Source of the DNA: Ignavibacteriota bacterium
Lineage (GTDB): Bacteria > Bacteroidota > Ignavibacteria > UBA10030
NCBI GenBank assembly: GCA_963701295.1
Contig: OY969585.1
Location: forward strand, 256,001-320,000
DNA length: 64,000 nucleotides
Direction of reading: 5' to 3'
Below the pieces are notes generated by a model. It was not told where the DNA came from, did not search any database, and worked only from the letters and a program-made list of their open reading frames with translations. Positions 1 through 64,000 of the stretch are shown here, piece after piece; within the stretch, counting starts at the first letter, position 1, and each line of letters starts with the position of its first letter. The translations under genes and the position numbers were made by a program.

Positions 1-379
1 CCCAGAAGAACAACAGATTGGACGTCGGTTCGCTTGGGTCTTCGGTGCCGAGATGTTAGCGTTCGCAGTGGTCAACTCAGTCGTCGGAGCAACCGGAAAT
101 TTCGAGTTGATGCCCTCATTAGACCTGATAATAGTGGGAGTTCACTTTTTCCCGTTAGCGCGGATATTTCGCGTCCCACGCTACAATTTCACAGGGTTGC
201 TCTTTTGTGTAATTCCGGTGGTTACGCTTCTTGCGATCCCAAAGCAGTTCGAGGTTGGACACGCTCTAGCTTGGTACGTTGTTCCGAGTTTAGGATGTGG
301 ACTTGTAGCTTCATTGACCGCAGCGATAGGGTTGCTCGAAGCGTGGCAATCTATCTCTAAAATTCGTGATGCTGCCTAA
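1..379 (+). CDS. membrane protein, 5'-truncated (DUF7010-like)
   Basis: Frame open from position 2; hydrophobic segments, IVGVHFFPLARIF motif; stop TAA lies inside GCCTAAC. Confidence 0.7.
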   Translation, partial: PEEQQIGRRFAWVFGAEMLAFAVVNSVVGATGNFELMPSLDLIIVGVHFFPLARIFRVPRYNFTGLLFCVIPVVTLLAIPKQFEVGHALAWYVVPSLGCGLVASLTAAIGLLEAWQSISKIRDAA

Positions 380-527
380 CCAGAAATTCAAGCTGACCGA
401 ATGAGTGCCCGCCCAAAGATAAAGCATGGCGCATAGAGGTTTTGTGAAATTGGAAAGTAAATTACATGGAACTCGGTTCGTGCAGTGGAACAATCTCTTT
501 GTTGCAGCTTCATTGTATCTATTAGGC
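374..527 (+). mobile_element. degenerate attC-like cassette recombination site, copy 1
   Basis: GCCTAAC (RYYYAAC) overlapping the upstream stop, inner arm AAGCTG pairing with CAGCTT (505-510), ends in ATTAGGC (one mismatch from GTTAGGC); homologous to 5267-5489. Confidence 0.6.
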
Positions 528-704
528 ATGCGCGTATTTAACCGTATCAATCTGCCAATGCCTGGGCGGATCACTAACTTTGTATTGATACATAATTAGG
601 TGGCAAGTCATAGGTAGGAAATTGCATCTGCTCTTCTGATTCACTAAGTTGAGATGTAAGTAAATTGATGTTGACAAAACAAATCTGGAAAGCATGAGGC
701 AATC

Positions 705-1721
705 ATGGCAAAACGCACATCCGGAGAAAAAGGAAAAATCTCTCCATCCACAATAATGGATTCAGTATATGCCTTTCGAGAGGCACGGGTTCTGTTGACT
801 GCTTTCGAGCTTGAACTTTTTTCGTTCCTCGGCGACGGGTGGAAGTCTTCCGAAGAAGCAGCTCAGCTGGCGAAAACGAACCCACGAGCAACCGACAGGT
901 TGCTGAACGCCCTTTGTGCCTCGGGATATCTTGTCAAGAAGAAAGGGAAATTTTCAAACACTCCCCTCACATCACGCTTCCTTGTCAAGGGAGAACCTGA
1001 TTACCTTGAAGGTTTAATGCATCAGGTCAGCCTGTGGAACACTTGGAGCACTCTTACGGATGCTGTGCGCAAGGGGTCATCAGTAGTCGTGCGCGATCCG
1101 GTGAGCGGCCACGAGGTGGATTGGTTAGAAGCTTTCATAGCGGCGATGCATATGCGAGCAATCCGCCAGGCTCCGGCTGTCGTCAGGTTGATCAACCTGA
1201 AAGGGGTAAAACGTATCCTCGATGTCGGAGGGGGATCGGGAGTGTTTTCGATGGCGTTCGTTCGTGCGAGAAAGGGGATTACCGCAGTAATTTTTGATCT
1301 GGCGAATGTTACAAGACTGACAAAGACCTATATCGAAGCAGAGAACCTCGGAAATCTGATCAGCGTTGTTGGGGGTGATTACACAGTGGATCTTCTGGTG
1401 AGCGGTTTTGATCTCGTGTTTATGTCCGCGGTCATTCATAGTAATTCCTCAGAGATCAATAGGCAATTGTTCAGGAAGGCGTTCGAATCGCTGAACCCAG
1501 AGGGACATCTGGTAGTGCTGGACTATATAATGAACGATGATCGAACCTCACCGGCGGTAGGGGCATACTTCTCGCTCAACATGCTGGTGGGCACGCATAA
1601 AGGCGATTCATACACGGAATCGGAAGTGCGTGGTTGGATGGAGGATGCCGGGTTCAAGAAGATCAGTAAAATGAAGACCCAGTTCGGAACAGACCTTATG
1701 ACTGGAAGGAGGATGTCTTAG
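705..1721 (+). CDS. SAM-dependent O-methyltransferase (family 2, with dimerisation domain)
   Basis: LDVGGGSG motif I, N-terminal winged-helix dimerisation region, SAVIH. Confidence 0.9.
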   Translation: MAKRTSGEKGKISPSTIMDSVYAFREARVLLTAFELELFSFLGDGWKSSEEAAQLAKTNPRATDRLLNALCASGYLVKKKGKFSNTPLTSRFLVKGEPDYLEGLMHQVSLWNTWSTLTDAVRKGSSVVVRDPVSGHEVDWLEAFIAAMHMRAIRQAPAVVRLINLKGVKRILDVGGGSGVFSMAFVRARKGITAVIFDLANVTRLTKTYIEAENLGNLISVVGGDYTVDLLVSGFDLVFMSAVIHSNSSEINRQLFRKAFESLNPEGHLVVLDYIMNDDRTSPAVGAYFSLNMLVGTHKGDSYTESEVRGWMEDAGFKKISKMKTQFGTDLMTGRRMS

Positions 1722-1914
1722 TGGCGGGCATTTACTGAATGTCTTCAAAGTCAAATAGACAGAATTGAATATTTTCAAGATATGATTTGAATAAAAGTGC
1801 ATTACAAATTAAAAAATTTTTATAATAAACTCGCTTCATATAGTACAATTTGAAAATTGTCAATGCTGCAGTTTAGCACCCCAAACGTTCGTAAACAATT
1901 ATAGAGGATATCCT

Positions 1915-2355
1915 ATGAACACCAATTCACCAAACCCTAATGACGCCGCCAAGCACGCCGAATCTGAGTTCTTCCATGCCAGCATGTTCTCGATCTCACT
2001 GACCGTGAAGGATCTCGGCAAAAGCCTTGCATGGTATCATAATGTGCTGGGATTCAGCATCGACCGCAAGATTGAACGTGATGGAAAACTGCGATCGGTA
2101 GCGCTAAAAGCCGGGAACGCGAGGATCTCGATCAATCAAGATGACGGAGCCAAAGGATGGGACCGGATCAAAGGAGAAGGATTCTCACTGAACATCACGA
2201 CAGATCAGAATATCGATAAGATTGCAAACCGGATCAAAGAGCTTGGTGGTACTCTCGAGTCGGAGCCTGCCGATATGCCCTGGGGGGCACGCTTATTCCG
2301 GTTGAAAGATCCAGACGGGTTCAAGTTGGCGATCTCGTCGCCCCGTGCGGCTTAA
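1915..2355 (+). CDS. VOC/glyoxalase family protein
   Basis: LTVKDL..WY..VLGF and MPWGARLFRLKDPDG motifs; RBS GAGGA. Confidence 0.9.
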   Translation: MNTNSPNPNDAAKHAESEFFHASMFSISLTVKDLGKSLAWYHNVLGFSIDRKIERDGKLRSVALKAGNARISINQDDGAKGWDRIKGEGFSLNITTDQNIDKIANRIKELGGTLESEPADMPWGARLFRLKDPDGFKLAISSPRAA

Positions 2356-2581
2356 CTACTTTTATATGCGTTGAACAAATTATCCGACAGCGACAGTGTT
2401 CTTCAACATTCCTCGCACAAACAGGCCGGAAAAGAAATAATTGCCATCAGTCTCACTGACTAAAATTTAAGTATGACTGGCAAACCTATGCAGGGAGGAT
2501 TCGTTCGTCACTCCTCGACTCAGATCGGGATGACGCTTGTGTTTTTGGTCGATCCACTGGATATAACAAGGGGATACTCTG

Positions 2582-3937
2582 ATGTTCACCTCTTCGTACG
2601 GCAACACTTCTACGCATCTTGAGCGCGGCCTCGGTCTCAAGGAAGCCACCGCGCTAAACATGATCGACATGGTAGGGATCGGCCCATTCATTGTCGTACC
2701 CTTCGTTGTAAAAACCATGGGCGGCCCTCAGGCAATGATCGCGTGGGTCGCAGGTGCATTACTCGCACTGATGGACGGCTTCGTTTGGTCGGAACTTGGC
2801 GCCGCAATGCCCAAAGCAGGAGGCAGTTATTTCTTCCTGCGCGAATCGTATGGTTCTGCCCGCTGGGGTAAAGCGATGTCGTTTCTCCTGATATGGCAGA
2901 CGATGTTTCAGGCCCCACTCGTTATCGCCTCCGGCACCATCGGTTTCTCCCAGTATTTTACCTACCTCGTACCACTGACAGGTCTGGAGCAAAAAGCCAT
3001 CTCCGGAGTTCTCGTCGTCATCCTCGTGATTCTTCTCTACAGGCGCATAACCACGGTCGGCAGGTTGTCACTCCTGTTATGGACCGGTGTGGTGCTTACG
3101 TTCATCTGGCTCATCTGGGGAGGTGTTACGCACTTCAAGAGCCGACTGGCATTTGACTTCCCGGATGGCGCGTGGAATTTCTCGTGGTTATTTTTTGCAG
3201 GGCTGGGTCAGGCGACGGTCCAGACCATCTATACATACCTTGGCTACTACAATGTGTGCCAGCTCGGCGGAGAGGTGAAAACACCTGAGAAAAATATTCC
3301 GCGAAGCATTTTCATTTCCATATTGGGAATAGCGGCGCTGTATCTCGCCATGCAGCTTAGCATCTTTGGCGTTGTTCCATGGAAGGAAATTTCGGAGTCT
3401 CCATTTATTGTCAGTACATTTGTCGAACATATCTATGGCGGACATGCCGCTACCATAGCAACCGTTCTGATCCTCTGGATTGCATTTGCATCGTTGTTCT
3501 CGGCTTTACTCGGGTATTCCCGCATTCCATATGCGGCTGCAACCGATGGTGCATTTTTCTCGCCGTTCGCTCGCCTCCATCCGACAAAACACTTCCCCCA
3601 TGTCTCGCTGCTCATACTGGGGGGCACAGCGTTCGTGTTCAGTTTGATGTTTAAGCTAACCGATGTGATTAAAGCAATCCTTGCAATGCGAATTCTTGTA
3701 CAGTTCATGGGACAGGCGGTCGGCGTGATGTTTCTGCGGCGGCGATGGCCATCGGAACGATTACCGTTCAAGATGTGGCTTTACCCTATTCCCGCTCTGC
3801 TGGCGCTTGTGACGTGGGGGGCAATTTTCTACTCGACGGGCACTGCGTTCATGGCTGCCGGTAGCGGCGTTGTAGCGGTGGGCATTGTTGTGTATCTCGT
3901 CCGCAGCCGGATTATTCATGAATGGCCGTTTGAATAG
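2582..3937 (+). CDS. APC family amino acid permease
   Basis: ELGAAMPKAGGSY motif, about 12 hydrophobic segments, GGEVKTPEKNIPRSI. Confidence 0.9.
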   Translation: MFTSSYGNTSTHLERGLGLKEATALNMIDMVGIGPFIVVPFVVKTMGGPQAMIAWVAGALLALMDGFVWSELGAAMPKAGGSYFFLRESYGSARWGKAMSFLLIWQTMFQAPLVIASGTIGFSQYFTYLVPLTGLEQKAISGVLVVILVILLYRRITTVGRLSLLLWTGVVLTFIWLIWGGVTHFKSRLAFDFPDGAWNFSWLFFAGLGQATVQTIYTYLGYYNVCQLGGEVKTPEKNIPRSIFISILGIAALYLAMQLSIFGVVPWKEISESPFIVSTFVEHIYGGHAATIATVLILWIAFASLFSALLGYSRIPYAAATDGAFFSPFARLHPTKHFPHVSLLILGGTAFVFSLMFKLTDVIKAILAMRILVQFMGQAVGVMFLRRRWPSERLPFKMWLYPIPALLALVTWGAIFYSTGTAFMAAGSGVVAVGIVVYLVRSRIIHEWPFE

Positions 3938-4084
3938 TGAAAATGGCGAAAGATGACACAAGGCCGCCGCTCAATCAGCCTCGATGTCCATCAAGCTTAC
4001 ACATCGAATTTGCCTTTCCAGAACGATGATGTAAAGGCAATCTCTTCAAGTATGTTCAAAGTTCGAACTAAATAATAAGGTCAG

Positions 4085-4110
4085 AAAGCGGCAATGAGAG
4101 TTGCCGCTTT
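4085..4110 (+). terminator. intrinsic terminator-like hairpin
   Basis: AAAGCGGCAA-tgagag-TTGCCGCTTT perfect 10-bp stem followed by T-rich sequence. Confidence 0.7.
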
Positions 4111-4227
4111 TATTTACTTGAGATTCAAAGAAATAAAATGTAAAGTTCTGGTGTCACATTGAGAGGTGGTCGCCGATGCACTATCGTTTGGGAAACACTT
4201 CGGGAAGAAAATTAATTGAGCAACAAT

Positions 4228-5258
4228 ATGAAAGTTATAAGGGCCGCAACTTCGCGGTTATCCGTTTTGTTGCACCACAGTATCAATAATTGATAGGATG
4301 CCAAAATGAGTACTTCATGAAAACTGCTTTTGATCGCCCGAATTGTCGTTATTGTTGTTGGGGCGTTCTTCGTGGGAAATGGTTGCGCAGCTCAAAAAAA
4401 AATATGTAGAGTCCGGCATAACCAATCTTATGCAATTAACATCCGGTCAGAGTATTGAACTTGATCCCTGTTGGTCAAGGGACGGTGATAAAATCGTGTT
4501 TGCATCCGATCGTTCAGATTATCTCGAATTATGGATTATGCCTGTTAAAAGAGGTGGTATACAACAAATTACAAGTAGTTCGAGATCAGCTGAGAGATCC
4601 CCTGATTTTTCACCAGATCAAACAGAAATAATATTTCAATCAACTCGCGTTACAGGAAAATATCGCTTGGAGACAGAGAACTAACACAATTGACAAATAG
4701 TCCGTAAGGGGCATTTACATCGAAATATTCTCCCGATGGAAAAAAATTACATACTGTGCAACCGATAAGGATGGCAATACATATATTTGGCTGATAGGTT
4801 CAAATGGTGAAGAACCCACGCAACTCGGTCATGGTGCAGACTCCGTATGGTCTCCACATGGTAAAAAAATAGCGTTCTCAAAAGCAATGGGAAAAAACAA
4901 TGCTCATATTTGGATAATGAACATTGATGGGAGCGATGCAATTCAAATGACTACAGAAGATCAAAAATTTGATGTTTCTCCATGCTGGTCGAAAGATGGG
5001 AAAAAATTGATCTATGTAGTAAGATATGCTAGTGAAGATTATTTTTATCTCTCCGACGGTAAGGCTAGCCCTTCTTATTACTATTATTTAAAGTCGGAAA
5101 TCTGGGTAATGGATGTTCAATGAGGAAAACCAACACAATTGACGGCATTTGAAGGATTAAATAGTTTCCCTGCTTGGTCACCCGAAGGTAGGATAGCGTT
5201 TATTTCCAATCGCGGCGATTCATGGAATATTTGGCTAATGACACAAAATCTCAAATAA
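4228..5258 (+). pseudogene. TolB-like PD40 beta-propeller protein, fragmented
   Basis: Repeated P.WS.DG..I.F motifs spread over several frames (4343-4684, 4887-5123, tail to 5258), with in-frame stops near 4705 and 5121 plus frameshifts. Confidence 0.8.
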
Positions 5259-5266
5259 ATGGTGCG

Positions 5267-5489
5267 CTCTAACCAGCAATTCAAGCTGACGGAATGAGCC
5301 CACTGCAAAATTCATGGCGAGCAGAAGTTTAATACAGATTTGAAAGTTATCAGCATGAACTTGTTCCGTTATCTACATAGTGGAAGTATTCAGCGCGGCA
5401 GCCCCCGATTTACGGGATCCTCAATTCGGCCACAGCTTGATATAAAGCTTCAAGCTTGTCGAATCGGGATTAGCAGCCATCCGTTAGGC
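5267..5489 (+). mobile_element. degenerate attC-like site, copy 2
   Basis: CTCTAAC-CAGCAATTCAAGCTGAC ... CACAGCTT (5431-5438) ... GTTAGGC (5483-5489); 5269-5298 matches 376-405 at 28/30. Confidence 0.6.
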
Positions 5490-5536
5490 GGTGCAAGAAG
5501 TTTGTCCTCCTGCACTTTTATTTTGGGTTATTTTAT

Positions 5537-5872
5537 ATGATCGACAGAACTGTTGCGGAACACTACAAATGGGGTCAGAATTGCGATGGTTGGCATCTTG
5601 TCAAATCAAATTCACTGAGTGTTATTCGAGAGTTGATGCTGCCACACACGTCGGAGATGCGCCACAAACATTCCCAATCGCGGCAATTCTTTTTCGTGCT
5701 GTTCGGTGAAGCAACAATTGAGATTGATGGAAAAAAGCAAATTCTTCAGTCAGAACAAGGGCTAGAGGTCGCCCCAGGCATAACGCATCAAGTTTTCAAT
5801 AACAGCAATAAAGAATTACATTTCCTCGTTGTCTCATGTCCCCCGAGTCAAAGCGACCGGATCTATGTGTAG
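5537..5872 (+). CDS. cupin domain protein
   Basis: HKH..SRQFFFVL.G and PGITHQV cupin motifs. Confidence 0.9.
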   Translation: MIDRTVAEHYKWGQNCDGWHLVKSNSLSVIRELMLPHTSEMRHKHSQSRQFFFVLFGEATIEIDGKKQILQSEQGLEVAPGITHQVFNNSNKELHFLVVSCPPSQSDRIYV

Positions 5873-5993
5873 TTACCATTTCGGCTTGCACCGCTTATCC
5901 AGCGCATCAAGCTCGGCTTGAAGAGAAGAAAGCATCAGCAAAGCGTGATACTCAATATTTCAGAAGGTGTGAATGCATTTTGCATAGTGTTTT

Positions 5994-6010
5994 GAGGTTT
6001 AGTATATTTG
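5994..6010 (+). repeat. 17-bp promoter-like repeat, copy 1 (copy 2 at 7462-7478)
   Basis: GAGGTTTAGTATATTTG is exact in both places, each upstream of a lipoprotein gene; contains a TAnnTTTG box. Confidence 0.6.
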
Positions 6011-6145
6011 AGAAGCCATGAACTCGAAACTTGGTTCTTTGTACTATGAACAATAAAGCATTTAATACGATAACCCAAATAAGATCATCGCATAGTGCAT
6101 TGAGCCGCAATCCATTCTGCAACATATAAAAGAAAAGGACAAACC

Positions 6146-6721
6146 ATGAATAAACTTGCATTCTTCATTTTCGTAGGTTCGTTTACACTCCTTTCCTCTT
6201 GTGCGACAACAAATACACAAAAGGAATCCAGTATCAATCCGAATGACATTGTTCGATGGACTGATACAACAAAACTCAGTTGGGACGATTTTCAGGGTCA
6301 GCCCACCAAGGAAGCTAAAGTCGGTTCTGAAATCATCATTCAATCACCGGCCAATTTCCATAAAGCGACATTTCTAGATCCCGCATCCATAACAGTAGAA
6401 TGTTATGTCGACAAGAAAGCCTCTTGGGTCAAAAAGTCTCAAGCGAAACCTCAGCTTCTCTACTATCATCAAACTCTTTTTGATCTTTATGAACTGTACG
6501 CACGAAAGCTGCGCAAAAAACTTTCTGAGACTAACTTTGGCATTGAGAATCCGAGTGGAGTATTTGATAGTATTTATCAAGCACATACCGCTGATCTTTC
6601 CAAAGCAGTTGCTCAATATCGAGCAGAAAGCGGAATGGGGACAAAAAATAAAAAAATAAAGGAATGGTCTGAAAAGATAGCGAGCGAACTCAAAGAACTG
6701 GATGAATATAAGGCTCAATAA
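6146..6721 (+). CDS. lipoprotein, DUF922-like
   Basis: LSSC lipobox; KLSWDDFQG and FDLYELYARKLRK segments. Confidence 0.7.
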   Translation: MNKLAFFIFVGSFTLLSSCATTNTQKESSINPNDIVRWTDTTKLSWDDFQGQPTKEAKVGSEIIIQSPANFHKATFLDPASITVECYVDKKASWVKKSQAKPQLLYYHQTLFDLYELYARKLRKKLSETNFGIENPSGVFDSIYQAHTADLSKAVAQYRAESGMGTKNKKIKEWSEKIASELKELDEYKAQ

Positions 6722-6861
6722 ATGAAAGAGCTGTTTGTGTTTAACAAACCAAGTATGAATCATCCAGAAAAATGATTCACAGCCGGAGTCTGCTTGCAAA
6801 GGAGGTATGCAATTTATTACAATGGAACCATCATCCGTTAAACAACCAGACGAGAAGGTGA

Positions 6862-7335
6862 TTGATCATGATAAATGAAAATATCAGATTCAAACCGTGG
6901 AGAAGATTTTTTAAATTTGCACCACTGATCGTTTTATCCTCCCTTGTCGTCATCATCGTATGGCAAACACAAAAGCCAAATCCTGCTTATCAATACAAAC
7001 GGCAGGTTGTCTACACATCTCCTTTTTTTTCTATAAAGGAATGCAGCCCAGACGAAAAGAGAATTGCAAAACATTTTGCCGTTGATACGTTACCCGGATT
7101 AATGCAAAAGGGATTAATTCAAAAATATCAGAGGACAGCATCGGGCACTTCTATTGCAGTCAGCGGGGGACTCTGGAGAAAGCAGTCGAAATTTTTTAAA
7201 ACGAGCCTGCTCAAAGAGGTCTTTGTATTTAATGAAGTTCAAGGGTACGAATTATCGACGAAAATTATTGACGGCTTGTCGGGAAAGCTGTACGCTTGCA
7301 TATCCTCATCGACAAAAATGGATTTTTACGATTAG
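6862..7335 (+). CDS. hypothetical single-pass membrane protein
   Basis: 157-aa ORF with an N-terminal TM helix. Confidence 0.65.
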   Translation: MIMINENIRFKPWRRFFKFAPLIVLSSLVVIIVWQTQKPNPAYQYKRQVVYTSPFFSIKECSPDEKRIAKHFAVDTLPGLMQKGLIQKYQRTASGTSIAVSGGLWRKQSKFFKTSLLKEVFVFNEVQGYELSTKIIDGLSGKLYACISSSTKMDFYD

Positions 7336-7461
7336 TGGATTGACAGACTAATCAGAAACTCAAACTTAGCTTGTCCAGAAAAATGCATCACAACCGAGGC
7401 TGGAGAATGTTATTGCACAAATTGCGATACAAATGAATAGTATATAAATTCACAGCGTTGA

Positions 7462-7507
7462 GAGGTTTAGTATATTTGTAAGCCAGAGGCTTATGAGCCT
7501 TTGGCTT
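7462..7507 (+). repeat. 17-bp promoter-like repeat copy 2 plus hairpin
   Basis: GAGGTTTAGTATATTTG followed by the stem-loop AAGCCAGAGGCT-tatg-AGCCTTTGGCTT. Confidence 0.55.
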
Positions 7508-7667
7508 GGAAGCTATCAATTTTAAATGAGACAAGGTGGAAACACGCTTTGCGTGTTACAGGCACAGATATCCGGCTGTTATGTACAAAAATTGAAATTT
7601 ATCAGTGCCACACCCTGACTTTTCGGGATTGCTACAATAAGCTGGCAGCTTTTAGTAAAGGAGATGT

Positions 7668-8141
7668 ATGAATTCATGTAATAGAATTTCACACTTTAGA
7701 TTTTACATTTCATTCGTACTTGCAATTGTTATATTTGTTGGGTGCAAGGAAAACTCGACCGTATCAATACAATCATCTGCACCCCAAAATACACCAGTAG
7801 TCGTTAGTACAACAAACGCATTCACGTATGCGATTGATGCCAATACGTACACTGACAGCACTGCCGATGATCTTACATTTTCTTCAGACTCGCTTGCATG
7901 CACTCTTGCGGTCGGCAGTTATTTATCCGGCGATGCGTCATTGTATATTCGTGATTCAACAGATTCCATCGTTTTTTATGATTCAATAACTACGAACAAA
8001 GTAATTGTCATTACTCAGTCAGGGAAAGGAATTCCGAAACGATTCACATTATCGTGCAACAATTTCACTGGAAAAATCAGTTTTGCTTTAAGCCGCACTG
8101 GAGGGTTATCAATAGACTCATATATTTCTATTTTCCGCTGA
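7668..8141 (+). CDS. hypothetical lipoprotein, beta-rich
   Basis: RBS AAGGAG, FVGC lipobox, Ser/Thr-rich. Confidence 0.7.
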   Translation: MNSCNRISHFRFYISFVLAIVIFVGCKENSTVSIQSSAPQNTPVVVSTTNAFTYAIDANTYTDSTADDLTFSSDSLACTLAVGSYLSGDASLYIRDSTDSIVFYDSITTNKVIVITQSGKGIPKRFTLSCNNFTGKISFALSRTGGLSIDSYISIFR

Positions 8142-8309
8142 CCAACCATTTTCTCCCCCGAAAAGAATAATTTCGGGGTACAGCTGCAGTCCGTTCGATG
8201 TACACAACATCCAAGAATGACAATTTCAATGAAGCATAAAACGCATTGGAGATCATCATGAAAATGCATATCAAATCATCATGGGAAATATTAGAATTGT
8301 ATTGTATCC

Positions 8310-8822
8310 ATGCTTCTTATTATGGCAACACCTCCAGAATGTATAGCCCAAGAAAAACCAACAGCTCCTTCTGAACGTGACTCCATAATCTCTGCGGCAC
8401 GCGAGATCATCGGTATGCAAAAGTATTGCGCGCTCATTACTGTCGATTCATCCGGAGAGCCGCACGTGAGAACCATGAATCCGTTCCCGCCGGAAGACGA
8501 TATGACCGTCTGGATTGCCACCAACAGCCGCAGCCGAAAGGTGAAAGAAATCCGAAACAATCCTCATGTATGCCTATACTACGCAAACCACAGTCAAGTA
8601 ACCGGCTATGTATCAATCACCGGAAAGGCTGTTCTCGTGAATGACATGAATGAAAAACTCAAGCGGAAAAGAGAGTATTGGAATCAAGCTTTTCCAGATT
8701 GGAAGTATTTAATTCTGATACAAGTAATTCCAGAAAGACTCGAAGTAATAAATTACAAACGTGGCATGTTAAACGATCCGGTGACGTGGAGTATGCCCTC
8801 CATCGAATTTAAAAAACCGTGA
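8310..8822 (+). CDS. pyridoxamine 5'-phosphate oxidase-like / general stress protein
   Basis: LITVD..GEPHVRTM, SRKVKEIRNNPHV; the true start may be the out-of-frame ATG at 8258 (RBS GGAG). Confidence 0.85.
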   Translation: MLLIMATPPECIAQEKPTAPSERDSIISAAREIIGMQKYCALITVDSSGEPHVRTMNPFPPEDDMTVWIATNSRSRKVKEIRNNPHVCLYYANHSQVTGYVSITGKAVLVNDMNEKLKRKREYWNQAFPDWKYLILIQVIPERLEVINYKRGMLNDPVTWSMPSIEFKKP

Positions 8823-9184
8823 ATTGAAGGGATGTATGACGCCACAATACACTACCTCGGAGCAAACTGCTGGAGAAGTAAATAAAAACAAATAGTGAAA
8901 AAGGGGGAAAGGGACGTATGGTATTTCTGAAACCGCACATATCTTTGGAGAATCTTTCAGGAAAGCCGGTTAAGTAAGACGTAAAGAAGGAAAAGGCATT
9001 CACTCTTATGGGATAGACATTTGCTCTAAAAGCCAAAAAGCGGTATGTTGCTACCGATTGATGAATCGATCGTGAACACAAATAGGTGTTTCCCTAACTT
9101 CATACCGAAAGAATATTTTATAAGAACTCTCATCCATCAGACAAAAAAATCACATACTCATTCAATATTCATGGGGATGGAATC

Positions 9185-9403
9185 ATGTCACAGTTAACTC
9201 CTGAATTCGAAGGATTGCTCCAGTTAATAGTATATCTCGAATGTAAAATTGATGCCGTTACAGATATCCTTAACGAGAGAGGGATTTCACTTCCAACCGA
9301 AGAGATTGTCAGTAAAACTCATAGAATTCATGCAGTTCAAGGGTACCCAAAAAGATACAGAATCATGAGCATGATGAAAGATGGTAAATTTGATTTTACC
9401 TAG
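9185..9403 (+). CDS. small hypothetical protein
   Basis: 72-aa ORF with a GGA-rich RBS. Confidence 0.55.
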   Translation: MSQLTPEFEGLLQLIVYLECKIDAVTDILNERGISLPTEEIVSKTHRIHAVQGYPKRYRIMSMMKDGKFDFT

Positions 9404-9524
9404 TGATTCCATTCATATCTAAAGATTCTCTATTCACTCAAGATGCCAGACAGATAGATTATTTTAAATTTTCAGTATAGGTGTTTGTTTAAAATTCCAT
9501 TCGCAAGGACAGGAAACAAATACG

Positions 9525-10043
9525 GTGAGACATTTTTTTCTTCTCGGATGCTTTATTGTTATCGTGAGCAGTATCAGCTGCCGGCAAAATCCCGCTGTTC
9601 CTGAAATAGTAAAACGTTTTCCTCTCAATAATCTGGAAGGTGTCATCACTCGTACCGGCGTATCTTTCGACGAAACTATTTCCAGCGATGGGAAGGGTTC
9701 GTTGAGAATTGATGCATCTGAACCAACGACCGTTCGATTATTTGAAGTAGGGGATATTTCAATTGATGAAGCTCGTTTGATTTATAAAGCCAAGATAAAA
9801 ACAAAAGATATTCAAGGCCATGCGTACCTTGAAATGTGGTGTTCTTTTCCTGGATTAGGAGAATTTTTCTCTCGGTCACTGAATAGTCCATTATCCGGAA
9901 CTGTTGATTGGACAACAATCGAAACACCTTTCTTTTTAAAAAAAGATCAGAAACCGGATTTAATTAAGCTGAACGTTGTTATCCATGGTCAGGGGACTCT
10001 ATGGATCGACGATATATCATTAGTCAAAGGGCCCTTGCAATAA
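9525..10043 (+). CDS. lipoprotein with a galactose-binding-like jelly-roll domain
   Basis: SISC lipobox; GKGSLRI, SGTVDW, GTLWIDDISL. Confidence 0.7.
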   Translation: MRHFFLLGCFIVIVSSISCRQNPAVPEIVKRFPLNNLEGVITRTGVSFDETISSDGKGSLRIDASEPTTVRLFEVGDISIDEARLIYKAKIKTKDIQGHAYLEMWCSFPGLGEFFSRSLNSPLSGTVDWTTIETPFFLKKDQKPDLIKLNVVIHGQGTLWIDDISLVKGPLQ

Positions 10044-10200
10044 CGTGTAGAAATATTTTCTTCACAAGATCAAAGAAATTTCTATTTTGATAGATGAGAA
10101 TTGTTCCAAACTCCATCAAGCAAAATGTTTTTCACGAGCTGTTTATTCATAGTGTACATACATAGGCGTCTTTCTTTTTCAACTAATAAATGGAGGTCGT

Positions 10201-11091
10201 ATGTTATTTATCCTCAGTATCGTTATCATTGTTGGAGCTATTTCTGTATGGTTCAACGCACGAAAAAAAGTGCGCAACGAAAAAAATATGATGTTTAAAA
10301 CTACGGCATCTGCTGCCGGACTCACAGCATTAGTGTTTACACTGATCGCACTATCGCAGCTCTTTACCGTTGTACCAGCGGGGAATGTCGGAGTTGTGGA
10401 TTTCTTCGGCACAGTCTCCGACAATACATTGAAAGCTGGCATCAACTTCGTCAATCCGCTTGCCCGTATTGTCAAGTTCTCCGTGCAGACACAGGAGAGC
10501 AAAGAGGTCATGGACGTTCCATCGAAAGAAGGGATGACCGTGCAGCTTGAAATCAGTGCACTGTACCATCTCAATCCAGAAAAAGCGGCGGAAGTTTATA
10601 AATCCGTTGGAGAAAATTATGTCGAGGTTTTGCTAGAGCCACAGTTTCGTTCCGTCGCACGCGGAGTGACTGCAGGGTACGAAGCCAAAGCGCTCTATAC
10701 CTCCGAACGCGAAATGCTTGCACAGATTCTCTTGACGGATTTAGAAAAACTCGTCGAACCGAGAGGTATCACTGTTGAATCAACACCGTTACGCCGCATC
10801 GGTCTCCCCCCCGGCTTACAGGCATCCATTGAAGCAAAACTGCAGGCAGAACAGCAAAGTCAGCAAATGCAGTTCGTACTTACGAAGGAAAAACAGGAAG
10901 CCGATCGTAAACGAATTGAAGCACAGGGTATTTCGGATTTCCAAAACATCGTTGCACGCAATATCAGCGAACAATTGCTGCGCTGGAAAGGAATTGAAGC
11001 AACAGAGAAACTTGCCAACTCCCAGAACACAAAAGTCATTGTCATCGGTGCAGGCAAAGACGGCTTGCCGCTGATTCTCGATACGAAGTAA
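10201..11091 (+). CDS. SPFH/prohibitin family protein
   Basis: VVPAGNVGV, C-terminal coiled coil EKQEADRKRIEAQG, IGAGKDGLPLIL. Confidence 0.92.
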   Translation: MLFILSIVIIVGAISVWFNARKKVRNEKNMMFKTTASAAGLTALVFTLIALSQLFTVVPAGNVGVVDFFGTVSDNTLKAGINFVNPLARIVKFSVQTQESKEVMDVPSKEGMTVQLEISALYHLNPEKAAEVYKSVGENYVEVLLEPQFRSVARGVTAGYEAKALYTSEREMLAQILLTDLEKLVEPRGITVESTPLRRIGLPPGLQASIEAKLQAEQQSQQMQFVLTKEKQEADRKRIEAQGISDFQNIVARNISEQLLRWKGIEATEKLANSQNTKVIVIGAGKDGLPLILDTK

Positions 11092-11235
11092 TCCTTTGAC
11101 CTCGGAGTCTGAGACGACAATCATTGGTCTCAGGCTCCATCGATGTAATCGCATTCGTTAAAAACATTTTACTAGAACGACAGCAGGTTTTGAGAAACTC
11201 CATTGAAAATGACTTTTATTTTTTTCGAGGAATGA

Positions 11236-11355
11236 ATGCTGCAGACCATCGGATTTGACAACGAAAAATATCTTGCGGATTTCAAAACTCCCCAGCCACA
11301 AACGAATCTATTTCTTCTTCAACCCTTTCGAGCCTTGAATTTTACCAAATCATGA
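11236..11355 (+). pseudogene. 5' remnant resembling the DUF1846 N-terminus
   Basis: RBS GAGG, then MLQTIGFDNEKYL, after which the sequence diverges and stops. Confidence 0.45.
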
Positions 11356-11543
11356 TTAATCTTTTATTGAGTCCGCGAAATCGATTGACGTGTATTAAGC
11401 CCAGTAAAGGTGAAATTAATTATCTTATTATTATCTAATCCAAAACGAAAAGTTTAACACCTCCTCAATCTCAGTTCAATCTTGGGACAATACATTTCGA
11501 TTTCGCACGCGTTTTACCGCTTTAAAATAATAAATATGCGGCA

Positions 11544-11592
11544 TCCCGTACAGCGGGACTTTCTGCCACTTTCTTTGCGCTCAAAGAAAGTG
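11544..11592. repeat. REP-like double hairpin
   Basis: TCCCG-tacag-CGGGA and CACTTTCTTTG-cgct-CAAAGAAAGTG (11-bp perfect stem). Confidence 0.55.
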
Positions 11593-11746
11593 ACATATTA
11601 TTCTCATATAATAATGACAGTACTATGGAAACGATATTAAACCGATATTCCCTCCGCCAACAAAAAAACACACAAATATTAGTTCTTCGATACTTTTCAG
11701 ATTTGTTTTCTTTGATGATTTCTTGTAGCTTTCTAATATACAGACT

Positions 11747-12328
11747 ATGATCCTCGATGCGCCCATAAAAGGAATCTCTACAATGCGAAAAACCATCTCC
11801 CTCCTTCCCCTACTCTTGCTTCTTGTCACAGTTCCTGTTCTTGGTCAGACCGGCAAACCGGATTCAGCACTGAATATTTTGAAAGCAGCTATTGCTGAAG
11901 CGCGGTCATCGAAGAAGAATGTATTCCTCATGTTTCATGCCACATGGTGTGGGTGGTGCAAACGGTTAGACGCGGCATTAGAAAGTCCTGAAATCAAACC
12001 AATCATCAATAAAAATTATACTCTTGCGCAGTTGGATGTGCAGGAACGTGGAGAAAAGATACAAACGCACGAGAATCCCGGCGGTAAGGAGATATTGGCG
12101 AATTTTGGAGGGACACAATCTGGTCTTCCGTTCATTGTCTTTCTCGACAAGAAAGGAAAGATGATCGCCAACTCCAATGTGATGTTGAAAAATCAGAACA
12201 TCGGATACCCTGGATCAAAAGAAGAGATTGCCGCCTTTATCAAACTTCTCAAGCAAACAGCTCTGCATATGACAGACAAACAACGCAAATTAATTTCCGA
12301 GTATCTTGAAAAGAACGCACCACAATAG
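11747..12328 (+). CDS. exported thioredoxin family protein
   Basis: WCGWC, GLPF; signal peptide suggests a start at 11783 (MRKTIS). Confidence 0.88.
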   Translation: MILDAPIKGISTMRKTISLLPLLLLLVTVPVLGQTGKPDSALNILKAAIAEARSSKKNVFLMFHATWCGWCKRLDAALESPEIKPIINKNYTLAQLDVQERGEKIQTHENPGGKEILANFGGTQSGLPFIVFLDKKGKMIANSNVMLKNQNIGYPGSKEEIAAFIKLLKQTALHMTDKQRKLISEYLEKNAPQ

Positions 12329-12477
12329 TAAAAGAATTCTAGCAGATCTTGTCCGCGATTCTTCTATCATATAAGTTATATCGGAACGAGAGCAGGAATA
12401 AATTCGTCTATGGAAATATATCCTTAGGAACATTCGTAAAGCTAGCGATCGATGTATAAAACGAAGGAGAAAACACT

Positions 12478-12987
12478 ATGGGTGCTCATGGAATTGAAAT
12501 CGCAGGTGTAGAGGTTCATAAATTGATCGGCATGCTCAATGGAGCACTAAGCGAAGAATGGCTTGCATATTACCAATATTGGATTGGCGCAAGGTTGATG
12601 GAAGGTCCGATGCGAAGTGAGATTGAGCCGGAATTACTGCTTCATGCAAATCAGGAGTTAAATCATGCCGTCCTGGTTGTTGGACGAATCATTCAGTTAG
12701 GAGGCACACCCGTCCTGCATCCGGCAGATTGGTTTAAGTTTAGCCGCTGTGAGTATGATGCACCTACAGATCCTTATGTTGAAGTGGTGCTAAATCAAAA
12801 TCTCCATGGCGAGCGATGCGCAATTAAGAGATATAAAGAGATAGCAGATTTTACCAACGGGAAAGATCATACGACACATCAAATGGCAACGACAATTTTA
12901 GCTGAAGAATTAGAACATGAGCAAGATATCGAAGATTGGATAACAGATTTGAGAAGAATGAAAGAAGATATCAAGAAAATAAGATGA
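12478..12987 (+). CDS. ferritin-like protein, DPS-like (DPSL/thioferritin type)
   Basis: EEWLAYYQY, ELNH and ELEHE di-iron ligands plus two Cys (RCEY, ERCAI). Confidence 0.85.
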   Translation: MGAHGIEIAGVEVHKLIGMLNGALSEEWLAYYQYWIGARLMEGPMRSEIEPELLLHANQELNHAVLVVGRIIQLGGTPVLHPADWFKFSRCEYDAPTDPYVEVVLNQNLHGERCAIKRYKEIADFTNGKDHTTHQMATTILAEELEHEQDIEDWITDLRRMKEDIKKIR

Positions 12988-13069
12988 CACGATCCTCAGA
13001 GTTCAACAAACACTCCAGGACACATCTAAAGAATGTCTGCAGGAGAATTGAACGAACAAATATCAAATA

Positions 13070-13849
13070 ATGTCCAATTATAAAATGCCTGTTCTGTTCA
13101 TTGGTCACGGCTCGCCAATGAACATCGTTCACCATAATGCTTATACTCGGTCACTTCAAGCATTAGGTGCTACTCTTCCCAAACCAGAAGCAATTCTCGT
13201 CGTGTCAGCACATTGGCTGACACAAGGGATATTTGTTTGCAGTGCAGGCAAGCCAGAGCAAATCTATGATTTCTACGGTTTCCCTGATGAGTTGTACAAA
13301 GTACAATATCATCCACCCGGGGCGCCTGCGATTGCCAAGTTTATAGCCCATGAATTCAGATCCGAAAACATTCAAGGTGATGCTGAATGGGGAATCGATC
13401 ATGCTTCGTGGGCTGTACTTATTTATATGTATCCCAAGGCAGACATCCCTGTATTAGAAATGAGCCTTGATGTGACAATGAACGAACAGGAGCATTATGC
13501 ACTCGCTCAAAAGTTCTCTTTTCTTCGCAAACAAAATATTCTCATCATTGGAAGCGGAAATATTGTTCACAATCTTCAACGTATGGAGTATAAAGTAGAT
13601 GCCGAACCTTATCCGTGGGCGGTGGAATTTGATAAATATATAAAAGATGCGCTCCTTCAGAAAGACATAGACCGCTTGCTACACTATAAAAAATTAAGTC
13701 CAGTTGGAAAGATTGCTGTGCCAACAAATGATCATTTCTTGCCGATGCTTTATAGCGCAGCGCTTCGGGAAGAAGGAGAACAGATAGATTTTTTTCATGA
13801 GAGCATACAGAATGCATCAATTTCCATGAGATGTTTTCTCATTCAATAA
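13070..13849 (+). CDS. ygiD: 4,5-DOPA extradiol dioxygenase (LigB family)
   Basis: FIGHGSPM, SAHW, GIDH, GSGNIVHNL, DHFLP. Confidence 0.9.
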   Translation: MSNYKMPVLFIGHGSPMNIVHHNAYTRSLQALGATLPKPEAILVVSAHWLTQGIFVCSAGKPEQIYDFYGFPDELYKVQYHPPGAPAIAKFIAHEFRSENIQGDAEWGIDHASWAVLIYMYPKADIPVLEMSLDVTMNEQEHYALAQKFSFLRKQNILIIGSGNIVHNLQRMEYKVDAEPYPWAVEFDKYIKDALLQKDIDRLLHYKKLSPVGKIAVPTNDHFLPMLYSAALREEGEQIDFFHESIQNASISMRCFLIQ

Positions 13850-13909
13850 CTTGTATGGGCAAGGTAACCTCGTCCCCTTAATACACAGATACGCGAGAAG
13901 GATAGTATT

Positions 13910-14239
13910 ATGACTATTAAAAACATTCCATTTCAAATAACTGATTGGTCGGCCATGAGAAGTGAACGTCATACCGGTGAAACCGGTCATGCTGATTGGA
14001 AAGTTCGTCAGTGCGATGATATCCGTGTGCGTGTGGTGAAATATTCTCCTAATTACAAAGCCGATCATTGGTGTTCAAAAGGGCACATTCTGTATTGTCT
14101 TGAAGGTGAGATGACGACCGAACTGAAAGATGGCAGAACGATCCAATTGCACAAAGGAATGTCCTATCAGGTAGAAGACGAAAATTATCCGCACAGCTCC
14201 CACACAAGAACAGGCACAACACTCTTTATTGTAGATTGA
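13910..14239 (+). CDS. DHCW-motif cupin
   Basis: ADHWCSKGH motif. Confidence 0.9.
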   Translation: MTIKNIPFQITDWSAMRSERHTGETGHADWKVRQCDDIRVRVVKYSPNYKADHWCSKGHILYCLEGEMTTELKDGRTIQLHKGMSYQVEDENYPHSSHTRTGTTLFIVD

Positions 14240-17091
14240 TGGCGCTTGTACCAATTCATAAAGGAATAAAAATGAAAACACACCGCATATTCACATGGGT
14301 ACTTTGTTTCTTGCACGTAGGATTCATTTCTATCATTCAAGCGCAAGATATTTTCAAGCTGGATCAAATTCTTACGCCCGACCAGAAAATTCTTATCGGC
14401 AAACTTGATAATGGATTAACATATTACATCCGGGAAAACAAGAGGCCTGAGAAACGTGCTGAGCTGAGAATTGCTGTTAAAGCCGGTTCGATTCTCGAAG
14501 ACGACGACCAACAAGGATTGGCGCATCTTGTTGAACATATGGCGTTCAACGGAACAAAGGACTTCCCAAAACAAGACATTGTCAACTTTCTTGAGAAATC
14601 CGGAGTGCGTTTCGGCGCCGACTTAAATGCTTATACCAGTTTTGACGAAACTGTTTATATGTTACAAGTGCCGACAGACTCCCCGGAGGTGATGAAGACA
14701 GGATTCCAGATATTGGAGGAGTGGGCACATGATCTTTCCTTCGACGATAAAGAAATCGACAAGGAACGCGGTGTGGTGATTGAAGAATGGCGTCTGCAAA
14801 GGGGCGCGGATAATCGTGTTGCCATGAAGCATATTCCGATTGAGCTGTATAAATCTCATTATGCCGACCGTATCCCTATAGGGAAAAAAGAAATTTTAGA
14901 ATCATGCCCGCATGATGTCATCCGAAAATTCTACCGCGATTGGTACCGGCCAGATCTTATGGCCGTGTTTGCCGTAGGCGACTTCGATAAAAAAGAAATT
15001 GAAACACTCATCAAAGAACATTTCTCCAATCTCAAAAATCCACAGAAAGAACGAGAAAGAAATAAATATCCTGTGCCAGATCATAAAGAGACACTCGTAT
15101 CGATTGTCACTGACCCGGAACTCACTCGTACTTCTATCGAAGTCATGTTTAAGCGCGATACTCACGATACCCGCACAGCGGGAGAGTACAGAGATCTCAT
15201 CATCGGCGGCCTCTTCGATGCCATGCTCAATGCTCGTCTGCAGGAACTGCTTCAACAATCGAATCCGCCGTTCATTTACGCTTATAGCGGCGATGGACGA
15301 TTCTTCGGGGAAAAACAAGCGTATTATCTTGGCGCAAGCGTTAAGGAGAATTCGATGCTCGGCGGACTTGAAGCTGTTGTCAGGGAAGCTTTTCGCGTGA
15401 AACAGCATGGCTTCACTGTAACTGAACTCGAGCGACAAAAAGCTCAAAGCTTACGTGAGATAGAACAAGCGTACGTCGAGCGTGACAAAACGGAATCGGG
15501 ACACATCATTAATGAGTATCTTCGGAATTTCTTGGTCAGGGAAACCATTCCCGGCATTGAAGTCGAACTTAAATTATTTAAACAGTTTCTCCCTGATATT
15601 ACGCTCGAAGAAGTCAATAAACTTTCTAAGGAACGAATGACTCAGGGCAACCGTGTCATCACCATTTCTGCACCGCAAAAAGAAAGTGTCAAGGTACCAA
15701 CAGAAGAAGAAGTACTAGCACTCATCAATAAAATAACAACTGAGAAATTCGATCCGTACATAGACAAAGTTAGTTCGAAACCGCTGGTGCCCCAGCTTCC
15801 TCCATCGGGAAAAGTAGTCGAGGAAAAGAAGATCGCTTCCCTTGGAGTAACTGAATGGATTCTCTCCAATGGAGCAAGAGTTGTTCTCAAACCAACAGAC
15901 TTCAAAAACGACGAGATTTTATTTTCAGCATTTAGCAACGGCGGCACATCGCTCGTTCCCGATACAGATTATATTTCTGCTGCATTTGCCACAGCCATCA
16001 TTGGTCAATCAGGTATTGGTGAGTTTGATGATATCTCCCTGCAAAAGAAATTGAGCGGAAAAATCGTGAATCTCAGTCCATCGATCAGCCAGCTTGCCGA
16101 AGGATTTGGCGGCAGCGCATCGCCGCAAGACCTTGAGACGATGTTCCAGCTTGCATATCTCTACAGTACTTCCCCACGAAAAGACACCATGGCTTTTGCG
16201 TCTCTCATAACGCGGTATAAGGCGATGCTGCAAAACCGCAGCGTTAGTCCGGAAGCAGCGTATAACGATACACTTCAGGTAACACTCGCCAATTATCATT
16301 TTCGATCCCGGCCTGTATCCATTCCAATGATGGATGAAATCCATCTCGACAAAGCACTTTCTGTGTATAAGGATCGATTTGCCGATTTTAGCGATTTCAC
16401 TTTCCTTTTTGTCGGTAACTTCAAGATCGATACGATCAAACCGCTTGTAGAAAAGTACCTTGCAATCCTCCCTTCACTGAAACGAAGTGAAACATGGAAA
16501 GATATTGGGATGGTGCATCCGAAAGGTGTGATCAGCAAACAAGTGAACAAAGGCATCGAACCTAAAAGCACAGTGAACATTACCTTCACAGGTTCGTTTG
16601 AATGGTCGCAACAAAATCGGTACGATTTCAATGCCATGCTTGAAGCGCTGAATATAAAATTACGCGAAGTGCTGCGCGAAGATAAAGGCGGAACGTACGG
16701 CGTGAGAACTTCCGGTTCTCCCTCGTTTATTCCGCGTCAGGAATACACCATTACAATTTCATGGGGCTGTAATCCCGATCGTGTGGATGAGCTTGTGAAG
16801 GAAGCACTGACGCAGCTTGATAGTTTGAAGATCAAGCAACTGGATTCGATAACCATAGAGAAAGTACGCGAGATTCAGCGCCGTACACATGAAGTAAATT
16901 TGAAGCAGAACGATTTCTGGCTTAACAACCTTCGATTTTATTATGGGAACAATGAAGATCCGAAAATGATATTGAACTATCCGAAGCTTGTAGATCATCT
17001 GACAGCTCAAACCATTCAAGAGGCCGCAAAGAAATATTTTGATATGAAGAATTATATACAGGTGGTATTGTATCCAGAAAATATGAAGTGA
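14236..17091 (+). CDS. M16 family zinc protease (PqqL-like), exported
   Basis: HLVEH inverted zinc motif, NAYTSFDETVY; likely start 14272 with a signal peptide. Confidence 0.93.
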   Translation: MMALVPIHKGIKMKTHRIFTWVLCFLHVGFISIIQAQDIFKLDQILTPDQKILIGKLDNGLTYYIRENKRPEKRAELRIAVKAGSILEDDDQQGLAHLVEHMAFNGTKDFPKQDIVNFLEKSGVRFGADLNAYTSFDETVYMLQVPTDSPEVMKTGFQILEEWAHDLSFDDKEIDKERGVVIEEWRLQRGADNRVAMKHIPIELYKSHYADRIPIGKKEILESCPHDVIRKFYRDWYRPDLMAVFAVGDFDKKEIETLIKEHFSNLKNPQKERERNKYPVPDHKETLVSIVTDPELTRTSIEVMFKRDTHDTRTAGEYRDLIIGGLFDAMLNARLQELLQQSNPPFIYAYSGDGRFFGEKQAYYLGASVKENSMLGGLEAVVREAFRVKQHGFTVTELERQKAQSLREIEQAYVERDKTESGHIINEYLRNFLVRETIPGIEVELKLFKQFLPDITLEEVNKLSKERMTQGNRVITISAPQKESVKVPTEEEVLALINKITTEKFDPYIDKVSSKPLVPQLPPSGKVVEEKKIASLGVTEWILSNGARVVLKPTDFKNDEILFSAFSNGGTSLVPDTDYISAAFATAIIGQSGIGEFDDISLQKKLSGKIVNLSPSISQLAEGFGGSASPQDLETMFQLAYLYSTSPRKDTMAFASLITRYKAMLQNRSVSPEAAYNDTLQVTLANYHFRSRPVSIPMMDEIHLDKALSVYKDRFADFSDFTFLFVGNFKIDTIKPLVEKYLAILPSLKRSETWKDIGMVHPKGVISKQVNKGIEPKSTVNITFTGSFEWSQQNRYDFNAMLEALNIKLREVLREDKGGTYGVRTSGSPSFIPRQEYTITISWGCNPDRVDELVKEALTQLDSLKIKQLDSITIEKVREIQRRTHEVNLKQNDFWLNNLRFYYGNNEDPKMILNYPKLVDHLTAQTIQEAAKKYFDMKNYIQVVLYPENMK

Positions 17092-17250
17092 ACTTCGGTT
17101 CGCAATATGCAAGGATACACGGCATGGGAATCCATTACTTCCAACATGTGTCTTTTGAGGATTTAGGCACCATCTGGCAGTAGGCTGAATCTCATGGACA
17201 GTCATTGCTCGATTGCTCATGAATATTCATGAACTAAAAATCTTGATTTA

Positions 17251-17835
17251 ATGGAAGTCGGTAAAATCTTATACGTGTCAAACAGAAAAGACTGGCGAGC
17301 GTGGCTGGCAAAGAACCATCGCTCGACAGCGGAAATATGGCTTGTCTATTATAAAAAGTATAGTGGGAAACCTCGGATACCGTACAACGATGCAGTGGAA
17401 GAAGCGCTCTGCTATGGCTGGATTGACAGCATTCTCAAACCCAAAAATGAAGAATGTTATGTGCAACGATTCAGTCCACGCCGAAAAAACAGTAAACTTT
17501 CAGAAATGAACAAGGAACGTGTCCGGCGGCTGATCAAAGCGAAAAAAATGACTCGATTCGGTTGGAAGAGCATCCAACATCATATAAAGAATAATCCAAA
17601 GAAATCCACAGGTTCCCAGAGCCTCATAAAGTTCGCCTTGCCTCAAGATATACTAGAAGCCCTCAAAGCTGATCCCGCCGCTTGGAAACACTTTGTGAAA
17701 TTCCCAATGTCTTACAAGCGAATCCGTATTGGATGGATCGATGCAGCGAGATACCATCCCGAAATATTTGACCAACGCCTAAAATATTTTTTGAAACTGA
17801 CCAGAAAAAATAAAAAATTCGGTATGGTGCAGTAA
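17251..17835 (+). CDS. YdeI/OmpD-associated family protein
   Basis: WRAWL..NH, EALCYGWIDS, RFSPRR. Confidence 0.88.
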   Translation: MEVGKILYVSNRKDWRAWLAKNHRSTAEIWLVYYKKYSGKPRIPYNDAVEEALCYGWIDSILKPKNEECYVQRFSPRRKNSKLSEMNKERVRRLIKAKKMTRFGWKSIQHHIKNNPKKSTGSQSLIKFALPQDILEALKADPAAWKHFVKFPMSYKRIRIGWIDAARYHPEIFDQRLKYFLKLTRKNKKFGMVQ

Positions 17836-17880
17836 AGGTAAAAAATTCTTATGAAATCTTTTCGTTCACCCGAACTTCTA

Positions 17881-18331
17881 TCACGTATCCTTAGTTTCTA
17901 TGAATGCTTTTAATGCGTTCAGAGCTTGATCCCATCCGCCATCAGCATCGGTAAATCTTTTTTTTCCATCTTCGACTCGTGAATAATCCCCCTGCGTTAC
18001 TGACAATACTGTTTTTCCAAGCTTCGGAGTTAGTTCGTATGTCGCCTGCACATAATTTGATGGAACATCGGCATATTTTGCATTCGGATCAAATGTTGTA
18101 AATTGTAAAAGTTTTCCGGATTCTATTCTTTCGATAGAACCTTTCACCAATATTTTTCCTTCCCCCTTCGATGTTCCTTTCCACAGGATTGGGCTTCCAA
18201 CTTTCCAATCGGAAATAACTTCAGTACCCGAACATGTATTTTTTTGTTATTTCAGGTTTCGTCAATGCTTCCCACACCTTCGCAACTTCCGCGTTTAGGC
18301 TGATAGTTTTTTTGACTTTCAGTTCTTTCAT
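17881..18331 (-). pseudogene. SRPBCC/AHSA1 family protein with one +1 frameshift (possibly a sequencing error)
   Basis: MKELKVKKTISLNAEVAKVWEALTKPEITKKYMFG, extra G near 18228, then TEVISDWKVGSPILW continues into ORF 17881-18150. Confidence 0.8.
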
Positions 18332-18490
18332 GTTAGTTCATTCCTTAAAATATTTCTGAGATGAAGTGGATTTCTTCCTAACGCGAAATAATGGATTTTC
18401 GTTCCATCAATGGGAACTATGGAACCACAGAAGAGAATACACAAGAATAGTCCGCAAAGGCATCATTTTTAAGATGTAAGAAAAAACGAG

Positions 18491-19744
18491 TTACTTCCTT
18501 ACCTGCCCTTTCCCATGCACAATAAATTTTGTGCTGGTAAGCTCCACAAGTCCCATCGGCCCGCGGGCATGGAGTTTTTGAGTACTGATACCGATTTCAG
18601 CACCGAGTCCGAATTCATATCCGTCGGTAAACCGTGTAGAGGCATTCACATAGACAGCAGCAGAATCAACTTCGCGCAAAAATCTTTCGCCGTTGGATTT
18701 TGTACCGGTCACAATGGCATCGGAATGATGTGAGCCGAAGTGATTCACATGATGAATCGCTTCCGTGACATTTTTTACGATCTTAACCGCGATGATTAAG
18801 TCGAGGTATTCTTTATACCAATCCGACTCATCGGCTCGTTTGATATCTGGAAGAATTGATAGAGCCGTTTCATCACCTCGTATTTCAACTCCTGCTTGCC
18901 GTAATCGCGTAGCAACCTTGGGCAAGAATTTCGCTGCAATCCTTTCATGCACTAAGAGTTTCTCCGCCGCATTGCAGACGGATGGCCTCTGCACTTTTGC
19001 ATTAAACACAATATCTTCTGCATTCTTGAGATTGGCAGAGCTATCCACAAACACATGACAATTGCCTTCCCCGTGCGCAATCACAGGCACAGCAGAATTT
19101 TCCTGAATGTATCTGATCAACTGCTGACTGCCGCGCGGAATAATCACATCTAAATATTTATCCTGCTTCAGCATAACAACAACCGCTTCACGATCTGTAG
19201 TATCAATAAACTCCACACATCCGGAGGGAAGGTTCACGTCCTTCAATGCTAATTTTATTATTTCGACTAAGGCTCTATTTGAATAAAGAGCTTCCGAACC
19301 GCCGCGGAGTAATACTGCATTACCAGATTTCAAACAGAGTACCGAAGCGTCAATGGTGACATTCGGACGGGCTTCATAGATAATCCCAACAGCACCAAGC
19401 GGTACGCGCATCTTTTCGATAACAAGTCCATTCGGCCTTCTTATCTTATCGAAAACTTTTCCGATAGGATCGGGGAGTTTTATAACATCTTTCACTCCGG
19501 CGATCATCTGCCTAATTCGTTCCTCGTTGAGGGCTAATCGGTCCAGCAACATCTTCGAGATTCCTGATTTCTCTGCATTTTCAAGGTCTCTCTTATTTGC
19601 TGCTATGATAGCAGGCGTTTCACTGAGGAGCCGCCTGTTCAGCGCTTTCAATAATGCGTTTTTCTGAGCAGCCGTACAATTGTACAACACACCACTCGAT
19701 GCTTTTACAGATCCTGCTTTCCGTATTACACTTTCTTCAAGCAC
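18491..19744 (-). CDS. proA: glutamate-5-semialdehyde dehydrogenase
   Basis: IIYEARPNVT, VCNAAE, NASTRFTDG, STQKLHARGPMG. Confidence 0.97.
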   Translation of the reverse strand: MLEESVIRKAGSVKASSGVLYNCTAAQKNALLKALNRRLLSETPAIIAANKRDLENAEKSGISKMLLDRLALNEERIRQMIAGVKDVIKLPDPIGKVFDKIRRPNGLVIEKMRVPLGAVGIIYEARPNVTIDASVLCLKSGNAVLLRGGSEALYSNRALVEIIKLALKDVNLPSGCVEFIDTTDREAVVVMLKQDKYLDVIIPRGSQQLIRYIQENSAVPVIAHGEGNCHVFVDSSANLKNAEDIVFNAKVQRPSVCNAAEKLLVHERIAAKFLPKVATRLRQAGVEIRGDETALSILPDIKRADESDWYKEYLDLIIAVKIVKNVTEAIHHVNHFGSHHSDAIVTGTKSNGERFLREVDSAAVYVNASTRFTDGYEFGLGAEIGISTQKLHARGPMGLVELTSTKFIVHGKGQVRK

Positions 19745-20916
19745 TATTCTCCTCCAACCAACACAAGATTGTCTCGATGAATAACTTCATCACACGATTT
19801 ACAATTAAGAATCTTTTCAAGCTCACTCGTTTTCTTCCCTTTGATCTTTCCGAGATCCGTCGAAGAGAATCCGGTGACGCCTTTGGCAATTTCTGTTCCT
19901 TCCCCATCGCGAACAGAAATCGTGTCATGGGCTTTAAATTCTCCATGCACTTCAAGAATACCCGATGGAAGCAGGCTCTTCTGCCTTTTCAGCAGTGCAT
20001 ATTTTGCTCCATCATCCACAACAATATATCCATTAGCATGTGAGACAAATCCGATCCATTTCTTCCTGACATTCAATTTCTTTTCTGCCGGTAAAAACAA
20101 TGTACCTCTGAAATCTCCAGAGAATATTTCTTCAAGTGCTTTCGGATTTTTTCCGTTCGCAATAATCATTGCAATGCCCGCCGAGACGCATCGTTTCGCC
20201 GCCTGAATTTTTGTAATCATTCCGCCCGTGCTCAATTCGGTTTTACTGCTCTTTGCAAGCTTTTCAAGCTGTGGTGTAATCTTTTCCACAATCGGAATTA
20301 GTTCTGCATTATGATTTTTCGTTGGATCATCCGAAAAGAGCCCGTCGATATCGCTCAGAATAATGAGCAGGTCGGCTTCAATGAGATTTGCCACAAGCGA
20401 GGAAAGATTATCATTGTCGCCAAGCTTAATTTCTTCTACGGCTACCGTATCGTTTTCATTGATAACAGGAACGACACCTTTTTCCAGGAGTGCCGAAAAC
20501 GTGTTCTTAGCATTGAGATACCTTGCCCTATTCGTAAAATCGTCTTTCGTTAAAAGAATTTGGGCAATCGTGCATTCCTGCTTTCGGAATGCATTCTCAT
20601 ACGCCTCCATAAGCAACGGCTGTCCAATAGCTGCCGTGGCTTGTTTCTCGGGAATCGTTTTGGGACTTTCTTTCATCTTCAATGCGGCAACACCGGCGCC
20701 AATTGCACCCGAGCTGACCAGGACGACCTGTTTGCCTCGTCGCTGCAAGGAAGCGACATTCTTGGCAATTTCATTCATTCGCTCGAGGTTGATTCCTTTT
20801 TCCTTATCTGCGAGAAGGTTCGTGCCAATTTTAATAACGATTTTGTTCCCAGAGCGAAGTATGGTTTTGTATCTATGCATAATGTTTAATGATACTAAAT
20901 AGTAAGAAGAATTCAA
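19744..20916 (-). CDS. proB: glutamate 5-kinase with PUA domain
   Basis: VIKIGT, VSSGA, NENDTV, GDND, TGGMITK, IHRDNL; start may be 20880. Confidence 0.97.
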   Translation of the reverse strand: MNSSYYLVSLNIMHRYKTILRSGNKIVIKIGTNLLADKEKGINLERMNEIAKNVASLQRRGKQVVLVSSGAIGAGVAALKMKESPKTIPEKQATAAIGQPLLMEAYENAFRKQECTIAQILLTKDDFTNRARYLNAKNTFSALLEKGVVPVINENDTVAVEEIKLGDNDNLSSLVANLIEADLLIILSDIDGLFSDDPTKNHNAELIPIVEKITPQLEKLAKSSKTELSTGGMITKIQAAKRCVSAGIAMIIANGKNPKALEEIFSGDFRGTLFLPAEKKLNVRKKWIGFVSHANGYIVVDDGAKYALLKRQKSLLPSGILEVHGEFKAHDTISVRDGEGTEIAKGVTGFSSTDLGKIKGKKTSELEKILNCKSCDEVIHRDNLVLVGGE

Positions 20917-21011
20917 AAAAAGAATCCGTAAACTAAGGAACAGTAATGATCATGGAAAATAATACAGGTTGCCTTTGATGCGAGACTCCATTAATTTAGG
21001 TACATCAATTT

Positions 21012-21833
21012 ATGAATGATAGAAACACTATGACACGTCTTCTTTCTTTTAGACTCGTTTTCATCACAATTTTATGTACCACTCCATTATTGTTTTCGCA
21101 GTCACCTTATAAGCTCTCATGGAATACGGATTCATACATTGTCGGAGTAGGCGCAATAACAGGATTTACTGCACTAGTGGTCGATCAATCGGTTCATTCA
21201 CCGACACCGTTGGAACTAAGCCAGCTTTCAAGGGAATCAGTTAATTGGCTCGACCGTAGTGCAACATATCGGTATTCACTATTAGCGTCTCATACAAGCG
21301 ATGTATTGTACACCATAGCTTTTGCCGCGCCGGCAGCGCTTTTGATGGATCAATCGATCAGAAAAGACTGGCAGACAATAACTCTGATGTATCTAGAAAC
21401 ATTTGGTTGGGTTGGTTCAGTTACGGAGTTGACCAAAGCATCTGTTCAGCGGCTCCGCCCATTCGTCTATAATCCAGACGTTTCATTTGACGATAAATCA
21501 TCCATCGATGCACGTAAATCATTTTTCTCCGGACACTCTTCAGTGGCATTTGCATCTGCAGTTTTCATTTCTACTATTTACAGCGATTACAATCCTCATT
21601 CGGAATGGAGACCATACATTTGGGCAGGATCTCTTCTTACTGCAAGCGTTGTTGGTTATTTGCGATATGAGGCAGGTATGCATTTCCCAACCGATATTCT
21701 TGCTGGCGCAGTGGTAGGAAGTGCGATTGGCTATGCAATTCCTTGGATGCATCGTGTGGAAAAAGAAAATGTATCCCTTACCCCCCGGGCATTCAATGCT
21801 GAGTACGGATTTTCAATCCATATGAGATTATAA
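21012..21833 (+). CDS. PAP2 family phosphatase
   Basis: K..VQRLRP, SFFSGH, R.EAGMHFPTD. Confidence 0.9.
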   Translation: MNDRNTMTRLLSFRLVFITILCTTPLLFSQSPYKLSWNTDSYIVGVGAITGFTALVVDQSVHSPTPLELSQLSRESVNWLDRSATYRYSLLASHTSDVLYTIAFAAPAALLMDQSIRKDWQTITLMYLETFGWVGSVTELTKASVQRLRPFVYNPDVSFDDKSSIDARKSFFSGHSSVAFASAVFISTIYSDYNPHSEWRPYIWAGSLLTASVVGYLRYEAGMHFPTDILAGAVVGSAIGYAIPWMHRVEKENVSLTPRAFNAEYGFSIHMRL

Positions 21834-21883
21834 AAAGTATAGAGTGAGCTCTCTTCACCCTTCTTCGATCATCCTTACATCTT

Positions 21884-23212
21884 TTACTCTTTGTTTTTCA
21901 ATGGCAAGAAAAAGATCGTCATAAGACCTGGGATTGCTATCAAGAAACTCATCAAGAAATAATTTTGATATCCCATCCAAGTTTGTAAATACCCGCTCAT
22001 GAGTTGCGGGATAAGAACTCCAGCCGCCATAAATGCAGTTGTTATCGCATAATGAGATGCCTTGAATTCAGGTCGGATAGTTCGCATGAGAAAAACTGTG
22101 TAGGCAGAAACACCGAGCCCGTACGAGAATTGTTCGTACGAATTGACTGCATAGACCCATAACAAGGAAGGACGGTATATCGCAAGGATCCAATAGAAAA
22201 TAATCGCAGTATTCTGGATAAGAGCAGTTGGCCACATCCATCGCCTCAGTCCTTGCTTGGCAATAAGCACACCGCCAAGAATTCCACCCGCCAACAAGGA
22301 GATCGTTCCAACGGTTCCATTCAAAACACCTATTTCCTTCGTCGTAATCGCCATTCCTCCTTTTTCGATTGGATCCATAAGAAATGGCGGAGTCATTTTC
22401 AACATTAATGCATCACCAATCCGAAAGATCAGTACATACGTTATAATCCATCCAATCCGTTTCTGTGTGAAATATGTTTTAAAGGCTTCAAAGAAATTAT
22501 GTTTTACTATCGGCTCATTTGATTGAATGGATCGTGTTTCAGGAGAGGGCAGATAGAAAGACTGAAACAGATACAGAAGGAGAAACAATCCTCCGCTCAC
22601 GGCAAATGCAACGGCCCACCCAAATGCGATGGCCGGAACCGATACATGCAATCCGGCACATAAAAGCTCAACGTTTCCATAAACGATTTTTCCGTCGTTA
22701 TATGGATGAACAACATACTGCTGAGCAAGATAACCAGCAAGAAAAACGAGGGCGCCATTGCCGAAGAGCATAGCAACACGATATGCAGTAGTTCGAACAC
22801 CAACGAACAATGCCTGGTCGTCTTTATTGAGTGCGTCGAGATAGAAACCATCAATCGCGATGTCATGGGTTGCAGAGACGAACGCTACAAGTGCGAAGAT
22901 GATGATTGAGACTGTAAGGATGTTCGGTTCAAACACGACCAGAGCAAGACCGATGAAGAGAGCAATGCAGAGAAGCTCCATTGATAAAACCCATCGTCTA
23001 CGTGTTGAGTAGAGATCGACGACCGGTCCCCAAAGCCCTTTCAGCACCCATGGGAGATACAGGATACTTGTAAGACCGATTACTTTGTTGCTTGCACCCA
23101 AATTTTTAAAGAACACGACCGACATGAGATTGACAATCGTGTACGGAATTCCTTCGGCAAAATAGATTGTCGGTACCCAGACCCAAGGATTTCTCTTCGT
23201 CTGTTTGTTCAT
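21884..23212 (-). CDS. ampG: AmpG-like muropeptide MFS permease
   Basis: YFAEGIP, LPWVLK.LW.P.VD, SATHDIAIDG motifs. Confidence 0.85.
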   Translation of the reverse strand: MNKQTKRNPWVWVPTIYFAEGIPYTIVNLMSVVFFKNLGASNKVIGLTSILYLPWVLKGLWGPVVDLYSTRRRWVLSMELLCIALFIGLALVVFEPNILTVSIIIFALVAFVSATHDIAIDGFYLDALNKDDQALFVGVRTTAYRVAMLFGNGALVFLAGYLAQQYVVHPYNDGKIVYGNVELLCAGLHVSVPAIAFGWAVAFAVSGGLFLLLYLFQSFYLPSPETRSIQSNEPIVKHNFFEAFKTYFTQKRIGWIITYVLIFRIGDALMLKMTPPFLMDPIEKGGMAITTKEIGVLNGTVGTISLLAGGILGGVLIAKQGLRRWMWPTALIQNTAIIFYWILAIYRPSLLWVYAVNSYEQFSYGLGVSAYTVFLMRTIRPEFKASHYAITTAFMAAGVLIPQLMSGYLQTWMGYQNYFLMSFLIAIPGLMTIFFLPLKNKE

Positions 23213-23245
23213 TTCGGATTGTATCTACACGTGTTCAAGATTTTC

Positions 23246-23671
23246 TCATTCTTTTGTGAGATACGGAATATATTTTTTATCGACAGTTATGATATGTTTG
23301 GTAAACCATGTAGATAAAAAAAGCAGAAGTCTTAACGTGGCTAAATCATCGGTCCCATCTGCAAGTGTATCAAGTTTTTGGAGTTCTTTTCGAAATTTTT
23401 CATGTTCGTATATATGCGCTGTTGCATCCGGATAATTGATTTTCAGAAACAAGTGCTCTTCCGCCTTAAAATGGGTGACAGCATATTCCTGTAATTTCTT
23501 CAAATCTGCAACAATCGTTTTTGAATTCCCTTCTTTTTCGATCACACTCTTTAAATTCTTATTGAGAAGAGAAAATATTTGTCGATGATGATCATCGAGC
23601 TCTCTCACTCCAACGCTGTATTCTTCCGTCCATCTGAGCGCCATAGCAGTCTCCTTATCTTTGAAACGCAT
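23246..23671 (-). CDS. bacteriohemerythrin
   Basis: W...YSVGV.ELDDHH, HFKAEE, HIYEH, HIITVD. Confidence 0.9.
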   Translation of the reverse strand: MRFKDKETAMALRWTEEYSVGVRELDDHHRQIFSLLNKNLKSVIEKEGNSKTIVADLKKLQEYAVTHFKAEEHLFLKINYPDATAHIYEHEKFRKELQKLDTLADGTDDLATLRLLLFLSTWFTKHIITVDKKYIPYLTKE

Positions 23672-25005
23672 TAATACAGTTTTCTCAGTTCACTCTTGCG
23701 GAAATAGTGTTTTATTATTTCTTCCGCCTTATATCCTTGTGCTGCCATGACCGCCGCGCCGATCTGACACAATCCGACACCATGCCCCCATCCGGCGCCA
23801 AATAATGTGAACTTCACCGGTAACCCTTTTGCATCCCGCTCAACCTTCACGATAAATGCGCTTGAGTAAAGATGCGATTGAGAAAACCAACTGCGGATTT
23901 CCAATTCTTTTCCAACAATTATCGTTCGCCTGCTTCCGACCACCTTCAATTTGTATATACGGCCGGATGGTCCACGTAAGAGCGGAACAATATCCATGAG
24001 TATTCCAAAATCAATTTCTGATTTTGTATAAAGAATATGTGCGAGCTGTTCTTGTGTATATTCAACCTTCCATCGGAAAAAATCTGTCGTCTCTTGATCG
24101 AATGATGGAAGAACTTGATTGAGAATCTTTCCATCCGAAGTATTACAATAAGAATCCGGTGAAGAGAGGATCCAGTGTTCTGCGTCTGCTTCGTTCAGTA
24201 ATTGTGGATAAGCTTGGGCAGAATCGGAAACGGATCGCAGATATGGGATCGGCGTTTCTTCCCAAGTGTGTTCGAACAATTCTGTCCTGCCGCCGCATGC
24301 TTTGGAAAAACGCGCATCGCATATTTCATTACTATACACGAGAAATTTACCCCGGGTTGCCGATACCGCTTCTTCAGCTGACTTTGTAATCATTTTGGTT
24401 ATTCCTTGATACCTCTGGCAATGATCATCTGCACACACATCGAAGTGTGTATGATCCTCGCGGTCGTACCATCGAAGTATTTCATCTTTTGTACTGTGGG
24501 ATCGCTGAGATGGCATATGGATATTCTTAAACTTCTTTTGCTGTTCCAACATCGCCACTAACCAACTCCTTGATGTAATAGCATGCGCCTTGAGTAACTC
24601 ACCAGGCGCTTCTGCACTCATTTCTGAAGAAATGACACTCTGGAGATATTGCTCAACACCAATCTCATTAATTGCTGAAATCGTTTCGTGAGCATCGGCA
24701 AGAAAGTGCAGATTGCCTTTGAATGTTTGATCCTCTTTTCGCTCCCAGTGAAAGTTAATACCGATGGCAACATTGCACAGCGTGCACGTCGCTCCGTTCA
24801 ACGCGCGACAACGAAATTCCACGGCACGAATCACTTCCACCCCTTCGCTATCTTTCAATACGAGTGTGCTGTTTTCACTATGCACTGAGAATTGACCTTG
24901 GAGACGCACAAAATTTGGCAGTTCATAAGAACCATGGAACACACCGCGAATTTCTTGTGTGTGCTCAATAATTCCCACAGTGATGGTGGGTTCTGCTGAG
25001 ATCAC
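23671..25005 (-). CDS. SpoIID/LytB domain lytic transglycosylase
   Basis: YLQSVISSEM, LKAHAI, DVCADDHCQRYQG, GWGHGVGLCQIGA. Confidence 0.9.
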   Translation of the reverse strand: MISAEPTITVGIIEHTQEIRGVFHGSYELPNFVRLQGQFSVHSENSTLVLKDSEGVEVIRAVEFRCRALNGATCTLCNVAIGINFHWERKEDQTFKGNLHFLADAHETISAINEIGVEQYLQSVISSEMSAEAPGELLKAHAITSRSWLVAMLEQQKKFKNIHMPSQRSHSTKDEILRWYDREDHTHFDVCADDHCQRYQGITKMITKSAEEAVSATRGKFLVYSNEICDARFSKACGGRTELFEHTWEETPIPYLRSVSDSAQAYPQLLNEADAEHWILSSPDSYCNTSDGKILNQVLPSFDQETTDFFRWKVEYTQEQLAHILYTKSEIDFGILMDIVPLLRGPSGRIYKLKVVGSRRTIIVGKELEIRSWFSQSHLYSSAFIVKVERDAKGLPVKFTLFGAGWGHGVGLCQIGAAVMAAQGYKAEEIIKHYFRKSELRKLY

Positions 25006-26009
25006 TGCAACTTCTCTAATAATTTTTCTATAATTTCCGGCGACTCGGTTACTTCAGCAAATATACTTTCGATAAGCTTTGCATCTGCACACAAGAAATC
25101 TTTCTCCAACGGTGTTACCACAAGACCGCCAATATCGACAGCAGCAGGACTGATGAGAACACGATCATCACCTTCGAAAAAATATATATCAGGCCGGTGC
25201 TTGCGCCTTGGTAAGATGATCAGTCTCCATAATTCCTCTTGATAGGAACACAGAACATTCATCTTCGGTTCTTCCGAAGTTCTGAGTACCTTTTTCCAGG
25301 CTTCCAATATATTTTTCAGGAACTCAAGTAACCGAAGTTCATCTGTGGATTCGACAATAAACGCCGTACGCCCGTAATTCATCAAGACACAACCTGCAAC
25401 ATGGTCTTTATAATACAACCGTTTTCGTCGCCGCATATCCACGGCATCGCATTCGATAGGAAGAGCATGCCACGGACTCACTTGAAAATGTAAATGATCC
25501 GGCGCTGATGCGCCACTCTTCGGTCCGTTGTAAAACACTGTAAAATCCGGACTAAGGTCCCTCGCCAGATTAAGTAAGACACTCAAAGAAGATTCCAATT
25601 CTTGCGGAACGTGGTAAATACTAGAAAAAGTTAAGTGACGAGCAAAGATTGGCACCGGATTACAGAGTAACAGGAATTCATCGCGATACAGGATTCCCTT
25701 CTGCAGTTCGGGAAGATGCTCAAGACAGAGAAAACACTTGCGCTCTTGAATTGTTTTAGTATCGAGATCTGCTCCTGTGCTGCGGATACGTTTTGGGTTG
25801 AATTGCACGGAGACATAATAGTTGCTGCAGACAATTTCACGAATCCGAACCGACTCCAACGCCGCATATCCTTCTGTCAACTGCGGCCAGTGAAGTTTTT
25901 GCTGTTCCATAAGGCTATGACAGAGTTGTACGAGAGTACCATGAGTACTCACCGTGTTAAAAACGGAGAAAGTTTTTTGCGCAAGAAGAGAATTGCTCGA
26001 AGAATTCAC
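25002..26009 (-). CDS. DUF4922 family, HIT-like nucleotide phosphorylase fold
   Basis: QFNPKRIRS, CFLC, LCNP.PI, YNGPKSGASAPDHLHFQ. Confidence 0.85.
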   Translation of the reverse strand: MNSSSNSLLAQKTFSVFNTVSTHGTLVQLCHSLMEQQKLHWPQLTEGYAALESVRIREIVCSNYYVSVQFNPKRIRSTGADLDTKTIQERKCFLCLEHLPELQKGILYRDEFLLLCNPVPIFARHLTFSSIYHVPQELESSLSVLLNLARDLSPDFTVFYNGPKSGASAPDHLHFQVSPWHALPIECDAVDMRRRKRLYYKDHVAGCVLMNYGRTAFIVESTDELRLLEFLKNILEAWKKVLRTSEEPKMNVLCSYQEELWRLIILPRRKHRPDIYFFEGDDRVLISPAAVDIGGLVVTPLEKDFLCADAKLIESIFAEVTESPEIIEKLLEKLQ

Positions 26010-26026
26010 GGTTTGCCGCTTATCGT

Positions 26027-26557
26027 TTAGTATTTCTTTTCACTCAGTTGAAAAATATCAGCGACCGGAATGAACCCAATATAGTGTTCTACCGTTGTCT
26101 TCCCCAGCGTAAACGGTGTTTTCTCAATAATCTGATATCCCATATTCTGATACCATAACAATGCCGCTGTATTATCCACCATCACCCCAAGCCAGACACG
26201 ATCAAGGTCGTATGTCATCGCATGATCAGCTGCGAATGCCATCAGCTGCTTTCCAAGTCCCAATCCTTGATACGGAGGTAAAATGTACAGTTGCTGAACA
26301 TAGAGCCGCTTTTCTTCTTGATTGTAAAATGTCTTTTCATATCCAGCTATCACACTGTCAACTTCAGCAACGAATCCGACAACATTCTGATCGTTAAAGA
26401 ACGATCGTACTATATCTCCGTTATAATGTTCTTTTAAATATTCAAGGATGTCTTCACGAGAGATGAACTTGGTATACGTATCCAGCCACGTATCGTGCAG
26501 CAATCGACATATGCTTTCGACATCATTCAATTCCCAACGACGATACCTGATTCTCAC
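26027..26557 (-). CDS. GNAT N-acetyltransferase
   Basis: LYILPPYQGLGLGKQL, N..A..WY...GY. Confidence 0.9.
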   Translation of the reverse strand: MRIRYRRWELNDVESICRLLHDTWLDTYTKFISREDILEYLKEHYNGDIVRSFFNDQNVVGFVAEVDSVIAGYEKTFYNQEEKRLYVQQLYILPPYQGLGLGKQLMAFAADHAMTYDLDRVWLGVMVDNTAALLWYQNMGYQIIEKTPFTLGKTTVEHYIGFIPVADIFQLSEKKY

Positions 26558-28029
26558 TTTTTCTTCCCAATATTATGACAGCGGGCAAGAATTTCCAAGG
26601 TTCGAATCTTGTCCTTGTACTGGTCATGCTGATTCACTTTTTCTATTGGCAATGCTGTATCAGAATTGCCCCCCCAACGCCGGCAGAGATAGAGCGGCTC
26701 GTAAATCCTTCCAATTTGGTATTGACGTGATAACCGAAGCGCGATAGCATAATCTTCGCCATAACTTACATTAGGCAGTCCACCTGCTTCTCGTAGTAAC
26801 ACAGTGTTGAATGCACGCGGAGCACCGAGTCCATTGATGCGGAGCGCATTGTTTCTGCCATTTGCCGGAGTCCACTCTCGGTGATCGATGATGCCGGGAG
26901 GAAGCTCTTCCAATTTCATATTCGCTAATTTGTACGAACCTATTACCATCGCATAATTATGGCGGTGAAATACATCTACGATCTTTTGAAGTGTCTGCGG
27001 CGCACTGTATACATCATCGGAATCAAGTTGAACTGCGTATCGACCACAATATTCGGAGAAGATTGCTTCATTCCAGCATCCGCCAATACCAAGATCGGTG
27101 CGCTGCGGAATAAGAAGCTTCACTTGCTGATGCCCTTTGGCAAGTTCCTGCAGCAGGTATGTTGTTCCATCTGTTGAGTAGTTATCAACAACGATACAGT
27201 TGAAGGGAAAGTCGGTTTTCTGTTCCAACACGCTCTTCACTGCATCGCCGACCACGTTCAAACGATTACGGACAGGAATAATGACACTCGCTTCCACCGG
27301 AAACGGGAAATCAATCTTCGGCACTTTCTCATATCTCGGTTCGAGATATGCACCGATATATTTGAGATATTTCGTTGCTACTTTTTCCATTTCTTTTTGC
27401 ACCTGCCGATTGCGTGGATCAACGTAATCAAATTGCTTCTCATCGTTCGTACAAGGACCAGAACTGACTTTCGTACAAAGGAACTCTTGAATATGAAAGA
27501 GTCGCTGATCGATGGCAACTTTTAAACGAAGATCATACAGTCCGGCATAGTTCACACTCTCGATTCTTCCGTATTTTTTAAGTGCTTTCTTCACAGCGAC
27601 TGTTGAAAAGAGAAGAAGCGGCCCGAAATCAAATCCGTCACGAATACTGCCGAGTTGGTACTCGTTCACCGGATGTTCATCACGTTCATCTTTTCTAATT
27701 TCATAGTAATCGGCGTACACCATTCCTGCGCGCGTTTGTTCCGCAACACTGAGCATTCGTTCCAGTGCATTCTGCCCGAGTTCAATTCTTTGCGCTTGAA
27801 CAATCATCAAGAAATACTTTGTCTTGATTTTTTCGATCAAACGGTTGAGTGTTTTTCCGGACGTGAATGAACTGGACTTCATGGTTTCACATTTCAGATG
27901 CGAACTGATATATTCTTTGTCATGAACGATATACACTTGTTCGACCAGTGATGAATTGATAAAGTGGGTGAGAGTCGATTCAAACTGTGAAATCGGCGAA
28001 TACGGTAAGATCACTGTCAATGTATTCAT
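26554..28029 (-). CDS. glycosyltransferase family 2 (two GT-A-like halves)
   Basis: SVIIPVRNR, VVDNYSTDGT, QLDSDD, YGEDY. Confidence 0.9.
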   Translation of the reverse strand: MNTLTVILPYSPISQFESTLTHFINSSLVEQVYIVHDKEYISSHLKCETMKSSSFTSGKTLNRLIEKIKTKYFLMIVQAQRIELGQNALERMLSVAEQTRAGMVYADYYEIRKDERDEHPVNEYQLGSIRDGFDFGPLLLFSTVAVKKALKKYGRIESVNYAGLYDLRLKVAIDQRLFHIQEFLCTKVSSGPCTNDEKQFDYVDPRNRQVQKEMEKVATKYLKYIGAYLEPRYEKVPKIDFPFPVEASVIIPVRNRLNVVGDAVKSVLEQKTDFPFNCIVVDNYSTDGTTYLLQELAKGHQQVKLLIPQRTDLGIGGCWNEAIFSEYCGRYAVQLDSDDVYSAPQTLQKIVDVFHRHNYAMVIGSYKLANMKLEELPPGIIDHREWTPANGRNNALRINGLGAPRAFNTVLLREAGGLPNVSYGEDYAIALRLSRQYQIGRIYEPLYLCRRWGGNSDTALPIEKVNQHDQYKDKIRTLEILARCHNIGKKK

Positions 28030-28069
28030 TATTTTCGATTGGGGAAAAAACCGACTCTGTTGTATTAGT

Positions 28070-29017
28070 TCAAGATTTCAATACATCAATTGCCATAACA
28101 GCAGCACCGACCACAGGCGATGATTCAGCTTGACGAACGGAAACCGGCAGCATATTTTTCCTGATGACCGAAATAACTTTCCGCGAGTAATAATGTTCGT
28201 TCGCCAATAAACCGCCAATTAGTGCCAGAGGCCGCTTTGATGGATTATTGATGTTCTTATTCATTTTCTTCAACGTGATTTCAATGATCTTGACCAATTC
28301 CAAAGCAGCGTTATCAAGGATTCTCTTTGCAGCCTTGTCCCCTTTTGTCGCGGCATCAATCACTGTTGGCATCACGGAGGCGATATCAAAGTTTTCTTTA
28401 TAGAGAGAGCCAATAATCGCTTCCTGAGTATTCAACCTGAACTTTTCTTCAAAAAGCTTTGTCAGTTTTGTCTTCGTACTCTTATCATCGAGCGATCTTG
28501 CCACAGCGCGGAACGCTTGCTGGCCCATTGCATAGCCGCTGCCCTCATCACCGATCAATCTTCCCCATCCACCCGCACGGTATATTTTTCCACGCTCATC
28601 TTTTCCAAAGACAATCGATCCTGTTCCAGCGATGACGATTATTCCGGGCTTTCCACCGAAAGCGCCTTCCAACGCAATGCGTGCATCGCTTTCAACAACA
28701 AGATTATTGATCGTGAGATTTCGCATTTGTGCTAAGTCCATGATTCCATCGTGCATATTTTGCTGATCGTTGGATCGACCGGCTCCTGCTAAACCCGCCA
28801 CGACCGCACCGATTTGTGAAACGTTGCATCCAACTGAGTGACAGCAAGCTTCAACGAGATCAAGAATGGTATGCGAGGTTCGTTCAATACCGATGATTTG
28901 GAAGTTTGAGGGAGCGCCTTGCGCTTCTGCAAGGATTACACCATCAAGCGCGCATAGCACGGAAGTGGTTTTTGTTCCACCACCGTCAATACCGATGATA
29001 TACAGAGGTTTATCCAT
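28070..29017 (-). CDS. BadF/BadG-type N-acetylhexosamine (GlcNAc/MurNAc) kinase
   Basis: GIDGGGTKT, IAGTGS, GGWGRLIGDEGSG; ORF is open to 29092, ATG at 29017 preferred. Confidence 0.88.
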   Translation of the reverse strand: MDKPLYIIGIDGGGTKTTSVLCALDGVILAEAQGAPSNFQIIGIERTSHTILDLVEACCHSVGCNVSQIGAVVAGLAGAGRSNDQQNMHDGIMDLAQMRNLTINNLVVESDARIALEGAFGGKPGIIVIAGTGSIVFGKDERGKIYRAGGWGRLIGDEGSGYAMGQQAFRAVARSLDDKSTKTKLTKLFEEKFRLNTQEAIIGSLYKENFDIASVMPTVIDAATKGDKAAKRILDNAALELVKIIEITLKKMNKNINNPSKRPLALIGGLLANEHYYSRKVISVIRKNMLPVSVRQAESSPVVGAAVMAIDVLKS

Positions 29018-29231
29018 AGATGAGAAAAATATTGACGATAATTCAATGAAAAGCAAACGATAAAAGACAATAGACGAACGAAATGTTAACATTAATCAAT
29101 TTTTCAGCAATGAAATATCAATTCAACCGAATTTTCCCTATTTTCCAACAAGAAAAAAGGGATGAAACCTTTTGGGTTTATGGTCGGTTATTGATTTGGA
29201 TTATAAATCAATACCTTAAGAAAGGATTATC

Positions 29232-29720
29232 ATGAAGCGCATGTTGAGCATTTCAGTTGTATTAGCCGTATTCCTGTTTACCGCTTGCGGTGCACAATCG
29301 GAAAAAAGGCAAAAGGCTCCAAACTTTTCGCTCCAAACTCAGAACGGAAAAGTAGTTGAACTCTCCAAACTGAAAGGAAAAGTTGTTCTTGTGAATTTTT
29401 GGGCAACGTGGTGTCCACCTTGCCGTGCAGAAATACCCGATTTTATCAAAGTTTACAGCACATACAAATCCAAAGGATTTGAAATCGTCGGTATTGCACT
29501 GGATGAAGAGGGTTGGTCAAAAGTAATCCCTTTCATTGAAAAAGCGAAAATGAATTATCCGATAGTGCTCGGGACAGCGGAGGTGGTTCAACTGTACGGC
29601 GGAATCGAAGCCATTCCTACAACTTTCATCGTAGATAAAAACGGATATATCGCAGGCAGACAGGTTGGCTTACTGTCAAAAGAATTGCTCGAACAAAAAT
29701 TGAAATCATTATTAAAGTAA
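29232..29720 (+). CDS. TlpA family thiol-disulfide reductase lipoprotein
   Basis: FTAC lipobox, NFWATWCPPC, IPT. Confidence 0.93.
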   Translation: MKRMLSISVVLAVFLFTACGAQSEKRQKAPNFSLQTQNGKVVELSKLKGKVVLVNFWATWCPPCRAEIPDFIKVYSTYKSKGFEIVGIALDEEGWSKVIPFIEKAKMNYPIVLGTAEVVQLYGGIEAIPTTFIVDKNGYIAGRQVGLLSKELLEQKLKSLLK

Positions 29721-29795
29721 TATGATCTCAACGATATAGGACATTTTTAGAGACAACAATCTCACATTGAACTTCTCGAAAGACAATATGTAATA

Positions 29796-31577
29796 ATGAG
29801 AATATTCCTTTCCATTCTTCTCATTGCGACTTTGCTGCCATCAGCCCTCCCTGCTCAATCGCTGTCCACAGCAAAAAAAGTAAACGCGGAGATCAAACTC
29901 TCGTCGGATAAAATTCGAGTTGGCAGCACTGCTCAAGCGGCTGTTCAACTGAGCATCAATGAGAATTGGCATGTCAACTCACATCACCCGACGTTCGACT
30001 ATTTAATCGGCACCACATTCGATCTTCAAGCACGAGAAGGAATCATTCTTACCGATGTGCAGTATCCGCAGGGAAAACTCGTCTCACTCTCCTTCGCTGA
30101 ACAACCGGTCGATGTATATGAAGGAACGATGACGATCTTTGCTTCCATCAAATTTTCAGACAAACTTGCAACGGGAAGAGATATATTGAAAGCAAGCATC
30201 AGAGTTCAAGCATGTAACAATCAACTCTGTCTTGCTCCATCAACGATCGAAGTGAACATACCTGTGCAAATCGTGAGCGTGGGAGAACCAATCATCCGGC
30301 AGTATCAAGATATCTTCGCTCAGTATAAGCCATCCGAATTCAACGCAGGCAGTGTCAAGAATGAACTTGCGATTATGTTTGATCAAAGAGGATCGCTTCT
30401 TACTTTTCTAGCAATTTTCCTCATCGGTCTTGCTCTCAATCTTACACCGTGTGTCTATCCAATGTTATCTGTGACGGTATCCTTATTTGGTTCACAGGCA
30501 GAAACAAATATTGTGCGAGTCTTTATCAAAGCCGTTATCTATGTGCTCGGCATCGCGACCATGTATAGTGTACTTGGAGTAACAGCCGCGCTCGGCGGCG
30601 GATTATTTGGAAGCTGGCTGCAAAGTCCATGGGTACTTGGCACTATCGCTACGCTATTATTTGCATTAGCCCTCAGTTCGTTCGGTTTATATCAGATTCA
30701 GATGCCGTATTGGCTCACAAGTAAACTTGGCGGCACAAGCGGCACTGGTTTTATCGCTATTTATCTTTCCGGTTTGGTTGTTGGTGTGTTTGCGGCACCC
30801 TGTGTCGGTCCGCCGGTCATTGCACTGCTGACACTCGTTGCGGCAAAAGGAAGCGCTGCATTCGGATTTTGGTCATTCTTCACTCTCTCAATCGGACTTG
30901 GTCTGCCCTATTTCATTCTTGGTACATTCTCGGGACTTATAAAAAAAATTCCACAATCCGGTTCTTGGCTCGTGTGGGTGGAACATATATTCGGTGTCAT
31001 ACTCACAGGAACGGCGTTGTTTTATCTCTCGCTTGCAGTTGCACCAAAGGAAACCATCTATGTTATTCCTTTGGTTCTCGTCGTAGGCGGAATCTACCTC
31101 GGATTTGTTGACAGCTCCGGTAAAGATAAACAGGTGCTAAAAAATATTCAATGGGTTTTCGGAATCATTATTATTCTGCTCGGACTTTTATATGCCAATA
31201 GTATAAGAGACGCAGGAATGACATGGGAAGAATATTCCGACTTAGATTTATCGGAGGCAAAGGAAAACGGGATGCCGGTGCTCCTGGATTTCTACGCCGA
31301 CTGGTGTATCCCATGCTTGGAGCTTGACCGTAACACCTGGACTGATCCAAAAGTGATCGAAGCGACAAAAGACATCAGCCGATTAAAAGTTGACCTGACA
31401 TATTTTGATTCACCGGAATCGGAGACGTTACGAAAAAAGTTCAACATCTCCGGTGTTCCAACAGTGATATTCATCCGAACGGATGGCACTGAAGCAACAG
31501 AATCAAGGATTATTGGTTTTGTGCCCCCAAAGGAATTTTTAGAAAAATTGGCACAAGCAATGCCCACCCATGAGTAG
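29796..31577 (+). CDS. dsbD: protein-disulfide reductase DsbD
   Basis: N-domain QACNNQLC, TM domain LTPCVYP and APCVGP, C-domain WCIPC. Confidence 0.93.
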   Translation: MRIFLSILLIATLLPSALPAQSLSTAKKVNAEIKLSSDKIRVGSTAQAAVQLSINENWHVNSHHPTFDYLIGTTFDLQAREGIILTDVQYPQGKLVSLSFAEQPVDVYEGTMTIFASIKFSDKLATGRDILKASIRVQACNNQLCLAPSTIEVNIPVQIVSVGEPIIRQYQDIFAQYKPSEFNAGSVKNELAIMFDQRGSLLTFLAIFLIGLALNLTPCVYPMLSVTVSLFGSQAETNIVRVFIKAVIYVLGIATMYSVLGVTAALGGGLFGSWLQSPWVLGTIATLLFALALSSFGLYQIQMPYWLTSKLGGTSGTGFIAIYLSGLVVGVFAAPCVGPPVIALLTLVAAKGSAAFGFWSFFTLSIGLGLPYFILGTFSGLIKKIPQSGSWLVWVEHIFGVILTGTALFYLSLAVAPKETIYVIPLVLVVGGIYLGFVDSSGKDKQVLKNIQWVFGIIIILLGLLYANSIRDAGMTWEEYSDLDLSEAKENGMPVLLDFYADWCIPCLELDRNTWTDPKVIEATKDISRLKVDLTYFDSPESETLRKKFNISGVPTVIFIRTDGTEATESRIIGFVPPKEFLEKLAQAMPTHE

Positions 31578-31695
31578 GCATTGACTGTAGCAGTAAAGAG
31601 TATAAACAGCAACAAAAGAAGATTTTTTTACAGTTACGATCTTCACCGGATTCCTTTTTGCTTCCACAGGCTCCTTTCTGTATATTAACCTCATC

Positions 31696-31914
31696 ATGCC
31701 TGATAATTTGCTGCTTATAGTCTTTGGGATTCTCTCCACCATCGGCTTACTCATTGGCGGTATTGCTATTTATCTTGCAATGCAGAGCGCCAAGAAAAAA
31801 GACGGCGAACTAATGATGGCGTTCTGGGCATTTGTCGCACTTGCGAGCCTTACTTTTGCTGGTATGAGCTGGGCATATTTTATTATTCCGATTCTGGCCA
31901 ACCGGTTGTTTTGA
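31696..31914 (+). CDS. small 2-TM membrane protein
   Basis: Two hydrophobic helices with a basic loop. Confidence 0.7.
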   Translation: MPDNLLLIVFGILSTIGLLIGGIAIYLAMQSAKKKDGELMMAFWAFVALASLTFAGMSWAYFIIPILANRLF

Positions 31915-31922
31915 TTTTCCAG

Positions 31923-31975
31923 CTTGCCTTTTATTCAAGTCTGAATTACCTTCCTTTTATATAAAATTATATCGA
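31923..31975 (+). promoter_or_regulatory. duplicated 53-bp promoter, copy 1
   Basis: TTGCCT-17 bp-TACCTT; near-identical to 33439-33491. Confidence 0.65.
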
Positions 31976-32004
31976 CCAGAACAAAATAATTATGGAGGAA
32001 GGGA

Positions 32005-32949
32005 ATGAATATCTTTTTAACAGGCGGAACAGGTTTTATAGGGTCGTATGTTGCCATGGAGCTCATAAAACAAGGACACCAAGTAACTACATTGGCACGT
32101 AATCAGAATAAAGTACCCGCATTAAAAAAAATAGAACAACTCGAAATCGTAGAGGGTGATATCACCGACTTGAAATTACTAGAGAAATTGATCGTTGGTA
32201 AAGATGCATGCATTCTTGTCGCCTTGAATTACACGAAGCAGATCGGATGGGAAGTTCTGAAGGATGATACGCTGCCGACGGTATTTCTCTCTGATGTCGC
32301 AGCAAAAGCAAATGTAAAACATTTCATATATACATCCTCTACGGCAGCGAATGATAGTCTTTATATGGTGCCTGAGAGTGAAAAAGATAAAACAATTAAA
32401 ATTGTTACTGTTCGCACCAAACAGCATCCTGCAACATTTTACGGCGCCACAAAAGCCGCAAGCGAGAACTATCTGATGGCACAATCCTATTATTCACCGA
32501 TGCGGGTAAACATCATCCGGCCCGGATACACTTTTGGAAATCCAGTGATTGAGGGAGCCAGTATCCAAGGCGACACAAGATTCCATAATATGGTCAAGGA
32601 TGCATTGGCTCATAAACCTATCACAGTCATTAAAAATGACGGCACACAATTCATCTGGGCAGGAAATTTGGCTAAATTGTACATAAAAGTTTTACATAGC
32701 GACGTAAGCAGGAAGACATATTTTGGTCTTTCCAAAAATTTTACTTCCTGGTATGCAATTGCGAAAGAAACGGTAAAGAAATGCAACTCAAAGAGCCCAA
32801 TAATATTAGAGGATAAAGGGTGGAGTGATGATGGGGTGACTTGGGACGTTTCCGACATGAAAAATGACTTTAATCTTGAGTTTGACCCTTGGGATAAAAT
32901 CACAGAACATCTGGATTATTACATCCACCTGGAGAGCAAAGGCCGATAG
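32005..32949 (+). CDS. NAD-dependent epimerase/dehydratase (extended SDR)
   Basis: TGGTGFIG, YGATK. Confidence 0.9.
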   Translation: MNIFLTGGTGFIGSYVAMELIKQGHQVTTLARNQNKVPALKKIEQLEIVEGDITDLKLLEKLIVGKDACILVALNYTKQIGWEVLKDDTLPTVFLSDVAAKANVKHFIYTSSTAANDSLYMVPESEKDKTIKIVTVRTKQHPATFYGATKAASENYLMAQSYYSPMRVNIIRPGYTFGNPVIEGASIQGDTRFHNMVKDALAHKPITVIKNDGTQFIWAGNLAKLYIKVLHSDVSRKTYFGLSKNFTSWYAIAKETVKKCNSKSPIILEDKGWSDDGVTWDVSDMKNDFNLEFDPWDKITEHLDYYIHLESKGR

Positions 32950-33014
32950 TATTCCTCTGCCAAATACACAAGTATGATCATAGTTGACAATCCTTTAAAA
33001 AGGAAGGAAAGCAT

Positions 33015-33377
33015 ATGAGTGAAATGCTTTCTTATTGCGGATTGGTTTGCAATACATGTCCAATCTATTTAGTTACAAGAGAAATAAACAGAGAAGAGCA
33101 GGCGAGGAAGAGAGCTGAAATCGCTCGACTGTGTAGAGAACAATATGGAATGAAGTATGAGATAGCAGATATTACCGATTGCGACGGTTGCCGAATAGAA
33201 AATGGAAAATTATTCTCGGGCTGCAAGGATTGTGCCATCAGAAATTGTGCACAACAGAAAAAAATAGAGAATTGCGCTTATTGTATTGAATATCCATGCG
33301 AAAAACTTGAAAATTTTTTTATAAAGGATCCAGAGACTAGGACACGACTGGATGAGGTGAGAAGTAGCATCCCATAA
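33015..33377 (+). CDS. DUF3795 Cys-rich protein
   Basis: YCGLVC..CP, CDGC, C.IRNC, CAYC.EYPC. Confidence 0.85.
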   Translation: MSEMLSYCGLVCNTCPIYLVTREINREEQARKRAEIARLCREQYGMKYEIADITDCDGCRIENGKLFSGCKDCAIRNCAQQKKIENCAYCIEYPCEKLENFFIKDPETRTRLDEVRSSIP

Positions 33378-33438
33378 ATAGCCGTTAGATGACCGCAGTA
33401 TAATTAAGCCTTATCGCCTATCCTCTTTCTCGTTTCTA

Positions 33439-33491
33439 CTTGCCTTTCATTCAAGTCTGAATTACTTTACTCTTAGATAAAAATACATCGA
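33439..33491 (+). promoter_or_regulatory. duplicated 53-bp promoter, copy 2
   Basis: TTGCCT-17 bp-TACTTT. Confidence 0.65.
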
Positions 33492-33507
33492 ACGACTGAA
33501 GGAGTAC

Positions 33508-34140
33508 ATGATAACTCGCTTACAATATCTTCTTCATAAAAAAGAATTGAAAGTTTTTTTACAACTTACTTCGCCGATCAAGATACAGAATTTTCTCGAT
33601 TCTCTTCCCTATAGTGACGAGACACGATATCGATGTCCGCGAAGCGTTTTACAGGATCATAAAGCCCATTGTTACGATGGCGCTGTCCTTGCTGCTGCCG
33701 CTTTGCAAATGATAGGGTATCCGCCGCTCCTTGTTGAAATGCTCCCCAATGACCGCGATGACGACCATATTCTTGCCGTCTTTCGACAAGGAAAAAGCTG
33801 GGGTGCTGTTGCAAAATCCAATTTTGTCGGGCTTCGATATCGTGAACCGGTGTACCAAAGTCTGCGTGAACTGGTTATGTCATACTTCGAATCATATTTT
33901 AACATTGCTGGAGAAAGAACACTCCTCGGTTACACAGCTCCATTGAACATCAACCGTTTTAACAAACTTGACTGGCTTATTCATGACAGCGTTATGGATG
34001 TTATTGGCGACGCATTGAATGGTATACGGAAATATCGTATTATGACACCGGCAATGACACGGAAACTTACATGTGTCGATGAGCGTTCATATAAGGCAGG
34101 CCTCCTTGGTTCAAAACAATCAGGCCTTTTTAAACCATAA
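33508..34140 (+). CDS. conserved hypothetical, transglutaminase/papain-like Cys-His fold
   Basis: AHCYDGA..AAAAL and DDDHILAVF. Confidence 0.7.
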   Translation: MITRLQYLLHKKELKVFLQLTSPIKIQNFLDSLPYSDETRYRCPRSVLQDHKAHCYDGAVLAAAALQMIGYPPLLVEMLPNDRDDDHILAVFRQGKSWGAVAKSNFVGLRYREPVYQSLRELVMSYFESYFNIAGERTLLGYTAPLNINRFNKLDWLIHDSVMDVIGDALNGIRKYRIMTPAMTRKLTCVDERSYKAGLLGSKQSGLFKP

Positions 34141-34912
34141 CAGCATCAACATCCAGATGAAGAATGAGAAGCAACAACAATCAAAAATCCTTTTAGAAAA
34201 ACTGAGAGAGAGAGAGAGATTTCGTACATCCGGTGAAGAAGCAGCTCAACGTTATCAAATAATTCACCATAACCGTTTTCACAAAACTCTCAAAATCTGC
34301 AAAGAACTAATCCAAGATTCTCACGCACGCGTGCTCGATGTGGGTCCGTCATACTTCACAACACTCTTGGCACAAGAATACAAATACGTTTCTACACTTG
34401 GACTCGATATGATGACGGATGATGGGGGTCAGCGTAATGATTTTGCTCTTGCCCTGGCACTTCCCCATGTGAAGTTTGAATTAAATAAATCAGGAAATAT
34501 CAGACACTGGCCAAAGGTTGCACGACCATTTGATTTGATCGTGTTCGCTGAGACGCTCGAACATCTGTATACTGCTCCGGAATATTCATTGGCGTTTCTT
34601 GGAAGCCTTCTGACCGAGAAGGGAATTCTTCTCGTCACAACACCCAATGCTGCAATGATCATGAAGCGTCTCATTTTATTGCTCAAGGGAAAAAATCCTT
34701 ACGAGAAAATTCGATTAATTGCAGAGAACCCGGGACATTACAGGGAATATACGATGAAGGAGTTGGTCGACATTGGTGCACAGTGTCGACTTAATTCCGT
34801 CTATGCCGAATACATTAATTTTTATGCTTCTACAAATTTTATTTATGGATTTCTGAAACGTTTGAAGTCCACATTCAAGGATAGCTTTGTGGTTGCATTT
34901 CGGAGAATGTAA
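34073..34912 (+). CDS. class I SAM-dependent methyltransferase
   Basis: VLDVGP, FDLIVFAETLEHL, LLVTTPN, HYREYT; likely start 34157. Confidence 0.85.
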   Translation: MSMSVHIRQASLVQNNQAFLNHNSINIQMKNEKQQQSKILLEKLRERERFRTSGEEAAQRYQIIHHNRFHKTLKICKELIQDSHARVLDVGPSYFTTLLAQEYKYVSTLGLDMMTDDGGQRNDFALALALPHVKFELNKSGNIRHWPKVARPFDLIVFAETLEHLYTAPEYSLAFLGSLLTEKGILLVTTPNAAMIMKRLILLLKGKNPYEKIRLIAENPGHYREYTMKELVDIGAQCRLNSVYAEYINFYASTNFIYGFLKRLKSTFKDSFVVAFRRM

Positions 34913-35420
34913 CTCTGCATGTATTATTTATATGGAAAGGAACAGCTTTATGATAGAACATAAAAATTTTATTGATGCTATTGAGCGACTTCCCGATGCT
35001 CTTGGTGCCGCTATACATGGGTTGTCTGATAAGCAGCTCGATACGCCTGTCGGCGAGGGCAAATGGACCATCCGGCAAATTACGCATCATATTGCCGATG
35101 CCAATATGAACGCGTGCATTCGGATGAAGCTCATTGTCACTGAAGAAAAGCCAATCCTGAAACCTTATAACCAAGATCAATGGGCAATTCTTGCAGATTG
35201 CAGAAGCAGTCCGATTGAATCAACCCTGACGCTTCTTAAAGGATTGCACGAACGATGGGTTCTTTTCTTGCAATCGCTGCCGGAACCAAGTTGGACGAGA
35301 GAAGGAATTCATCTGGAAAACGGCAAGGTGGCACTTTTTGATGTACTAAAATTATATTCAAGACACGGTGAATCTCACATGCAGCAGATCATTACATTCC
35401 GTGAAAAAATGAAATGGTAG
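34887..35420 (+). CDS. DinB/YfiT family metal-dependent thiol transferase
   Basis: WTIRQITHHIAD, PYNQDQWA, HGESH; likely start 34950. Confidence 0.9.
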   Translation: MWLHFGECNSACIIYMERNSFMIEHKNFIDAIERLPDALGAAIHGLSDKQLDTPVGEGKWTIRQITHHIADANMNACIRMKLIVTEEKPILKPYNQDQWAILADCRSSPIESTLTLLKGLHERWVLFLQSLPEPSWTREGIHLENGKVALFDVLKLYSRHGESHMQQIITFREKMKW

Positions 35421-35429
35421 ACAGAATCC

Positions 35430-35771
35430 ATGATGAATCATGAATGGATTAAATCATTCCCTGGCGCGATTACTGTTTGCGATGTCCAAGGGATCATTCT
35501 TGAGATGAACGATAAGGCAATCGATGTCTTCAAAGAAGATGGCGGTGAAAAGCTGCTCGGAAAGAACCTGCTTGATTGCCACCCGGAGCATGCCCGTTTG
35601 CGAGTTGAAGAAATACTTCAAACTCAAAAACCAAATTATTACACCATCGAAAAGCGTGGTGTAAAAAAGTTGATTTATCAGGTACCGTGGTATCAAGATG
35701 GAACGTATGCCGGTTTTATTGAACTCAGCCTTCCCATTCCATCCGAAATACCGCATTTTATTCGATCGTAA
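35430..35771 (+). CDS. stand-alone PAS domain protein
   Basis: ITVCD..G.ILEMN, LLGKNLLDCHP. Confidence 0.85.
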   Translation: MMNHEWIKSFPGAITVCDVQGIILEMNDKAIDVFKEDGGEKLLGKNLLDCHPEHARLRVEEILQTQKPNYYTIEKRGVKKLIYQVPWYQDGTYAGFIELSLPIPSEIPHFIRS

Positions 35772-35790
35772 GAGAAAGAGATAAACACTT

Positions 35791-36198
35791 ATGCAATTCC
35801 TCGAATGGGAAGATTCATATAATATCGGTGTGAAAGAGATCGATATTCAACATCGTGGATTATTCGACATTATTAGCAAACTCTCCGCAACACGGCGATT
35901 CGAGACTGAAGGACGATATTTCTACGCTACATTGGATAAAATTGTCGAGTATGCGAAGATTCACTTCGCTACCGAGGAACGTTATATGCGGGAAGCCCAA
36001 TATCCAAAATTAGCTGAACATCAGGAAGAACATAGGTCATTCTTTCCGGAAGTGGAGAAGCTTATGAAAGATCTTGAAAACAAACAACCGAACATTCAAC
36101 AAAAGATTCTTGATTTTCTTAAAGATTGGTACATGTCCCATATTTTGGGATCAGATCGCGATTATCAAAAAACGCTCAAGGATAAAGGATTTACATAA
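35791..36198 (+). CDS. bacteriohemerythrin
   Basis: W.DSYNIGV.EID.QH, HFATEE, HQEEH, HILGSD. Confidence 0.9.
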   Translation: MQFLEWEDSYNIGVKEIDIQHRGLFDIISKLSATRRFETEGRYFYATLDKIVEYAKIHFATEERYMREAQYPKLAEHQEEHRSFFPEVEKLMKDLENKQPNIQQKILDFLKDWYMSHILGSDRDYQKTLKDKGFT

Positions 36199-36217
36199 AA
36201 GCAATGAGACGCAGGCA

Positions 36218-36358
36218 ATGACCATAGAATAGCAAGGCGATTATATCGTTGGTGTAAAAGAACTTGATGACCTACACCGAAGTCTGCTCAACCCGATTAA
36301 CACACTGCTTGAAGAGCAGAGAGATAAATACGAAGCAGCGCAAATTGGAGCATATTGA
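36218..36358 (+). pseudogene. hemerythrin remnant
   Basis: MTIE*QGDYIVGVKELDDLHRSLLNPIN: TAG at the conserved Trp, then truncated. Confidence 0.7.
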
Positions 36359-36573
36359 CTTTATTATGGAAACGGTTAGTCTTGCTTTAAGAATAGAAAG
36401 CAGCAGGGATGAATCGTGAATAGAACTTCTCCGATTTCTCGAAGAGCGGTATTCTTTCCATGTGCTTGGAACCGACAGACATTACATTCCATTCCTTGCG
36501 TCGATAAAGAGCACAGAAACATGACAAGCCAGATTTTAGCATCAACAAACAAGAGGATTTCTGAGGATAAACT

Positions 36574-36936
36574 ATGTCGACAAGACTTGACGAGTTCCGT
36601 AATTACCGCGCAAATATGAACGACCGTATTGGTCAAATCGGTCATCTTGGTATCAAACGTTTTTTAAATTTAGATGGTGCTGCCTACAAAGAAGGAGCGC
36701 TTGATTCCAAGACAAAAGAATTGCTGGGCTTGGTAGCTTCGGCCGTTCTCCGGTGCAACGATTGCATAGACTATCATCTCATTCAATGTATCGATGCAGG
36801 TTGGAAAGACGAGGAATTATTTGACGCATTGAACGTGGCGCTCATTGTCGGTGGAAGCATTTTTCTTCCACACTTGCGCCACGCCGTGGAAACAATCGAC
36901 GCACTTCGTGCCGAACGGAAACCTTTGGAAGTCTGA
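36574..36936 (+). CDS. carboxymuconolactone decarboxylase/AhpD family protein
   Basis: GALDSKTKEL, RCNDCIDYH. Confidence 0.9.
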   Translation: MSTRLDEFRNYRANMNDRIGQIGHLGIKRFLNLDGAAYKEGALDSKTKELLGLVASAVLRCNDCIDYHLIQCIDAGWKDEELFDALNVALIVGGSIFLPHLRHAVETIDALRAERKPLEV

Positions 36937-36989
36937 GCCCAAACAGTGAAACTTTTCCCACATAATGGAATAATTCCGAGGAGTAATTC

Positions 36990-39083
36990 ATGTCATACCT
37001 GTATCGTTTTGCATTCCTTCTTATCTGCATATTATTCTTGACTCTCTCTCTGGAAACACAAATGAAAGCACAGAAAGTACCGCTCGCATGGATGAAAGAC
37101 TCCCAAGCGAAGCTGAAGAAAGAACTTACTGATCGCTATGGCGAGTCGCAGCAAACACGTATCCAACAAGGATTGAGCCAAATTGCCAACTTTTGGTGTA
37201 CTGAAGACGGCAGCGAAGCGGTGTATGAGGATTTTGTTCGCACAAACTTCGCCGGTGATCAAGCAACACTTGATGTTATGTTCAATCGCTTCGAGAATCT
37301 GCTCGAACAACTCAACGGCCATATGAATGAAATCGGCCTTGCGTTTCGTCAGCAATCAGAGCTTGATCTTGGACCGATTTATTCGTTCGACGAAACCTTT
37401 GCTGCATATTCTCCGGACGCGCACATCACGGATGATTTTTTCAAGAACAAACTCGCATTCATAGTACTGTTGAATTTTCCGCTTACGACACTCAACGAAC
37501 GGTTGACGAGCGGTGAACAATGGTCGCGCCGCCAATGGGCAGAAGTGCGGCTGGCACAGCGTTTTTCTAAACGTATTCCGGCAGAAGTCAACCAGGCTGT
37601 TGCGGAAGCTGCTTCTATCACCGATCAATATATATCTGAGTACAACATTTATATGCATCACATCATCGATGCAAAAGGCAACCGTCTCTTCCCTCCAAAG
37701 ATGCGCCTGCTCTCACATTGGAATCTGCGCGATGAATTGAAAGCCGATTACAATGATAAAGAACATGGAATTGCCAAACAGAAAATGATTCAACAGGTGA
37801 TGGAACGGATTGTTACACAAACTATTCCGGAAGTCGTCGTGAATAATCCGAATGTGGATTGGAATCCATTTACAAATGAGGTGCAGTCGGCGGGTGTCTC
37901 AGATATCGATGCACAGACCAGAGCAAACCTTAAAGTCAGCAATTCACCAGAACCTGATACACGGTATGCAACTTTATTAAAAGCCTTCCTCGCTTCGAAG
38001 AAAGTGGACCCATATTCTCCCACTGCCCCAACATTAATCGCACGCAAATTTGATGAGGAGCGTGAAATTCCAGAAGCTCGTGTGAAAGAAATGCTCGAAT
38101 CGGTGTTGCGTTCGCCGCTCGTGCCGCAAGTGGCAAAGATCATTGAAGAGAGACTAGGCAGATCCCTTGAATCGTACGACATTTGGTACAACGGTTTTCG
38201 TGTAAAGGGAAAATATTCCGAAGCACAGCTTGATGAAATAGTGAAGAAACGATATCCGACAGCCGATGCTTATAAAGCAGACATGCCGAATATGCTAATG
38301 AAGCTTGGTTTCAGCAAGGAGCGTGCGGAATATCTTGCCGACAATATTTTGGTCGATCCGGCTCGCGGTTCGGGGCATGCTGCGGGTGCAGGAATGCGTT
38401 CAGCGAAAGCACACTTACGTACTCGTGTCGGGAAAGATGGCATGGATTACAAGGGGTTCAACATTGCCGTTCACGAGATGGGACACAATGTAGAACAAAC
38501 GCTGTCACTGAATAAGATTGATCATTACTTTCTCAGTGGTGTCCCAAATACCGCATTTACCGAAGCTATCGCGTTCGTTTTTCAGGCACACGACCTTGAC
38601 TTGCTCGGGTTGTCCACTCCCGATCCGCAAAGCGATGCGCTTAAGACACTGGATGATTATTGGATGACCTACGAAATCGCAGGTGTTTCACTTGTGGACA
38701 TGGGAATCTGGCATTGGATGTATGATCACTCCGACGCAACGCCTGCAGAACTGAAAGCCGCTATGCTTCAGATTGCAAAGGATATCTGGAACACATATTA
38801 TGCACCTGTCTTCAAGAAAAGGGATATCGTACTCCTTGCAATTTATTCACACATCATCCATTCATTTCTCTACATCCCAGATTATGCGATTGGTTATCTG
38901 ATCTCCCATCAGATTGAAGAGCAGGTGAAGAAGAGCGGTAGTGTGGGCACTGAAGTGGAACGTATGGTCAAAGTAGGGAGTATCGCACCGGATTTGTGGA
39001 TGAAGAACGCGACCGGTGTCCCAGTCGGAAGTGAAGCGATGCTGAATGCAACAGAACGGGCATTGAAAGAGTACAAAAAGTAA
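36990..39083 (+). CDS. exported putative gluzincin metallopeptidase (M3/M32-like)
   Basis: Signal peptide; HEMGH followed by NTAFTEA, late H...Y.PDY. Confidence 0.7.
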   Translation: MSYLYRFAFLLICILFLTLSLETQMKAQKVPLAWMKDSQAKLKKELTDRYGESQQTRIQQGLSQIANFWCTEDGSEAVYEDFVRTNFAGDQATLDVMFNRFENLLEQLNGHMNEIGLAFRQQSELDLGPIYSFDETFAAYSPDAHITDDFFKNKLAFIVLLNFPLTTLNERLTSGEQWSRRQWAEVRLAQRFSKRIPAEVNQAVAEAASITDQYISEYNIYMHHIIDAKGNRLFPPKMRLLSHWNLRDELKADYNDKEHGIAKQKMIQQVMERIVTQTIPEVVVNNPNVDWNPFTNEVQSAGVSDIDAQTRANLKVSNSPEPDTRYATLLKAFLASKKVDPYSPTAPTLIARKFDEEREIPEARVKEMLESVLRSPLVPQVAKIIEERLGRSLESYDIWYNGFRVKGKYSEAQLDEIVKKRYPTADAYKADMPNMLMKLGFSKERAEYLADNILVDPARGSGHAAGAGMRSAKAHLRTRVGKDGMDYKGFNIAVHEMGHNVEQTLSLNKIDHYFLSGVPNTAFTEAIAFVFQAHDLDLLGLSTPDPQSDALKTLDDYWMTYEIAGVSLVDMGIWHWMYDHSDATPAELKAAMLQIAKDIWNTYYAPVFKKRDIVLLAIYSHIIHSFLYIPDYAIGYLISHQIEEQVKKSGSVGTEVERMVKVGSIAPDLWMKNATGVPVGSEAMLNATERALKEYKK

Positions 39084-39093
39084 CAATCAAAGA

Positions 39094-39137
39094 ACCTTCC
39101 GAAGGTCAAAATAAGGCTGGCGAAACCTTCGGAAAGT
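39094..39137. terminator. REP-like inverted repeat between convergent genes
   Basis: ACCTTCCGAAGGT ... ACCTTCGGAAAGT. Confidence 0.6.
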
Positions 39138-39142
39138 ATCTC

Positions 39143-41800
39143 CTATCCACCGATCCAGTAGGTCAGCTTTAGCATGAAAATATTGTCAGGCTTTGAACTG
39201 ACAAGACGGTCGAACGAGCCGTTTAATACAAATGTCCCGTCTACTATATTATCGGAACGGCTCTGTGTCCACACTAAAAAGAGTGTAGAACCGGGCATAT
39301 ATTCCCATCGCAGCACAGCATTGCCTCGAAGAGACACAAAATTGAAATTTGGATTTGAAATGTTCATTACTGGAGTAGGCCCGCTGCCATCTGGATCAAA
39401 ATCATAGCTGCCGATTGAACCATCAGAATTAAAATTTTTCATTATTGTAGAACCATCCTTCCCGAACACCAGGAAATCAAACGATCGCGGACGCGCAAAT
39501 TCTTTGAAATTGGTAAAATTCCCCGACGAAAGTAATGGCTGAACAAAGAGTTGGAAGCTCAGCGTTGGTGTGAGTGTCCAGTCAACACGTAATTGAGCCG
39601 AGAGTTCCTTATATATCAAATCTGCAAAGATATATCGCTTGCCATATGTTCCCGTAGCAAGTGGGTCATCAAAATTGTCAATCCAGTGTGCACGATCTGA
39701 GTTGAACACATATGCCGGACCGAATGATACTGAAACACTGGAGACAGGACGCATCGTAACGGACAAGTTGATACTATGATAAAACCCATTGTGTCCTTCA
39801 TATGCATACCAGTAAGCTCCGAAAACATACTTGTTGCGGCTATCGGAAGAATAATTGAAATTCCACTCGTAGCATACAGGATTGAGCATTTTCGGGCCGC
39901 CGCGCGTACGGTAGTCGTCGAAGGATTCAAATCCATAATCATAAGTCAAACCGAAGTAATCATAGCTTGGTAATTGGTAATCAATGCCACACCACACGCC
40001 TCGGCATGTTGCATTCCCGCCGAAGTCGCACGTGCCGAAAACTGAACCGTAAATATTCACATAACGATAATATGGCGTCGGGTCATTCCACTTGTATCCA
40101 GTACCCAAATGATAATTGATTACATCGGTCCGCGACAGAAATCCGAGATCCCCTGATTCAAAACCTGGGCTGATAAATCCGAGTGCCGCATTGAGCATCG
40201 TATTGCCTTTTTGTTTGTTCAAGGTAAACCGACCGGCATAACCGCTTAACGATGTTGCAGAACTGTCTAAAAATAAATAGTGTGCATCGGGCCGCTGAAA
40301 ATAATGGGAAGAACTTTGTTGTAAATTGATCATCCGTTCACGAGTGCCTTGAACGTTCGAGACTGCGGTCCAACCGGAAATCATATACGTTTTGTCTGCA
40401 TCGAATGCTGTCCAACCATCAAGAGCAGCGACATAGGCATTTTCATTGACATCTGTCTTAATACCAGTGTCATCGAAAAATCTGTTAACAGATGTAAAAA
40501 GAATTCCTGCACCCTGCCGACCGTCGTTAAAATCCCGTTGAACGCGTGCGACCGTATATGATGTCATCGGTTCGACTTCTAACGGCCAATGTGTTCCAGC
40601 AGTATCCAATTGCGCATACTCACGTTTCGTAAAAGCTTCAATCACTCCGACATTCCATCCATCAACAACTTTACCTGTGATTTTTGCGGCACCAAGGATA
40701 TGTGTGCCGAGCGGAACATCGGCATAATCGTAATCCGGCAGTCCACGCTGCGGTGGGCGACCGATGCGGCGACTGTAAAACAAACTCGGTGATGACCAGT
40801 TAAAAGACCAATAGTTACTCACACCTCCCTGCCCGAATGAAAAGATATTCATTCCTTCGAGAAAAAAAGGGCGTTTCTCATTGAAGTATGTTTCCACATC
40901 GCTTAAATTTACGACAGCAGGATCGACTTCCACTTGCCCGAAATCCGGATTGATTGTTCCTTCGAGTACTACGTTGGTGCCTAAACCCCATTTCAAATCC
41001 GCTCCAATAGATGGAGTATATTTTGATCCTGTGTTAAACGGATCGCCGGCATCGTGTGGTGCATATTCAGCTCGTTCGGTAATGTATGGAGTAACTTCCA
41101 ATCGGGTTGGAGTTGTAATATGTTCGATACCGATAAGATCAGGAAACCGAGAAACAAATCCGCTTTCGTTCCGTGGTGTGTAAACAAGGAAGGCTTGTTC
41201 TTTTTTCCTGCCAATAATGCGGTAGAAATTGATTCCCCAAACATATTGATCATGTTGTTCGAACCGCAATTGGGAAAACGGAATCTTCATCTCAACGCAC
41301 CATCCATCAGAAGTGATACGTGGTTTTGCTTCCCATATTCCATCCCAGCTTCCATCGCTCCAATCGTCGTTATAAAGAATCCCGTCCCGCAATACGCCTG
41401 CTGCCGATACGATAAAGTAAAAAGCATTCCGTTTGTCGTGGTATGAATCGATGCCCACAGCAAATTCATCGGAACTGGCATCGTTATCACGCCGTGCGAG
41501 TCGGGCAATAATGGAATCAGGATGTATATCTTTCATTCGAGCAGCAATGTATAATGCTTCGTCATCATATGCTACCCACACTTCTGTCGATTCAGATACT
41601 GCTTGCCCCTGGTTTGGCTCTTGCTGAAAAAATGCTGTTGTACCTGCACGCTGCCAGACCGATTCAGATAATATACCGTCAATGTGCATTCGTTCATTCA
41701 CACGAATTGCATGAATTTGTTTGACGAATTCCGGTGTTTGCGCATTGAGATGTAAGAAACCCACGAAGACGATGAATAGAAAGCAGCCGACAGAATGCAT
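39143..41800 (-). CDS. DUF5916 outer-membrane protein with CBM9-like N-terminal domain
   Basis: IDG.L.E..W, EMKIPFSQLRF, NPDFGQVEVD, EKRPFFLEG, C-terminal KLTYW. Confidence 0.88.
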   Translation of the reverse strand: MHSVGCFLFIVFVGFLHLNAQTPEFVKQIHAIRVNERMHIDGILSESVWQRAGTTAFFQQEPNQGQAVSESTEVWVAYDDEALYIAARMKDIHPDSIIARLARRDNDASSDEFAVGIDSYHDKRNAFYFIVSAAGVLRDGILYNDDWSDGSWDGIWEAKPRITSDGWCVEMKIPFSQLRFEQHDQYVWGINFYRIIGRKKEQAFLVYTPRNESGFVSRFPDLIGIEHITTPTRLEVTPYITERAEYAPHDAGDPFNTGSKYTPSIGADLKWGLGTNVVLEGTINPDFGQVEVDPAVVNLSDVETYFNEKRPFFLEGMNIFSFGQGGVSNYWSFNWSSPSLFYSRRIGRPPQRGLPDYDYADVPLGTHILGAAKITGKVVDGWNVGVIEAFTKREYAQLDTAGTHWPLEVEPMTSYTVARVQRDFNDGRQGAGILFTSVNRFFDDTGIKTDVNENAYVAALDGWTAFDADKTYMISGWTAVSNVQGTRERMINLQQSSSHYFQRPDAHYLFLDSSATSLSGYAGRFTLNKQKGNTMLNAALGFISPGFESGDLGFLSRTDVINYHLGTGYKWNDPTPYYRYVNIYGSVFGTCDFGGNATCRGVWCGIDYQLPSYDYFGLTYDYGFESFDDYRTRGGPKMLNPVCYEWNFNYSSDSRNKYVFGAYWYAYEGHNGFYHSINLSVTMRPVSSVSVSFGPAYVFNSDRAHWIDNFDDPLATGTYGKRYIFADLIYKELSAQLRVDWTLTPTLSFQLFVQPLLSSGNFTNFKEFARPRSFDFLVFGKDGSTIMKNFNSDGSIGSYDFDPDGSGPTPVMNISNPNFNFVSLRGNAVLRWEYMPGSTLFLVWTQSRSDNIVDGTFVLNGSFDRLVSSKPDNIFMLKLTYWIGG

Positions 41801-42053
41801 TGGTACCTCGCTTAAAAATCATTTTTACATATTACGTTAGACTTTCTATGATACGAGAAGGTTGTGGAAACAAAAAAACAATTTTGACCTTTCTGATGAT
41901 ACTTTAAGTAATAAATACGGGTTTTCTATCTTCGATGTTACAGCATTGAGTAATTAAAATAGTAACTTACGATTATACTTCAACGTTGTTTATAACAACG
42001 AAAAATTGTTGAAACTCCAAGGCGATATTTGTATATTGTATATGTCATAATTA

Positions 42054-42137
42054 GCCCGGATGGCGAAATTGGCAGACGCGCTAGCTTCAGGAGCTAGTGA
42101 CCGCAAGGTCTTGGGGGTTCAAGTCCCCCTTCGGGCA
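42054..42137 (+). tRNA. tRNA-Leu(CAG)
   Basis: Acceptor stem GCCCGGA/TTCGGGC, anticodon arm CTAGC-TTCAGGA-GCTAG, long variable arm, GGTTCAAGTCC; CCA not encoded. Confidence 0.95.
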
Positions 42138-42140
42138 CAG

Positions 42141-42170
42141 AAAGACCTCGCAGTGTGGGATCTTTTTTTA
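42141..42170 (+). terminator. probable terminator after the tRNA
   Basis: Imperfect stem AAAGACCTCGC/GTGGGATCTTT followed by a T run. Confidence 0.5.
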
Positions 42171-42219
42171 TCTTAAACCCAATTGAAGATTCTAACCGTC
42201 ACAACTCATTGCGCAGCAC

Positions 42220-43182
42220 ATGGACGTTTATTTCTACGAAGCGTTTGAAGAAGAGGCATGGTCCCTCAAATCTTTTCTCGGCAATCAACTCATCTATGAG
42301 ATGACGGATAAGACGATTCAAGAAACGGATTATCTCAATCCACCAGCTCGACTGATCAGTATCCGCACACAATCGATCATTCCAACGGAATGGGCAGATA
42401 AGCTTAGTGGTGTATTGAGCCGAAGCACAGGGTATGACCATCTGAAGAAATACTTGGACAATATCCGAAAACCATTGCCATGCGGTTATCTGGAAGAGTA
42501 CGCAACACGAGCCGTCGCAGAACATGCAATCCTGCTCATGATGTCGCTGATGCGCCGTCTGCCGCAGCAAATGATCCAATTCAAAAACTTTAACCGGGAT
42601 GGACTCACAGGCGGAGAATGTGCAGGGAAGAACCTTTTAGTCGTAGGCGTGGGGCGGATTGGCATTGAGATTGTAAAGATCGGTTCAGCACTCGGTATGA
42701 ATGTCCGCGGCGTGGATATTGTCCAGCGCCACAAGGATGTGCAGTACATTGGGAAAGAAGAAGGAATCGCCTGGGCTGATGCCATTATCTGCTCCATGAA
42801 TTTGACAAACGAAAACCATGGTTATTTTTCCTACAACCTCTTAAAACAAGCCAAACTCGGTGTTCTTTTCGTCAATATCGCACGCGGGGAACATACACCT
42901 ATTGCCGATATGCTGAGATTAGTGCAGGAACGGCACGTGGGCGGACTCGGACTTGATGTGTTTGAAAACGAGCCAAACGTTGCTGTCGCTCTTCGAAACA
43001 AGCACACGAATATATTTCCAGCGGCGATAGTAATAAAAGAATTGCTTCAGCATCCGAATGTTCTCTGTACTCCGCACAACGCATTCAACACAATGGAAGC
43101 CGTCCAACGAAAATCCCGATTCTGTGTCGATGAAGTATTATATTTTCTTGAGAACAAAGACTTCCGGTATCGTGTGCGTTAG
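42220..43182 (+). CDS. D-2-hydroxyacid dehydrogenase family
   Basis: RSTGYDH, GVGRIG, VNIARG, LDVFENEP, TPHNAF. Confidence 0.9.
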   Translation: MDVYFYEAFEEEAWSLKSFLGNQLIYEMTDKTIQETDYLNPPARLISIRTQSIIPTEWADKLSGVLSRSTGYDHLKKYLDNIRKPLPCGYLEEYATRAVAEHAILLMMSLMRRLPQQMIQFKNFNRDGLTGGECAGKNLLVVGVGRIGIEIVKIGSALGMNVRGVDIVQRHKDVQYIGKEEGIAWADAIICSMNLTNENHGYFSYNLLKQAKLGVLFVNIARGEHTPIADMLRLVQERHVGGLGLDVFENEPNVAVALRNKHTNIFPAAIVIKELLQHPNVLCTPHNAFNTMEAVQRKSRFCVDEVLYFLENKDFRYRVR

Positions 43183-43377
43183 ATAGGGTGTTGCATTTCT
43201 TATGATGATTTTTTCCTGTGCAGTACAACCTGTTCGATTATTTGAAGAATCGTTTCTTTGGGCCGAAATTTACTTGCCACAAAGATAGGTTTATACCTCT
43301 GCTCTTCTGAACTATCAAGAAGAACTTGCATATACTTTTCTCAGGGTTTGCAACACACAAAACACGCTGAGACATTC

Positions 43378-44985
43378 TTATTGAAAAACTTCTTTCTGGA
43401 TATCCTCTTTCATTACGGAAGCTGCCGACAGAAACATTTTAAATATCGAACCTTTTCCTTCTACGCTCTCTACCGTCATAAATCCTTTATGTCCCTTGAC
43501 AATGCCGAGGCAAATCGAAAGACCAAGCCCTGTACCTTTCCCTATTTCCTTCGTCGTATAGAACGGCTCAAAGATCTTATGGATTTCGACAGCCGGTATT
43601 CCGACGCCTGTATCGCTGACACTAAACACTACATACGCTCCTTCGACTGCATCAGTATGTTCTTCGGCCATCTCTTTCGATACCAAAACATCACCTACAG
43701 AAAATGTTAATTCACCGCCTTGCGGCATAGCATCGCATGCGTTGGTGCAAAGATTGATTAACACTTGATGGAGCTGGGTTCTATCCCCGATCACCGGTGA
43801 AACAATATCCGATATACGAGTGCGGACTGAAACGCTGTCAGGTACAATTTGACCTAATAAACCTGTAATATCTTTTACAATCTTCAAAGGATTGAGTTTT
43901 ACATGCTTACCCTCCACTCCTTTCACAAAGGAAAGAACTTGATAGACCATTTCAGAGCCATGCTTCGCACTTGACTCGATGGCTTTTAAAAGCCGCTGAC
44001 TTTGGGTATCCAACAACTTCCGTTTAAGTACTTCCACACCGACCAGGACCGGCGCTAGTGTATTGCTCAAGTCATGCGCGATACCACTTGCGAAAATGCC
44101 GATACTTTCCACTCGCTGTGCTCGGAGAAAGCGTGTTTCCAATCGTTTTCGCTCTGTCACATCCGTGCAAACTTGAAGAATGCCAGCGGGCTCGCCGCCT
44201 GGATTGTGAACAAGAGTCCATCGACAATCTGCGATGATGGCCGTTCCATCTCTTTTTTTTTGGCACAGTTCGCCCGACCATGCCGAATGCTGTACCGTCA
44301 ACGTGTATGCGCGATCAAATCCTTCCGTTCCATCCGACCCATAGATGTACTTCACTACATCTCTTCCTACCACTTCTAACGGCTCGTAGCCATACATTCG
44401 TTCAGCACCTTTGTTCCAGTATCGTACCGTTTTGTTAAGGTCAAGAACGAGGATGGCATCCTGCGCCTGATCCAGCAGCAACGCTTGTTCACGAATTTTA
44501 TCTTCCGCAAGCCGGCGTGTGGTGATGTCGATAATAACTGCTTCGGTAAAACTTTTGAGAGAATGGATAGAAGCAGAGAAAGAAATCCAAAATTCCGATC
44601 CGTTTTTACGGCGCAAAAGGGTCTTATAATCCTCCACTGACTGACCTGCTGATAAACGTTCAATAAGATATTCCCGATCTTGAAGAGACATTGAAAAGAG
44701 CACTCCTTTTACTTCATCGAATGTCTCGACTGCAAACATACGAAGGAGTGCGTGATTTGCATCGACAACATTCCAATGATCGGTCGTTATGCGAAGCATA
44801 CCGGCAGGTGACTGCTCAAAAAGATTACGGTACTTTCGTTCGCTGATTGTCAATTCTTCCAGTTGACGCTTCTTGGTCGTAAGCTCCTTTTGTTTGCCTG
44901 TCATAACTGCGGCCACAAATCCAACAGTAATCGTTAAGAGTGCAATGGTTCCAAGTGCAACTGTCCACCAAATATTAAATGTCAC
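43378..44985 (-). CDS. PAS-PAS sensor histidine kinase with a single N-terminal TM
   Basis: GIAHDLSN H-box, NLCTNA, DTGVG, GTGLGL; GTG at 44985 overlaps the upstream TGA (GTGA); ORF track start 45054. Confidence 0.92.
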   Translation of the reverse strand: MTFNIWWTVALGTIALLTITVGFVAAVMTGKQKELTTKKRQLEELTISERKYRNLFEQSPAGMLRITTDHWNVVDANHALLRMFAVETFDEVKGVLFSMSLQDREYLIERLSAGQSVEDYKTLLRRKNGSEFWISFSASIHSLKSFTEAVIIDITTRRLAEDKIREQALLLDQAQDAILVLDLNKTVRYWNKGAERMYGYEPLEVVGRDVVKYIYGSDGTEGFDRAYTLTVQHSAWSGELCQKKRDGTAIIADCRWTLVHNPGGEPAGILQVCTDVTERKRLETRFLRAQRVESIGIFASGIAHDLSNTLAPVLVGVEVLKRKLLDTQSQRLLKAIESSAKHGSEMVYQVLSFVKGVEGKHVKLNPLKIVKDITGLLGQIVPDSVSVRTRISDIVSPVIGDRTQLHQVLINLCTNACDAMPQGGELTFSVGDVLVSKEMAEEHTDAVEGAYVVFSVSDTGVGIPAVEIHKIFEPFYTTKEIGKGTGLGLSICLGIVKGHKGFMTVESVEGKGSIFKMFLSAASVMKEDIQKEVFQ

Positions 44986-45605
44986 TTCTTGCACAAAAAG
45001 CCCCGCATATAGAGCAGATAAGAGATGATTATAAAAACCCAGTTCAAAGGCCATATCATCAGAAAGCGTTCAGTCGAAATCTGAAGCATCTTGTTAAACA
45101 AAGCGAACAAGAACAGACTTCCCGCTGAATAGATGATCGTACCAGCAGCAACCCAAAAGCGTGGATCGTTTATCCATACGATGTCGCTTTCCTTCACAAC
45201 ATCTAACAATAAGTAGGCTGAAAATGCTATTTGTAATACTTTTGAGATCGTTGCTGTCCAGTCATCAGCAAGCGAGAGTGGTTCAAATGAAAACTTACTG
45301 ACGATCCAGAAGAAGAGAAACACAACAAGACATATCAGGAGAACCCTTTTTTTCCCATGCTGCTTCATCCATAATGAATATATAAAAACTATGGCTGTCA
45401 ATTCAATCATCGTAGAAAAATGCGATATCCAGAGGTTGTAGATATGAAGAGAGGTAAGAGTCCATTCTACGCAAGTCATTCCGACATTGAATAGAATGAG
45501 CCATTCAAGAATTCGTAAAGGATGTGGGAGACTCCGATAACGGAAGCCTCCCACCAACATCGCCCCTATCTCAACAAAGAAAGCGATATAAAAAAGAACT
45601 GGCAT
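44982..45605 (-). CDS. 6-7 TM membrane protein of unknown function
   Basis: Hydrophobic helices throughout; YNLWISH, PRFWVAAGTIIY, WPLNW. Confidence 0.85.
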   Translation of the reverse strand: MPVLFYIAFFVEIGAMLVGGFRYRSLPHPLRILEWLILFNVGMTCVEWTLTSLHIYNLWISHFSTMIELTAIVFIYSLWMKQHGKKRVLLICLVVFLFFWIVSKFSFEPLSLADDWTATISKVLQIAFSAYLLLDVVKESDIVWINDPRFWVAAGTIIYSAGSLFLFALFNKMLQISTERFLMIWPLNWVFIIISYLLYMRGFLCKK

Positions 45606-45619
45606 GAGGATATAAAGAA

Positions 45620-46039
45620 CTACCGCGCGAGTTCACTGACAACATCACAATATGGAGGACATGGAGACATTCTCTCCATAATGAGACCTGTTTGTATGTC
45701 CTGCCCTTTTGCGTCAACGCCGACAAGTACCAAAGTCGGTGAGCCATCATCCATCTGCGCATAATAATAACGGATGCCTATAACTCCCGGCTGCGCGAGT
45801 ATCTTATCAAAGGCATTGCGACCAAAGAAGCCGCCCTTTATGGAAGGAGCTTTGAGATTCGAACGATGATTTTTTACGAGACGAAGTGCCGTCATAAGAT
45901 CAACTTGATGATTCTCATTACCTGTGAGTTGTTGATTTTGAGAAGTCGAAGCGCTCTTCGCGGGACCATGAAATGCCCAAAGCAATCCAAAACACAGAAC
46001 AACAAGAATGCCTAGGATAAGTGTTCCTGTGGTTTTCAT
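45620..46039 (-). CDS. secreted small protein with C-terminal PCPPYC motif
   Basis: Strong RBS AGGAGG, N-terminal signal/anchor, GIRYYY..LVLVGVD core, SPCPPYCD tail. Confidence 0.85.
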   Translation of the reverse strand: MKTTGTLILGILVVLCFGLLWAFHGPAKSASTSQNQQLTGNENHQVDLMTALRLVKNHRSNLKAPSIKGGFFGRNAFDKILAQPGVIGIRYYYAQMDDGSPTLVLVGVDAKGQDIQTGLIMERMSPCPPYCDVVSELAR

Positions 46040-46402
46040 ACATCCTCCTATTATATAAGAAATGATTGGTTACTCATTCTCGTGTCCTGGCGTTATTGTA
46101 GAACACGAAACGATGCGATTTTTGATTAGTCTGGCGTCGCACACTTAGAAGATACTCCAATTCATGAAGAAAGCAAGTCCTTCTTAGAGGAACTCTTGAA
46201 ATGATACGCATCTTGAATTGCGTTTCTCGAAAGACATTCTTACATTCTAATAGAATGGAACCACGATAAGGTTTCTCGTGTAGAGAATGTCGCGATTCGT
46301 TTATCCACCTTCCGAAAATCGTAAACGTTCCAAACAAGAGAGGCTTCTGCGAGTTGAGGGCTACCGCAAGAAGACCTATGACAACAGATAGGAGAATCTT
46401 AC

Positions 46403-47515
46403 TTGGATTCGGCACGGATCATAGAGACAATGAAATCTTCTCGGGAAATACTCAAGCGCGTTGATCAACTTGTTAAGGCTAATAATTTAGAAAAAGCTCT
46501 TCATGAAGTTAGGAAAGCGCGTGAGATAGATCCAAAGAATTTATATGCATTTGCTTACGAAGAACGCATTCAAGAACTTTTCGCTCAACGGCAGCATCAA
46601 GAAGCATTAACTCACCAAAAACTCAAGAGTTCAGATACACCGAGTGAAGATCTGAAACCCTACAACATGGGAGACCAGTTGCTCGGTGAACGCACCGATA
46701 TAACTGAAACGAAAGTACCGGCGTTGTATGAAGAATTTAAAAAAGCCGGATTGCGGAAATCTGACCAAACAGAATCCACTCGGACAAAGCGAGCATCCAA
46801 AGAGGCGTTAGAGATTTTCAGACAGGCGCTGCTGCTTGCATGGTCAGATGGCCAGAAAACAGATGAAGAAGTGAACGAACTTCAATATCTCAAACAATCA
46901 CTCTTCATCACTGACGAGGAGCAGGAACTATTAGATCGGCAAGCGAAACTGGAATGCTACATCCTCTTGCTCAAACATTTGCTCCAGTCCCATGCACCGA
47001 AGGGAGAGGTCGCAAGTACTCTTGCTGAGCTTCGTAGAAGTTTTGATGTTTCCAGCTCCGATCAAGTCGTTATCGAAGCAAATCTGGTTGTTCACAAGGA
47101 AGGGAAAGGGAAAAAGCAAACAATCGCCGTCATTGACGACGAAAAGCAAATACTCACACTGATGAAAGAAATACTAACGCAAGCACATTATCAAGTGATG
47201 GATTTTAGCACATCGGACAATGCATATGATTTTTTAAGAAAAGAGAAAGCTGACTGTATTCTCTGCGATATCAGCTTAGAAACTTCCACGATGAATGGTT
47301 TTTTATTCTATGAGAAAGTCAGAGAATTGCGTCACCTCCAACAAGTGCCATTTATCTTCATAACAGGATTGAATGATGTTGTGTTGATGCGTGCCGGCAA
47401 AGAAATGGGTGTTGATGACTTCCTTGTTAAACCTATCCATCGCGAAAATCTCCTTGCTACAATTCGGGGAAGAATCAAGAGGTATGAGCAAATGAAACTT
47501 CTATCGGGACTATAG
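46403..47515 (+). CDS. response regulator with N-terminal helical (TPR-like and TerB-like) region and C-terminal REC domain
   Basis: VIDDE, LCDISL, FITG, FLVKP; AWSDGQKTDEE segment. Confidence 0.85.
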   Translation: MDSARIIETMKSSREILKRVDQLVKANNLEKALHEVRKAREIDPKNLYAFAYEERIQELFAQRQHQEALTHQKLKSSDTPSEDLKPYNMGDQLLGERTDITETKVPALYEEFKKAGLRKSDQTESTRTKRASKEALEIFRQALLLAWSDGQKTDEEVNELQYLKQSLFITDEEQELLDRQAKLECYILLLKHLLQSHAPKGEVASTLAELRRSFDVSSSDQVVIEANLVVHKEGKGKKQTIAVIDDEKQILTLMKEILTQAHYQVMDFSTSDNAYDFLRKEKADCILCDISLETSTMNGFLFYEKVRELRHLQQVPFIFITGLNDVVLMRAGKEMGVDDFLVKPIHRENLLATIRGRIKRYEQMKLLSGL

Positions 47516-47557
47516 AATTCACACGGGAAGTGAACGATTCTCTAAAATCTAAGATAT

Positions 47558-50098
47558 CTAATTTCTCTTAAAGACATTTCTCAAGATTTCCCCAAAAACG
47601 CTTTTCTTGAATGGTTTCAGAAGAACGGTATGTATGCCAAGAGATTTGAGTTTATCCGGACCATCCATTTGATCATACCCTGTCATTAATATAACCGGTA
47701 AGTCTTTACGTACCTGAAGGATTTTACTCGTGAGAATGAGACCCGTCATCTGCGGCATTGTATGATCGGTAATAAGAAGATCATAGCCATGGGGATCATT
47801 TTCAAATGCTTTCAGTGCGTCCAAAGGCTTTGTAAATGGAAACGCCCGATATCCTAGTCCTTTTAATAACTCTGTGAGTGCATCAAGCAATTGCGGCTCA
47901 TCATCTACTATCATAATGCGTTCGGAACTTCCAAGGCTCTCTTTAATTTCTTCAAGCTTCACACTCTGTTCTTCACCTTCGTAGATCGGAAGATACACAT
48001 CAACTTGCGTACCTTTCCCCACTTGACTTTGAACTTTTGTCACACCGCCATGATTTTTCACAATAGCATGAACAATTGCTAGTCCTAATCCAGTCCCCTT
48101 CCCTGGTCCTTTCGTCGTAAAAAATGGTTCAAAAATTCTTTTCAACGTGACTGCATCCATACCGGTTCCCGAATCCTGAACAGTAAACACCGCATATCGT
48201 CCTTTTTTCAGATCAGGGTGAAACAACATTGCCCGGTCATCATATTCTATACTCTTCTGGCGTAAAATAAGTTTCCCATCAGTTCCATTCATTGCTTGAG
48301 CTGCATTAGTACAAAGATTCATGACAACCTGATGGATCTGCGTTGCATCGGCTAAGACAAGAGGTCCTTTTATTGGTAAATCTAGTTTAATCTCGACGGT
48401 TGTAGGAATTGATGCACGGAGGAGTTTCATACCCTCACGTAAGATATAGTGCAATCGAACCGGCCGATAGTTTGAATCTTGCTTCCGACTAAATGCCAAT
48501 ATTTGTTGAACAAGTTCTTGTGCCCGATCCGAAGCATGAATCACTTCATCGATATGTTTCATTGCGCGGTGGTTCCTGCTCAGTTTTAATTTTACTAACT
48601 CTGAGTTGCCAATAATAACCGAGAGAATATTGTTGAAATCATGCGCTATACCGCCGGCAAGAGAACCGACAGCTTCCATTTTTTGCGATTGAAGTAATTG
48701 TGCTTGCAAATTTCTTTGCGTTTCTTCTGCTTTCACTCGTTCCGTAATATCGCGGAGAATAAGTGTGTAGAGCTCCTCTTTTCCCACCTTCACTTTCGAA
48801 ATAGAAGCTTCAATAGGAAAGTTCTCTCCGTTGACACGAACACCATTAATTGTTCTCATTGTTCCTTCGATCAAGCCTGCAACCGAATTTTGATCGGGCT
48901 CATATGAATGACTCTGATCTTTAACCTTCTGAGACAGGGCGATGAAACGATCTATAGATTGTCCGAGAGCCTCGGCTTCTGAGCAACGGAACATTTGTTC
49001 CGAAGCAGGATTAAATGATTGGATCCGTAGATGCTTATCTAATGTAATAATAGCTTCCATTGCCGACGTTATGATGCTTGAAAGGCGGCTTTGATTTTCG
49101 CGAATGACTTCTTGAGTTCTTTTCAACTCTGTCAGATCGGTCACAATACCAAGTACAGATGGCTCTCCTTCATAGCGAATCAATTTTGACATTTTGAGAC
49201 ATTCAATTTTTTTATTCGCTTTATCGACGAGCGTACATTCATATGGTTCAACTTTGATTCCTGCCAAATGTTGTCTAATTTTTTGAAGGACCATGTACCG
49301 ATGTTCAGGTGCAATAATCGAAAGAAAGTCAAACTCTGGAGCATAGATTTCTTCACGCGAATAGCCGATCAATTCTTTACATTTTTCATTCACATAAATA
49401 ATTTTCCCATTCTTGTGAATGTAGACCATGTTCGGCAGTTCTTCTGTCAGCGTTCTGAATTTCTCTTCAGATTCTCGTAATTCTTCGGCTTGCTTTCGAA
49501 TTGCTTTTTCGCTTGTTCGAGCTTTGTTAATACTTCGTAAAAGACGATCCGCCAGGATACGAACAGCAATTGCTGTTATTAAGAGGATAACCGCTATATC
49601 AACGATATCAAGATAATCAGTGTACTGGTGGTATTGCTTAACAATCACTCTCGCAATTTCGAGGAATCCAATGACGATAACGGTGAAAATCGTCCAGAAT
49701 GTGAATGCATAAAAAAAGGGTGGCTTAAAAGCAATTCCTGCAAACATAAGACATATTGGGATACCAAGAAGGACGATGTTGTGAAGACCTCCAGATGCAT
49801 AAAGGAGGTACGTGATAAAACCCATAACTGTCCAAAGAAGAAGACTTTTTGCCCATTGCAAACGACCTATCCTCAGAAAGACTATTGACAGAATAATCAA
49901 TACACCAACCAAAAGTGTTTGAAGAACGAACAGATACCGTCCGGCGACTTCTCTCTGGAAAACGAGTGTAGCAAATCCAGCAAGAATACTTAGTGCGATG
50001 ACATTGAGGATTTCTGCAACGCGGTTTTTTTCTTCATCACCAAAATCCGGTGGTTTAAGGAGTGAGTGGACCTTTTGATACATTTCTTTTATTCGCAT
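47558..50098 (-). CDS. hybrid membrane PAS-PAS histidine kinase with REC domain
   Basis: About 5-6 TM, two [18 protein letters not shown]-terminal VDDE..TDHTMP..KP. Confidence 0.93.
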
Positions 50099-50305
50099 AT
50101 ACCTCCTGCGTTCAGTAGAATGAACTTCACATGAAGAAGGTTAACAGATTGCGGTAAATCATTTTCCCTCGTTAGAAAATGACCGATTCAATATACGAAG
50201 GGCAGAGTGGGAATTCAAGTGTTGGCATGTTTTTTTTTAATTCATGTCATATATGGCGAGGCGTACTTTGATAAGTAAAATATTTGACAACTGTAATTTT
50301 CTTAA

Positions 50306-51479
50306 CTACGATATAAACACCTTCGCCACTTCAATCAGCATGGAAGGCTGGTTCCATAACGCCGCGCGGAAGATTCCACCAAGTGTCCGCTTTTCCTCAG
50401 GAAGTTTGAGAGCACTTTCGGCAATATTGTTCAATGTGTCATCCGAGAAATTTGAGATAGCTTCCTTAATATTGTAAAACACCTCGTGCCTCCCGCCGAG
50501 ACGTTTGTGCCAGCGTTTCTCGTACTCCATCAAATGCGAAAGGTCGTTCTGCTTTACTGTTTCTGCAACGACTTGTCCGGCAATCATCCCGCCGATCATT
50601 CCGCTAATGATGCCCCCACCGGAAGTAGGATTGACCTGATGACCTGCATCGCCAACAAGCATCACTCTATTCTTTACCAACGTGTTACAGGTCTTGGCGC
50701 AAGGCACACCACCGGCAATGTGTGTCAGCATTGCTGCGTTTGGATACTTGTGTTCTACAAATTCTTGCAAATATCGAATTGCCGATTTTTTCTTTGCTTC
50801 CTCAACATTGATTCCAATCCCGACATTTGCTGTACCTTTTCCTTTCGGAAAAACCCAAAGATAACCGCCAGGCGCGATTGCATCACCGAAATAAAAATCG
50901 AGACAATCTTGCTCTGCGTCAATTCCCGAAATCGTCATTTGTGCGCAACTTTCCATATCGTGAATGTGGCACGTTGTATCAATACCAGCCCATTTACCGA
51001 CGCGACTCTCAACTCCGTCGGCGCCAACAACGACGCGTGAACGAATTTCTACCACGGTATCTTTGATGAGCGCTTTTACGCCCACTGCTTTTCCATTACT
51101 ATCCTTGAGAAGGTCATAGACATACGCTTTAGTGATAACCTTCTGTACCCTCATGTGCTGCTAATTTTGCTAATTCATAATCAAAGATACGGCGTTCGAG
51201 TACATATCCTATTCCGTCAAGTTTTGGAATAATAGATTTTCCATTGGGCGCAACCAATTTAAAGTGAGTAACTGTCGCCGCAATCCATTTTGGATCTGGC
51301 TGGATAAATTGCACAACTCCTTCGTGACTGACCGCTTCCCCACACCGCACAGGGTAACCGACATCGCGGTCTTTTTCCAATATCAACACTGAAGCGCCGC
51401 CAGCAGCAGCAAACCGTGCAGCCGTTGAACCCGCAGGCCCTGCACCGACCACTACAACGTCATATTGATTTTTAAGCAT
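50306..51479 (-). CDS. geranylgeranyl reductase family FAD oxidoreductase, split by one +1 frameshift near 51140
   Basis: VGAGPAGS, PVRCGEA, GADGVES, YLWVFP, GDAGHQVNP..GGGI; extra base in GAA-G-GTT. Confidence 0.85.
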
Positions 51480-51600
51480 AAGTTATAAAATTGGCTAATT
51501 TTGTGATTGATAGATTATGAGATTTTAAATCTGGGATTTTGGATTTAAAAGTTGTTGATTTGTTTGAATTTTATTGTTTGGTATTTGAGATTTCATTGAT

Positions 51601-51864
51601 TTACTTGTTCAAAAACATCGGTTGAGTTTTGGGCAACTCCACTACTCCTTCCCGATGAAATTGGATTACTTCCCACGGACATGCCCATACACATTTTTTG
51701 CAGTTTGTGCATCGTTCCTCTATGATAGAAATGCGCGATTCCATCAGCTCGATGGCATCTTCCGGACAAACACCGACACAGCAGCCGCAGTAATCGCACT
51801 TACCAGGTATAATGTGAATCATCAGTGGAGTTTTTCTCGGCATCTTCATCCCATCGTTCCTCAA
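51601..51864 (-). CDS. 2[4Fe-4S] ferredoxin
   Basis: CDYCGCCVGVCP and CTNCKKCVWACP. Confidence 0.9.
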   Translation of the reverse strand: MRNDGMKMPRKTPLMIHIIPGKCDYCGCCVGVCPEDAIELMESRISIIEERCTNCKKCVWACPWEVIQFHREGVVELPKTQPMFLNK

Positions 51865-53732
51865 GTTCGTATCACGTCGAGCTGTTTGAGCAAATTGTAC
51901 AGTTCCATTTCGCGTTGTTGATATGACTTCACCTCAAGTCCTTGTATCTTTGCTTTCTCGAGCAACTGTAAATTTTCTTCTCTCTCTTTTTGAATACTTT
52001 TACGATGGATAGTAACAACAGCGTCCTTCGCAATCCTCATTGGCTCCGCCTCGTCGATTTCCTTCTCCATCTCTTGCCAGCCGCGGCTCAATTCATAATG
52101 GCTCAGCACGAGATCGCTAATAAGGTCTTTGAACTCCGATTCTTGCACTTCATTTATGATCGCGGTTGCATCAATGGTTCCACGTTCGTCATACAAATCC
52201 AGAACAAACTGAGCGAGTCTCCGCATGCGTTCATCGCTGAATTGGACCAATGAGATATTCGAGAGCAAATAGCGAATAACATCGGAATCGCCTTCGAGAA
52301 TCAACTTCAAGATGTCGTGTTCCTCGGGTGGAATTGGTTTCAGCTCAGGTGCGAGAGGTTTATTAGCTTCCGACTGGCGCTGAACGAATGTTGACTTCGG
52401 AATACTGTCTGCTCGCGTAATGCGTTTTTCCTGAACGAGCGTGCGTTCAAGTTCGCGATAGAGCAGACTCTCATAGACCTCATACTTCTCTGCTACATCC
52501 TTTATATAAAAATTGCGCTTTAACTCATCTTTCATTTTAGCAATGGATTGAACGAGCGAACGTACAGCCTGTGTTTTTCCTTCGGTTGTCGTAAATGCTC
52601 CTGATCGCTGAAATTGTTTCGCCTTGAAATCGATGAAAGAAACTGCATTAGCAAGTCGTTCTCTGAATTCAATGCCGCCATGTTTCAACACAAACGAGTC
52701 CGGATCTTCTCCTTCAGGGAGTTCTACAATGCGAACATTCAAGTCGTGTTCAAGCGCAAGGTCGATTCCCCGCACGGTAGCACTGGAACCGGCGGAATCT
52801 GCATCATATATCAGAGTGAGGTTTTTTGAGTAACGCGCGATAAGCTTGAGCTGTGCTTCGGTAAGTGCGGTACCACTTGATGCGACAACATTTTGGATTC
52901 CTGCTTGGTACAGTGAAATTAAATCCGCATATCCTTCCACCATCAATGCATTATCTTCCTGACGAATAAAATCTTTCGAATGAAACAATCCATACAACAC
53001 GCGGCTTTTATCATAGAGGGGAGATTCCGGTGAGTTGATATACTTGCCGGCAATGGCATCATCCTCACGCATCTTGCGTGCGCCAAAACCGATAACGCGT
53101 CCTTGCGTTGAAAGAATCGGAAACATCGCTCGCCCGCGGAAATAATCATACAGTGAACCATCCTCCCGCACACGTGCCAGTCCGACTTTGGCAATATCTT
53201 CTATCTTAAATCCTTCCGCCTGTGCTTTAATCACAAACGCATCCCACGAGTTCATCGCATAACCAAGTCCAAAAGTGCGGATGGTTTCATCTGTAAATCC
53301 ACGCTTGTAGAAATAGTTGAAGCGCTTCTTTACCTTCTTCCGACTCCGTTAAGATTGCGAAAGAAGTGCATTCCTGCAAACCGGCAAACCGCATAATAAT
53401 TTTCAAACTCTGTCTGCTCTTCGGTCACCGGCTTGTTTTCTTCCGGAATGTTAATACCGGACTTTCGAAGCAAGAGATCGAACAGCCTCCACAAACGAAA
53501 TTTTATCCATCTCCATCAGAAATGTAAATATATTTCCGCCTTTGCCGCATCCGAAACAATGATACATTTGCTTCTCGGCACTGACCGTGAACGACGGCGT
53601 CTTTTCCGTGTGAAACGGACACAGTCCAAGATAATTCTTGCCGCGCTTTTTTAGGTGGACATATCCGGAAATGACTTCTACAATGTCTGTGGCATTTCGG
53701 ACTTCATCAATTTTATCATCAGCAATGCGCAT
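51861..53732 (-). CDS. dnaG: DNA primase, interrupted by three single-base insertions (53320-53460)
   Basis: CPFH..CFGC zinc finger (53451-53732), KYINSPE, EGYAD and YDADSAG TOPRIM motifs (51861-53255); the linker reads through if three +1 bases are removed. Confidence 0.92.
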
Positions 53733-54065
53733 GACAGAAGAAATCTACCCAAATATGTGTGTACAAGCAAGATTGCGGCAGTGTCTCAGTTTAGTGCGGT
53801 CAGGACTTACGTCTTGACCAATAGTTTATAGAACAAAGTACACCACCCCTTCTAATAGTATGTCCGCGTCGTTATTGAAATACGCTTACGCGTATGGTTT
53901 TTACGCTCCTCCTCATTTGAGGAAGGGAAATCCCGACACGATGCAAAATCGGGTCGGGAAGGGGAGGTGGACAACTTTAAAGAATATACGGTGCGTAACA
54001 TTAGTTACTAACTTATATTGTGTCATTTCCGGATTTTTGTACAAAAGCATACTGTCCGAAAAACA

Positions 54066-54093
54066 ATAAGGCTCAGAACATTCTGAGCCTTAT
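54066..54093 (-). terminator. terminator downstream of glnA
   Basis: ATAAGGCTCAGAA-ca-TTCTGAGCCTTAT perfect inverted repeat. Confidence 0.75.
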
Positions 54094-54134
54094 GTTTGTA
54101 CTTTGTTATTGAACTGAATGAGTTACGGTACAGG

Positions 54135-55484
54135 TTAATACGTCGGAAGATATTTTTCCAATTCCCAGGGAGTCACTTCCAGACGGTAATCTTCCCACTC
54201 TAAGCGCTTTGCACTGATGAACCGTTCGAATATATGTGCTCCTAACGCTTCCCGAATAACGGTGTCTTTTTCAAATTCTGAGATTGCTTCATCAAGCGAG
54301 CCAGGCAATATATACAAGGAGGATTTCTTTTTAGGGTCATTGGAAAGGTAAATATTTTCCTCAGAGGCTTCGGGAACTTCCAATTGACGACGAATACCAT
54401 CTAACCCGGAAGCAAGCATCACAGTAAAGGCAAGATACGGATTGCAACTCGGGTCGGGACAGCGCAATTCAATGCGGGTTGATTCCGGTGTATGGGCACG
54501 CGGAATTCGAATCAATGCAGATTGGTTTATACGCCCCCAGCTAATATTGACCGGTGCTTCATACCCGACGACAAGACGTTTGTAGGAATTCACCAGTGGT
54601 GCAAGCACAGCACACATCCCGCGGGCATGGGCCAGCTGACCAGCCATAAAGTGTTTGGCAATTTTCGATAGGCCATGCGAATCTCCGGGATCTGAAAGTG
54701 CATTCCCGCCATTGGCTTTATAATTAAGCCCTTGATGTACGTGCATACCGCTGCCAGCAAGTCCGCGCAACGGTTTAGGCATGAAGGAAGCATACAAACC
54801 CTTCTGCTGGGCGAGTCGTTTCATTACCACACGGAAGGTAACTGCATCATCTGCAGTCTTTAATGAATTTGCATAACGCAGGTCCATTTCATACTGGCCT
54901 TTTGCAACTTCATGGTGCATTGCTTCAGCTTCAATTCCAAACGCTGAAAGAGTTTCTGCTGCTTGCCGCCAGAGGTCGGTCGCAATCATATCAGTTGGCA
55001 TATCAAAATAACTGGCACTATCATGTGGCTGAGGAGGAATAACCCCGCCTTGCGCATTTGGCTTCAAGAGAAAGAATTCCAACTCCGGCCCTGTATTATA
55101 GACAAACCCCATCTTTTCTGCTTCGCTCATCATCCGCGCCAATACTGCTCTTGGGTCGCCCAAAAAGGGCTGGCCATCCGGAGTATAGACATTACAAATC
55201 AATCGGGCCGTCATTTCATTATCTTTCAACCAGGGAAGGACAGCAAAGGTCGATGTATCCGGGACCAGATACATATCGCTCTCGGCGGTTCGCGCATATC
55301 CTTCGATGCAGGAACCATCAAACCAGATACCATGGCTGAGTGTAGTCTCCAATTCTTTAGTCGGGATGGTAACATTCTTCACAGCCCCGCCGACATCGGT
55401 AAATTGAAGGTCGATGAATTGAATCTTGCGCTCAGCAACCAGCGCCAGAAGTTCTTTATTTGAATATGGGAGGATTGTGGGCAT
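54135..55484 (-). CDS. glnA: type I-alpha glutamine synthetase family protein with atypical active-site residues
   Basis: FDGSC, PELEFF, HHEVA.GQYE, FMPKP, GSGMHVH, GYEAP, RIELRCPD. Confidence 0.9.
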   Translation of the reverse strand: MPTILPYSNKELLALVAERKIQFIDLQFTDVGGAVKNVTIPTKELETTLSHGIWFDGSCIEGYARTAESDMYLVPDTSTFAVLPWLKDNEMTARLICNVYTPDGQPFLGDPRAVLARMMSEAEKMGFVYNTGPELEFFLLKPNAQGGVIPPQPHDSASYFDMPTDMIATDLWRQAAETLSAFGIEAEAMHHEVAKGQYEMDLRYANSLKTADDAVTFRVVMKRLAQQKGLYASFMPKPLRGLAGSGMHVHQGLNYKANGGNALSDPGDSHGLSKIAKHFMAGQLAHARGMCAVLAPLVNSYKRLVVGYEAPVNISWGRINQSALIRIPRAHTPESTRIELRCPDPSCNPYLAFTVMLASGLDGIRRQLEVPEASEENIYLSNDPKKKSSLYILPGSLDEAISEFEKDTVIREALGAHIFERFISAKRLEWEDYRLEVTPWELEKYLPTY

Positions 55485-56455
55485 TAGCGTATCGCCTGTA
55501 ATAGTAAACCGAGTAGTGCAAGAAATATCAATATTCCCAATCCCGCTGCAACAGAAAGAACAATCGGTGATTTATAGAACGGAACTGGTTTGGATTCTTC
55601 ATACAACTTATCAAGAATGGAAAGATCAACAGACTCTAAATGATCCAGATCGTATAACAATGCCTTCATGTCCGGATACCGATCATTCGGATTTTTCATC
55701 AAGCATTTTGCAACTACTGCGGCAAGCTGCGGAGTGATCTCTGGGCGTTCTTTATCCAGCCGCGGAATCGTTCCATGCATTTGTTGTGCCATCACTGCAA
55801 GATTATTATCTCCGCTAAATGGTGTTCGTCCAGAAAGAAGTTCAAAAAATATAACACCGAGAGCATACAAATCTGTCCGTTTATCGCCACGCTTTCCTTC
55901 CACTTGTTCAGGGGCCATATAATCCGGCGTTCCGGCTGTGCCGCTGAGGTTCGCATAGGTAACTCTGTATGCTCCTTTTGTGAGAGCAAGTCCAAAATCT
56001 AAAATTATCGGCTGCTGGTTATCTGTAAAGAGAATATTTTCCGGCTTCATATCCCGGTGTATAATATTATGGTCATGGCAATGAGCAAGTCCATCCGCAA
56101 TTTTCCGAATGAGCGCAACAGCTTCATCTACAGGCATTGGCGCCGACCGACGGATCAATTCCCGCATCGATTCTCCAGTGACCAATTCCGTGACGAGATA
56201 CGGAGTACTGTTATATTTTCCGGAACCTAATCCTTTTTGGATAGAAGGATGATTTAACGTGTGCATCACTTCCAGTTCTCGTTGAAATCGCTCAAACTGC
56301 GCAGGGTCTCCTATCGTCATTCGATCTGGGACTTTTAACACTACATCCTTTCCGCTGATAAGATCGTACGCGCGGTAAATATCGCTCATTCCACCTTGGG
56401 CTATGTGCCCGCGGATTTGGAAATGGTCAAACTGATCACCTATCTGCAACATCAT
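55484..56455 (-). CDS. Hanks-type Ser/Thr protein kinase with a C-terminal TM anchor
   Basis: QGGMS, VLK, HRDMKPEN, DFG, GTPDYMAPE. Confidence 0.95.
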   Translation of the reverse strand: MMLQIGDQFDHFQIRGHIAQGGMSDIYRAYDLISGKDVVLKVPDRMTIGDPAQFERFQRELEVMHTLNHPSIQKGLGSGKYNSTPYLVTELVTGESMRELIRRSAPMPVDEAVALIRKIADGLAHCHDHNIIHRDMKPENILFTDNQQPIILDFGLALTKGAYRVTYANLSGTAGTPDYMAPEQVEGKRGDKRTDLYALGVIFFELLSGRTPFSGDNNLAVMAQQMHGTIPRLDKERPEITPQLAAVVAKCLMKNPNDRYPDMKALLYDLDHLESVDLSILDKLYEESKPVPFYKSPIVLSVAAGLGILIFLALLGLLLQAIR

Positions 56456-56562
56456 ATTCTTTCTTATTTCCTTGTGCGATTACACCTCGCACAAAAATAT
56501 ACTATTGTTTCTTCTGAAAAGCGAATATCGCTTTTTTCTTCATTTTTCCGATACTTCAATAC

Positions 56563-57390
56563 TTATAAACGACCTCTAAATCGTTTTATGATCTTTGAAA
56601 ACCGTGAGCCATACTTCGTTTGCTGCGCTACTAATTTATGCAGCATAATTGTTACAGCCGAAACATTATCATCACTCCCCCTCTTCATCGCCAGATCGAC
56701 GATCGTCTGGTTTAGCTTTTCTGCTGATACTGCCTTTGAAGCTAACATTCCAAACTCGTCATCGTCGATCACCGACCACACTCCATCCGAACAAAAGATG
56801 AGTATATCGCCATCCTGCACTTGGACTTCAAAGACATCCGGCTGCACAAAGAGATCTAAGCCGAGACATTTGCTGAGCACAGATCGCTGGCTATGGGTCC
56901 GTACTTTTTCTGGTGACAGTACCTTCATCCGCACGAGCTCACCAACACGCGTATGGTCCTTCGTCAGACATGTGGAGGTTTTTCCCCGGATCAAATACAC
57001 GCGACTGTCGCCCACGTGTGCAATGTGGAATGTGTTTTCTTTGAGTAACCCCGCAGTCAACGTCGTTCCCATTCTACCGACGCCAAGTTCTCGCGCTTTC
57101 TGATAGACATTCAGATTTGCACTCTGCACTGCCTTTTTCATTTTTTGGGGGATCGATAATCCATTACTGGAATATACAATTTCAAATAAGGTAACTAATG
57201 CTAATGTGCTCGCCACACCTCCATGAGCATACCCGCCCATGCCATCCGCCACACCAAAGAGATGCCCGTAGGCTGCCGTCAAATCATCGTGCTGATCGAT
57301 AATGCGTACAGAATCCTGATTATCCTGACGCACATTCCCGATATGCGTCAAACAGTGGGATTCTATGTCAGGCAATTCAATATGCGTCAT
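56563..57390 (-). CDS. PP2C family protein Ser/Thr phosphatase
   Basis: RQDNQD, VADGMGG, HVGDSR, CSDG, DDNVS. Confidence 0.95.
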   Translation of the reverse strand: MTHIELPDIESHCLTHIGNVRQDNQDSVRIIDQHDDLTAAYGHLFGVADGMGGYAHGGVASTLALVTLFEIVYSSNGLSIPQKMKKAVQSANLNVYQKARELGVGRMGTTLTAGLLKENTFHIAHVGDSRVYLIRGKTSTCLTKDHTRVGELVRMKVLSPEKVRTHSQRSVLSKCLGLDLFVQPDVFEVQVQDGDILIFCSDGVWSVIDDDEFGMLASKAVSAEKLNQTIVDLAMKRGSDDNVSAVTIMLHKLVAQQTKYGSRFSKIIKRFRGRL

Positions 57391-57534
57391 GCAGTTTCCA
57401 AAGTTTATAATAACACAGGAAGAAACCGCTTGTACGGCTTCCTCCTCGTGCTTCTTGAATCATTGTCATTCACCAAGTGTTTCTGAGTCCTCTCAGCTTT
57501 CTTATCGACATTAAAGGAAGGGACGAGAAATTCT

Positions 57535-59130
57535 TTATTTCGACACGGGGCTCACCCTGGGAATAATCGCCCTTCCCGATTTTTTGCTGTTCCAGACTAA
57601 ATAAACAATGCTGATCGCTCCCCAGCCTGCGGTGATCCATAATGCCATCTGAGTTGCATCTGCCGAAACTCCGGGCGTCGTTAGTCCAATGACCACAATG
57701 CCAATCAACATTCCAATGTTTCCGATAAGTCCTAAAAATGGAATGACCGCATGTTTAATGCTATGGAATTCCTTTCGCCCGACAAATGTAACGAATGTCA
57801 GGAAACAAATGAGCGCGTAAAGGGCAAACGTTCCTATGTTCGAAGCCAGCGTTACACCGGTCAAAGCTGTAACATTGAGAACTCCAACTGCGCCGATAAT
57901 CGCAGACACGACAACCAGAACCCATACACCCTTATGCGGTGTTGCATGTCTTTCGTGCAACGCACCGAGCAGGCCAGGCATTTCATTATCCTGTGCCATG
58001 GCAAAACTAATGCGCACTGCCGTATTGATGGCCGCGAGAGTGGTGCCCAGAACAGCAAGCCCAACCGTAAATGCGATAACGATCATCAGTGCAAAACCGT
58101 TCCCGCCGAGAAGAGCGTTACCGATCATAATTGTCATATCGCCGATAGGCGCGCCCGATGCGGCGGCAGCGTCTATACCGGTAAGGATCGAACCGTCAGG
58201 GTTTGTGAATGTCAGTTTCTCACATATGGCATAATTTGCTGCAAAATATTCAAGCAAGTATGCGAACAAACCTTGGATGATGAGCGAGAGAATAATCCCT
58301 CGCGGAATATCCCGTTTCGGATTGATCGATTCTCCGGCAAGTGATGTGGACGATTCAAATCCCACCAAAATGAGTATCGCTATAGTGGATTGGAAAAGCA
58401 TCGCCGCTAAGCTATGCGGAAATACTATCGACGATGAAGCAGCATGTATCCATTGTGTCGCATGAAGTGGATTCGTAAACCGAAAAGCAATTGCAAGCGC
58501 ACTGAATCCGATCAATGAAACCAGCTGGATAACGTTGATCACAATTGCGACATTTGTCGAACCGCTGATACCACGAACGGCAATAAAGCCAACGATGACA
58601 GCAAAAATTACAGCAACCAATATTTGATATGAAACGCTAAGATTGATACCGAACTGTCCACAAATATAAGTTACTAAGATAGACATAAAGGCTACCATCA
58701 CACCAGGGTATACCCAGTAGAAGAGATGTGCTGCCCAGCCCGTGAGAAATTTCGAGATCCGCGCAAATTTCTGATGATGGGCTTTGTCACGATCAAGAAA
58801 TGCCCTTTCTGCGAAATAGTATGAGCCTCCCGCTCCTGCTTCGGGATAACGCCGAGCCATTTCGGAGAACGAAATTGCCGTCAAAAATGCCACGATAAGT
58901 GCGGCAACTATTCCGGTCCACATATCGGACGCTCCACCGGTATTTGCTGCTTGGATCTGAAATGTAATCCATAAAAATGCGCCCGGGGCAATGAGCGCCA
59001 TTGCATTAACCGTCACTCCGGTCAAACCGAGAGTTTTTTTCATGCCTGTGTCTGTACTAGCCATTGAATACCTCCATGAATTTAATGATGATACTATTGA
59101 TTTCCTTTTTGTACTTTCAGTGAAAGCCAA
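57535..59130 (-). CDS. APC family amino acid/amine permease
   Basis: EMARRYPEAGAGGSY, GFES...AGESINPKRDIP, about 12 TM; likely start 59064 (MASTD, RBS GGAGG). Confidence 0.9.
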   Translation of the reverse strand: MAFTESTKRKSIVSSLNSWRYSMASTDTGMKKTLGLTGVTVNAMALIAPGAFLWITFQIQAANTGGASDMWTGIVAALIVAFLTAISFSEMARRYPEAGAGGSYYFAERAFLDRDKAHHQKFARISKFLTGWAAHLFYWVYPGVMVAFMSILVTYICGQFGINLSVSYQILVAVIFAVIVGFIAVRGISGSTNVAIVINVIQLVSLIGFSALAIAFRFTNPLHATQWIHAASSSIVFPHSLAAMLFQSTIAILILVGFESSTSLAGESINPKRDIPRGIILSLIIQGLFAYLLEYFAANYAICEKLTFTNPDGSILTGIDAAAASGAPIGDMTIMIGNALLGGNGFALMIVIAFTVGLAVLGTTLAAINTAVRISFAMAQDNEMPGLLGALHERHATPHKGVWVLVVVSAIIGAVGVLNVTALTGVTLASNIGTFALYALICFLTFVTFVGRKEFHSIKHAVIPFLGLIGNIGMLIGIVVIGLTTPGVSADATQMALWITAGWGAISIVYLVWNSKKSGRAIIPRVSPVSK

Positions 59131-59135
59131 TCCGA

Positions 59136-59960
59136 CTAAATATTAATATCCAATTGCATCGTAAAGGTGCTCGGGATATCAGCATTGAAAACGTCCCGTG
59201 CAAAGATAACGCTCACGTTTTTTGAGAACGACCATGCAAAGCCGTAGCTCAATGCACCAAAGCTGCTTTTGCTGCCTTGGTAATCGACTGCAAGCCAGAG
59301 ATTCTCGCTAATTTCGGGGATCATTCTGTCCCATGAAAGCAAGACCCCGGAGTTATCAGCTTTACCGGTTGAAAGATCGACCAACAGTTTCTTGTTCCCA
59401 GAAAAGTACCCTACTTCAAGTCGTCCTATGACCGGAAATGTTCTCCCGATTATTCCATAGGCAATATTAAAGTCCGTTACATTTTTTAGAAACCCGAAAT
59501 CAAATCCTCCGACGGCGATCGCGGGGGACCAGTCGACGAGTACTCCCTCCGGAACACCAACCTTCGCATTCACAAGGAATGGCGATAATTGCGGTGTAAA
59601 ATAATCGACGCCGATTTCCGCTTGCACAATGGAATCGGGCAACACTCCGACTGTTAAATTGAGATCCGTCGGGAATGCTGTACCGCTGAATGATTTTCCA
59701 CTTCTAAAATCGTATGCATAATTATCGATGCCAAGATGAAACGATTTATATCCTTGGAAATCCACAGAAGGAATCCAAATAATCGTAGATGGTGTAGCAT
59801 AAGTAAATGAGCTTGACAACACCAAAATCGCAAGTATGACGAGGGCAGCCTTTTGAATTGATTTCATATTGTTTCTCTTCTTGTATAAAACATAGATAAA
59901 TGAGCTTGTCATCATGAAGATCGCAACCATTGTAAGTATAGTTTTTTGAATCGATTTCAT
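59136..59960 (-). CDS. putative outer-membrane beta-barrel/porin-like protein with a duplicated signal peptide
   Basis: Signal ending TYA-TPST, alternating beta pattern, C-terminal QLDINI. Confidence 0.7.
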   Translation of the reverse strand: MKSIQKTILTMVAIFMMTSSFIYVLYKKRNNMKSIQKAALVILAILVLSSSFTYATPSTIIWIPSVDFQGYKSFHLGIDNYAYDFRSGKSFSGTAFPTDLNLTVGVLPDSIVQAEIGVDYFTPQLSPFLVNAKVGVPEGVLVDWSPAIAVGGFDFGFLKNVTDFNIAYGIIGRTFPVIGRLEVGYFSGNKKLLVDLSTGKADNSGVLLSWDRMIPEISENLWLAVDYQGSKSSFGALSYGFAWSFSKNVSVIFARDVFNADIPSTFTMQLDINI

Positions 59961-59970
59961 ATTGTTTCTC
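59798..59970 (-). repeat. 93-bp-period tandem duplication of RBS plus signal-peptide coding sequence
   Basis: 59798-59877 vs 59891-59970; MKSIQK...SSF.Y occurs twice in frame. Confidence 0.85.
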
Positions 59971-60204
59971 CTTAATTAGGTTATAAAATATTATTTGCCT
60001 TATTGATTTTAATGAAAAACATGTATTCGTCCGGTTGATAACCGGGATACATCGGCATTGATGATATGGTTCAGCAGGTTGGGCCGCACGAATCCCGGTA
60101 GAAAAACTGATAGCAAAAAATGACACCATAATGGTTAATAAAATCTTCATGAATAACCTTTCCTTATGCGAGTTTGTTGATTTTTTATTTACACTCTTGA
60201 TCCT

Positions 60205-60540
60205 TCAAACGGATTTCCCCGTTCCGTTTGGATAGACCTGGCTGACATCATTGACGGATGAAACATAGATTTTATCGTGTTCCTTTTTCCCTGATTGCCC
60301 ACTTTTTACAATAATCGAAACTGCTTTGGGTACCAAATGTTGCGGAACTATCGCTTCCAACTTGAATCTTATAAGGTACGAGACATCATATTCACTGCCG
60401 CGATAAATCTCTTTATGTTCCTTTTGTTTATCAAAATCACATACCTCTGTTACCGTTATTCCCTGGATTCCAGCACTCGACAGCGCCTCACGAACATCTT
60501 CCAGCTTACCGGGACTGATTATTGCTTCGATTTTTTCCAT
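60205..60540 (-). CDS. PII family protein with degenerate nucleotide-binding loops
   Basis: KIEAII.P.KL, GITVTEV, YRGSEY; collinear with GlnB over 111 aa. Confidence 0.85.
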   Translation of the reverse strand: MEKIEAIISPGKLEDVREALSSAGIQGITVTEVCDFDKQKEHKEIYRGSEYDVSYLIRFKLEAIVPQHLVPKAVSIIVKSGQSGKKEHDKIYVSSVNDVSQVYPNGTGKSV

Positions 60541-60921
60541 GGTCCACCTAACGAATACTTTATTATATATCGTTGCTTAATGCAACTACCTTAGAATATA
60601 AGGTATAATTATTAATAGTCAATAGTTTGTTAATTAATTTCTTCTAATGACCTTATTATAGTAAACTATTATTTACGAAACATCGGAACTTTTACATGCT
60701 TATTCCTGTTTAGAGTGGGCCGGCAAATCAGCAAACATTTTATTAATTCCACCCGTTAGATAATCCTCGAACAATGTATTTCTTTTGGCTAATATATTAT
60801 GGTATGTGCAAGTCATTTATTTTTCAATGCTTTCCCCTATTCGTCTGTTGCCTTCATTCTTTTCAAAACGTACATTGTAACCAATGAACATTGCTCAACG
60901 TAATTGAGATCGTAAATCCAA

Positions 60922-62835
60922 ATGTATCGCTCAAGTCAATGTGAGGTTATGAACCCATTCGCAAAATTCGCATTGCCACCTCTTAGTGTAGCATTTTTGG
61001 CACCAGATACATCTCTGGCACAAGAACGCGATCGCAGTAAAATTGCCGACCAATATAAATGGAATCTTGCCGATATCTATCCATCCGATGCAGCATGGAA
61101 AGAAGCTAAACAGAAGCTAATCGAAGAACTGCCAGTGGTCAAAAAATATCAGGGCACACTCAGTTCATCCACACAGCAGTTATTGGGATGCCTCGATCTC
61201 GTTACAAATCTCAATAAAGAATTTACTCGGCTCTACACGTATGCGAGTTTGAGTTTGGACCAAGACACGCGCGTGCAATCATATCTGGGATTGCAGCAAG
61301 AGATGAGCCAGCTCGGTGCTACCTTTGGCGCGAAGACTGCATTCATCGAACCAGAGATTCTGAAGATCGATCAAGTACAAGTACAGGAATTCTTGAAGAG
61401 TGAAAAGAAGCTTGAAATTTATCGCCATTATTTGGATGACATACTTCGCCGCAAAGCTCACACAGGCACCGAGGGTGAAGAGAAAATTATCGCAGATGCC
61501 GGATTAATGTCGGATGCACCATCCAGCATTCACGACATTTTCACTAATGCAGATTTCCCCTATCCAGAAATAACACTGAGCGATGGGAAAACGGTGAAGT
61601 TAGATCAAGCCGGATTCAGCCTTCAACGCACTTCTACAATTCGAAAGGATAGAAAAGAGGTTTTCGCTGCGTTTATGGGTAAGCTGAATGATTACCGGCG
61701 AACATACGGTACAGAGTTGAATGCGCAAGTGAAGAAAGACCTCTTCTATAAGAATGCAAGGAAATACAATTCGTGTCTTGAAAGTGCACTCGATGGAAGT
61801 AATATTCCTACGCAGGTGTATCACAGTCTGGTAGATAACGTCAATAAGAACCTTGGCACCTTCCATCGCTATTTGAAACTGCGACAAAGAATTCTTGGTG
61901 TAGATCAATTGCATTATTATGACCTCTATGCACCTTTACTTGCCAACGTTGATTTGAAATACAACATTGAGGAATCACAGAAATATATCCTGGCTGCGCT
62001 TAAACCACTTGGTAATGATTATGTTGCTGTTATCAAGAGAGCATTCAACGAACGATGGCTTGACGTATATCCGACCGAAGGGAAACGCTCTGGCGCATAT
62101 TCTAACGGTTCGGCATACGACGTACATCCATACATCCTGCTCAATTACAATGGCAAGTATGATGACATGAGCACAATTGTGCACGAACTGGGACACACGA
62201 TGCACAGCTATCTGTCGAACACGCATCAGCCGTATGCGACTTCAGATTATCCTATATTTGTAGCGGAAGTTGCTTCCACATTTAACGAAGCGTTATTGAT
62301 TGATTACATGCTGAAGCAAATCAAAGACGACAATGTCAGACTCTCGCTACTTGGCAGTTATCTCGAGGGCATCAAGGGGACTGTCTTTAGACAAACGCAG
62401 TTCGCAGAATTTGAACTACGTATTCATGAAATGGCAGAAAAGGGCGAACCACTCACTGGCGATGTAATGAATAATGTTTATGACGAAATTGTTAAGAAGT
62501 ATTATGGGCACGACAAGAACGTATGCATTGTAGACGACGAGATCAAAGCAGAATGGATGTATATTCCGCATTTCTATTATAATTTTTACGTTTACCAATA
62601 CGCAACAGCATTTACCGCATCAGCGGCATTGTCCGAGCGAACATTAGCAGGTGACCACGATGCCACGAAGAAATATATCAAATTTCTTTCTTCCGGCGGA
62701 TCGGATTACCCCATCAACTTGCTGAAAACAGCTGGTGTTGACATGACAACCTCCGAGCCTTTTGAACTAACGATGAAGAGGATGAATCGCGTCATGGATG
62801 AGATGGAAAAGATTCTGAATACGATGAAGAAATAA
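60922..62835 (+). CDS. pepF: oligoendopeptidase F (M3B)
   Basis: GKRSGAYS, HELGH, VAEVASTFNE, IPHFYYNFYVYQY; start may be 60949. Confidence 0.95.
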   Translation: MYRSSQCEVMNPFAKFALPPLSVAFLAPDTSLAQERDRSKIADQYKWNLADIYPSDAAWKEAKQKLIEELPVVKKYQGTLSSSTQQLLGCLDLVTNLNKEFTRLYTYASLSLDQDTRVQSYLGLQQEMSQLGATFGAKTAFIEPEILKIDQVQVQEFLKSEKKLEIYRHYLDDILRRKAHTGTEGEEKIIADAGLMSDAPSSIHDIFTNADFPYPEITLSDGKTVKLDQAGFSLQRTSTIRKDRKEVFAAFMGKLNDYRRTYGTELNAQVKKDLFYKNARKYNSCLESALDGSNIPTQVYHSLVDNVNKNLGTFHRYLKLRQRILGVDQLHYYDLYAPLLANVDLKYNIEESQKYILAALKPLGNDYVAVIKRAFNERWLDVYPTEGKRSGAYSNGSAYDVHPYILLNYNGKYDDMSTIVHELGHTMHSYLSNTHQPYATSDYPIFVAEVASTFNEALLIDYMLKQIKDDNVRLSLLGSYLEGIKGTVFRQTQFAEFELRIHEMAEKGEPLTGDVMNNVYDEIVKKYYGHDKNVCIVDDEIKAEWMYIPHFYYNFYVYQYATAFTASAALSERTLAGDHDATKKYIKFLSSGGSDYPINLLKTAGVDMTTSEPFELTMKRMNRVMDEMEKILNTMKK

Positions 62836-63156
62836 GTTGTCAACGAACAAATGGCGCAAAGAACGTGGAACAATCTTAATGCTTGTTTGCTATGGTGTCC
62901 TTTTGTTTTCAATGAACATTTTCCACAAAATACTAGTTACCAAAAAGCCTTTTTTAACTCAACGAGTCATAAAAACAAACTAATACATTCTTAAAAAATA
63001 TTGTTGATTTCCCAGAATGAGAGAATGATATTTATGCTGTGAGAAGTTAAAAAAGAAGAGAGGATGACGTCCGCTTAAGAGAAAGAACTGTGCATTTACA
63101 TAGATGCAGTACAAAACCGTTCTTAAAAACAATACCACTCATGAAGGAGAAATGAA

Positions 63157-63807
63157 TTGTTTATCAGTCATGTTGCCGTTGGATTTGGCACAAAGAAACT
63201 TGCCCCGGAAGTAAAACTGGGAACTCTCCTCCTCGCGTCGCAATGGCTCGACCTTATTTTCCCGATTTTCGTATTGCTGGGATTGGAGCATGTCAAACCT
63301 GATCCCGGTAATACAGCATTCACACCCTATAATTTCTATGATTATCCTTTTTCACATAGTTTGCTGACGACGATGGGGTGGGCAATCCTAATTGGCGGTT
63401 CGTACTTCCTCATCAGACGACAATGGAAGGGAACTCTTGTGCTTGCCTGTGGAGTTCTCAGCCATTGGTTGCTCGATTTCATCGCACATCGCCCCGATAT
63501 GCCGATTGCACCAGGTCTGAAGACATATGTCGGACTTGGATTGTGGAATTCGATTCCTGCTACAGTAGTGATCGAGACTTGTTTATTCACTCTTGGTATA
63601 GTTTTTTATCTCCTCACAACCTCCGCGCGTGATCGTCTAGGACATATAGCACTTTGGTCGTTCGTCGGTATTCATGTTTTTCTTTTCATCGGCAATATTT
63701 TAAGTCGATTGCCAGTGGAAGAGACTGCAATGGCAATCGGTGGTCTTACGCAATGGCTCATTATTCCTTGGGCATATTGGATCGATCGACATCGACAAAC
63801 TCGATAA
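63157..63807 (+). CDS. membrane metal-dependent hydrolase-like protein
   Basis: MFISH, WLD, SHSL, SHWLLDFIAH; RBS AAGGAG. Confidence 0.8.
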   Translation: MFISHVAVGFGTKKLAPEVKLGTLLLASQWLDLIFPIFVLLGLEHVKPDPGNTAFTPYNFYDYPFSHSLLTTMGWAILIGGSYFLIRRQWKGTLVLACGVLSHWLLDFIAHRPDMPIAPGLKTYVGLGLWNSIPATVVIETCLFTLGIVFYLLTTSARDRLGHIALWSFVGIHVFLFIGNILSRLPVEETAMAIGGLTQWLIIPWAYWIDRHRQTR

Positions 63808-63880
63808 ATCCATCCGATGATTCACTTGATAAATATCACGGAAGTCTTTAAAAATTTATCCATCCATAAGGAGAATTAAC

Positions 63881-64000
63881 ATGTATCATACAATTCAAGA
63901 TTTTATTAATGATTGGAAGAACGAGAACGAAACAACATTGAAAGTGTTCAAGAATCTCACTGATGCTTCTCTCAATCAGAAAACCGCACTGGACGGCCGC
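63881..64000 (+). CDS. DinB family protein, 3'-truncated
   Basis: RBS AAGGAG; MYHTIQDFINDWKNENETTLKVFKNLTDASL. Confidence 0.65.
   Translation, partial: MYHTIQDFINDWKNENETTLKVFKNLTDASLNQKTALDGR

Follow-up and report, generated by a model that had tools for sequence, protein, structure and literature searches.

Background

In LiaFSR-type three-component systems of Firmicutes, the kinase LiaS, which has no extracytoplasmic sensor, is encoded together with the accessory membrane protein LiaF and a NarL/LuxR-type regulator; the role of LiaF is described in PMC3543457 and PMC7191749. Seven-helix modules coupled to histidine kinases are represented by the families 7TMR-DISM_7TM (PF07695) and HisKA_7TM (PF16927), in which the module is fused to signalling domains. 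In agr loci, a short Cys-containing precursor (AgrD), a polytopic membrane peptidase with a conserved catalytic His/Cys pair (AgrB, PF04647) and a polytopic kinase (AgrC) are encoded in this order, together with a LytTR-type regulator (AgrA); AgrD loses its tail, and its Cys closes a ring with the C-terminus so formed. Proteins of the Sco/SenC (PrrC) type are copper or redox proteins of thioredoxin-like fold with a CxxxC motif and a His that are encoded with a kinase, and Sco proteins carry the motif CPDxCP.

Here we analyse a three-gene locus of an Ignavibacteriota bacterium that lies within a stretch of 64,000 nucleotides (hereafter the window). It encodes a small Cys-containing protein (A), a polytopic membrane protein (B) and a histidine kinase. 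The set is uncharacterised and recurs across Bacteroidota, and thus it is probably a new multi-part signal receptor. The locus resembles LiaFSR in pairing a membrane protein with a kinase that has no extracytoplasmic sensor. Unlike LiaF, B is a seven-helix bundle without a LiaF-family, Pfam or NCBIfam assignment; A, a conserved protein with a Cys motif, comes in addition; and the kinase of the window is a one-helix PAS-HisKA protein with no regulator in its operon. B shares the seven-helix build and the kinase coupling with the 7TMR-DISM_7TM and HisKA_7TM modules, but it is a separate gene. The gene order of a small Cys-containing protein, a polytopic membrane protein and a kinase is that of agr.

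Results

Organization of the locus

The three genes are tightly packed open reading frames (ORFs) of the minus strand (Table 1). The ORF coordinates agree with the original prediction, made from the sequence, of three co-oriented genes, in which a 139-aa protein with an AGGAGG ribosome-binding site is followed 14 nt later by a 207-aa membrane protein; the 14 nt separate the TAG of A from the start of B. The C-terminal end of A reads ...ERMSPCPPYCDVVSELAR.

Table 1 Features of the A-B-kinase locus in the window
Feature	Positions	Strand	Description or basis
Gene A, 139-aa protein	45620..46039	-	ORF; N-terminal signal/anchor helix, ~85-aa alpha/beta domain, C-terminal CPPYC and 8-residue tail
Gene B, 207-aa seven-helix membrane protein	44982..45605	-	ORF; AlphaFold2 model
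Histidine kinase (GTG at conserved position)	43378..44994	-	One TM helix, PAS, PAS, HisKA, HATPase_c
AGGAGG, Shine-Dalgarno-like, 4 nt upstream of the ATG of A (46039)	46044..46049	-	Sequence
Hydrophobic N-terminal segment, A residues 1-31 (putative export signal/membrane anchor)	45947..46039	-	AlphaFold2 helix 3-24; hydrophobicity heuristic
A codons C127-P-P-Y-C131	45647..45661	-	Alignments A1 and A3; 429 aligned domains
Single TM helix of the kinase, long-frame residues 27-51	44902..44976	-	Translation; place relative to the B stop
B/kinase overlap, 13 nt: B end Leu-Cys-Lys-Lys-stop over the kinase start	44982..44994	-	Sequence
Kinase core: HisKA (residues 320-378) and HATPase_c (423-543)	43426..44097	-	Domain search

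A scan of the locus for promoters and terminators gave a site count not above that of shuffled sequence. In the window's clade the operon has no regulator gene. The divergent receiver protein at 46403..47515 was considered as the cognate regulator and rejected, since it adjoins A at no other locus.

The kinase and its start codon

Behind a short N-terminus and a single hydrophobic helix, the kinase carries two PAS regions followed by HisKA and HATPase_c; it lacks an extracytoplasmic domain. The originally noted single transmembrane helix and lack of an extracellular sensor are thus visible in the sequence, and a kinase built in this way cannot sense on its own.

The open frame of the kinase extends over 43378..45054, with possible starts at 44994, 44985 and 45054. 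The overlap of the B stop codon with a kinase GTG, as originally noted, is present (GTG 44985..44983 on TGA 44984..44982). An additional GTG at 44994..44992, formed from the B codons TTG-TGC and giving a 13-nt overlap, is at the conserved position: related loci have a start codon at the same place, and the alignments with kinase homologues (L009, L038, L014, L018) start at long-frame residues 21-26. In 27 of 41 loci the kinase frame has a start codon inside the final 30 nt of B; judged from the sequences, the two genes are thus translationally coupled.

The kinase is in the -1 frame relative to B. Together with the single case of B fused to a kinase (P0167, 350 aa), which looks like a frame error, this led us to consider programmed frameshifting. 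No fused B-kinase forms of 374-2000 aa were found, in a search that is itself weak evidence.

Recurrence of the gene set

Among 60 loci retrieved by A alone, 56 have B as the next gene 3' of A, in the same orientation, and in the other four a contig edge directly follows A. With a second copy in the genome, A'-B'-HisKA_3 kinase-LuxR regulator (B' is 28% identical to B), this recurrence places the arrangement far beyond chance. Linkage to kinases was counted over the 50 loci with a same-strand gene downstream of B. Kinase domains directly adjoin B in 38 of them and lie one gene further in a 39th (L047); in nine loci, a TM-PAS homologue of the kinase N-terminus is all that is present, one has a PAS-only protein cut off by the contig end, and one has a gene without a family. 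The gene neighbourhood expected from the original prediction is therefore conserved.

The A-B pair is modular: it precedes TM-PAS-PAS-HisKA kinases, hybrid kinases with a receiver, and short HisKA_3 kinases. An HMM search of 20 distant Bacteroidota loci placed B after A in 18, and all seven distant loci checked for downstream genes have a kinase followed by a REC+GerE regulator. The unit in most other Bacteroidota is A-B-HisKA_3 kinase-LuxR-type response regulator. The combination of a HisKA_3 kinase with a REC+GerE regulator, found in the second copy and in those seven loci, is a further likeness to LiaFSR.

B was found in 78 of 401 sampled Bacteroidota genomes, with up to six copies per genome, vs 41 genomes for A, 40 of which also have B. 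This excess of B would fit a system in which the kinase needs no partner but B for sensing or regulation, the signal being a membrane-borne cue or envelope stress, and A, rather than sensing a ligand, helps or inhibits the system or is made as part of its regulon. We examined 20 B loci without a listed A using custom HMMs: a kinase is 3' of B in all 20 and a regulator is present in 19, the B-kinase-regulator core being complete in these 19. About 6 to 12 of these loci have no recognisable A, so A may be dispensable. The short loops of B and the precedent of LiaF and LiaS (PMC3543457, PMC7191749) point in the same direction. Nevertheless, we regard this explanation as unlikely. A is first in the operon and adjoins B in nearly all loci retrieved by A, its motif is near-invariant, and at least eight of the 20 loci have a weak A match, others having an upstream ORF that ends PCPxxC-like. 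Much of the apparent absence of A is therefore divergence.

The flanking genes (primase, ABC-F, T9SS plug, other two-component systems, one RND pump) vary and give no clue to the stimulus; no conserved transporter or processing gene was found among them. This bears on a bacteriocin-type interpretation, with A as a secreted toxin- or pheromone-like protein, B as its immunity protein, and the kinase and regulator only controlling expression. A small, often exported Cys protein beside a polytopic membrane protein and a two-component system would suit it, as would the tandem A copies at some loci. We consider it highly improbable in view of the missing transporter, the translational overlap of B with the kinase, the persistence of B-kinase-regulator where A is unrecognisable, and the absence of an export signal from about half of the A family.

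Protein B

AlphaFold2 gave a confident model of B (pLDDT 88, pTM 0.85) with short loops on either side and seven helices, within the range of six to seven originally proposed. By the positive-inside rule the N-terminus is out and the C-terminus is in, and the inferred topology is uniform across the family. The most conserved positions among 69 sequences are N57, E68, W100, F150, W151, Y159 and W185. H62 is invariant in the close family; in the wider set it is Asn in 34 and His in 17 of the 69. Just one Cys is common in the family. It sits at the cytoplasmic end, in the overlap with the start codon of the kinase, and may be conserved solely because its codon builds that start codon.

No family was assigned to B in Pfam (search at E 0.1) or NCBIfam, ESM Atlas gave no named cluster, and PDB sequence profiles gave chance SecE matches alone (E >= 0.058). 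Sub-threshold Pfam matches within the B family were to PF07695 in three of 49 members (best E 0.011) and to PF16927 in one (E 0.0038), and profile-profile alignment (hhalign) of alignment A4 with 31 PF07695 domains had a probability of 3.2%; B was assigned to neither family. A BLASTP match of B to the N-terminal membrane part of a neighbouring 846-aa hybrid kinase (E 0.078, 41 residues) was not significant and was discarded.

The best 50 structure matches of the B model in each search are all GPCRs, rhodopsins or designed GPCR-like folds. Foldseek gave E >= 0.13 with TM about 0.5, and VIA gave Z 10.1-12.8 over 186-204 aligned residues (rmsd 3.6-4.9), where Z below about 13 is common for helical bundles. 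As far as the model can tell, the likeness is generic only. We hold as rather doubtful the idea that B is a bacterial seven-helix GPCR- or rhodopsin-like receptor, a separate subunit that would signal within the membrane to the single-pass kinase, with A as its dedicated protein ligand and a Cys2-His site of A reporting copper or redox.

Protein A

The most conserved part of A is a domain of ~85 aa, which exceeds the C-terminal tail in conservation. PCPPxC is kept in 63 of 78 A copies, in line with the original prediction. C127, P128, P129 and C131 are invariant in alignments A1 and A3; over 429 aligned A domains, C127, P128 and C131 are kept in ~95% and H44 in ~88%. Both cysteines are absent from ten extra copies in multi-A loci, from L061 and from three of the 20 distant loci.

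Copies of A without both cysteines count against a split-sensor model of the unit.

An export signal is absent from 80 of 147 A-family representatives and, at the 20 distant loci, from the majority of the A proteins; many others have Sec or lipoprotein signals. Any function that depends on disulfide chemistry in the periplasm can therefore hold for only part of the family. As the topology of B is uniform, a single A-binding face of B is also hard to picture. A comparison of B-face conservation with the A export signal gave ratios of 1.04 vs 0.82, a weak difference confounded by relatedness. Complex prediction for B with A residues 36-139 scored 0.00 in both runs, which weighs neither way.

The AlphaFold2 model of A is moderate (pLDDT 69.6, below 50 in the motif region). 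With this model Foldseek found nothing at E <= 0.001 in the PDB, the wide VIA search gave a best Z of 2.9, and a second structure search gave a best Z of 2.5, to CopG, and Z 2.0 to the PepSY protein YpmB, so that the model of A corresponds to none of the solved folds searched. There is no family for A in Pfam or NCBIfam and no match among PDB sequence profiles. A profile search matched 2258 cluster representatives, strong family members number more than 900, and the ESM Atlas matches were solely unnamed Bacteroidota clusters. A full-text literature search gave no paper on the A or B family; the CPXXC papers concern synthetic disulfide-directing peptides. The original expectation that relatives occur in Bacteroidota and that none is characterised holds for Pfam, NCBIfam, PDB sequences and the literature.

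The original prediction drew a parallel to agr, in which A would be a precursor, B would cleave, cyclise or export its Cys tail, and the kinase with B would sense the released peptide. Besides the gene order, CPPxC is a five-residue Cys-to-Cys unit, the tail after it has 8 residues in 49 of the 63 motif-bearing copies, many A proteins have no Sec signal, and some loci carry two or three tandem A genes with identical C-terminal ends; tandem copies are frequent in peptide-precursor loci. However, the motif belongs to the conserved domain, where the conservation of A peaks, and is internal to the chain in two-domain proteins. The residue after the second Cys is variable among the 78 copies, so the supposed AgrD-like spacing of CPPYC and Asp is not general, and the thiolactone parallel also suffers from the 80 representatives without an export signal. 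A, a folded, often Sec-exported protein with Sec or lipoprotein signals on many members, does not look like a short AgrD-type precursor. The reservation of the original prediction that B is not AgrB-like proved sound: B has no match to PF04647 at E 0.1, nor do 49 members at E 5, there is no conserved His/Cys pair, and the sole His invariant in the close family is most often Asn among the 69 sequences. The kinases are one-helix HisKA or HisKA_3 proteins and the regulators are of the LuxR type (REC+GerE), with no polytopic AgrC-type kinase and no LytTR-type regulator. An agr-like peptide system is thus very unlikely, and a redox or metal switch at CxxxC, of which the original prediction named the redox form as an alternative, is the better lead.

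Residue conservation alone gives A a candidate ligand set like that of Sco/SenC proteins, i.e., two Cys with three-residue spacing and a distant His. Some distant A proteins even have CPDxCP, and a membrane-anchored periplasmic protein beside a kinase is also shared. Unlike Sco/SenC proteins, A has no SCO1-SenC match, or any other Pfam match, for 49 members at E 5, and its best fold similarity is the Z of 2.9 given above.

Discussion

The original interpretation is partly supported: the genes form a conserved signalling unit tied to sensor-less kinases, while the agr-like part did not stand. We find it fairly probable that the A-B-kinase set is a split, multi-part sensor kinase, in which B is the membrane partner and A a Cys2-His co-sensor. 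The linkage of the genes suggests that B would be an obligate membrane partner relaying a signal to the kinase through in-membrane contacts. A would act as a co-sensor by tuning either B or the kinase. The near-invariant Cys-Pro-Pro-x-Cys and the conserved N-terminal His may form its ligand set, most likely for metal binding or as a thiol switch, which is the weakest step of the model. In the window's clade the domain of A would lie outside the cytoplasm, the protein being either exported or anchored, and in most other Bacteroidota the output would pass through the LuxR-type response regulator at the end of the unit.

Numerous bacterial kinases lack a sensing domain and have no known stimulus. 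The gene set analysed here ties such kinases firmly to two families that match nothing in Pfam, NCBIfam or the PDB sequences. Were the receptor-like reading of B as a GPCR or rhodopsin relative true, these two families without a described member would constitute a widespread receptor class of Bacteroidota. Solving the A-B-kinase unit would reveal by what mechanism many orphan two-component systems of Bacteroidota, those from soil and sediment among them, sense their signals, and how a kinase can be driven by a seven-helix protein that is encoded on its own.

Organization of the three genes

The original prediction combined three genes into a candidate signalling system: gene A for a small secreted PCPPYC protein, gene B for a membrane protein with 6-7 TM helices, and a kinase gene. 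The three are indeed co-oriented, all on the minus strand (see the table), and an AGGAGG sequence is located 4 nt upstream of the ATG of gene A. The proposed GTGA overlap of B and the kinase is present at 44985..44982. An alternative kinase GTG is found at 44994..44992, a place where related loci also have a start codon. Of 41 loci, 27 have a kinase-frame start codon within the final 30 nt of B, and in several loci kinase homologues align from residues 21-26 of the long frame onwards. Since both candidate starts overlap the end of B, we regard B and the kinase as translationally coupled. The kinase begins with a single hydrophobic helix directly past the start, followed by PAS, PAS, HisKA and HATPase_c; domain analysis of the window's kinase revealed no extracytoplasmic domain.

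A conserved Cys near the C-terminus of B overlaps the kinase start codon in the window (44991-44996, minus strand) and in 40 related loci: the B codons ..G TGC or ..A TGC become GTG or ATG when read in frame with the kinase. This Cys may be kept for the start codon rather than as a functional thiol. A weak terminator-like hairpin with a U run lies within the 3' end of B, just ahead of the kinase start (45000-45018, minus strand); the count of terminator-like sites in the region does not exceed that in shuffled sequences.

Coordinates of the studied genes, their neighbours in the window and the second unit of the same genome
Feature	Position	Strand	Details
Gene A, 139 aa	45620..46039	minus	window sequence
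Gene B, 207 aa	44982..45605	minus	start 14 nt past the stop of A
Kinase open frame	45054 to 43378	minus	window sequence
885-aa protein	39143-41800	minus	DUF5916 and CBM9-like domain
370-aa protein	46403-47515	plus	divergent from gene A; C-terminal receiver, weak TPR/TerB-like N-terminal matches
846-aa hybrid histidine kinase	47558-50098	minus	multi-helix N-terminus, two PAS regions, HisKA, HATPase_c, receiver
Second unit	G000:C1:1052904-1055560 (L005 5788-8560; ~1.053 Mb)		A', B', 271-aa HisKA_3 kinase, LuxR-type (REC+GerE) regulator

Linkage of A, B and kinases

Conservation of the neighbourhood with kinases had been suggested as a check of the prediction, and the A-B-kinase linkage does recur. 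A scan with A alone yielded 60 loci, all from metagenome-assembled genomes labelled Bacteroidota, Ignavibacteria or similar. B comes directly behind A, in the same orientation, in 56 of these, and the other four reach a contig edge just past A. The gene after B was classified in the 50 loci with a same-strand gene past B, including the second unit of the same genome, whose B' is 28% identical to B. Kinase domains adjoin B in 38 loci and lie one gene further in a 39th (L047). Nine loci have instead a protein of 164-218 aa that is homologous to the kinase N-terminus and includes the membrane helix, a coiled segment and the first PAS region only. The remaining two have a PAS-only gene truncated by the contig end and a gene without a family. 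The kinases are of the window's type, receiver-bearing hybrids or short HisKA_3 proteins. Copy number varies: two or three tandem A genes can precede one B, or one A can precede two or three B genes.

Genes past B of this short type, with no kinase core, were seen in L025, L029, L032, L033, L034, L041, L044, L047, L048 and L051. L047 encodes a separate 419-aa HATPase_c protein followed by a LuxR-type regulator. A CHASE3-PAS sensor protein is encoded further downstream in L033, with HisKA and HATPase_c, and in L047, where it is truncated by the locus end.

Within the window's clade (L006-L010) the kinase is followed not by a regulator but by a convergent 2-hydroxyacid dehydrogenase gene. The 885-aa protein is syntenic in the closest relatives (L006-L008). 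The 370-aa receiver protein does not recur next to A in other loci, and similarity of the 846-aa hybrid kinase to B is not significant.

Occurrence in the phylum

Of 401 sampled genomes of the phylum, 41 carry A and 78 carry B, which reaches six copies per genome; B is also present in 40 of the 41 A-positive genomes. HMM searches placed B behind A at 18 of 20 distant A places, and an ORF of 223-229 aa occupies that position in the other two. All seven distant A loci checked by Pfam continue with a ~255-aa HisKA_3 kinase and then a REC+GerE regulator. We also considered the 20 best-scoring (not randomly drawn) B places without a listed A, scoring them with our own HMMs, each built from eight Pfam-verified sequences. 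A kinase follows B in 20/20 and a regulator is present in 19/20; upstream of B, eight show a weak match to A, and in several others an ORF with a PCPxxC-like end is found there. Because B, kinase and regulator are kept at these places, the core of the unit is B-kinase-regulator, usually with A in front. The linkage supports well the interpretation of these genes as a signalling unit.

Protein B

No match to B was found in Pfam or NCBIfam, scanning each of 49 family members at E 5 gave only scattered sub-threshold matches, and PDB sequence profiles gave nothing meaningful; close relatives number 88. The structural model is confident (pLDDT 88.3, pTM 0.85) and has seven helices. Its top 50 structural matches are all GPCRs, microbial rhodopsins or designed GPCR-like folds, with scores (Foldseek E >= 0.13, VIA Z 10.1-12.8 over ~190-200 residues) in a range common for helical bundles. 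Lys/Arg counts in the loops of the window's B and 20 distant relatives indicate an outside N-terminus and an inside C-terminus. The best-conserved positions in 69 sequences are N57, E68, W100, F150, W151, Y159 and W185; H62 is not conserved among them. Assignment of B to 7TMR-DISM was unsupported (profile-profile probability 3% against 31 domains collected for comparison).

The sole fused B-kinase form seen is P0167, a 350-aa protein from one ENA contig, in which B continues without a break into the kinase N-terminus. The end of this protein is unrelated, and a frame error in a noisy assembly is its probable origin. In L017, L020 and L021 the kinase frame has no ATG, GTG or TTG between the last stop and the membrane helix, and the B frame runs into this region, which may reflect an unusual start codon, a frame change or an assembly error.

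Protein A and its motif

A likewise has no match in Pfam or NCBIfam, only scattered sub-threshold matches for 49 members scanned at E 5, and nothing meaningful among PDB sequence profiles. It has 195 close relatives, and a profile search retrieved 2258 cluster representatives at E <= 0.001 (944 at 1e-10), two-domain proteins being numerous. The AlphaFold2 model is of moderate confidence (pLDDT 69.6, below 50 in the motif region) and comprises a three-stranded sheet with two helices; against solved folds there was no Foldseek match at E <= 0.001, and the best VIA Z were 2.9 and 2.5. The close family is invariant at H44, A51, N57, G69, F72, L81, Q83, G85, R90, Y92, V104, G107, C127, P128, P129 and C131. 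In 429 aligned A domains the Cys-Pro...Cys positions are kept in ~95% and H44 in ~88%; position 86 holds a third Cys in ~43%.

CPPxC is present in 63 of the 78 A copies of the loci, with Phe (34) or Tyr (18) often at x. The tail past the motif is exactly eight residues long in 49 of these 63 and ends in a Leu-x-Lys/Ser pattern. Ten extra A copies in multi-A loci retain the tail and have a Cys-free, His-containing stretch instead of the motif. The original prediction compared the unit with agr, A being the ligand or its precursor and B a detached receptor or a processing/export subunit, and pointed to an Asp following CPPYC. The residue past the second Cys is variable, so this spacing does not hold. 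Two-domain proteins carry the same motif and tail inside the chain, behind the first domain; the motif therefore belongs to the domain and is no free terminal peptide. Each testable defining feature of agr fails, and an agr-type system is unlikely.

A hydrophobicity heuristic assigns a signal peptide, lipoprotein box or anchor to 67 of 147 A-family representatives and no such signal to the other 80; among the 78 A copies of the loci, 34 have one. At the 20 distant loci most A proteins begin directly at the domain, and the inferred topology of B is unchanged across those relatives. With half of the A family devoid of an export signal and the topology of B constant, a function dependent on a periplasmic disulfide is not general. 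Metal binding by the two Cys and the His could occur on either side of the membrane. CPDxCP variants of A may resemble Sco-type copper sites.

Eleven loci (L024, L028, L031, L035-L037, L042, L045, L046, L049, L054) have two or three tandem signal-less A genes, each with a conserved N-terminal extension that is Pro/Ala-rich, ~35 residues long and Arg-rich at its end. In the last copy both cysteines are missing, and a longer B and a receiver-bearing hybrid kinase accompany the tandem.

Comparison with known systems

As a working analogy, three-component systems of the LiaFSR kind come closest; in these (PMC3543457, PMC7191749) a kinase that has no outside domain is combined with an accessory membrane protein and a NarL/LuxR regulator. 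Unlike LiaF, the accessory proteins here are two in number, and both are unrelated to it. A full-text literature search found no paper on the A/B family. The partnership of B with the kinase is the best-supported mechanistic step, and it is plausible, though unproven, that A acts as a Cys2-His co-sensor. The A and B families are new, and the signalling principle is already known.

Follow-up and report, generated by a model that had tools for sequence, protein, structure and literature searches.

A recurrent permease, PP2C phosphatase and Hanks-type kinase cassette beside glutamine synthetase: a candidate phosphorylation switch on nitrogen assimilation

Glutamine synthetase (GS) is classically controlled by GlnE adenylylation in the GSI-beta type, and by GlnR/TnrA and glutamine feedback in the GSI-alpha type. 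Control by kinases is known for nitrogen permeases, with Npr1 acting on yeast Mep2 and Gap1 and CIPK23 on plant AMT1, and the PP2C-type enzyme PphA is the known phosphatase of the cyanobacterial PII cycle. The kinase of that cycle has never been identified, according to one review (PMC8042125). In actinobacteria, PknG is described as receiving an amino-acid/nitrogen signal via membrane and periplasmic partners whose genes are its neighbours, and as adjusting glutamate/2-oxoglutarate metabolism (PMC6069109, PMC9769921), and a further review (PMC6213207) reports that the Bacillus subtilis kinase PrkC phosphorylates GlnA, which is a GSI-alpha enzyme like the one described below.

The window analyzed here (the whole 64,000-nucleotide stretch of an Ignavibacteriota contig) carries at 54135-60540 six minus-strand genes, encoding a PII-like protein, an outer-membrane barrel, an APC permease, a PP2C phosphatase, a Hanks-type kinase and GlnA, all of them present where the preliminary description had placed them. 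The kinase stop shares one base with the glnA start (cgcTAATGccc at 55486-55482), so the TAATG overlap read there is confirmed, and the hairpin said to close the run is a strong intrinsic terminator 3' of glnA (54066..54093, minus strand; 12-bp stem, 4-nt loop, then the T-run TGTTTTTCGG). Upstream of the PII-like gene, a consensus scan located a promoter-like site, TTGACT-16-TATATT (60595..60622, minus strand), as a pattern match at 10 of 12 positions, to a consensus that may differ from the host's promoter type. The locus had been called one operon. The same-strand run of genes stands, but a single transcript is not assured, because the permease and PP2C genes have between them a conserved, terminator-like hairpin (57417..57446, minus strand; 13-bp stem with 6 GC pairs, then GTGTTATTAT). 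Its stem is nearly unchanged between variable flanks in seven distinct close-relative genomes, among which no covariation was seen, and no Rfam family matched it. The permease half and the PP2C-kinase-glnA half may be expressed apart in this genus.

The kinase gene (55484..56455, minus strand) encodes 323 aa with a Pkinase score of 170.9 bits, and K41, E60, HRD133-135, N140, DFG153-155 and GTPDYMAPE are invariant or near-invariant across 76 orthologues. The protein has a single hydrophobic helix close to its C terminus, with no more than a few residues beyond it; this tail anchor, and the absence of a sensor domain or ectodomain, recur in 76 of 79 orthologues, in agreement with the initial view of a membrane-anchored kinase without an external sensor. 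The PP2C/PPM Ser/Thr phosphatase (56563..57390, minus strand; 275 aa; Pfam PP2C 62.2 and PP2C_2 42.6 bits) has intact catalytic motifs (RQDNQD, DGMGG, GDSR, SDG and DDN) and scores 203.4 bits against NCBIfam Stp1/IreP, below the cut-off of 230. The cassette resembles the PknG-GlnH-GlnX-GarA/OdhI pathway in that its Hanks kinase has no extracellular sensor of its own and is encoded beside a putative membrane partner. Unlike that pathway, the cassette has neither a solute-binding protein nor GlnX, and its kinase has no TPR or rubredoxin domains; it has instead an APC permease as putative partner, an adjacent PP2C, and GS or AmtB as the linked output. No FHA adaptor was found near the cassette, and the genome's only FHA match is a 24-bit fragment elsewhere. 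The pairs PknB/PstP, Stk1/Stp1 and PrkC/PrpC share with the cassette a phosphatase gene directly before the kinase gene, a Stp1-like PP2C and a PknB-like catalytic domain. In contrast to the kinases of those pairs, the cassette kinase has no PASTA or other extracellular domains (its match to the 563-position PknB_PASTA model is confined to positions 9-270), is tail-anchored, and is linked to a dedicated permease; its setting is one of nitrogen metabolism, not of the cell wall.

The arrangement was proposed at the outset to be a conserved module, and synteny scans from three independent seeds, each taking the best 80 of several hundred matches, support this. Around the kinase, PP2C was directly upstream in 58 of 80 loci, the permease upstream in 49 and both in 45, and the gene directly downstream was GlnA in 30/80 and AmtB in 14/80. 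These loci were ranked by likeness to the window's kinase and are therefore enriched for its orthologues; even so, 26 of the 68 with room upstream were without PP2C, permease or both at the thresholds used. With GlnA as seed, the kinase was upstream in 73 of 75 distinct relatives of at least 60% identity, the remaining two lying on contigs without upstream sequence, and in none of the ten next relatives with room (51-53% identity). Among 79 permease-seeded loci, PP2C was the next gene in 64, a kinase lay within 4.5 kb in 68, and both were found in 61 (58 of the 69 loci with room). With start codons chosen by a heuristic, 16 of 27 delimited kinase-GlnA pairs and 7 of 12 kinase-AmtB pairs have a downstream start that overlaps the kinase stop. 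PP2C and kinase share one open frame in 10 loci from Verrucomicrobiota, Planctomycetota and other labelled phyla, for two of which Pfam places both domains in one protein. The gene order is thus not unique to this genome: permease-PP2C-kinase recurs as a conserved triad under 14 phylum labels, with a looser version in archaea, the comparators being nearly all metagenome-assembled genomes whose taxon labels may be wrong.

The sharing of this order by distant microbes suggests that nitrogen assimilation is subject to a phosphorylation switch not yet described. We give roughly even chances to the reading that the locus is a mobile nitrogen cassette in which a permease-coupled kinase/PP2C pair sets GS phosphorylation and tunes ammonium assimilation. 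Its core would be a dedicated APC permease, a PP2C and a short Hanks kinase that a C-terminal tail anchor fixes in the inner membrane, with the kinase gene translationally coupled to an ammonium-assimilation gene, which would be the GSI-alpha clade here and AmtB in other lineages. Since the kinase has no sensor of its own, we infer that it would take its input from the permease in the membrane, via occupancy or transport state, and that kinase and PP2C would together form a switch on the co-encoded GS by setting its Ser/Thr phosphorylation. The switch would act beside the host's GlnK-AmtB, GlnB, GSI-beta and GSIII, and GlnA could not be its universal target, since cassettes of the AmtB type encode no GlnA. 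Where the host has an outer membrane, a porin from one of two unrelated families, encoded before the permease and often preceded by a PII gene, would admit the permease substrate.

The earlier suggestion that the permease acts with the kinase gains weak support from modelling of their contact: the median ipSAE was 0.49 (runs 0.50, 0.49 and 0.41) vs 0.00 for the best of three controls, with partner pLDDT of at least 73, at least 30% of contacts shared between runs, and author-built alignments as input. The model passes a mark that 116 of 157 solved complexes also pass, along with 2 of 215 mismatches; passes at or below 0.60 comprise only 18 of the 157 solved complexes plus both passing mismatches, and in this score band a pass is more often wrong than right unless the pairing is likely beforehand.

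The same model, and a core triad whose downstream gene varies (GlnA, AmtB or none), would also fit a less probable alternative, in which the kinase and PP2C regulate the permease itself as uptake control, and GlnA or AmtB is merely co-expressed for the incoming nitrogen. The permease could be the regulated element because in several lineages a PII gene precedes it as glnK precedes amtB: in L058, L063, L066 and L075 the gene immediately ahead of the permease encodes a canonical PII with RGSEY, and in L169, L177, L194 and L195 a PII gene precedes the porin-permease pair. The permease of the window (57535..59130, minus strand; 531 aa from TTG at 59130; AA_permease_2 82.6 bits) may start at the ATG at 59064 instead (509 aa). 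No NCBIfam subfamily came near its cut-off (best 87.9 vs 556.8 bits), among solved chains the closest matches, at only 30-52 bits, are cationic amino-acid transporters, and mean column identity among orthologues is 43%. Against permease control, no conserved cytoplasmic Ser/Thr motif was identified in the permease, and the alternative leaves unexplained both the separate linked-GlnA clade with its signature residues and the fact that glnA or amtB, and not the permease gene, is the one translationally coupled to the kinase gene. The coupling of a permease to a Ser/Thr kinase in nitrogen sensing, a theme of PMC4501750 and PMC3166329, recalls Gap1, Mep2/Npr1 and AMT1/CIPK23 as an idea; those kinases are unrelated and soluble, with no operon, and the likeness is one of analogy only.

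It is improbable that PII is the substrate and that the pair serves as PII Ser49 kinase and PII-P phosphatase, although the cassette resembles the cyanobacterial cycle in its PP2C-type phosphatase, in the Ser/Thr phosphorylation proposed here for nitrogen signalling, and in PII genes that recur inside or beside it, many with Ser49. Methanoregulaceae have two or three PII genes in the interval from PP2C to kinase; Syntrophobacteraceae and a record labelled "delta proteobacterium" have one there. The PII-like protein of the window (60205..60540, minus strand; 111 aa; Pfam P-II 60.3 bits, cut-off 25) gives an ungapped alignment with residues 1-100 of a solved GlnB chain and keeps the T-loop YRGSEY, including Ser49 and Tyr51. 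However, most cassettes have no PII gene (at the thresholds used, it is present in 19 of 108 triad-bearing records), no cyanobacterial record was among the best 80 matches of any of the three scans, and the PII proteins of L194 and L195 carry Ala49. The window's protein reaches only 100 bits against NCBIfam PII equivalogs (cut-off 202); its Gly-rich ligand loops are altered (GFGRQKG to DFDKQKE, TGKIGDGKIF to SGKKEHDKIY) and its C-terminal RxR is lost, motifs that we take to be those binding ATP and 2-oxoglutarate. Copies in the closest relatives are 46-87% identical and equally degenerate; in four intact copies position 49 is S, D, N or D, and one further copy is frameshifted. Judged by sequence, the PII-like protein of this genus is a fast-evolving degenerate variant, and the initial proposal that PII is switched by phosphorylation is not supported for this genus. 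The PP2C also matches chains 5iti and 2j82, presumably tPphA, at ~105 bits, no better than PstP or Stp1 (100-103 bits). The position of the PII-like gene immediately before the gene of a nitrogen-metabolism transporter is that of GlnK-AmtB, but an APC permease with a porin takes the place of Amt, and the PII-like protein is without the ligand motifs. Porin and PII genes alike are variable add-ons to the cassette.

Less probable still is that the permease imports an amine or polyamine which the GlnA-like enzyme gamma-glutamylates, as the preliminary description had considered. PMC5403932 describes GS-like paralogues beside permeases that modify amines and polyamines in this way in Streptomyces and Pseudomonas, and reports that the ammonium-binding Asp, Tyr and flap-Glu are absent from gamma-glutamylpolyamine synthetases, the D50/Y179/E327-type residues being replaced in PauA7 and GlnA3. 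The host has GSI-beta, GSIII, two glnK-amtB pairs and glnB as housekeeping genes elsewhere, so the cassette enzyme, a predicted extra GS beside the host's own, could be spare for such a role, and it gives a partial match of 279.7 bits to NCBIfam GGputSyn. That score is far under the cut-off of 650, whereas the protein (54135..55484, minus strand; 449 aa) passes the TIGR00653 cut-off for GlnA (480.5 vs 429 bits) as a GSI-alpha enzyme, and the solved structures closest to it are true GS, at 420-451 bits (8oow, 451), vs 270 bits for glutamate-methylamine ligase. D56, S58, E134, E136, Y159, H190, E192 and E199 are invariant across the kinase-linked clade, which has W54, T39 and T101 as signature residues; D56, Y159 and the GYEAP Glu, the last seen in the window's GlnA, map to the ammonium-site residues D50, Y179 and E327 of enteric GS. 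That these residues are kept makes gamma-glutamylation of amines unlikely, and AmtB takes GlnA's place in other lineages. The favored switch on GS would share with classical control the post-translational regulation of a dodecameric GSI; it would differ in acting by Ser/Thr phosphorylation, on a GSI-alpha rather than the host's housekeeping GSI-beta and GSIII, and no glnE, glnR or tnrA lies beside the cassette glnA.

A chance or purely local association without functional link, in which generic kinase and PP2C domains could serve general signalling because the genome has only three Hanks kinases and a sole PP2C_2 match (this phosphatase), is close to negligible, being contradicted by the synteny counts, with order and orientation conserved across many labelled phyla from three independent seeds, by gene fusions and stop/start overlaps, and by an abrupt step in GlnA identity at which kinase linkage is lost.

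The cassette occurs in 5 of 301 genomes of its own phylum. Kinase-linked GlnA proteins form one group in the tree (82 rows, SH-aLRT 90), within which the window's GlnA nests among Chloroflexota sequences. This placement and the patchy spread point to horizontal acquisition, in line with the origin first supposed.

The porin-like gene (59136..59870, minus strand) encodes 244 aa from its second ATG, probably the true start, in an ORF that reaches 59960. The protein has a signal peptide and matched no Pfam or NCBIfam family; among the 120 listed of its 1733 homologues, all are "hypothetical protein" or unnamed. Its AlphaFold2 model consists of a signal helix and 12 strands (pLDDT 77.8, pTM 0.71). 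Nearly all Foldseek matches listed are outer-membrane barrels, porins included, with the best TM-scores to 12-stranded VhGalP, KdgM, invasin and NanC, so that the predicted fold agrees with the porin-like label given initially. The gene directly before the permease encodes a BBP2 porin in 12 loci; in the window, and at 7 other locus ids (L001 and L094 being the same contig), it encodes the small barrel. The closest relatives include carriers of either type. The ribosome site and signal peptide of the barrel gene are tandemly duplicated (59798..59970; two 80-nt copies, 93 nt apart, 76% identical), which yields two visible MKSIQK... starts. A small ORF of 134 aa with an N-terminal signal peptide (59746..60150, minus strand; real end uncertain), which matched no family in Pfam/NCBIfam profile searches, lies between the PII-like and barrel genes, and its second half is the duplicated barrel-gene 5' region read in another frame. 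Relatives of this ORF were found by tblastn at the same position in L001 (68%) and L225/L096 (49%).

Seven genes make up the cassette on the minus strand, from 60540 down to 54135; they encode, in order, a PII-like protein (111 aa), a putative 134-aa protein with a signal peptide, a signal-peptide barrel protein (244 aa) that falls into no Pfam or NCBIfam family, an APC-superfamily permease (531 aa), a PP2C phosphatase (275 aa), a Hanks-type kinase (323 aa) and a glutamine synthetase (GlnA; 449 aa), whose gene ends at 54135. All genes of the nitrogen gene cluster that the preliminary description had placed here were found, flanked by a divergent pepF upstream and by dnaG downstream. The kinase stop and the glnA start have one base in common (cgcTAATGccc), the overlap that had been read before, and the hairpin said to close the cluster was located as a 12-bp hairpin with a T-run 3' of glnA. 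For the permease, the ATG at 59064 is a possible start, because the alignments of its relatives begin around residues 14-30.

The neighboring dnaG (51861-53732, minus strand) is broken into a zinc-ribbon part (53451-53732) and the rest (51861-53255), and its frame changes three times (0 to 1 to 2 to 0) within about 130 nt between the two parts; the same stretch is one intact frame in the close relative L091. The broken dnaG of the window points either to an assembly prone to indels or to an essential gene that has become a pseudogene, and possible indel errors elsewhere in the window are therefore to be borne in mind. A geranylgeranyl-reductase-family gene (50306-51479, minus strand), split into ORFs of 116 and 282 aa that overlap by 26 nt, looks like another frameshift.

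Conservation of the gene order was tested from three independent seeds, namely the kinase, GlnA and a permease profile, on contigs from one genome per species, each scan comprising the best 80 matches. With the kinase as seed (best 80 of 593 relatives), PP2C was directly upstream in 58 of the 80 loci and the permease lay beyond it in 49; both were present in 45, or, where the contig reached far enough upstream, in 42 of 68 loci. Immediately downstream, the kinase was followed by GlnA in 30 of the 80 loci and by the ammonium transporter Amt in 14. When GlnA was used as seed, the kinase was found directly upstream of 73 of the 75 distinct GlnA at least 60% identical to that of the cassette, the other two being located at contig ends, and of none of the 10 next-nearest GlnA with room for it (51-53% identity; Bipolaricaulota, Thermotogota and Fraserbacteria); seven more distant GlnA (about 46-50%; Chloroflexota and Dormibacterota) were again linked to the kinase. 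The permease profile recovered PP2C as the next gene in 64 of 79 loci, the kinase within 4.5 kb in 68 of 79, and both in 61 of 79 (58 of the 69 loci with room). The synteny search suggested earlier thus found that the gene order is not unique to this genome but recurs from three seeds in many labelled phyla, and the triad of permease, PP2C and kinase is, from its neighborhoods, a unit tied to ammonium-assimilation genes.

At least 108 triad-bearing records remained after de-duplication, labelled with 14 named phyla, 13 of them bacterial; this is a lower bound, since the procedure merges records by shortened title, requires at least 40% permease identity and under-counts. Some taxon labels are possibly wrong, because nearly all comparators are metagenome-assembled genomes. 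Two further features point to functional coupling. With start codons assigned by a heuristic, the stop of the kinase overlapped the start of GlnA in 16 of 27 delimited pairs; for Amt, this overlap was seen in 7 of 12. PP2C and kinase shared one open frame at 10 loci from Verrucomicrobiota, Planctomycetota and other labelled phyla, and for 2 of the 10 Pfam placed both domains in one protein. The order amt-permease-PP2C-kinase-glnA, followed by a second, GSI-β-like glnA, was observed in Anaerolineae, permease-PP2C-kinase-amt in Binatia and in records labelled δ-proteobacteria or Myxococcota, and permease-PP2C-PII-PII(-PII)-kinase in the archaeal family Methanoregulaceae. NtrC-type sigma-54 activators were encoded near the cassette in two loci. 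Ktedonobacter racemifer and K. robiniae (L228, L229) encode the permease, with a kinase and amt in its vicinity.

Among the Methanoregulaceae, two or three PII-like genes separate PP2C from the kinase in loci L208, L216 and L217, with the kinase of L208 on the opposite strand, and in L218 the PII gene precedes the permease rather than lying between PP2C and the kinase. The Amt proteins encoded directly after the kinase (L054, L059, L071, L074, L075, L077, L079 and others) have a common C-terminal tail, EVEW[ST]GLDALEMG[ST]DAYP, from which the tails of the host's own AmtB proteins differ; the tail of the kinase-coupled Amt is possibly phospho-regulated. A phosphosite assigned by analogy with plant AMT1 was dropped, as EVEW[ST]GLD...MG[ST]DAY is not alignable to the AMT1 site with confidence.

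The history of the linked GlnA, i.e., those with the cassette kinase directly upstream, was examined in a quick maximum-likelihood tree of 100 rows with SH-aLRT support only; of 21 paralogues below 40% identity, 16 were left out and 5 kept as the outgroup. All kinase-linked GlnA formed one group (82 rows, SH-aLRT 90). Trp54 is present in 82 of 82 linked GlnA vs Ala in 13 unlinked ones, Thr39 and Thr101 occur in 99-100% of the main linked clade (75 rows, SH-aLRT 98), and the clade-specific threonines T39, T101 and T131 were listed as candidate phosphosites. The linked glutamine synthetases (GS) are accordingly a distinct clade with signature residues. In the main clade the Chloroflexota sequences branch first, and those of Bacteroidota, Ignavibacteriota, Kryptoniota and Acidobacteriota make up one nested clade (43 rows, SH-aLRT 98); Holophagaceae GlnA appear in two places of the tree. 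Among 301 genomes sampled from the host phylum, a permease orthologue was found in 5, counting the host: in 3 of the 5 other genomes of the genus, in 0 of 9 genomes from other genera of the family, and in 1 genome of another family. Both the nested tree position and this patchy distribution fit the horizontal origin proposed at the outset, and the data fit a transfer from Chloroflexota-like donors into the host lineage, a direction that depends on the sampling and on a single rooted quick tree. The GC content of the cassette core (46.2% vs 42.4% ± 2.2% for the genome, with 1.9% of 5-kb windows as high) is compatible with transfer and equally with gene-specific composition. The cassette is a real, conserved and probably transferred module.

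The kinase residues K41, E60, H133-R134-D135, N140, D153-F154-G155 and P182-E183 are invariant or nearly so among 76 orthologues, which identifies the protein, by homology, as a Hanks-type Ser/Thr protein kinase (PF00069) with all catalytic motifs conserved. A single C-terminal hydrophobic helix followed by few residues was found in 76 of 79 orthologues, the three exceptions including one broken frame; the kinase is thereby predicted to sit at the membrane with a cytoplasmic catalytic domain and no ectodomain, in agreement with the membrane anchor without external sensor described previously. Membership in the PASTA kinases was rejected: the protein ends few residues past its one hydrophobic helix, and it covers only model positions 9-270 of 563 in NF033483 (PknB/Stk1 PASTA kinases), scoring 266 bits vs a cut-off of 450. 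The phosphatase matches PF00481 (62.2 bits vs a cut-off of 20.3) and PF13672 (42.6 bits vs 24) and contains RQDNQD, DGMGG, GDSR, SDG and DDN, the usual PP2C metal-binding motifs; it can be assigned to the PP2C/PPM family, with a score of 203.4 bits against the Stp1/IreP equivalog NF033484, below the cut-off of 230. On a specific link to the cyanobacterial PII phosphatase the comparison is neutral, the scores of the top solved chains (tPphA) being equal to those of PstP and Stp1. Only three Hanks kinases are encoded in the host genome, and the cassette PP2C is its only PP2C_2 match.

The permease is predicted to belong to the APC superfamily (PF13520, 82.6 bits vs a cut-off of 27; PF00324, 72 bits vs 24.6). 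None of the named APC subfamilies in NCBIfam (BcaP, ethanolamine, CAT, urea-carboxylase permease and others) scored above its cut-off, the best being TIGR00909 with 87.9 bits vs 556.8, and the best PDB match of the permease profile was plant CAT4 (52.5 bits). The subfamily models do not fit and the likeness to cationic amino-acid transporters in the PDB comparison is weak, so that neither comparison identifies a substrate.

A sensor-less, tail-anchored kinase would need a membrane partner from which to take its input, and the permease, which is always present, is the obvious candidate. The complex of the two proteins, predicted from our own alignments, reached a median ipSAE of 0.49 (0.50, 0.49 and 0.41 in the individual runs) vs 0.00 for the best of three controls, with a partner pLDDT of at least 73 and runs agreeing in at least 30% of contacts. 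In the calibration, 116 of 157 solved complexes reached the mark, as did 2 of 215 mismatched pairs; the band at ipSAE ≤0.60 held only 18 of the 157 solved complexes and both passing mismatches, so that, for a guess not already likely in advance, a pass in this band is wrong more often than it is right. The model gives weak support to a permease-kinase contact. The alternative we rank first takes the permease, the partner in this modeled contact, to be itself the regulated target. We consider GS the most likely output of the kinase/PP2C pair here, because the kinase gene is translationally coupled to glnA (or amt) and the GS forms a separate clade; kinase and PP2C would then act on GS in this cassette. 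A precedent is B. subtilis PrkC, which phosphorylates its GSI-α according to a review (PMC6213207).

With GS as the output, the cassette could be read as a prokaryotic nutrient transceptor, in which the permease would sense and the tail-anchored kinase and PP2C would directly and reversibly phosphorylate GS, or AmtB elsewhere, the whole forming a self-contained cassette that had spread among many bacterial phyla and also into archaea. We offer this reading tentatively, as possible and rather doubtful. If true, it would represent a third way of controlling GS that depends neither on adenylylation nor on the binding of GlnR/TnrA/PII. Control of GS and ammonium uptake is textbook bacterial regulation by PII, by uridylylation or adenylylation and by transcription factors; a widespread cassette connecting a Hanks kinase/PP2C pair and a dedicated permease with GS or AmtB would give nitrogen control an additional, eukaryote-like layer of phosphorylation.

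The second-ranked alternative is that PII is the substrate. The PII-like protein of the cassette scores 60.3 bits in Pfam vs a cut-off of 25, aligns without gaps to solved GlnB and keeps the T-loop YRGSEY. The motifs that bind ATP/ADP and 2-oxoglutarate have lost their glycines and arginines: GFGRQKG is changed to DFDKQKE and TGxxGDGKIF to SGKKEHDKIY, and the C-terminal RxR is absent. The NCBIfam PII equivalog score is 100 bits vs a cut-off of 202. The protein is degenerate in all five genomes seen of the host genus and is frameshifted in L091; its copies share 46-87% identity, compared with 83-98% for the other cassette proteins of these genomes. The gene is a variable add-on rather than a core part. 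The model for PII as substrate is the cyanobacterial Ser49 cycle, whose phosphatase PphA is of PP2C type and whose kinase is described as never identified in PMC8042125; loci of Verrucomicrobiota and Binataceae have canonical PII immediately in front of the permease. For the present genome, the degenerate PII-like protein and a position 49 that is S, D, N or D in the four intact copies disfavor this alternative, and with it the earlier suggestion that PII is switched by phosphorylation.

The cassette GlnA matches Gln-synt_C (PF00120, 393 bits) and Gln-synt_N (PF03951, 103 bits), exceeds the curated equivalog cut-off of TIGR00653 (480.5 vs 429.15 bits), and is predicted to be a GSI-α. Its best solved relatives are archaeal and Firmicute-type GS (420-451 bits), compared with 270 bits for glutamate-methylamine ligase, and it is far under the NCBIfam cut-offs for 'type III' ligases. 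D56, S58, E134, E136, Y159, H190, E192 and E199, among which are the metal-binding Glu and His residues, are invariant in the 75 clade members, and the GYEAP motif with the flap Glu is present in the window GlnA; the enteric-GS numbering (Asp50 as D56, Tyr179 as Y159, flap Glu327) was inferred from alignment offsets. According to the GlnA3 paper (PMC5403932), from which the roles of the residues are taken, the ammonium-site Asp50 and Tyr179 and the flap Glu327 are replaced in γ-glutamylpolyamine synthetases. The third-ranked alternative, already proposed in the preliminary description, that GlnA γ-glutamylates an imported amine, is therefore disfavored by the active site, which keeps the ammonium-site Asp, Tyr and flap Glu, and membership in the PauA7/GlnA3/GGputSyn group was rejected also on the score against the γ-glutamylputrescine synthetase model NF045547 (GGputSyn; 279.7 bits vs a cut-off of 650).

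The host genome, one contig of 3.64 Mb, contains three GS types counting the GSI-α of the cassette. A GSI-β (651 bits to TIGR00653) adjoins a GSIII gene, the GSIII (702 aa) and GSI-β (471 aa) being encoded side by side on one strand at G000:C1:1021490-1025269 (locus L088). With these two elsewhere, the cassette GS would not be needed by the host for housekeeping. Two glnK-amtB pairs (each 112 + 408 aa) are located head to tail at G000:C1:805161-808579 (locus L089, 5161-8579), a recent-looking duplication of the whole pair, and a separate glnB is found elsewhere in the genome.

The single operon proposed before is uncertain, as the 144 nt that separate the permease gene from PP2C contain a conserved terminator-like hairpin, GGAGGAAGCCGT-loop-GCGGTTTCTTCC (57417-57446, minus strand), followed by a U-rich run. 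Seven distinct close relatives (nine rows, including two duplicate contigs) keep the stem almost unchanged while its flanks drift, and the hairpin has no matching Rfam family. It may act as an attenuator, or as a processing or stability element, between the two genes; because the stem is conserved, the flanks drift and a U-rich run lies behind, the host genus may transcribe the transporter and signalling halves separately or with attenuation. In two peat metatranscriptome runs from two studies, contigs with 90-99% likeness to the region occupied 28 and 29 of its 30 bins; these contigs come from relatives in RNA libraries and are not informative on transcription, strand or level, and none of those listed spans a gene junction. 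A sigma-54 promoter was rejected, the consensus with up to three mismatches giving 79 matches in the window vs 85.7 expected and none before the operon. No Rfam family was detected in the operon apart from a single chance-level snoRNA match (E 0.19); a tRNA gene (42054-42137, plus strand) is the sole match above the gathering score in the window.

The cassette is a new arrangement of known parts; no description of it turned up in the full-text literature searched for the cassette or its parts, a search that most subscription journals lie outside. The nearest described system in logic is actinobacterial PknG with GlnH and GlnX; of its defining parts (solute-binding GlnH, membrane GlnX and an FHA substrate, GarA), none is present at the cassette locus. 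No FHA adaptor is encoded near the cassette, and the only FHA match in the host genome is a 24-bit fragment (C1:547909-548001). Stp1/Stk1-type operons have a similar PP2C-kinase gene pair, whereas the cassette kinase has no PASTA domains. The cassette is of clear interest for nitrogen regulation and bacterial Ser/Thr signalling: its carriers include Anaerolineae, Ignavibacteria, Holophagaceae and Binatia, lineages that abound in peat, soil and wastewater; it would offer a concrete candidate for what activates sensor-less bacterial Ser/Thr kinases, and it names a set of proteins in which nitrogen-dependent phosphosites could be sought, namely the kinase, PP2C, GS, PII and the permease tail.

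The barrel protein has 1733 homologues, and all 120 among the matches listed are 'hypothetical' or unnamed. Its AlphaFold2 model consists of a signal helix and 12 strands (pLDDT 77.8), and nearly all Foldseek matches listed are outer-membrane barrels, with the best TM-scores (0.45-0.64) to the 12-stranded KdgM, VhGalP and NanC, and also to an invasin β-domain. Identity to KdgM, VhGalP and NanC is 9-11%, with no matching sequence family. The 12-strand model and these matches make the earlier term porin-like reasonable at the level of the predicted fold. A tandem duplication at 59798-59970 (93-nt spacing, 76% identity) covers the ribosome-binding site and the signal-peptide coding region of the barrel gene and results in two in-frame MKSIQK... 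starts; relatives may be without it, because the metatranscriptome contig of one relative omits 140 nt (59801 to 59942) there.

A porin gene directly precedes the permease gene in outer-membrane hosts. It encodes a BBP2 (OmpL-like) porin in 12 loci and the small barrel in the window, L001/L094 (one contig), L091, L194, L195, L196 and L198. Both kinds occur among the closest relatives, whose GlnA are 95-98% identical and whose cassettes lie beside pepF and dnaG as in the window, where the locus extends that far: the small barrel in the window, L091 and L001, and BBP2 in L193 and L225. This swap looks like a non-orthologous replacement, and the interchange of two porin kinds argues for a need of the permease cargo, whatever it is, for an outer-membrane channel. 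L194 and L195, from a lineage unrelated to the host, repeat the order PII-small barrel-permease-PP2C; the L194 contig stops before the kinase position, and L195 also has the kinase.
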